Source of the DNA: Gracilinanus agilis
Lineage: Eukaryota
Assembly (NCBI RefSeq): GCF_016433145.1
Contig: NC_058134.1
Coordinates: 281,902,518 to 281,966,517 of the forward strand
Direction of reading: 5' to 3'
DNA length: 64,000 bases
The notes under the pieces were generated by a model. It saw only the letters and a list, made by a program, of their open reading frames with translations, was not told the origin of the DNA and did no database searches. Both the position numbers and the translations under genes were made by a program. Positions within the stretch are counted from its first letter, which is position 1, and every line of letters starts with the position of its first letter. Below, in pieces: positions 1-64,000 of this stretch.

Positions 1-170
1 CCCCAGCCACACCGGGGCATTAGCGAGGCCCTAGGTGGGGCGGCCCGCCGCCGCCGCCGCCGCTCCGGGCAGTTAGGCGCCAGCGGGAGGAGGCCGCCCT
101 GGCCCCCAGCCTCCAGCCGCCCATCACAGCGCGCGTGCGCGCGCGCGCGCGGAGACACCGGTTGCCAAAC

Positions 171-179
171 ATTGCATCA
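171..179 (+). promoter_or_regulatory. AARE / C/EBP-ATF composite site (ATF4) of DDIT3
   Basis: ATTGCATCA within GGTTGCCAAACATTGCATCAT, matching the known human CHOP AARE context. Confidence 0.85.
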
Positions 180-314
180 TCTCCGCCCTCCTTCCCTTTC
201 CTTCCCTTCCCTACCCTATCTCCCTCCCTCTCCCGGCCCCACAGCCCCCCTCCCGCTCCCTTTCCATCTGCTCCCCTCCTCTCGTCCCCGCGCGCGTGCA
301 CGTGCGCGCACGTA

Positions 315-321
315 TGACTCA
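315..321 (+). promoter_or_regulatory. AP-1 site of DDIT3 promoter
   Basis: TGACTCA lying between the AARE and ERSE, the same order as in human CHOP. Confidence 0.7.
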
Positions 322-462
322 CCCAGCTCCCCAGAGCCTCGTGACCCGAAGCCACTTCCGGGTCCAACGCGACTTCTACCCCAGCTAGGAGTGGGGCTGG
401 TGAGGGGGGCCGAGGAGTTCCTGAGTGGCGGAGGCCGGGGGGCGGGGCGGGGCCGAGGCTGG

Positions 463-481
463 CGTGCCCCTCTCCTATTGG
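463..481 (-). promoter_or_regulatory. ERSE (NF-Y/ATF6) of DDIT3
   Basis: Minus strand reads CCAAT-AGGAGAGGG-GCACG, i.e. CCAAT-N9-GCACG, the CHOP-type ERSE. Confidence 0.8.
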
Positions 482-529
482 CTAGCGTCTCAACGCCCCC
501 GCCTCTCCCCAGGAGGAGGGCAGGACCGC

Positions 530-536
530 TTTAAAA
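530..536 (+). promoter_or_regulatory. TATA-like box of DDIT3
   Basis: TTTAAAA ~25-30 nt upstream of GAGGTCAGA (559), which resembles the human DDIT3 mRNA start. Confidence 0.6.
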
Positions 537-592
537 GGCTCGGAGCCCAGGCCTTGCCGAGGTCAGACACTAGAGTACCAGACAAAGGATAG

Positions 593-1851
593 ATGATGAT
601 GAAGATGTTCTGGTGGCTGCGGCAAAGCCAGAAACAGAGCCGGGACCCGAGGAGAAAGGCGAGTGTCAGCCCCTATCTGCTCCCTTCCCAAAATTAGGGA
701 CCCCACTCGCTCCCCAGGGGCTACGCCCCTAAAACGTGGACTCCCCCCCAAGGGCCTTTCTGACCTTAAAGCCCAAGATCCTAAAAAAGTCAGGGTCCCG
801 CGGAGTTCACCCACCACAGAGACGTGGACTCCTCGTGGCTTAGCACCCCCTTCTCCGGAAGGACAACCCCGCCTCCCCCAAGTCTGAGCCTGTGGGCTGC
901 TGCTGCTCCCCTCGGTTCCCTAGGGACTGGCTGGGGCGGGGAGGAAACTGCCCGGGTGGAGGGGGGACTGTCACCGCGCATGCGACCAATCACGGTGAGA
1001 AGGGGTAGGAGCCCTTCCCTCAACCGTGGGTGTTGGGGACACAGATGCTTTCACCCCTTGGCTCCTTGGGCCCTCCTTCCAGCTAAGGATGGATTTTAGG
1101 AATGAGGGACACAATGGAAGGTGGAAGGGAGCGATTTTCTCTTCCCCCAGCTTAGGAGCCGAATGAGTGGAGCACAGCTATTTCTCCACTTTGAGGAGCC
1201 CCAAAGGCCATCCTTGGTACAATGCACTTCTAGCAACCTAGAATTTGTTTGCATCCCCTCCAGCCAGTGGCCCTTTCCATACAGCTCTATGTAACCATTG
1301 CATCAGGCCAACCCCCTTCCTGACTCTGGAGCCCTCTGGCCTGGGGCCTCACTGCTGATGAAAGCCCAGTCCTGTATGCAGGAAGGCAAGGTGTCCCAAG
1401 GGGGATGACAGCCCAGCAGAGAAATACTGGGGGGGTATTGCATCTGCAGCCTCCTGGGATCTTTGAAGCTGCTGCTGCTTGCCACCTCTGGGCTGCAGCT
1501 GTCCCTGCCCTGTAGGGGACAGAGCATCAGGAAAGTGCCAGTCCAGGCCCTTCTCCAGCAATTAATTGTGGCCTGATTTGAACAGTAAGGCAGCTATGGT
1601 TGTCTGAGACTTGCTATCAGGCTGACAAACATGAGCAACTAGAAATGAAGGGAATTGGCTCTTCCTTGATTCCTACCTTCCTTGGGAAAGGGCAGATGAA
1701 CTCTTAACTGCCAGAATAGCTCTCAGACAACTTCCAGATTGAGAAGGCAGTAAAGTATAGGAAGTGTTTTCCCAATGAACTAATCTCTTTTTCTCTCTGC
1801 CCCCTACAGTGTTCCAGAAGAAAGTCTATCTTCATACATCATCATACCTGA
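593..1851 (+). CDS. DDIT3 upstream ORF, 35 aa, join(593..658,1810..1851)
   Basis: MMMKMFWWLRQSQKQSRDPRRKCSRRKSIFIHHHT*, homologous to the human CHOP uORF (...RRECSRRKCIFIHHHT). Donor AAG|GCGAGT, acceptor CTACAG|. Confidence 0.85.
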
Positions 1852-2247
1852 GAGCAGGTAAATTTGACCAGGCCTTTCTCCCTAATCTTCAAGAATATCT
1901 ATGGGCTTGCTTTAAGGGTGTCTTGGAATCAGGGCATCTTTAAGGGTTGGATCAGCTCATTTTCCTGGCCTGGGCCTCCCAAGTTGTCTAACTTGATGCT
2001 TTTTGATGACCCTTTGCTGATTTTTATTCGGAAGCAACTGGGATATCTTTCCTCCTGACTACAATTAGGGTTCCAGCTTCTGGTGGTGAGGGTAGCACAA
2101 ATGGCATCTTTCTGGAACACAACCCTATCTTCTTCCATAAAGTACTATACAAATGTCAAGGTATTATCAGGAATGAGAATTTGCCCAACCATTTTGTGAA
2201 GTATCCTCATTGCAACACTCTTTCCCCAGAGTCTGATCTAACCAGAG

Positions 2248-2939
2248 ATGGCAGCTGAACCACTGCCCTTCTCCTTTGGGACGCTGTCTAGCTGGGAGCT
2301 AGAGGCCTGGTATGAGGACCTGCAAGAGGTGTTGTCCTCCGAAGAGAACGGAGGGGCATATGTCCAACCCCCTGAAACAGAACAGGTAAAGTCTTCAAAA
2401 GCAGCTTCCCTGCTAAAACCCTGAGGTAGGGGATATGCTTATTATTTCCATGGTAGAGATGAGGAGACTGACCAGACCCAGGTCTTTGATTCTAAGATGG
2501 GGGTGTTTTCTGGCATATAGAAAATTGTATCACACTAACTTTTCCATCCCTGTAGGAAGAACTGAAAACGTTTACCACTCTTGACCCAGCTTCCTTGGTC
2601 TGGCTGGCTGAGGAGCCTGGGCCAGTGGGAATCACAACTAATGGCCAAAGCCCATGCTCTCCTGAATCCAGCCAAAGCTCGCTGGCCCAGGAAGAGGAAG
2701 AGGAGGAACAGGGGGAACAAGGAAGAGGAAGAAATAGGAAACGGAGGAGGAGTGAGCAATCCCCAGCCCGAGGTCGGAAGCAAAGTGTGAAAGAAAAGGA
2801 ACAAGAGAACGAACGAAAGGTGGCTCATCTGGAGGCAGAGAATGAGCGCCTGAAGCGAGAGATCGAACGATTGACCAGGGAGGTGGACGTGACCCGCCAG
2901 GCCCTCATTGACCGCATGGTCAGTCTGCCACGGTCATGA
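2248..2939 (+). CDS. DDIT3: DNA damage-inducible transcript 3 (CHOP/GADD153), 173 aa, join(2248..2385,2556..2939)
   Basis: [31 protein letters not shown]... plus bZIP ([32 protein letters not shown]). GT-AG intron in phase 0. Non-coding exons ~559-658 and 1810-1857; exon 3 starts at 2230. Confidence 0.97.
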
Positions 2940-3077
2940 TGGCCAGACCATGGGGCCCTGAACTCTGCTTTCCAGCACGTCCCCTTCCCCAGGAGAAGGG
3001 CTGCCCCAGATGCCAAGCAGCAACCACTGAGGGAGCTGCAAAGGGAAGGCTCCCACTTTATGTACAGAGATGATGTA

Positions 3078-3083
3078 TTTATT
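3078..3083 (-). terminator. MARS1 polyadenylation signal AATAAA
   Basis: TTTATT on plus, ~73 nt downstream of the MARS1 stop. Confidence 0.75.
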
Positions 3084-3104
3084 ATAGCCTAGCTAGCCCA
3101 TTAC

Positions 3105-3110
3105 ATTAAA
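3105..3110 (+). terminator. DDIT3 polyadenylation signal ATTAAA
   Basis: First hexamer downstream of the DDIT3 stop, at a plausible distance. Confidence 0.65.
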
Positions 3111-3155
3111 ACCATTTGTACTGAAGCACATTCATGTGATGTCTGTGGCTCTCCC

Positions 3156-18146
<14,991 letters not shown>

Positions 18147-18165
18147 TCTGCCTCCGCGCAGCCGC

Positions 18166-18174
18166 TGATGCAAC
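18166..18174 (+). promoter_or_regulatory. C/EBP-ATF response element (CARE) at MARS1 5' end
   Basis: TGATGCAAC matches TGATGxAAx, 20 nt upstream of the MARS1 ATG. Aminoacyl-tRNA synthetase genes are established ATF4 targets. Confidence 0.7.
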
Positions 18175-18662
18175 AGGAACCGGTTTGCCCGCCCCTCGCC
18201 CTCCTGCCTCTGCAGACCCACTAGTCTGTCACCGCGCTGCACGCTGGGAAGTGGAGTCTCCGAGCTATCCGCTCCTCAGGTCACCCGAGTGAGCGAAGAC
18301 TCTGTCTCCCACAATGCATCGCAAAGGAAGCGGAAGAAGTTGCTCCGAAATGATAAAGATGAAGGTTGGTGCTAGAGGGGCCCATTTCTTTCCGCCAGTT
18401 TTTCCCCACCTTTAAACCTCTGTTGTCAACCAGCAGAGACCGGGCCTTTGTATGCTCAGGAGACGCACCATTGCTGGCACTTCATTCCACCCCATAAGCA
18501 TTTCTAACAGGATTTTTATGGAAACCCTCTTTCCTTAAACTGTTACTCGACTCCTTACATTATTAATTTTTATCATCCCGAGTTCTAAGGCAATCCAAGG
18601 GTATGTTTGGATATTTTCTCACTAATCAATAAAATGACAACCTTTCTTATTGATTAATCCAT

Positions 18663-18797
18663 CCTGGGTTCAAATTTGACCTCAGACACTTCCTAGCTGT
18701 GTGAGCTTGGGCAAGTCACTTTAACCCCCATTGCCTTTTCTGTTCTTCCTTGGAACCAATTTAATCTAAGATGGAAGTAAGAGTTAAAAAAAAAAAT
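18663..18797 (+). mobile_element. 5'-truncated SINE1_Mdo-like SINE
   Basis: Core, tail and polyA. Confidence 0.75.
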
Positions 18798-20214
18798 TTG
18801 ATACTGACTATACTTGATTAACAAGGTAATCAATAGCAAAAACAATTAGCTATTACTACATTTTTATCTGTGACAAAGGACAGCTACCTTTAATTGTCAT
18901 TGAACTGAAGTTGACTTCTGAGAACACAGTCTTACCATTTAGTTCCCTCAGGATACCATGCAAAGTCTTTTTTCAAAGATTCTTTCTACCCCCTTCTCAA
19001 AAAGATTAGAGGGGAAAAGGCCTTCCAACTTCTACCTTTCTGTCATTTCCACTTTCTCTGGAACTACAACTATCTTTTCTCAGTCATTCAGAAAACCTGC
19101 CAAAACACAATTCTCATTAGTTAACAGTTAAAAACTATCACTTTCCAAGCTTCCTTACCAGTTAAAGAGAGAGTAACAATAAAGGATGGCCTCTACAAGA
19201 GAGAATTTTAAAACAGAGGTATATTGCTTCCCAAAGCCAAAAAATTTTGGTTCCCTGAAAATCACCTGGGAGTATCTATCAAATCCACATTAATGTTAAA
19301 TACAATCCACCTATAATGCAAAACCCCACTTCTGTAAATAAGGAAGAAGCCTATACAACACTAGTAATAATAATAATAATAATAGCTAAATGAAACTTAA
19401 GTGTTTTACCATAATGGGAGGATTAGTGTGGAGGGAAGAAAGAGAGGGGGAGGGAGAGAGAGAGAAGAGACATTGACAGTAACATGGGGGTATGACAACA
19501 GCATATGAAGACGAAATGAGAGGGAAGGGTGAACATTCAGTCTTTTTCTTAGAAATTCATTCCCATTGTACATTTTATCAGTTCATCATTTCCATCGTGA
19601 TAAAGTAATTAAGCCTCAAAATTAACAATCTTTGCTTAGTATCTTCAGGTTTTTTTTTTTATCCTGGTAAATTAATACTGAGAGGTGGATATATTAGATA
19701 CCATTTTAAATTTGTCATATCAGTTAATGATTCACCGTAGAAACTGTTTCAGTGAATCAAAAGGAGAGGGGATGAGAAAAATTAATACTATGTTCTATGT
19801 ATTAAGATCCATCCTTTTCCCTATTTGGTAAGACCTCACTTTCTCCCAGTCTAAGCTAACCAGGCAATTTCTGAAGGGTGTGATTGAATGATGTGATCAT
19901 TCCCAACCCCCAAGACATCTGCTCATTCACCAGCTTGGGCTGGGCCCCTCCAAAGTGGGGCCTTGGCTTCTCTTTACCCTATAACTAGAGAATCAGCTTT
20001 GACTAGGCCCAGGGCACAAGTTTCTTCTTGCCTTTTCTTTCATCAAATTATGGGGTGACTTGATCTATAAGGGGAGACCTGATTGGGGGGGAAGAAGGAC
20101 CTGATCGATGTGGCTTTTATAAAGCAACTGGCTTTCCTTAAGTGTATGGTAAATGGGGTATTCAGGGAGGACTAGCCCTTTTAGTGTGAGGCCTTTCTGG
20201 GGCTGTTCTTCTAA

Positions 20215-20645
20215 CTTTGGTATCCAACTGTCACTCAACTCTCACCTGTGGCTCCAAGAACCTGTCACAGCAGCTACATCTCAGCAGATGACCTAAAACA
20301 GGTTGAGGATACCTTTTGGTGAGTTAGAGGGATGTCTACCCCAAGCCTGTGAAGACTTTCCCTGCAGAATGAACTCATGAGAACAAGTTGTTCCAATGGC
20401 CATGAATGTAGCTGAAGCAGGCACTGTAGATAGATTAGAACTCAGTCAGACATTGAAGATGCCAAGGTCATCTACTGCATCCTGGGTGGTCTCAACTTTT
20501 GTCCTGCCACTAGACTTTAATGACTCTGGAAGAGACAGTGAGACGGAGAAGTCTGTGCAACTCTACCTCACTTAAATCCAATTCATGTGCAAGACATCAT
20601 CTTATGATGTCATTGATCCTCTTCAAAAACAAGGACAAACAACAA
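20215..20645 (+). mobile_element. Old RTE-related SINE/LINE fragment (WALLSI4/RTESINE-like)
   Basis: CACTTAAATCCAATTCA...GTCATTGATCCTCTTC...GGACAAACAACAA tail; a related antisense fragment lies at ~30270-30450. Confidence 0.55.
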
Positions 20646-20689
20646 TGAGCTAAATGTAATTCTAACCACTATATATAATTCAACAATGA

Positions 20690-21740
20690 ATTAAATCTAG
20701 CTTAAGAGTAACAGATCACACAACAGCATAATTTAATCTATTTTATAGGTTCGGTGGTTCCAATTCTTTTATAATCTAAACTAAAGCAAAATACTATACT
20801 TGGAAAAGAATTCTTTAATTTAACAAGAACTTTTGGAAAAGTTTGATGGCAATCTGTCAGAAAATTTTCTTTAGATTCACTTATACTATAAAGCACTTCA
20901 AGTTACAAATGGATAAATAAACAAACTAAAGAAAAAATATCCCACTAGTAAAAGAATAAAAGGGAATGATGGCTTATATCTCTCAGAATCATGGGGACAG
21001 CATGAATTTGCAGTCAGCTGTTACATAAAGGTATCAGAAAAGGCAAAATAGTCTACATTGGTTATAGAAACCTAAGAATCTTTTGCACAAAGACAATAAA
21101 TGTATCTATAACAAAAAGAAAACATATAGCCTGGGAAAACATTTGTATAAGATATCTGAAAAAGCATGCAAAGTCTACATACAGGAAAGTGATAAAAATC
21201 TATCAGATAAATCTACCAGATAAACAAAATAGTTTGCAAAGAGAGAGACAGACTATTAATAACTTTCCAAAAGCTATTTAAACCAGGGGCAGCTAGCCAG
21301 CTCAGTCGATTGGGAGACAGGCCTAGAGATGGGAGGTCCTATGTTTAAATATGACCTTAGACCCTTCCTAGCTGTGTGACCCTGGACAAGTCACTTAATT
21401 CCCACTGCCTAGCCCTTACTGCTCTTCCACCTTGGAACTAATACAGAGTATTGATTCTAAGGCAGAAGGTGGAAGGTAAGGGTTTAAAACAAAAGTTATT
21501 TAAATCAGCAGTAAATCACTAATTCGAAAGAGGCAAATTAAATAAATTGAGATATTAACTTCTTTCTATCAAAGTGGCAAAGATGATAAAATATGGAAAA
21601 ATTCAATATTAGAAGGGACATTAAAAATGGCATACTAATTCACTCTATAGAGCTGGGAATTGATCTACCTATTCTAGAAAATGATTTGGAATCGCCCATG
21701 AAATGTGACAGAATGGTTCATTGCTTTTGATCTTGGTATC
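20690..21740 (+). mobile_element. Old L1 ORF2 fragment interrupted by a SINE
   Basis: A-rich L1-like sequence. Confidence 0.55.
21286..21490 (+). mobile_element. SINE1_Mdo-like SINE
   Basis: Full length; TSD ~AAAAG(C/T)TATTTAAA(C/T)CA. Confidence 0.88.
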
Positions 21741-21741
21741 C

Positions 21742-22188
21742 TGTTGTTATGAGGTGGGCTAGTGAGAGATTTTTTTTTTTTTAAGAGAGAATTGCTCATT
21801 CCAATAAATATTGAAATTCTGGAAGCCAGTTTTAAATAATTCAGGAGTCTATACTATGGAGTGATTTTTTTTTTTAAAGGCTGTCTGATTGGTTTTGAGC
21901 CAGTATAGCGCTTAGCTAAAAGTTTGGCTTATAGAAGTTTGTTTTTTTCTTCTTGGGGCCTCAAAAGATCAGAGGTGCCATGGGGGGTTCCTCCAGCAAC
22001 TAGAATCAGTAGCAGACACTACTTGATCTAGCAGTGACAATTAAACTCCTGTGGCAAAAAATCACTGCCGAAGTCAATGTGTTTCTTGAGCCAACCCAGT
22101 AATGGATTGTGCACCCTGAAGCAAACTTGGTAGGTAATGTCAAAGGGGAAAACAGAACACCCCTGAGGTGCAGGAGGTATGAGGTATT

Positions 22189-22239
<51 letters not shown>

Positions 22240-22634
22240 TATGTGTGTGCCTACAAGCTGGAGAGTGTGAGAGAGGGAAGATTGAAGAAGCCAATCACAC
22301 TTCAGGTTGCTAAAGGAAAAGATTCTGGGAAGACATAAGAGGACCTGACAGGTTCCATCAAATGCCATTTCACTAGAAACTTCAGGGAATTTCCCTTTAG
22401 GTAAGATCTAGGACTCTTTATGTTGGGTGAGCTGAATTACCTGGATACCAAAAGAAAAGCTCTTTCTGTTGTCTGCCCTTCTCCTATACAATTTGGATAA
22501 ATGGATTTCTTTGCTACTTGTTATGTGTATTCATTGTGGAACTGGTATTGGATGGGAAAGGGATAAGCTTTGGATATAGAGCTTGAGATCAAATCAGAAG
22601 TTAAATTGAACCTGATCACATTCCCCAGCCAACA
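21742..22634. mobile_element. LTR-like element with internal (TG)n
   Basis: TGTT...AACA termini and LTR-like composition; TSD not confirmed. Confidence 0.4.
22194..22238. repeat. (TG)n microsatellite
   Basis: ~22 perfect units. Confidence 0.97.
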
Positions 22635-22641
22635 GTATTTA

Positions 22642-23093
22642 TTTATTTGTTTGTTTGTTTGTTTATTTGTCTGTTTGCTTGTTTATTTATTTGTTTGTTT
22701 GTTTGTTTGTTTGTTTGTTTAATTTTAAACCCTTAACTTCTGTGTATTGACTTATAGGTGGAAGAGTGGTAAGGGTAGGCAATGGGGGTCAAGTGACTTG
22801 CCCAGGGTCACACAGCTGGGAAGTGTCTGAGGCCGGATTTGAACCTAGGACCTCCCATCTCCAGGACTGGCTCTCAATCCACTGAGCTACCCAGCTGCCC
22901 CCTTATTTTTTTTTTTTAAACCCTTAACTTCTGTGTATTGGCTCCTAGGTGGAAGAGTGGTAAGGGTGGGCAATGGGGGTCAAGTGACTTGCCCAGGGTC
23001 ACACAGGTGGGATGTGTCTGAGGCTGTATTTGAACCTAGGACCTCCAGTCTCTAGGCCTGCCTCTCAATCCACTGAGCTACCCAGTTACCCCC
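22642..23093 (-). mobile_element. Tandem dimer of young SINE1_Mdo-variant SINEs with (AAAC/AAAT)n tail
   Basis: Units at 22721-22901 and 22907-23093; one 13-bp TSD CCAACAGTATTTA flanks both. Confidence 0.85.
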
Positions 23094-24354
23094 CCAACAG
23101 TATTTAAAGGAGCATATTGATATAATTCTAGCCTGGCACCTTTTTTTTTTTTCTCCTGAAGAAATCAGAGTGGCTTCCAACTACAACTTCCTGCACCTCC
23201 TTCTGAGAATTGATCTAATTAATTAATTAAAATCTCTCTTGGAGAAGGAAGGTAGAGAAAAAACTAGCAATTATTTTCCTATGCTATAAAGTTGGAGCTG
23301 GGGAGTAGGAAGAGATTAGTGAACAACAGATGGCTATTTCTCCCATGATGCCCCTCTTCAGGTATCAGGGGAGAATAGGCTTCTTGGTTCTAGCAGGGGG
23401 AGATATTTTTGCAGCTATTATCCTTGCTATATCTTTTTATATCAGTACACATTCCTATGTGAGAACTAATTGATGTCTTCTGGCTGATTAATATGAGGGA
23501 ACACACTGGATAGGGGCTTATGAGTGGTATTAGAAGCTATGACTTTTCAGCAATAACCCCAGAATGCTGAGGAGAATAGTCAGCTGCCATCTGAGGACTT
23601 AATCTGCCAGTATTTACCAGAGTTTAGGAAAGTATCCCTAAAGGGATTTCTATACCACTCTAAGGTTTAAGTCCACAGGAGGTTATTGACAATAAGAAAA
23701 AAGTACAAATATTCATATAAATAGTATTTGGTAGAGCAGAACAATCCCACATAAAACCTGGAAACAAATAATATACTTCACAATTGTGTAATAACTGACC
23801 AAACTATGGCTATATCAATGTGACAATAATATCACATAAAATAAAGACCAAGGAATATGAAGAACTCCAAGAAATATGAGATTTGTATGAAGTAATGCAG
23901 TAATTGAAGCACAAACCATTTAACAATCTGTACAGCTGCTCCAACTACCAAAAGAAAGGCTATTAAAAATTATTTTAAGTAGATTTTTAAAAATTACACA
24001 GTTTGTACTACTACATGAAGCATACAAGCCACCTTTCTTTTAATGAACAGAAAATTACTTAAATATAACACTTTATAACAACCTTATCAATCACCTTCAT
24101 TCTATTTTTTAAACTTATTTTCAGGGAATGTACATTTTGGTGAATCCATGTATTTAAATATTTAAATATGACCTCCAGTGAAGGGGAACATACTATCTCC
24201 CAAGGCAGCCCATTCCACTTTTAGATAATTCTAATTGTTCAGGCTTTTTAAAAAATTAACATTATATTACATTACAAAGTCCAAAAGCACCATCTTGGGC
24301 AGTCTTTTTCTCTCTGTCTCTGTCTCTGTCTCTCTAGCCTCATCAGGTGCCTTA

Positions 24355-25176
24355 GTTTTAATTATCATCTCTATGCTGATGACTCTCAATATAATGTCCA
24401 GCCCTAGTCTCCCTCCTAACCTCCCAATCCCTTATCATCAAATGCCTGTTGTATGTTTCAACAACGATGTCTCTTTGGCATATCCAACTCATTAAACTTA
24501 TTAAATCCCAAACAAAACTTATCTTGCCCCTAAAATGAACCTCTTTTCTAAACTTACTTTTTTCTGTGGATATAACCATTATCTTTCCCATTACCCAGGC
24601 TCAAACACAACCTCACAGTTATCCTCAACTCCTTACTCAACCTACATACCAGTCACCAAATCTTGTCATTTCTGCCTCCATAGAAGTGTTGACATCTCAT
24701 CTATCCTCTTCTCTCCAATCACAAAGACACTCAAATTTCAACTTTTATCACCTCTTGAGTGGATTATTGCAAAAACATCCTAATTAGGCTCCCTGCCTGA
24801 AATTTCTCCTCATTTTAATTCATGATTCTCCCAACTTTGAAAATTATTTTCCTAGAGGTCCAACTGTATTACTCTCTGCTCTATAAATTCCAGTGGCTCC
24901 TCATTGCTTCAAAGATCAAATATAAACTCCTCTACCATTTAAAGTCCTTAACAACTTGGGCAAAACCTACCTTTCCAGACTTCCCACCATTATTCTCTTT
25001 CATGGTACACTATTGTTCAGCCAAACTGTGGCTCCCATCTCTATGTTGGAACTACCTCTCCCTCTTAGAATCCCCGATTTCCTTTAAGGCTCATCTCAAA
25101 TTCTCCCTCTTAGACTAAATCTTTCCTGATTTCCCTGAAATGCTAGCTCCCCCCTCCCAAATCATCTTGTGGATAT
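24355..25176 (+). mobile_element. L2 LINE ORF2 3' fragment
   Basis: CATCTCTATGCTGATGACTCTC (YADD RT motif) followed by typical C/T-rich L2 sequence. Confidence 0.8.
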
Positions 25177-25926
25177 TGTAGCACCCACAGTCTCTGGAGC
25201 TCCCCTTTCAGACTTCCATTCTCACTAGCAGGACATCAGGGACCAGAGCTTAGTTACAACTGTCTCCTTGGAGTCTAGGAGTTAACTCTGAGGAGCTGGA
25301 GAGGGATCCTATGTCTAATGCTATTACTCACAGACCTCTTTGATTTGCTCCCACATTGATTACTCGTTGATAGCAAGTAGTCATCCAGACTTGATTAGCT
25401 TTTCGAAAGGATTTTTTACAAAGATCCTTTGGTAAGGACACTCAGTACCAATGATCCTTAAAATTCTGTGACATACTCTGCCACCAATTTAGCCAGGAGA
25501 AAGTGGGCTCAAGCTTAGAGATCACATTTGGCAAAGCTCCTGGAAGTCCTTTTGCTAGATAGAGTCTTTAATTTGTTTTCTGTAGCTATGAAGTGATTTT
25601 TCTTCTGGGCTCCTTACTGAATCTTGAATCTGCTTTTCCTCATAGTGTGGTCAGTCCTCAGCTCCCCAGTGCAGCTACTTACAACATTTCCCACTGTTCT
25701 GGGGACAACACTAAGTCTCTGATGGGAAGTCCAAATGTGAAGGTCATAAGGTCCTCCTCTGGCATAAGTAGGAGCTGGGGCCTGGCAGAGGCACAGGTCA
25801 AATAAGTCCCCCTTTCCTCTCCCCTTCTTCCATAGATTCCTCCTTTGGGCCTCGATGGTAGAGCTCTGCTCTAAGCTTCTGTGTGTTTGAATCTTCAGCC
25901 CAGAAAGTCTTAATATTTGATAGACA

Positions 25927-25986
25927 GCCCGGGCAACTCCGCCAAGGACGGTCCCACGCCTGGCTGAAAAAGGAGGAGGGTTGGGC
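25927..25986 (+). ncRNA. Putative type-P1 twister self-cleaving ribozyme
   Basis: C^AA-CTCC-GCC-AAGG-ACGG-T-CCC-ACGC-CTGG-CTGAAAAA-GGAG-G-A-GGG-TTGGGC. P2, P4, T1, T2 and the conserved catalytic A/G positions all map onto the twister consensus. Confidence 0.75.
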
Positions 25987-26403
25987 GCGAGGCTAGCAAC
26001 CTCACCCCGTAAAAATCTCACTTGCTATAGAAACTGCAACCTCATTAAACCAACAAAACCAATGATCGCCTAGTCTGGAAGATTGCTCTCCAACAGAGTC
26101 CATGATGCGTGCTGGCAAAAGCCAACAAACTCCAGGCCTACGTCAAATCTTGAACACCAGATGGCCTGAAAAGATCTCCAATACCAGACTCTGGGAAAGA
26201 ACAATTCAGTATCCCATCAGTCAGGACGTTATGAAAAAAAAAATATGGAACCCACCAGGGAGGAGAAAAATCAGAAGGCCAAAACAGACCTGGCAAAGAT
26301 ATGCCCAGTTGGTGGAAGTTGCCCAGAACAGAGTCCATTGGCGTGAGATGGTTGCGGCCCTATGCTCCTCTGGGAGTCAATAGGAATAATAAAATAATAA
26401 ATA
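25935..26403 (+). mobile_element. Young non-autonomous RTE-clade retroposon with 15-16 bp TSD
   Basis: TSD ATAGACAGCCCGGGCA at 25920-25935 and 26404-26419. Carries an RTE ORF C-terminal remnant (ILNTRWPEKISNTRLWERT...WNPPGRRK..RPKQTW...AQNRVHWREMVAALCS) and an (AAT)n-type tail. Confidence 0.85.
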
Positions 26404-26719
26404 ATAGACAGCCCGGGCAGTGTGGCCAAGTTTTCTTAACCAACTGGAATACATTTCCTAAGCAACACCTCTCTTGTTCATCCAGTGGTTTTCAGGGGCC
26501 TTTTGTACTCAGCCTGGCCCTTGAATGAATGAGTATGATGTGTTCCCTCCTAGTGAAGGTATCTGTCACTTACTTAAAGTATCCAGGCAGAACATCTTAT
26601 CACTTACTTAAAGTGAGATGAGAGAATTAAGGGATACACTCAATGTCCTCTTTACCCTTATAGACAAACACATGTTGGTCAATTTTTAAGAACAGGATGG
26701 GGTGGCGGGGGAGGGGAGA

Positions 26720-26900
26720 TACTAGACACATTTTTAAAGCTTAACCGGCATTATTAACCTTTTTTCCGTCACATTCTTGAGTCTAGACGATCAGCAAAAT
26801 AATTTTTAAAAGCCCTGATTTGTAGCTTTGCTCGTTTCCAAAGTGTAACTTCTCCCATTGAAAATTTAATCAGCTAGCTCTCTTGAGCCAGTTTGCCTGT
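26720..26900 (-). mobile_element. MER63-like (hAT-Blackjack) DNA transposon fragment
   Basis: Reverse complement resembles the MER63 core (AAATCAGGGCTT...GTCTAGACTCAAGAA), recalled from memory. Confidence 0.6.
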
Positions 26901-26944
26901 TCCAACCTATTATAGGTTTGTCGACTCAAGATGATTGAGAGCCA

Positions 26945-27110
26945 GGAAGAACTGGATTGAGAGAGACGGGAGATTCTAGGTACAAATCTGGTTTCAGACA
27001 CTTCCCAGCTATGTGACCCTGGGCAAGTCACTTAACCCTCATTGCCTAGCCCTTAATGTTTTCTGCCTTGGAACCAATACATAGTATTGATTCTAAGACG
27101 GAAGGTGAGG
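26945..27110 (+). mobile_element. SINE1_Mdo-like SINE
   Basis: Core and tail. Confidence 0.8.
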
Positions 27111-27780
27111 AGAAGAGAGACAGAGACAAAAAGATGCAAATCCAAAACCTCAGAGGTTTCACCCACATCCTGCAAATTGACAAGCTGAGCAAAGGGAATG
27201 TTTAATTTTTGTCTGTGTCTCCCTAGCACCTAGCCCAGTGCAAAGATCATTCTTTCTATGTACCTAAATTGGTTGATGTTGTACAAGCACCCTATCCAGT
27301 ATTCTAAATTCTATGGTTTGTCTTTTTACCAGTGGAAACTGGGAAGCCAGTGGAGCTTGAATTGCTGTTTCAATGTAGCAATTTCCTTTCGGCCATCATC
27401 GAGGAGTAATTTGGTAACAAGCTAATATATTGTTTCTTTTCTTATAACTTGGAGGACTTTGCTCTACCTCACAGTCTCAGATTTCTTCTTCTACTGAACT
27501 ATCTCACCTTCAAGCTTTTTTTTTTTTTTTATTAAATTTGCTGAATGTGTGTTTTAAGCCTCTTCTATAATCTCCGTCCCTTGAAGTCTTCATACCAAAC
27601 AGTCAATTTGCTTTAGTTCTTGATCACAGATGAGGCCTCCAATGCCAAACTATCATTTCTTTCTCAATACTGGTTCTTTGGTCATTGGTTTCTTCTGAGC
27701 AAAATGAAAATTACCTTCTCAGATGTACTTGACATATTTATGACCATACAATTAGTTATAGCAGAAAAGAATTCTCTAAA

Positions 27781-27962
27781 GGGGCAGCTGGGTGGCTCAG
27801 TGGATTGAGAACCAGGCCTGGAGACAGGAGGTCCTGGGTTCAAATCTGACCTCAGACACTTCCTAGCAATGTGACCCTGGGCAAGTCACTTAACCTCCAT
27901 TGCCTAGCCCTTAATGTTTTCTTCCTTGGAGCCAATACACAGATTCTAAGACAGAAGGTAAG
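27781..27962 (+). mobile_element. SINE1_Mdo-like SINE
   Basis: Full head, core and tail. Confidence 0.85.
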
Positions 27963-27964
27963 AA

Positions 27965-29990
27965 GAAGCGAGACAGAAACAAAAAGATGTAAATTCAAAA
28001 CCTCAGAAGTTTCACCCACATCCTGAAAATTGACAAAAATGCCAGAAAATGGCAAAAGTCAGTGTTTGAGGGGTTGTAGAAGCAAAGGCATACTAATACA
28101 TTGTAGATGGAGCTGTGAAATGTTAAAGTTTGGAAAGCAATTTGTAATTATGCAAATAAAGTGATTAAAATGTCTTTTCCCTTTGAATTAAAAGATTCCT
28201 TTCCTGAATCTCTGCCCCAAGAAAGGCATCAATGAGAAAAAAGGCCCCTATACATATGCCAGCTATTTCTAGTAGCACTTCTTGTGGTAGTTAAGAACTG
28301 GAAACAGTGTAGATGCCCATCGACTGGGCTAAGCAAATTATGATATGTCGATGTCGTGAAATATTACTGCATAGTGAGAACCGATGTGTGTGATGAATGT
28401 AGAGAAGCATGGAGAGATCTCCATGAACTGCTATGGAGTAAGCAATATACACCAGAACTACAACTCAATGGAAAGAACAATGAGTAAGTGCATCACATCT
28501 AAAGTGAGTGCAACAAAATGATAAAGATCAAAAAGGACTCAAGTGAAGAGAAATGAGAAGCCCCAGCCCCAACTCATGCCCTTGTTACCCATTTGCCTTT
28601 GTTTCCAGACTTTCTCAATTTATCCATCAGTTGTGTGAATTTCCCTCCCCATAAAAATAATATTTTTTATATCATATGGGATGGCTCTCTGGGAGGAAAG
28701 GGAATATGGGTACATGGGATGGTATAGTGATGTAAGAAGCAGAAAATAGCAATAAAAAACTTATTTTTTAAAAAAGAAATTTCTTCTTCACTTGTGGCTG
28801 GGGCTTACCCCAAACCGTTATGACCTTTGTTCTCTTGGTCTTTCATTTTCGAAAAGAGAAAAATGTTTATTGTTCTCTCCATAAATGCTTTTGAACTTTT
28901 ATCTTGGAACCTATATTATTGTGACTTTTGTTTGTCTCCCTACAATCTAGCCCCACCTTGTCCTTTCTTTGTACTGACTGCACTTCTTGCTTGAAATCTT
29001 CACCCTCCTCATTTCCTAGCTTCCCTGGCTTTCCCCTCTTTCTTGTGAAACCCTTACCTTCCTCTTAGAATCAATGCTTAAAAATCAGTCCGAAGGGAGA
29101 AGATCGATAAAGGCTGGGCAATTGGGGTTAAGTAACTTGTACAGAAATATTTATAGCTGCTTTTTTGTAGTGACAAAGAATTGGAAATTAAGGGGATGTT
29201 CAACAATTAGGGAATGGCTAAACAAATTGTGGGATATGGTGGTGATAGAATAATACTGTGCTATTAAAAAAATTATGAACAGAATGATTTCAGAAAAAGC
29301 TAGAAAGATTCACATTAAAAAACATTTTTTTTACTAATTACACATAACAAATTTCCACACAAATTTTTATAAATTTTATGGTTAATTTCCTGGTTCTGCT
29401 TATTTCACTCTGCATCAGTCTCTGAAAGTCTTTCCAGCTCTGTTCATCAGTGCTTACACACAATAGTATGGAAAGATCTGCATGAACCGATGCAGAGTAA
29501 AGTAAGCAGAACTGGTAGAAACATTGTGCACAGTACTAGCAATATTGTACGATGATCATCCGTGATAGACTTAGCTACTCTCAGCAATACAATGATCTAG
29601 AACAATTCTGAGGGACTTATGAAAATAGATAGGCTAATAGATAGGTAGCCACCTCCAGATAAAGAACCACTGGAGCTGGGATACAGATGAAAGCAGACTG
29701 ACTTTATGGTTTATGGAAGTATGTTTTGCGTGATAATGTATATATGTTTGTATGTATGTATGTATGTTTTGCATGATAATGTATGTATAACCCAGATCGA
29801 ATTGCTTACCATCTTTGAGAGGAGGGAGGGAAAGTAGGTAGGAATGGAAACATTTGGCTCTTATAGGAAAAATTTGGATCTTATAATTTCAGAAAGTGTA
29901 CAGTATCTTGAAAGTTGTTATTATGTGTAATTGAGAAAATTAAGCATCTTTGAATATTAAAAATTAAATAAAATAAACTGTGGTTCACAG
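27965..29990 (+). mobile_element. L1 3' fragments (at least two, with a short inverted piece ~29330-29470)
   Basis: L1 3' motifs (GGAATGGCTAAACAAATTGTGG, ACAATGATCTAGAACAATTC). Confidence 0.7.
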
Positions 29991-30084
29991 ATTTGGATCA
30001 GAAAAAATAATACATCTCTGTTTTAATATGAGTAGGTTTGTTTGTAATCATGTATATTTTGTCTCATGCTGTTAAAACATTAGT

Positions 30085-30262
30085 CTCCCCGAGTTCATAT
30101 CGGGCCACAAACACTCACTAGCTATGTCTCAGGCAATTCATATCATTCTATTTGCCCCAGTTTCCTCATCTGCCAAATGACTTGGAGAAGGAAATGGCAA
30201 ATCACTCCAGTATCTTTGCCATGACTAAATGGGGTCGTGACAGCTGGACATGAGTGAAACAG
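30085..30262 (+). mobile_element. MAR1-like CORE-SINE
   Basis: CAGTTTCCTCATCTG core plus GGAGAAGGAAATGGCAAATCACTCCAGTATCTTTGCC tail. Confidence 0.75.
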
Positions 30263-30630
30263 TTACTTTTTTTAGCCTATCTGCTAAGATGGTTTGCTGG
30301 AGTGTGGCCACTGTGCATACTACAGTTTTTGGAGCCACAGGTAAGAGTCAGTGCCAGATGGACACCCACAAGTAGATGAGCTACCCTAAAAAAGGATTGG
30401 CAAGCCCTCACAATAGAGGTGCTAGTCTTCCTTGAACACCTATACATCCCTATCTTACAATATTTTGGCTGTGAGAGGAATCACAGCTAAAACATGTTTG
30501 CTTTGGGGTTATGTTAATGTTAATAAATTTTATAGTCACTTAAATATTTATTGAAGTCTAGGAGAATAGGGTTTTTGATATACAGAGAAATATGAGTATA
30601 TGGGGAAATAGTTCTCCTGTTTATGTTTAT

Positions 30631-30798
30631 TTTAATTTTTTAAACCCTTACCTCTGCCTTAGTATCAATTCCAAGACAGGAAAGTGACAAGGACTAGGCA
30701 CTGGGGTTAAGCAACTTGCCCAGAATCACATAGCTAGGAAGTATCTGAGGCCACATTTGAACCCAGATCTTCTGAACTCTCGGCTACTTAGCTGCCCC
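30631..30798 (-). mobile_element. SINE1_Mdo-like SINE
   Basis: Diagnostic tail and core. Confidence 0.75.
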
Positions 30799-31799
30799 TT
30801 CTCCTTATGTTTATTAATTATAGTTAAATAAAATGGAGGTTTAATGATTTGGTGCTAGTTGATTAACATTTGATGTTAATTAGTGAGATGTTATAATTTT
30901 AGTCATTAATAAGGAAATAGCCAAACACAGCCCTGGATTGTTCTATAACTCTGGCTAAGGCTGAAAGATAATCCGAAATTGAGTAGTGACCACTGGAAAA
31001 GTGAGAGAGAACCAGCAAGTAGGAGGATCAGGGAAAGCCTCCTGTAATTGGTGGCTCCTGAGATGAGCCTTGAAGCCAGAGATTCGAAGGAAGAGGCCAG
31101 ATTGAGAAGGGAAAGAATTCTTGGCATAATGGATATGGAATGGTTTGTATTTGACCAATTAGTAGGTCGGTTTTCTAAATTAACTTGAGATCATGATGGG
31201 GAGTTTGAGATTATCGTGTCATTGTAGCAGATCACAAACATGCCTCAGCTTCTTTGTCACGTTTGTGAAAGGGCTCCTCTGGCTGACTCTGTGTTCTACA
31301 ATCCCCCAAAAGAGGCCTCAAGTCATAGCTTGTTAGCTGCATGGTCAGAATTCAAACCAAAGTCCCAGGCTAGTGTGCCTTCTACCACTGGGGGAAAAAA
31401 AAAAGAGGCAGTTAAAAATTAGAGTTAGAAGCAGTACCAGACAGAGGTTAACTAAAGCAATTAAGTTGATCTGATTAATTAAAAGAATTTAATTAGTTAA
31501 TAAAACATTAATCATACTGGGAGGGAAGAAGAAATCATATTGCCTTCAGCCACAAGCCATTTCCATAGGCTGGAGCTGTTAACCAAACCCAGGGGAGAGA
31601 GGGGAGGTGGAGAAAAATAAGTAGAAGAGATAAGGGGCATGGAGAAGGGAAGGAATTGGGAATTAAATGAAGATAAGACAGATATATTATGCTGATAACT
31701 TCTCCTCTGAGTCCCAAGCTGATTCCCCCCAAAACCAGAGGATTGGGGCAAAGGTTACCCCTCTGTTCTAAGTAGAAACACCTAAGGGTCAAGAGTGAT

Positions 31800-31958
31800 T
31801 CAGCCAGCCCTCTTGTCACATGTTGGGGGAAGGGAGTGGATTCTCTGATGTCACAGCCGGTGGGGGCCTCTGTCAGCTCTTCATACAAGCAGGCTGTGAA
31901 CCAGAGACGGTGTAGAGGAAGCTGAGACAAAAAAAAAGGGGAAAAAGAAGTAGGCCAG
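31800..31958 (+). other. ARHGAP9: Probable non-coding first exon of ARHGAP9
   Basis: Unique sequence ending in a strong donor CAG|GTAAGG, ~820 nt upstream of the exon 2 acceptor (CCACAG|, 32776). The TSS is not determinable. Confidence 0.5.
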
Positions 31959-32798
31959 GTAAGGAGGAGGAAGAAAAAGTTGACTAGCGATTGGAGTTAA
32001 GGCCAGACCAAAGTGCACATTATCTCAGAGGGAAAGCTAGCCTTCTCCTTTGTGGGCTTTTGAGGAATCCTTTCCAGAAGTCAGATACTGGCTCCTTCAG
32101 AACCTATTGGGGCCTGATAGTGTAGAAAGGCTTCTAGATCAGAGAAACTATATTCTGCGAGAATCTGGAGCCCCTGCCTCCAGATGGTTCTCTAGTTGCT
32201 CTAACTTTTTTTTGGTCTAGTTCTCTGGGTCTAAAATTCAAAGGCGGCACAGGAAGCAAGCAACCTTAAGTCTGAAGTGCTCAATGCAAAAACCTTTCAT
32301 GTTTATGTGCCTGTAGCTCCTTCATTTTCTCTTGGTCTCTGGGTATCTCTCCTAGCTTTTTACTTCTGGCCTTGTCTCCTTCTCTCCCCAGTCCAAGCTG
32401 TGGGACCCACGATCTGTGACTCTCCACCACTGGATACAATGGGCCTTTCAAGACATGGGACTGAAGAAGTAACAGCTAAGGTTGTTCCTCTGACTTCCTG
32501 TCCCTCTCAGTCACTCAGGCCCTAACCCAGCCCTCTGACCACATCCTCTCTCCCCCCCCCTCTCTCTCTCTCTCTCACCTCAGGCATTCCCTTCTGTCAT
32601 CCATACCACTCACAGAGTCTTGGGCTTAGAAGTTCTCTCAGAACCTCCCAGTATCCCTTGGAACTTGAAGAATTGAAGTACTTCCACGTGTCTTCAGTTT
32701 GGTTGCTTGAACTTCTGTTCTCTGTTCTTGGTCTCCATCTTGCTCTAGGTATCTGATGCCTCATCCCCTCCACAGAAGACCAGGGGCTTCTAATTGCC

Positions 32799-42180
<9,382 letters not shown>

Positions 42181-42847
42181 ATCCTGGACTTTGCCCTACA
42201 TGAGTGTGTTGAGCTGATCTCAACTCTGAAAGCAAGGGTTAAGAGGGATGGGACCTCCATTTGTTAGCCATAACATTTGAGCAGAACTTCCATCTGTTAG
42301 CCATAACATTTGGTTAAACCTCCATTGGGTAGCACATTTGATTCCAATGGGTGATTTCCATTTTGAGGGTTTACATATTAGGAAAACTTGTGAATATTTT
42401 TTGTATTAGGAGAGAGGGTCTTCTTTGGGGGAGTCTGTTTGGGACGTTACACCCATTCATGATACATTCAGTATCATCTGATTTTAGCCTTGTGTATTGG
42501 GGATGGTTATCAAGGCATTTTCAATTAAGGAAATACTCACATACAGCCCAGATTCATCCTAGAGGCAACCTGAGCCCAAGAAAGGGGATCAGATTTTCCT
42601 TATTGCTTTGGTTCCTTGTGCCCCCACCAAGCACCAGAACTCTGAGAAAAACAAAGCTTAGGTAGGGCTCCTATTTACAAGTCTCCCCCAAAGTGGTTCT
42701 GAGAGTCTCTGTGAGAAAAGGTACTTCATTTACAAATTAAATGATCAGGTATAGGACAACTATTTCCTTTGTGCTTTAAGTAGCTACTGAAACTGCTGTA
42801 TGCTTAAAATACAAAAGATTCATCTGTGTATTAACAAATACTTAAAA

Positions 42848-42853
42848 AATAAA
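42848..42853 (+). terminator. Candidate ARHGAP9 polyA signal AATAAA
   Basis: First canonical hexamer I found after the stop; an ATTAAA also lies at 42736-42741. Confidence 0.4.
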
Positions 42854-43463
42854 ACAATAACATGTCACAGCTGTTCTACAATCTCCGAGTGGTAAAGGCA
42901 TTTATGAGACTACTGCTGCTAAACAAATATTTCCCCTTCAACCTGAATCTGTACTGTCCAAGCAACTGAAAAGGTTCAGGTCTTGTGGCTCAACCAAACA
43001 TGGCTCTTTATCTCTAGTTTCAGGATGAAACCTGGGGTCGTCTTTTTTTTTTTTTTTTTTTTTTTTTACCTGGAGAAGCAGACTGGAAGCACTTTTGGTT
43101 GAGTAGCACAGCTGCAACAAAAACTCAAGAACTTCCAAACTTGTGAGGTAGCCACTAAGGTTGGAAAGGTCCATCTCCGCATCTAAGGTTGTGGCAAACG
43201 TCTTATGGGTGGTAGGCCTGTGCTCAGGGAAGAAAGACAAAACAATGAAGACAACCAGGAACTCAAAGTTTAGTCTCAGGTTCAAGCAGCCAGCACATGT
43301 TCTTGTTGCAATATGCTTACAACTACCATTGTCACTGCAGGGTGTAGATAGGTAGACAAGTTACAAGTGTCTATAGATAGGAAAGAAATCCCCTTCTCTC
43401 CTCACTGAAAATCCAAGGTAGAGCTAGAAAAGTCCCAAAGCAAAACACTCAAAAGAAAGTGAA

Positions 43464-43630
43464 GGGGCAACTAGATGACACAGTGGATAGGGAGCCAGGC
43501 CAGAGGACCTGGGTTCAAATCTAGCCTCAGACACCTTCCAGCTATGAGACCCTGGGCAAGTCCCTTAACTCCATTTGCCTAGGACCTTATGTCTTAGAGT
43601 TGTTACTAAGACAGAACATGAGGGTTGTTT
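43464..43630 (+). mobile_element. SINE1_Mdo-like SINE
   Basis: Head and core. Confidence 0.75.
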
Positions 43631-43789
43631 GTTGTGTGTGTGTTTTTTTTTGTTGTTTTTTTTTTTTTTAAGAGAGGCTGAAGCCTTTTTTCCACCTGCT
43701 AAGGGGGAGATTCCTGAGCTGACAATCATCTTCAATGCCACTAGATTCAGGGAAACTAAAGTACCAATCAGGAGTTGTTCACTGAGTAA

Positions 43790-45595
43790 GTTATAGTATA
43801 TGATTGTAATGGAATACTAATATGCTGTAAGAAAGGATGAACAAGAGAAGCTCAGGAAAAATTGGAAAGACTTACATGAACAGAAACAGAGTGAAATAAG
43901 CAAAACCAGAAGAATATTTACACAGTGACAGGAATACTATACAATGAACAACCGTGAATAACTTAACTCTTCTCAGCAATACAATGATCCAAAACAATCC
44001 CAAAGGACACATGATAAAAAAAAATGCCAGCTGCTTCCAGAGAAAGAACTGATAGAATCAGAATCCAGACCAAAACAAACTTTTTTCACTTTCTTAACTT
44101 GTTCTGTTGTTCATTTCCCTCCACAAAAAGAATAATATGGAAAAATATTTTACATGACTGCACATGTAAAATCTTTATGAGAGGGGAAATGGAAAGGAAG
44201 AATTGGAGACTCAAAATTCTTTTTAAAAAGTTGGAAACTATACATGTAATGAAAATTGTAAAAAGAGATAAAATCTTAGAAATTCCTTTTACTCATAATT
44301 GGGGTGAAAATAACATTTAAAAAATTAAAAACACAACAGTTTGGCAAAAGAGACACATATGCAAAAAAAAAACCATGAAAATAATACCTTAGCAGTCAGA
44401 ATTGCCCTAATGGTAAAAGAAGTACAAAAATTTACTGAAGAAAAGAATTCTTGAAAAAGGAAAATTGGCCAAATGAGAAAAGAAGTATTGAAGAAAAATC
44501 CCTTAAAAATTAAAATTGGGGTGGGCCCTGTAGCTAGGTGGTTCAGTGATGAGAGCCAGATGTGGGGATCAGATGTCTAGTCTCAAATCTAGCCTCAGAC
44601 ACTTCCTAGCTATAGGACCATGGACAAGTCACTTAATTCCAATTGCTTAGCCCTTACTACTCTTTTGCCTTGGAATCAATACTTAGTGTTGATTCTAAAA
44701 CTGAAGGTAAGTATTTTAAAAAAGAATGGTTGGACTTATAAAAAAATGTTCTAAATCACTATTGATTAGGAAAAGGCAAATTAAAACAATTCTGAGGTGC
44801 TTCACATTTAGCAGATTGGTTAAATGAAAATGAGAAATGTTGGAGATGTGGGAAAATTGAGACACTAATACATTGTAAGTGGAATTGTAAAATGATCTAA
44901 CTATCCTGAAGAGCAATTTAGAACTATGCCCAAAGGCATATAAAACTGTGCATGCCCTTTGATCCAGCAAAACCACTACTAGATTTATATTCCAAAGATA
45001 TTCAAGAAAGAAAGAAAAAGGACCTATTTACACAAAAATATTTATAGCAGCTCACTTTGTGGTGACAGGGGAATGGCTGAACAAGTTGTAGTATATAATT
45101 GTAATGGAATACTATTGTGCTACAAGAAATAATGAACAAGATGATTACAGAAAAACCTGGAGTTATCCAAATTAATGCAAAGTGAAGTGAACAAACCAAA
45201 AGAACATTGTACCCAGTAACGTAATATTGTACAATGATCAACCATGAATGGCTTAGTTATTTCCAACAATCCAATGATCCAAGACAATTCCAAAGAACTC
45301 ATGATGAAAAATGGTACCCACTTCCAAAGAAAGAACTGATGGAGTCTGATTGCAGATTTATTACTTTATTTTCTTAATATGAGTCTTTTCATCATGACCA
45401 TTTTGGAAATATGGTGTTCATGACTGCATATGTATAACCTAGATCAAATTGTTTACTGTCTCAGGGAGGGGGAAAGAAGGAAGAGAGAATATATTTTGCA
45501 TGATAATACATGTAAAACTGATATCAAATTGTTTACCATCCCCAGGAGGGGAGAGGGAAGGGAGAGAGTTTGGATCTTATAACAACTTCAGAAGA
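43790..45595 (+). mobile_element. L1 3' and ORF1 fragments with a nested SINE
   Basis: L1 3' motifs (GAATACTATTGTGC, AGTGAAGTGAACAAAACC). Confidence 0.75.
44529..44722 (+). mobile_element. SINE1_Mdo-like SINE
   Basis: Core and tail. Confidence 0.8.
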
Positions 45596-46434
45596 TGTGT
45601 GAAAGTAGCCAAAATCACATCTTTAGCTTTTACTACCAGCTGGGGAAGATCTGGCCCCACAGTTTACTAATCTCACTAATCTATTGAGTCAACAGAGCAG
45701 AGAAGAAGCTGTAATGGGGAGATTAAGCAGTAGCACTCAGGCTGAGTCTAAAGACCTGAGGGTTCCATAATGGAATGAAGCTGGGATTTTGAAAAGAGGA
45801 GTGGGAGTTTGACCAAGCTAGAGAAAAGGAGGTGTGTTGGCTGTGTGGTCTAGGTTTTGCCATATACCCAAGGAACTGTCAGTGTGGGATACTACTGAGA
45901 GAAGATTCTTCAAGGAAAACATCGTGGCTTAGGTTGAGGAAAGGACTGGGTTATCTGTTGGCAGACAACAGGTCAATCTACCTTACTCCCTGGAGTCTGT
46001 TTTGGATTAATTGGCTGCTTTTGAACTTGTTCCTGTTACATCTGTGACCAGCTTGGAGCATCTCTGAACTTGTACTGTGATAAACCCTCTTCGGCCCTCT
46101 TAGTCTAGGTAGTGAATAGCTCAGTTAGGTAAAACTTTAGTCTATTTAACTTTTAGGTTAGTCTGTTAGCATATAAACACCCCTCTCCCTACTTCCCTCA
46201 GTTATTACCATTAAAGACAATTTCGTTAGCACTTCCTATCTCCTCTTAGTTATAAGAACCCACTATATTGGTTTTTCCCTGGTTGGCAGTTTGTCAGTTA
46301 CAAGTCAACTGACATTCCTGAAACTCGCATCCCCATTTGGTTTACCTATGTTCCCCTGTCTGTCCTTCCATTGTGAAGAGTGAGTGTGTCCTCAGTTTAT
46401 TATTCATTCCCCATTCCCAGTACCATCTTTTTCA
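45596..46434 (+). mobile_element. Solo ERV LTR (839 bp)
   Basis: TG...CA termini, 4-bp TSD AAGA, ATTAAA at ~46210. Confidence 0.7.
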
Positions 46435-48469
46435 AAGACCTTCCAGGACTGAATAGCCCAAACCCAAAGATCCAGTAAATAATCAAAGGAGCAAGATTAC
46501 AGCCAATTACTGGGGGGGGGGGGGGGAGAAGGAAAAAACATGAGTAAACAACAGAAAAGGAAAAAGAAATTACAATCTATAGCTTCTATCCAGAAAATGA
46601 ACAAAGAGCAAATGGATCAGAGGAGGACCAAGGAACATCAAGCAAAACACAGAAACTCCAGTGAAATGGACATAGGCTTTGGAAGAACTCAAAATTCAAT
46701 TAACTCAAGAACTCAAAAACAATCATGAGAGGCTGAAGATAACTGGAAAAAGGAAATACACAAACTAAAACAAGAAAATAGTGCCTTGAAATCCAAAACT
46801 GACCAGCTTGAAAATAAGGCAAAGAAAGTGAAAGATGACCTACAAAGAAAAACAGACCAGGAGAGGGATGACCAAAAAGCCAGGGATGAAATTCAGTCTT
46901 TAAAAATTAGAATCCAACAACTACAAGCAAATGACTTCACAAGGTAGCAAGAATCTATAAAACAAAATCAAAAGAATGAAAAAATTGAGGAAAATATGAA
47001 ACACCTCATTGACAAAACCCCAAATCTGGAAAACAGATCCAGGAGAGACAATTTGAGAATTTGAGAATATCATCCTACAAGAAATTATCCAAGAAAATTG
47101 TCCTGACATTCTTGAATAAAAGCGAAAAGTGGAGATTGAAAGAATCCATGGATCACCTCCTACATTTAATCCCCAACTGGCAATGCCCAGGAATGCTACA
47201 GCTAAATTCAAGAACTACCAGGCCAAGGAAAAAATATTACAAGCTGATAAGAAGAAGTAATTTAGATACTATGGAACCACAGTTAGGATAACATATAGGA
47301 TCTGGCTGCATCTACACTGAAGGACCAGAAGGCATGGAATACGATATTCCAGAAAGCAAGGGAACTAGGCCTACAACCAAGAATCAACTACTGACTATAT
47401 TCTTGTAGGGGAAAGTATGGTCACTTAATAAAATAGATGACTTCCAAACATTCATAAAGAAAAGGCCAGACTTAAACAGAAAATTTGATGTTCAAACACA
47501 GAACTCAAGAGAATCACCAAAAGGTAATTAAGGGGGGGGGGGCAAAAAAATCAAAACTTTCTTTAAGGGACCCAATAAGTTCAAATGATTTGTATTCCTA
47601 TAAGAAAAGATGATATTGGTAACTCTTAAAAATCGTTATCATCATTAGGATAGCTAGAATAAGTATATTTATAGGGAACAATGACAAACTGTAAAGGATG
47701 AAATGTTGAGATATATATGTATGTATAAATATATATAAAACTCGAGGTAAAAAGGGATACTATTAAGAGAAATGGTAAAAGAGACAAAATGTAGTAAATT
47801 TATATTTCATAAAGAAACGCATGGTGGGAGCAGGGGAGAAGACCAATACATTGGAAGAGTAAAGAGGTTGGAGACAGGAAATACTGAAGTCATATGTGCA
47901 TTGAAATTGACTCAAAGAGGGAAGAACAATCAGACCTATTGGGGCAGAGAATTGATTTGTGCCCTGCAGAGAAGTAGAAGGGTACAAACTAACAGGTAGG
48001 GAGGGAAGGAGAGTGTGGAAGATAACTCAAAAAGACCCTAAAGAAAAATAAGAGGGGAATAATAAGAGAGTGGGCAGAAAGGGAAGTAAAATAAGGGGGT
48101 GGGGGTTAGGGGGACTGATTAAAAACAAAACACTGGTATAGAAGAAAATAATGAAAGAAGAAAGGGCAGGACAAGGAGATGAAATCAAAATGTTGGGGAA
48201 TACATAGCTGGTAATAATAACTCTGAATGTGAATGGGATGAACTCACCCATAAAACAGAAGCAAATAGCAAAGTGGATTAGAAATCAAAATCTTACCATA
48301 TGCTGTCTATAAGAAACACACATGAGGCAAGTAGACACACAGAGAATAAAGATTAAAGGCTGGAGCAAAATTTATTGGGCATCAACTGAGAAAAAGAAGG
48401 CCAGAGTCACAATCATGATATCTGACAAATCCAAAGTAAAAATAGATCTAATTAAAAGAGATAGGGAAG

Positions 48470-49353
48470 TGTTATAAGGGTCCTGGTGAGGAACTGAAGC
48501 TGAGTATGTGTGTGGGTGATACCTAAGTGTAGCACTTAAGTTGTGATAGTGAAACACAAAGGGCCCACAAGATAGTTGTATTGAATCTGCTAAACTCAGC
48601 TTCAGAATAACAGCATCCCAGAATAGCCAGCCAAATGAAGAATCTGTGAATGGAATTATACAGATACTTCTAACTGACTAATTTGGCCTAGTAGGATAAT
48701 GCTAGAGTTTGACTGCGGATTATATCTTGCTATGAATGTTACTATTCTCCTTTCCCTCAAGTGTCCCAGGGATACAAACACTAAGCCTCATGATAAAGTT
48801 GACACCAATCTAGGTAAGTTCAAAGATTCAATGTGCTTCAGGCTTAGGAGGGGAACAGGGTAAATAACTGAGAAGGAGGGAAACAGGAAGATCTTGATCT
48901 AAGCTAATGCTGACAAAGATGGTACTTGAATCGAAGGTAATCAGGATTATCAGTTGTTAATTGATAATTGCTAGTCCAGCCTGGCAGAGCCAGACTGATT
49001 CACCCAAATCAGGTTGTTTGCTGAAGGATGTTGTTGTTTCTTCTTGGAGTATGAATCAGAAACAGGTTACTCAGTATAAAGGTATCACAGGATCAGAGAC
49101 TGTGAGATTGGTCAATGAAGTTTGCTAGTAATTCAAGTTGACCTAAGGCCTACCCTCACCACCACCACAAACCTCCCACTCCCCAAAATATCTCAGATTG
49201 AGACCCTGTCTCAGTTTAAATCCTCCCTTTAATACTTGAGCATCAACTGACTTGGCACAAGCCAGTCCCTACCAGGCTCAGTCCATTCCATGTTCTAATC
49301 AGGTAACTGTCCATCATCTTGCTTTCCATATTGCTTTGCAAAATATCATTACA
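48470..49353 (-). mobile_element. Solo ERV LTR (884 bp) inside L1 ORF2 endonuclease region
   Basis: TG...CA termini, 4-bp TSD GAAG; removing it restores L1 sequence GATAGGGAAGGCAATTACATC. Confidence 0.85.
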
Positions 49354-50710
49354 GAAGGCAATTACATCCTGATAAAAGGCAGTATAGACAATGAGGAAAT
49401 ACAAGTACTCAACCTTTATGCACCAAATGGTATAGCATCCAAATTTCTAAAGGAGAAATTGGGGGAGCTAATGGAGAAAATAGATAATAAAACTATACTA
49501 GAGGGAGACTTGAACCTTCCTCTAGCAGATCTAGATAAATCAAACCAAAAAATAAATAAGAAAGAGTTAAGAGAAGTGAACAAAATCTTAGAAAAATTGG
49601 AGTTAATAGATATGTGGAGAAAAATAAATTGGGATTAAAAAGGAATATACCTTCTTTTCAGCAGCACATGGTACATTCACAAAGATTGACCAGGTATTAG
49701 GACATAAAAATATAGCAAACAAGTACAAAAAAGCAGAAATGATAAATGCAACCTTTTCAGATCATAATGCCATAAAAATAGTTATTGGCAAGGGTACATG
49801 GAGAGGCAAACCAAAAATTAATTGGAAATTAAATAATATGATTCTACAAAATCAGTTAAAGAACAAATCATAGAAACAATTAATAATTTCATTGAAGAGA
49901 ATGACAATGATGAGACTTCTTACAAAATCTATGGGATGCAGCCAAAGCAGTACTCAGGAGGAAATTTATATCCTTGAGTGCATATATTAACAGGGCAGAG
50001 GTCAATGAATTGGGCATGCAAATTAAAAAACTAGAAAGTAAACAAATTAAAAATCCTCAGGTGAAAACTAAATTAGAAAACCTAAAAATTAAAGGAGAAA
50101 TTAATAAAATCATAAGTAAAAGAACTATTGAATTAATAAATAAGACTAGAAGCTGGTACTTTGAAAAAACAAATAAAATAGACAAAGTACTGATCAATCT
50201 AATAAAAAAAAAAGGAAAGAAGAAAACCAAATTAACATTATCAAAGATGAAAAAGGAGACCTCACTTCTAATGAAGAGGAAATTAAGGCAATCATTAAAA
50301 ACTATTTTGCCCAATTATATGGCAATAAATACAGCAATTTAGGAGATACAGGTGAATATCTACAAAAATATAAATTGCCTAGATTAACAGAAGGAGAAAT
50401 CTAATATTTAAATAATCCTATATCAGAAAAAGAAATTGAACAAGCCATCAAAGAACTCCCTAAGAAAAAAATCCCCAGGGCCTGATGGATTCACACGTGA
50501 ATTCTATTAAACATTCAAAGAACAACTAATTCCAATACTGTAAAAACTATTTGACATGATAAGTTCTACCAAATTCCCTTTATGTCACAAATATGCCTGA
50601 TTCCAAAGCCAGGCAGACCAAAAACAGAGAAAGAAAATTACAGACCAATCTCCTTAATGAACATAGATGCAAAAATCTTAAATAGAATACTAGCAAAAAA
50701 GACTCCAGCA

Positions 50711-51160
50711 GGAATTCCATGTGAACTGGAATGACCTCCAGGAATTGATGCAGAGCGAAAGGAGTAGATCCAGGAGAACACTATACACAGAGACTGATAC
50801 ACTGTGGTACAATCGAACATAACAGACTTCTCTACTAGCAGCAATGCTGAGGGACTTATGAGAAAGAAAACCAGCCACATTCAGAGGAAGAATTGTGGGA
50901 GGAGAAACACAGAAGAAAAACAACTTCTTGAACACGTGGGCTGATGGGGATATTATTAGGGTTGTAGACACTAAACGATAACTCTAGTCCAACTATCAAT
51001 AATATGGAATTGGGTCTTGATCAATGATACATGTAAAATCCAGTGGAATTGTGTGTCAGCTAAGAGGGGTTAAGGGGGGCTTGAGGGAGAGGGAAAGAAC
51101 ATGAAACATGTAACTATGGGGAAATATTCAAAATTAAAATTAAAAAAAAATTAAAAAACA
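50711..51160 (+). mobile_element. 5'-truncated younger L1 3' end nested in L1 ORF2
   Basis: A-rich tail; TSD ACTCCAGCA at 50702-50710 and 51161-51169. Confidence 0.85.
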
Positions 51161-53099
51161 ACTCCAGCAAGTGATCACAAGGGTTATTCACTATGATCTG
51201 GTGAAATTTATACCAGGAATGCAAGGATAATTCAATATTTGGTATTTGGAAAACCACCCACATAATTGACCATATCAACAAGCAAACCAACAAAAATCAT
51301 ATGATTATCTCAATAAATGCAGAAAAAGTCTTTGACAAAAAACAACACCCATTTCTATTGAAAACACTAGAAAGTATAGGAATAGAAGGGCCTTTCCTAA
51401 AAATAATAAACAGTATATATCTAAAGCCATCAGCAAGCATCATCTGCAATGGGGATAAATTAGAAGCCTTCCCAATAAGATCAGAAATGAAACAAGGATG
51501 CCCATTACCACCTCTATTATTTAACATTGTATAAGAAACACTAGCAGTAGCAATTAGAGAAGAAAAAAAAATTGAAGGTATTAAAATGGGCAACGACGAG
51601 ACCAAGCTATCACTCTTTGTAGATGATATGATGGTCTACTTAAAGGATCCCAGAGAATCAACTAAAAAGCTAGTGGAAATAATCAACAACTTTAGCAAAG
51701 TTGCAGGATACAAAATAAACCCACATAAATCATCAGCATTTCTATATATTTCCAACACATCCCAGTGGCAAGAGTTAGAAAGAGAAATGCCATTAAAAAT
51801 CACCCTAGAGAAAATAAAATACCTAGGAATCTATCTGCCGAGACATACACAGGAATTATACAAAATCATTCCCCAATTGATAAATGGGCAAGGGACACGA
51901 ATAGGCAATTTTCAGATAAAGAAATCAAAACTATCAATAAGCACATGAAAAAGTACTTTAAATCTCTAATAATTAGAGAAATGTAAATCAAAACAACTCT
52001 GAGGTACCACCTCACGCCTAGAAGATTGACTAAAATGGCAGCAAAGAAAAGTAATAAATATTGGAGGGGATATGACAAAATTGGAACATTAATGCATTGC
52101 TGGTGGAGTTGTGAATTGAAACCACCATTCTGGATGGCACTTTGGAACTATGCCCAAAGAGAGCTAAAAGACTGCCTGCCCTTTGGGTTTATACCCCAAA
52201 AAGATCATAAGGAAAAAGGCTTGTATGAAAATATTTATAGCCACACTCTTTGTGGTGGCAAAAAACTGGAAAACGAGTGTATGCTCTTCAATTGGGGAAT
52301 GGCTGAACAAATTGTGGTATCTGTTGGTGACAGAATACTATTGTGCTCAAAGGAATGAACTGGAGGAATTCCATGTGAACTAGAAAGATCTCCAGGAATT
52401 GATGCAGAGTGAAAGGAGCAGAACCAGGAGAACATTATACACAGAGATGTGTAATACACTGTGGTAAAACTGAATGTAATGGACTTCTCTACTAGCAACA
52501 ATGCAATGATCCAGGACAACTATGAGAGACCTATGAGAAAGAATGCTATCCACATTCAGAGGAAGAACTGTGGGAGTAGAAACACAGAAGAAAAAAGTCT
52601 GCCTGATAACATGGGAGGATGGGGATATAATTAGGGATAATGACTCAAAATGAGCACCCTAGCGCAAATATCAATAATATGGAAATAGGACTTGATCAAT
52701 GACACATGTAAAACCCAGTGGAATTGTGTGTCGGCTATGGGAGGGATAGAACATGAATCCTATAAGCATGGAAAAATTAATTAAGTAAAAATTTTAAATT
52801 AGTTAAAAAAAGAAAATTGCTATTACATGTAATTGGTAAAATAAAATATATTTTAATTAATTTGTTTATTTGATTAATTTAGAATATTTTTCCATGGTTA
52901 CATGATTTATGTTCTTTCCCACACCTCCTCCCTCCCCACTCCCATAGCCACTGAGCAATTCCACCAGGTTTTACATATATCATTGATTAAGACCTATGTT
53001 CATATTATTGTTTGCAATAGAGTGATCATTCAGAGTCAACATCCCCAATCATATACCCACTGAACCATTTTACCAAGCAAATGTTTTTCTTCTGTGTTT

Positions 53100-55860
53100 C
53101 TGCTCCCATAAAATATCTTTTGAAAGGAAGAAAGAATTTGACATTGCAAAAGAAAAGAAATCCCAAAATGGAAATTTCCCCTATTATGATAGCCAAATTC
53201 TAGAGCTCCCAGGTCAAGGAGAAAATATTGCAAGCAGACAGAAAGTACAATTCAGATATTGTGGAATCACAGTCAGGATCACCCAAGATTTAATGGCTTC
53301 CATGTTAAAGGAGCAGAGGGCTTAGAATACATATTCCAGAAGTCAAAGAAGCCAAGGATTACAACCAAGAATAATCTACCCAGAAAACTGGGCATAATAT
53401 TTTGGGGTAGGAGTGGGGAAATTAATATTTAATGAAATAAAGTACTGTAAGAAGGAAAATTTAGGTATTTATAAATATATATTAAAAATATGTGGCCGCC
53501 AGGAACCAACAATTTAGGTTGATTCCTTAATTAAATCAGACCCAAGTCAGCATCGGGTTGAAGAGTTTATTTACAGTCTGTTAGGTAATAAGTAGGAATA
53601 AAGAGAAAAAGGAGAGGCTAGTCCAGGCCAAGCCTGGACGGAGAGAGAAGAAGGTTATAAAGCTTAATAAATGAAGCTGTAAGCCACAAGGCCCAACAGC
53701 CAGATAGGCAGAGTTTAGAATTGGCCCAGCAAGGCCAAGGAAGTCAGCCTAACTTACCCACGTGACAATATAGAGTGTAATCTGTCTGTGGTCTCAGGAG
53801 ATGCTTCTTCTTCCAGTTCGAGACGGCAACTGCTCCCACAGGAAGTTCACTAACTTACTTAAAGAGATCGTGTCTTTCATCACTTCCTGTGGTCCACCTC
53901 TAATTCAAATGGACAAATGGCAGTTTCTACATTGATTTGGACTGCCCAAATGGCAGTCCCTTATTCTTGATTTGTTACTTATTGTCACATGTGGGTAACT
54001 CGTCTCCCCTCCCCACTAAGGGAGGTGAGAGTGACATCATTAGCACGCCTGGGTTGAATAGAATTTTGACTATTAATGGGCTGGAGCTAATTCTATTTAC
54101 ACAGTACTTTCAAGAATTCTTGAAGAAAAGATTAGAGCTGAATAAAAAATCTGACATTCAAACCCAAGACTCAAGAGAGATATAAAGAGATAATCATGAA
54201 AGAGAAATCACAAAGGACTAAAAAAGTTAAACTGCTTACATTCCTAAATGGGAAGATGATAAATGCAGCTCCTAAAAACATTATTCAGTATTAGGGCAAT
54301 TAGGAGGAGTCTAAGGGGTATGAGTTGATTATGTTGGGATGATCTAAAAAAAAATAAATAAACGGATGAGAAAAAAGAATGAACTTGGAGAAGGGGGAAG
54401 TGAGAGGGGAAACGAGGGAAATTATCTTACAAAAGAAAGGAATGTAAGGAAGAACTTTTATAATGTAGAGGGGTGATGGCAGAATGGTTAAACTTTACTC
54501 TCAACAGAATGGATTCAGAGATAGAAGAATATATATAGACATTCAGTTGGCTATAGAAATCTATCTTATCCAACAGAGAAATAGGAGGGGAAGGAGATAA
54601 AAGAAAGTGGGAGGTGATAAAAGGGAGGGTGGATTAAGGGAGGCAGTGATCAGAAACAAAACAGCCTTTTGAGAAAGGACAGGTTAAAAAGAGAGAAAGA
54701 GATGATAAACCAAAGAAAATAAAATACACGTAAGCATAACTGTAAATGTGAATGGAATTGAGCTCACCCATGAAACAGAAGTACAGAGCAGAATGGATTA
54801 GAAACTTGTTTGATTATAATCCAACAATATGTTGTTTACAAGAGACATACTTGAAACATAAAGGCACACAGAGAGAGTTAAAATAAGGGGCTGGAGGAGA
54901 ATCTATTATGATTCAGCTGCAATCAAAAAAGGCAATCATGATCTCAGACAAAGAAGAGACAAAAAGAGGTCAAATTAAAAGAGATAATCAGGGAAACAAT
55001 ATTTTACTAAAAGATACAATAGACAATGGGTAAGATCAAATTCTCTTATGGCAAGTTTTCTCTGATAAAGTTCTTTTTCCTCAAATATACGGGGAACTCA
55101 AATATACAAATTTCTAAAAATAAGAACCATTCTCCATTTAATAGATTTATCAGATGATATGAACAGGCATTTTCCAGAAGAAATCAAAGCTATTTATAAT
55201 CACATAAAAATGTTCTAGATCATTATTTATTAGAGAAAGGCAAATTAAAACTCTGAGATAGTCCCTCACACCTATCAAAAATAATAAATGCTAGCAGAGA
55301 TGAGGAAAAATAGGTACACTATTGAACTGTTGGTGGAGTTGAGAACTGGTCCAACCATTTTGGAGAACAATTTGGAAGTATGCCCAAAAGGCTTTAAATT
55401 GTGCATACCTTTTGACCCAGCAATACCACTGACTAGGTCTGTATTCCAAAGAGATCAAAGGAAAAGGATGGATATTTACAAAAATATTTCTAGCAACATT
55501 TTTGGTGGTGGTAAAGATTTGGAAATTAAGGAAATGCATATCAATTGGGGAATGACTGGACAATCTGTGGCATGTGATTGTGATATAGTACTATTGTCCT
55601 ATAAGAAATAAGAAGGGGGATGGTTTCAGAAAAATATGCCAAGACCTATAAAAACTGATGCAAAGTGAAGTGAAAACCATGTGATCACTGGATCCCATGT
55701 CATAATGACGATCAACTGGGAAAAACGTTCTTATTCTGACCAATCCAGTGATCCAAGATAACTGATGAGATCTGAGTGCAAATCGAAGTATATTTTTCAC
55801 TCTATTTTTTTTTTGCTTTTTAAATAATATGGTTAATACAAGCATTTTCCATGATTTTAC
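53100..55860 (+). mobile_element. Older L1 remnant (ORF1 end, spacer, ORF2 start, 3' end) interrupted by an LTR
   Basis: L1-like ORF1/ORF2 sequence, heavily decayed. Confidence 0.75.
53446..54103 (-). mobile_element. Solo ERV LTR (658 bp) inside L1 ORF1
   Basis: TG...CA termini, 4-bp TSD GTAC; several CpGs retained; flanks rejoin as L1 ORF1. Confidence 0.85.
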
Positions 55861-55897
55861 AGGTATAAATGATTTTCATATTGTTTGCTTTGTCCGT

Positions 55898-56039
55898 NNN
55901 NNNNNNNNNNNNNNNNNNNNNNNNNNNNNNNNNNNNNNNNNNNNNNNNNNNNNNNNNNNNNNNNNNNNNNNNNNNNNNNNNNNNNNNNNNNNNNNNNNNN
56001 NNNNNNNNNNNNNNNNNNNNNNNNNNNNNNNNNNNNNNN
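55898..56039. other. Assembly gap (142 N)
   Basis: Run of n. Confidence 1.
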
Positions 56040-56385
56040 ATGAATGAATCTTTGCACAGACTGTCCCCCATGCATCCTGCCTCACTGCCTCATAGAATGC
56101 CTAATTTCCTTCCAAGCCCGGCTTAAATGCTTCCTACAGGAAGCCTTTCCACATCCCTCTTCCCTAACCTATTGCTTTTATGCTCTTCCTTCCTTGAGCC
56201 CATATTACTTTGTGTTTACTTGGCATAAATGTTGTACTCCTCTGTGCACAGATGTTTCTCCCCTATAGAATGGAAGAATGCTTCAGAGGAGGAATTCTTC
56301 CTCTTTTTCTTTGTAACCCCTAGCCCCTGGCATGAAGCATGGCACATACAAGGGCATGATAAATGCTCATTAAATTGAAATGAAT
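56040..56385 (+). mobile_element. L2 3' end fragment
   Basis: TTAAATGCTTCCTACAGGAAGCCTTTCC...AAATGCTCATT..TGAAT tail. Confidence 0.65.
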
Positions 56386-56451
56386 TCTCCTCTCCCCTGA
56401 TCTCCCGTTCCCCTACAATGACACTGGAGAGCAAGGCTCCTTCTTAAACAG

Positions 56452-56457
56452 TTTATT
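56452..56457 (-). terminator. GLI1 polyA signal AATAAA
   Basis: TTTATT on plus, ~150 nt after the stop. Confidence 0.75.
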
Positions 56458-56608
56458 ATCATCATATCATTATTAAATTCCAGGAGAATCCCCCTAAAAT
56501 ATATACAGACTTTGTACAGTCTTCCAGCCCAGTGCCCTGAGCTGAGAGCTTCTAAAGGAAAAGGATGAGGATGGAGCCTCCAGGTTCCCTTTTACAAATC
56601 GAGGCCTC

Positions 56609-64000
<7,392 letters not shown>

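What the first reader, a model, noticed from the sequence alone, without database searches (positions are those of the whole stretch)
25927..25986. Twister ribozyme at the exact 5' end of a young marsupial RTE retroposon
Seen in sequence: 25934-25986 reads C^AA CTCC GCC AAGG ACGG T CCC ACGC CTGG CTGAAAAA GGAG G A GGG TTGGGC. This aligns position for position with the rice type-P1 twister (U^AA CACU GCC AAUG CCGG U CCC AAGC CCGG AUAAA AGUG G A GGG GGCGG, quoted from memory). P2 is CTCC 25937-40 with GGAG 25972-75 (4 WC pairs). P4 is CGG 25949-51 with CTG 25960-62 (one G.U, a plausible CpG decay from CCG). Pseudoknot T1 is CCC 25953-55 with GGG 25978-80, and T2 is GC 25941-42 with GC 25958-59. 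The general-acid A (25935), general-base G (25976) and conserved U25952/A25977 are present. The left TSD ends at 25934/25935, so the insertion begins within 1 nt of the predicted cleavage site. The host target GCCCGGG could rebuild P1 with TTGGGC (4 WC pairs, 2 G.U, 1 bulge). Established: twisters occur at the 5' end of RTE-clade Perere-3 in Schistosoma, HDV-like ribozymes process other non-LTR elements, and P1 is dispensable in mini-twister constructs. Inference: this family uses a twister to define its 5' end. I know of no twister ribozyme described in a mammalian genome, and a multi-copy family could scatter self-cleaving RNAs through marsupial transcripts.
Basis: partly seen in the sequence, partly recalled or inferred. 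Interest (0 to 1): 0.92.

Follow-up and report, generated by a model that had tools for sequence, protein, structure and literature searches.

The report
Twister-derived leader of marsupial RTE retroposons
The first ~50 bases of a high-copy RTE-type jumping element in this (reportedly marsupial) genome are a diverged copy of the twister self-cleaving RNA, and the family begins at the twister's cut site as in the Schistosoma element Perere-3, but whether this version still cuts is untested.

Summary
Bases 25935-25984 thread gaplessly onto the P3-less type-P1 twister. P2, both pseudoknots, the A.A pair and both catalytic bases are intact. The element (25935-26403) has a perfect 16-bp target-site duplication.

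Rfam twister-P1 scores it 27.6 bits. That is below the gathering score of 67.2, but canonical P3-less relatives also score only 40-55.

This is homology, not chance:
- The letters match Perere-3 twisters 34/37 outside P3 and L2.
- The first 81 nt are 80-84% identical to RTE 5' ends in metagenome contigs, one with a canonical twister, two with APE/RT ORFs downstream.
- In a genome-size contig set of the same organism, 43 of 56 listed 5' junctions fall at 25934/25935, the predicted cut site.

Activity is open. The family majority differs from the canonical core at P4 (one mismatch, one G.U) and at L4 (A to C). Nested folding puts 88% of the ensemble in a competing hairpin built from these same changes.

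My odds: about 0.5 that it still self-cleaves, 0.4 that it is a relic.

I found no paper linking twisters to marsupials. The scan noted a twister-like core elsewhere in this genome (s1-190006, unchecked).

The parts
25920..25935 (+). Left target-site duplication ATAGACAGCCCGGGC(A). The last A overlaps the element's first base.
   Evidence: Identical 16-mer at 26404-26419.
25935..26403 (+). Short, internally deleted RTE-derived retroposon: 5' leader, remnant of the ORF end, and an A/T-rich tail.
   Evidence: Summed contig depth jumps from 27.7 to 10^4-10^5 exactly over this span. Other copies continue differently at 26123, 26227 and 26303, for example with ...IKKRKWRWIG.
25934..25935 (+). Predicted twister cleavage site (C^A), which is also the family's 5' end.
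   Evidence: Rfam alignment. 36 contigs have junctions at 25935 and 7 at 25934, with unlike flanks (agreement 0.44-0.49). Only 2 fall at 25941 and 11 at 25944.
25935..25986 (+). P3-less type-P1 twister-like core. It holds A1/A2 25935-36; P2 25937-40 with 25972-75; T2 25941-42 with 25958-59; P4 25949-51 with 25960-62 (G.U at 25950/25961; A25948 x G25963 unpaired); T1 25953-55 with 25978-80; A25956.A25977; general-base G25976; and the P1 3' strand TTGGGC 25981-86.
   Evidence: Rfam RF03160 at 27.6 bits. Gapless alignment to canonical twisters. 34/37 letters shared with Sma-1-15 outside P3 and L2.
25941..25964 (+). Competing hairpin GCCAaGGaCG / CGCCUGGC. It uses the lineage-specific letters G25946, C25957, T25961 and C25964, and it excludes P4 and T2.
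   Evidence: ViennaRNA: -9.5 kcal/mol for the hairpin alone, 0.88 mean pair probability in the 50-mer, and P4 probability about 0. The canonical relative L014 has P4 at 0.8.
25987..26005 (+). Conserved 6-bp hairpin of the RTE leader, just 3' of the twister.
   Evidence: Kept in L008, L014, L004 and the fish loci L017/L018. 86% of cells are paired and 2 pairs change on both sides.
26102..26383 (+). 93-aa ORF remnant: the start ATG 117 nt after the twister, fused by deletions to the C-terminal end of an APE+RT protein.
   Evidence: phmmer gave 201 hits. The long ones carry Exo_endo_phos + RVT_1 + DUF6451, and the best is a Schistosoma margrebowiei protein. Distance.
26384..26403 (+). A/T-rich 3' tail (AATAATAAAATAATAAATA...).
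   Evidence: Sequence.
26404..26419 (+). Right target-site duplication.

Best explanation
The leader of this retroposon family descends from the twister ribozyme that RTE-clade elements of the Perere-3 type carry at their 5' end, and it most likely still works as one, perhaps slowly.

Proposed mechanism:
- The element has no shown promoter of its own and is transcribed as part of a longer host transcript (inferred).
- The twister fold forms from P2, a 3-bp P4 and the pseudoknots T1 and T2.
- A25935 acts as general acid and G25976 as general base.
- The RNA cuts itself between the flanking base (C25934 here) and A25935 (inferred).
- The cut RNA starts with AACUCC. An RTE reverse transcriptase supplied in trans copies it at a nicked target.
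- Each full-length copy therefore begins at A25935, directly after its target-site duplication (shown).
- The 5' strand of P1 is lost at every jump and is replaced by whatever the target offers.

Shown here: the homology, the intact catalytic and pseudoknot letters, and the coincidence of the family's 5' ends with the cut site. Not shown: cleavage itself.
For: 1. Fit to the family. Rfam twister-P1 aligns the full model with only the optional P3 missing. Canonical P3-less relatives also fall below the gathering score, at 40-55 bits.

2. Homology.
- 8/8, 13/16 and 13/13 letters are shared with the Schistosoma Perere-3 twister Sma-1-15, including the normally variable P2 (CUCC/GGAG) and the P1 3' strand UUGG.
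- The first 81 nt are 80-84% identical to L014 and L008. L014 has a canonical twister at 51 bits.
- L008 and L004 have APE/RT ORFs downstream. The L008 ORF is 59% identical to fish 'craniofacial development protein 2-like' proteins. By my own knowledge that is the usual automatic name for RTE/BovB endonuclease ORFs.

3. 5' ends. 43 of 56 listed junction contigs start at 25934/25935 with unrelated flanks.

4. Internal comparator. A sister subfamily with conserved sequence upstream has C at the general-acid place and a 3-nt insert before T2, and it does not end at the cut site.

5. Position of the changes. All six differences from L014 within the 46-nt core lie in L2, in P4, or at the one L4 base that is in neither pseudoknot. 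None lies in A1, A2, P2, T1, T2, A.A or the general base. McKinley et al. found such imperfections broadly tolerated (PMC11662667).

6. Spacing. The twister-to-ATG distance is 117 nt, against about 112 and 147 nt in Perere-3.
Against: - The Rfam score is far below gathering and would not stand alone genome-wide.
- The family majority has A.G at the base of P4, G.U inside a P4 of only 3 bp, and A to C at Osa A29. I map that base to L4 location 6 of McKinley et al.; the mapping is my inference. At that location changes lower the mean fraction cleaved from 0.76 to 0.42. A to U is tolerated, A to G is not, and A to C is not reported.
- The nested twister fold is worth only -6.7 kcal/mol, against -9.3 to -12.2 for canonical relatives.
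- A competing hairpin built from these same changes takes 88% of the ensemble, with P4 near 0.
- McKinley et al. link a predicted misfold of this kind to inactivity for the A6G variants.
- The 76-nt stretch does not fold better than shuffles, z = -0.16.
- No RNA 5' ends could be read. The runs are kept as contigs of unknown kind, and all junction contigs carry flank.
- Syngnathid fish copies of a related RTE keep the leader hairpin without a twister. The lineage may therefore be able to propagate without one.
Confidence: 0.5

Rival explanations
1. It is a twister relic. The leader descends from an RTE twister, but in the marsupial lineage it has been remodelled into a plain hairpin leader (25941-25964) and no longer cleaves, or cleaves too slowly to matter. 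The family's 5' end at A25935 is then inherited and kept by another mechanism, such as an internal promoter that starts at +1.
For: - Five of the six lineage-specific letters favour the competing hairpin over P4. Changing G25946, C25957 or T25961 singly back to the canonical letter collapses the hairpin's predicted probability from 0.88 to below 0.1. Only A25948 to C brings P4 back.
- P4 probability is about 0, against 0.8 in L014.
- There is a change at a highly conserved L4 base.
- Fish relatives lack the twister but keep the rest of the leader.
- Internal promoters that fix +1 are known in other LINEs (my own knowledge).
Against: - All catalytic and pseudoknot letters are intact in the family majority, even though the core differs from canonical relatives at 13% of positions.
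- The 5' end stayed exactly at the cut site. The one subfamily with a broken core has a different 5' end.
- Nested folding ignores T1, T2 and Mg2+.
- Twisters tolerate P4 defects and an A to U change at the same L4 base.
Confidence: 0.4
2. It is a chance resemblance: a G+C-rich leader that happens to match the twister descriptor.
For: The Rfam score is 27.6 bits, E 0.1 per 64-kb window over all families. By my extrapolation this is about one such hit per genome for this family.
Against: - Gapless 87% identity to canonical twisters that sit at the same place in related RTE leaders.
- Identical P2 and P1 3' letters to Perere-3 twisters.
- The hit lies within 0-1 nt of the family's 5' end.
Confidence: 0.03
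3. The motif is real, but the pile-up of 5' ends is an artefact of contig assembly or of the aligner.
For: Logan unitigs break at repeat borders, depth is no copy number, and only 56 of the junction contigs are listed.
Against: - A break caused by repeat borders is exactly what a shared family terminus produces.
- The flanks beyond 25935 are long (median 255 nt) and unlike each other.
- The window copy's own TSD puts the end at the same base.
Confidence: 0.05

Closest known systems
T-variant twister ribozymes at the 5' end of Perere-3 (RTE clade), Schistosoma mansoni (Liu et al. 2021, PMC8501958)
   Same: - The position is the same: the first bases of the element, with the TSD abutting the N^AA cut site.
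- The P1 5' strand is supplied by the target.
- The letters are the same in L1, P2 (CUCC/GGAG), T1, T2, GAGGG and the P1 3' strand UUGG.
- The distance to the ATG is similar (117 nt, against about 112 and 147 nt).
- The best protein match of the ORF remnant is a Schistosoma protein.
   Different: - There is no P3 stem-loop.
- P4 is 3 bp with a wobble and a terminal mismatch.
- L4 reads CCCACGC instead of CCCAAGC.
- The 3' strand of L2 is longer.
- The host is a mammal.
- The copy is a 469-bp non-coding deletion derivative.
- Activity was shown for Perere-3 in vitro and in reporters; here it is untested.
Osa-1-4, the P3-less type-P1 twister of rice (Liu et al. 2014; mutational map in Kobori & Yokobayashi 2016, PMC5113685)
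   Same: - The minimal architecture is the same: P1-P2-P4 with T1 and T2.
- All four positions that tolerate no substitution in Osa-1-4 (G13, G30, A46, G48) have the same base here, by my position mapping from the numbering.
   Different: P2, L2 and P1 have different letters. A29 is C here. Osa-1-4 is not known to be retrotransposon-borne.
Canonical P3-less twisters in metagenome contigs L001-L016. L014, L008 and L004 are RTE 5' ends.
   Same: - They align gaplessly over 58 nt.
- L014 and L008 are 80-84% identical over the first 81 nt, including the hairpin after the twister.
   Different: - They keep CCGG/CCGG in P4 and AAGC in L4, and score 40-55 bits. L004 and L008 have damaged 5' halves and score 27-29.
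- The source organisms are unknown.
HDV-like ribozymes at the 5' end of R2, RTE, baggins and L1Tc elements
   Same: The role is the same: a self-cleaving RNA frees the 5' end of a co-transcribed non-LTR element (PMC6765202).
   Different: The fold is unrelated. The HDV-like cut leaves the whole ribozyme on the element, whereas the twister loses its P1 5' strand.
Ttru-1-1, the dolphin twister (McKinley et al. 2024, PMC11662667)
   Same: It is a twister sequence in a mammalian genome assembly.
   Different: - It is a single P3-bearing sequence that differs from the wasp Nvi-1-37 by only four bases.
- No retrotransposon family or 5'-end role was reported for it.
- It was shown to be active in vitro; the element here was not tested.
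Marsupial RTE-dependent short retroposons (WALLSI1-3, RTE_MD-derived; Nilsson et al. 2012, PMC3403934)
   Same: They are high-copy non-autonomous elements moved by RTE in marsupial genomes.
   Different: I could not compare sequences because Repbase is not available here. Those descriptions concern the RTE-derived tails. No ribozyme is mentioned.

Membership tests
Twister ribozyme, type P1 (Rfam RF03160) | Score at or above the Rfam gathering threshold (67.2 bits) | tested here: not met
   27.6 bits. The threshold is also missed by canonical P3-less relatives at 40-55 bits, so it mainly penalises the absent optional P3.
Twister ribozyme, type P1 (Rfam RF03160) | P2 helix flanking the core | tested here: met
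   CUCC 25937-40 pairs with GGAG 25972-75, 4 Watson-Crick pairs.
Twister ribozyme, type P1 (Rfam RF03160) | P4 helix closing L4 | tested here: inconclusive
   Three pairs are possible (C-G, G.U, G-C) and the fourth is A x G. The pair next to the loop is intact. The predicted P4 probability is about 0 because of a competing hairpin.
Twister ribozyme, type P1 (Rfam RF03160) | Pseudoknot T1 (CCC of L4 with GGG of L1) plus the trans A.A pair | tested here: met
   25953-55 pairs with 25978-80. A25956 and A25977 are present.
Twister ribozyme, type P1 (Rfam RF03160) | Pseudoknot T2 (GC after P2 with GC of L4) | tested here: met
   25941-42 pairs with 25958-59.
Twister ribozyme, type P1 (Rfam RF03160) | Catalytic bases: A at +1 (general acid), A at +2, and G before the A of GAGGG (general base) | tested here: met
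   A25935, A25936 and G25976 are present. The family-level 5' end shows that both As belong to the element.
Twister ribozyme, type P1 (Rfam RF03160) | Conserved L4 letters UCCCAAGC | tested here: not met
   It reads UCCCACGC. The C at 25957 is the family majority. At this base A to U is tolerated and A to G is not, in natural twisters. A to C is unknown.
Twister ribozyme, type P1 (Rfam RF03160) | P1 helix | tested here: inconclusive
The 5' strand comes from the target. P1 is dispensable.
Twister ribozyme, type P1 (Rfam RF03160) | Site-specific self-cleavage | not testable with these tools
   This needs in vitro transcription or RNA end mapping. The available runs are contigs only.
RTE-clade non-LTR retrotransposon (Perere-3-like), non-autonomous derivative | Target-site duplication and an A/T-rich short-repeat tail | tested here: met
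   16-bp perfect TSD and the tail at 26384-26403.
RTE-clade non-LTR retrotransposon (Perere-3-like), non-autonomous derivative | Coding remnant related to a single APE+RT ORF | tested here: met
   The 93-aa remnant hits the C-terminal ends of 870-1240-aa proteins with Exo_endo_phos + RVT_1 + DUF6451. Other copies continue into ...IKKRKWRWIG. No formal clade assignment by a tree was made.
RTE-clade non-LTR retrotransposon (Perere-3-like), non-autonomous derivative | Leader homologous to leaders of elements with an RTE-type endonuclease ORF | tested here: met
   L008 is 84% identical over 77 nt, with an APE ORF downstream that is 59% identical to 'craniofacial development protein 2-like'. The fish loci L017 and L018 share bases 44-81 at 84-89%.

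The most novel reading that the evidence does not exclude
A mammalian (marsupial) genome carries on the order of ten thousand copies of a catalytically competent, P3-less twister with an unusual core (L4 CCCACGC, 3-bp wobble P4). The twister processes the 5' end of RTE-derived retroposons. It also cuts host pre-mRNAs wherever a copy lies in sense orientation inside a gene. The competing hairpin could act as an off-state that tunes cleavage.
Probability: 0.4. Interest if true: 0.8.

Novelty: new member of a known kind. Interest (0 to 1): 0.62.

Why it matters
- A biological role for twisters has been shown only for Schistosoma Perere-3. A homologous module heading a high-copy family in a mammal would show that the twister-RTE partnership is old, or travels with RTE when it moves between hosts.
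- In the searchable literature the only reported active mammalian twister is one dolphin sequence. A family of this size would change that picture.
- It would offer a natural series of core variants with known 5'-end outcomes: the canonical form, this variant, and a subfamily with a broken core and a different 5' end.
- If the sequence is active, sense-oriented intronic copies could cleave host transcripts.
- If it is a relic, it documents how a retrotransposon leader moves from a ribozyme to another way of defining its 5' end. The fish relatives that lack the twister fit that picture.

Tried and rejected
- I looked for other copies in the window with blastn and mismatch patterns. There are none, so no within-window covariation test was possible.
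- I searched the 93-aa ORF remnant with the search for homologous proteins and found no candidate. I searched the representatives library and found only hits at 55% identity or less. No marsupial full-length RTE could therefore be fetched, and the 5' end of the autonomous parent was not read.
- The metagenome pattern scan returned no marsupial copies, only canonical twisters of other organisms. These served as relatives.
- The second read-laying run at 1% share listed no 'other letters' at all, although one search lists several. That blank is unusable, so per-position variation inside the twister among copies could not be measured.
- I asked for RNA runs. The same four contig-only runs of unknown kind came back, so no read starts and no evidence for or against cleaved 5' ends.
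- The fish loci L017 and L018 and the Schistosoma margrebowiei locus L019 showed no twister in the matching element. L019 has one on the other strand plus hammerheads.
- Pfam on the short ORF pieces gave no hits.
- Numeric A29C activity was not available. The supplements of the mutational scans are not held, and Roth et al. 2014 is not held.
- I did not build a covariance model from the fetched relatives. They were retrieved with a pattern taken from this very sequence, so its score would be circular.
- The chance-match reading is rejected (see rivals).
- The Rfam hits to sR48, RNase P and miRNA families in the window are weak, chance-level matches.

Full report
**What is there**

The insertion 25935-26403 is flanked by a perfect 16-bp duplication, ATAGACAGCCCGGGCA, at 25920-25935 and 26404-26419. 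It ends in an A/T-rich tail.

Rfam's type-P1 twister model (RF03160) aligns 25930-25984 from its first to its last position. Only the optional P3 stem-loop is deleted. The score is 27.6 bits, E 0.0016 for 1 kb against 4227 families and 0.1 for the whole window.

The following are all in place:
- P2 (25937-40 with 25972-75)
- T2 (25941-42 with 25958-59)
- T1 (25953-55 with 25978-80)
- the A.A pair (25956, 25977)
- the general-acid A25935, A25936 and the general-base G25976

P4 has three possible pairs, one of them G.U, and a fourth position that is A x G.

**Is it more than chance?**

On the score alone, no. 27.6 bits is far below the gathering score of 67.2. By my extrapolation, one hit of this strength per genome is expected.

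The threshold is a poor yardstick here. A pattern scan of metagenome contigs fetched 16 loci with canonical P3-less twisters, and these score only 40-55 bits.

Those twisters align with the window copy without a single gap over 58 nt. The nine bases AACTCCGCC were not in my search pattern. They stand at the right distance in nearly all of the loci.

Against the Schistosoma Perere-3 twister Sma-1-15 printed in Liu et al. 2021 (PMC8501958), the copy shares 8/8, 13/16 and 13/13 letters in the three blocks outside P3 and L2. This includes P2 (CUCC/GGAG) and the P1 3' strand (UUGG), which vary freely among twisters in general, as the lower-case Rfam consensus shows.

**It is an RTE leader**

Three of the fetched loci share more than the twister.
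- L008 is 84% identical over 77 nt and L014 is 80% identical over 81 nt. The match runs on into a hairpin and an A-run.
- L008 and L004 have endonuclease and reverse-transcriptase ORFs downstream.
- The L008 ORF is 59% identical to fish proteins named 'craniofacial development protein 2-like'. By my own knowledge, that is the usual automatic name for RTE/BovB endonuclease ORFs.

The window element's own 93-aa ORF remnant (26102-26383) hits the C-terminal ends of 870-1240-aa proteins that carry Exo_endo_phos, RVT_1 and DUF6451. The best hit is from Schistosoma margrebowiei.

The ATG lies 117 nt after the twister. In Perere-3 the two main distances are about 112 and 147 nt.

**The family**

I laid the contigs of four public runs of the same organism on the region at 80% likeness.
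- In the genome-size run X1, summed depth jumps from 27.7 in the flanks to 10^4-10^5 inside the element. It peaks over 25965-25985. This roughly suggests copies on the order of 10^4, although the tool warns that depth is not a copy number.
- Between 25935 and 25989 no other letter reaches 5% of depth. The T at 25961 and the C at 25957 are therefore the family's majority letters, not decay of this copy.
- Elsewhere this copy differs from the majority at about a dozen places, mostly transitions.
- Most laid contigs are 90-95% like this copy.
- Other copies continue differently after 26123 and 26227 and before 26303, for instance into ...IKKRKWRWIG. This shows that the 469-bp unit is an internally deleted derivative of a longer RTE.

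**The 5' ends**

36 contigs of X1 break at 25935 and 7 break at 25934. Their upstream parts are long (median 255 nt) and unlike each other, with agreement 0.44-0.49. Only 2 contigs break at 25941 and 11 at 25944.

The family therefore begins with AACUCC, to the base where a twister would cut. That is the Perere-3 situation: the TSD abuts the N^AA site and the target supplies the 5' strand of P1.

The 25941 and 25944 classes share a conserved upstream sequence, ...CCCTTACCACTCCTGGGCT. This puts C at the general-acid place and adds three bases before T2. The subfamily with a broken core therefore does not end at the cut site. That is a useful internal comparator, although it rests on few contigs.

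**Does it still cut?**

In favour:
- All six differences from L014 within the 46-nt core lie in L2, in P4, or at the single L4 base that belongs to neither pseudoknot.
- None lies at the catalytic bases, in P2, T1 or T2, or in the A.A pair.
- McKinley et al. 2024 tested about 2,600 natural twisters. Imperfections in P1, P2 and P4 were tolerated except next to the loop, and any base was accepted at -1 (PMC11662667).
- In Osa-1-4 only G13, G30, A46 and G48 reject every substitution (PMC5113685). By my mapping, all four are kept here.

Against:
- I map the A to C change to Osa A29 and to L4 location 6 of McKinley et al. At that location changes lower the mean fraction cleaved from 0.76 to 0.42. 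A to U is harmless, A to G is nearly dead and predicted to misfold, and A to C is not reported.
- ViennaRNA gives the nested twister fold only -6.7 kcal/mol here, against -9.3 to -12.2 in canonical relatives.
- A competing hairpin, GCCAaGGaCG/CGCCUGGC at 25941-25964, is worth -9.5 kcal/mol on its own. It holds 88% of the ensemble while P4 is near zero. In L014, P4 is at 0.8.
- That hairpin is made by the lineage-specific letters. Changing G25946, C25957 or T25961 back singly collapses it. Only A25948 to C brings P4 back.
- Nested folding ignores the pseudoknots and Mg2+, so this is a warning and not a verdict.
- Two syngnathid fish copies of a related RTE keep the leader hairpin and the UTR but have no twister. 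The lineage may be able to manage without one.

**Verdict**

Descent from an RTE twister is close to certain. I put about 0.5 on the family majority still self-cleaving at a useful rate and defining the 5' end as in Perere-3. I put about 0.4 on a relic whose 5' end is now kept by other means. The remainder goes to artefacts.

No RNA evidence could be had. The only runs offered are contig sets of unknown kind, and all junction contigs carry flank.

**Known or new?**

The kind is known: a twister at the 5' end of an RTE-clade element (Liu et al. 2021). McKinley et al. 2024 report Ttru-1-1 from the bottlenose dolphin, a single sequence four bases from a wasp twister.

Full-text searches for twister together with marsupial, opossum or BovB found nothing relevant. 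Descriptions of marsupial RTE-dependent short retroposons do not mention a ribozyme (PMC3403934). The supplementary candidate tables of both twister surveys are not held, so a prior listing cannot be excluded.

The scan itself noted a 'twister-ribozyme-like core in a marsupial genome' on another piece of this genome (s1-190006). I could not read or check that note. I did not verify independently that the genome is marsupial.

Noticed in passing
L010:398-727 and 2563-2894; also L003, L006, L011, L015: Metagenome contigs of an unknown eukaryote carry two kinds of canonical P3-less twisters about 272 nt apart. One kind has a clean P1 (CUUUU/AAAAG); the other is preceded by UCCAGU. They score 45-55 bits in Rfam. 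This looks like twister-bearing tandem or retrozyme-like repeats.
   Followed up: partly
window 25987-26005; L008, L014, L004, L017:2888-2906, L018: A 6-bp hairpin directly after the twister is conserved across RTE leaders from the window, three metagenome contigs and two syngnathid fish. 86% of cells are paired and two pairs change on both sides. In the runs, 25990/26002 occur as A-U (this copy), G.U and G-C.
   Followed up: partly
L017:2850-2920 and L018:2820-2885: Fish (Hippocampus, Nerophis) RTE copies keep the leader hairpin and UTR of this RTE lineage. In place of the twister they have a short G-rich stretch (…GGTCCTCCAGGTTGGGGG…). There is no Rfam hit at E <= 0.1.
   Followed up: partly
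window 25941-25964: The lineage-specific letters of the marsupial leader jointly form a stable alternative hairpin that excludes P4 and T2. It could be a misfolding trap, an off-state or a new function.
   Followed up: partly
contigs of runs X1, X2, X4 laid at window 25941/25944: A sister subfamily has the conserved upstream sequence …CCCTTACCACTCCTGGGCT before AAGGACGG, so the twister remnant is internal and broken there. Another contig reads AAGGATGGTCCCTAGCCCGGATGAA, a variant with a UGG/CCG P4 and UAGC in L4.
   Followed up: no
L019 (Schistosoma margrebowiei contig): Seven hammerhead type-I hits and one twister-P1 hit (39.6 bits, minus strand) lie within 14.7 kb. This shows how densely schistosome DNA carries ribozyme-bearing repeats.
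   Followed up: no
window 10627-10862: Weak Rfam hits to Plasmodium RNase P and ciliate telomerase RNA occur on both strands of the same stretch. This is typical of low-complexity A/T-rich sequence and is not a gene.
   Followed up: no
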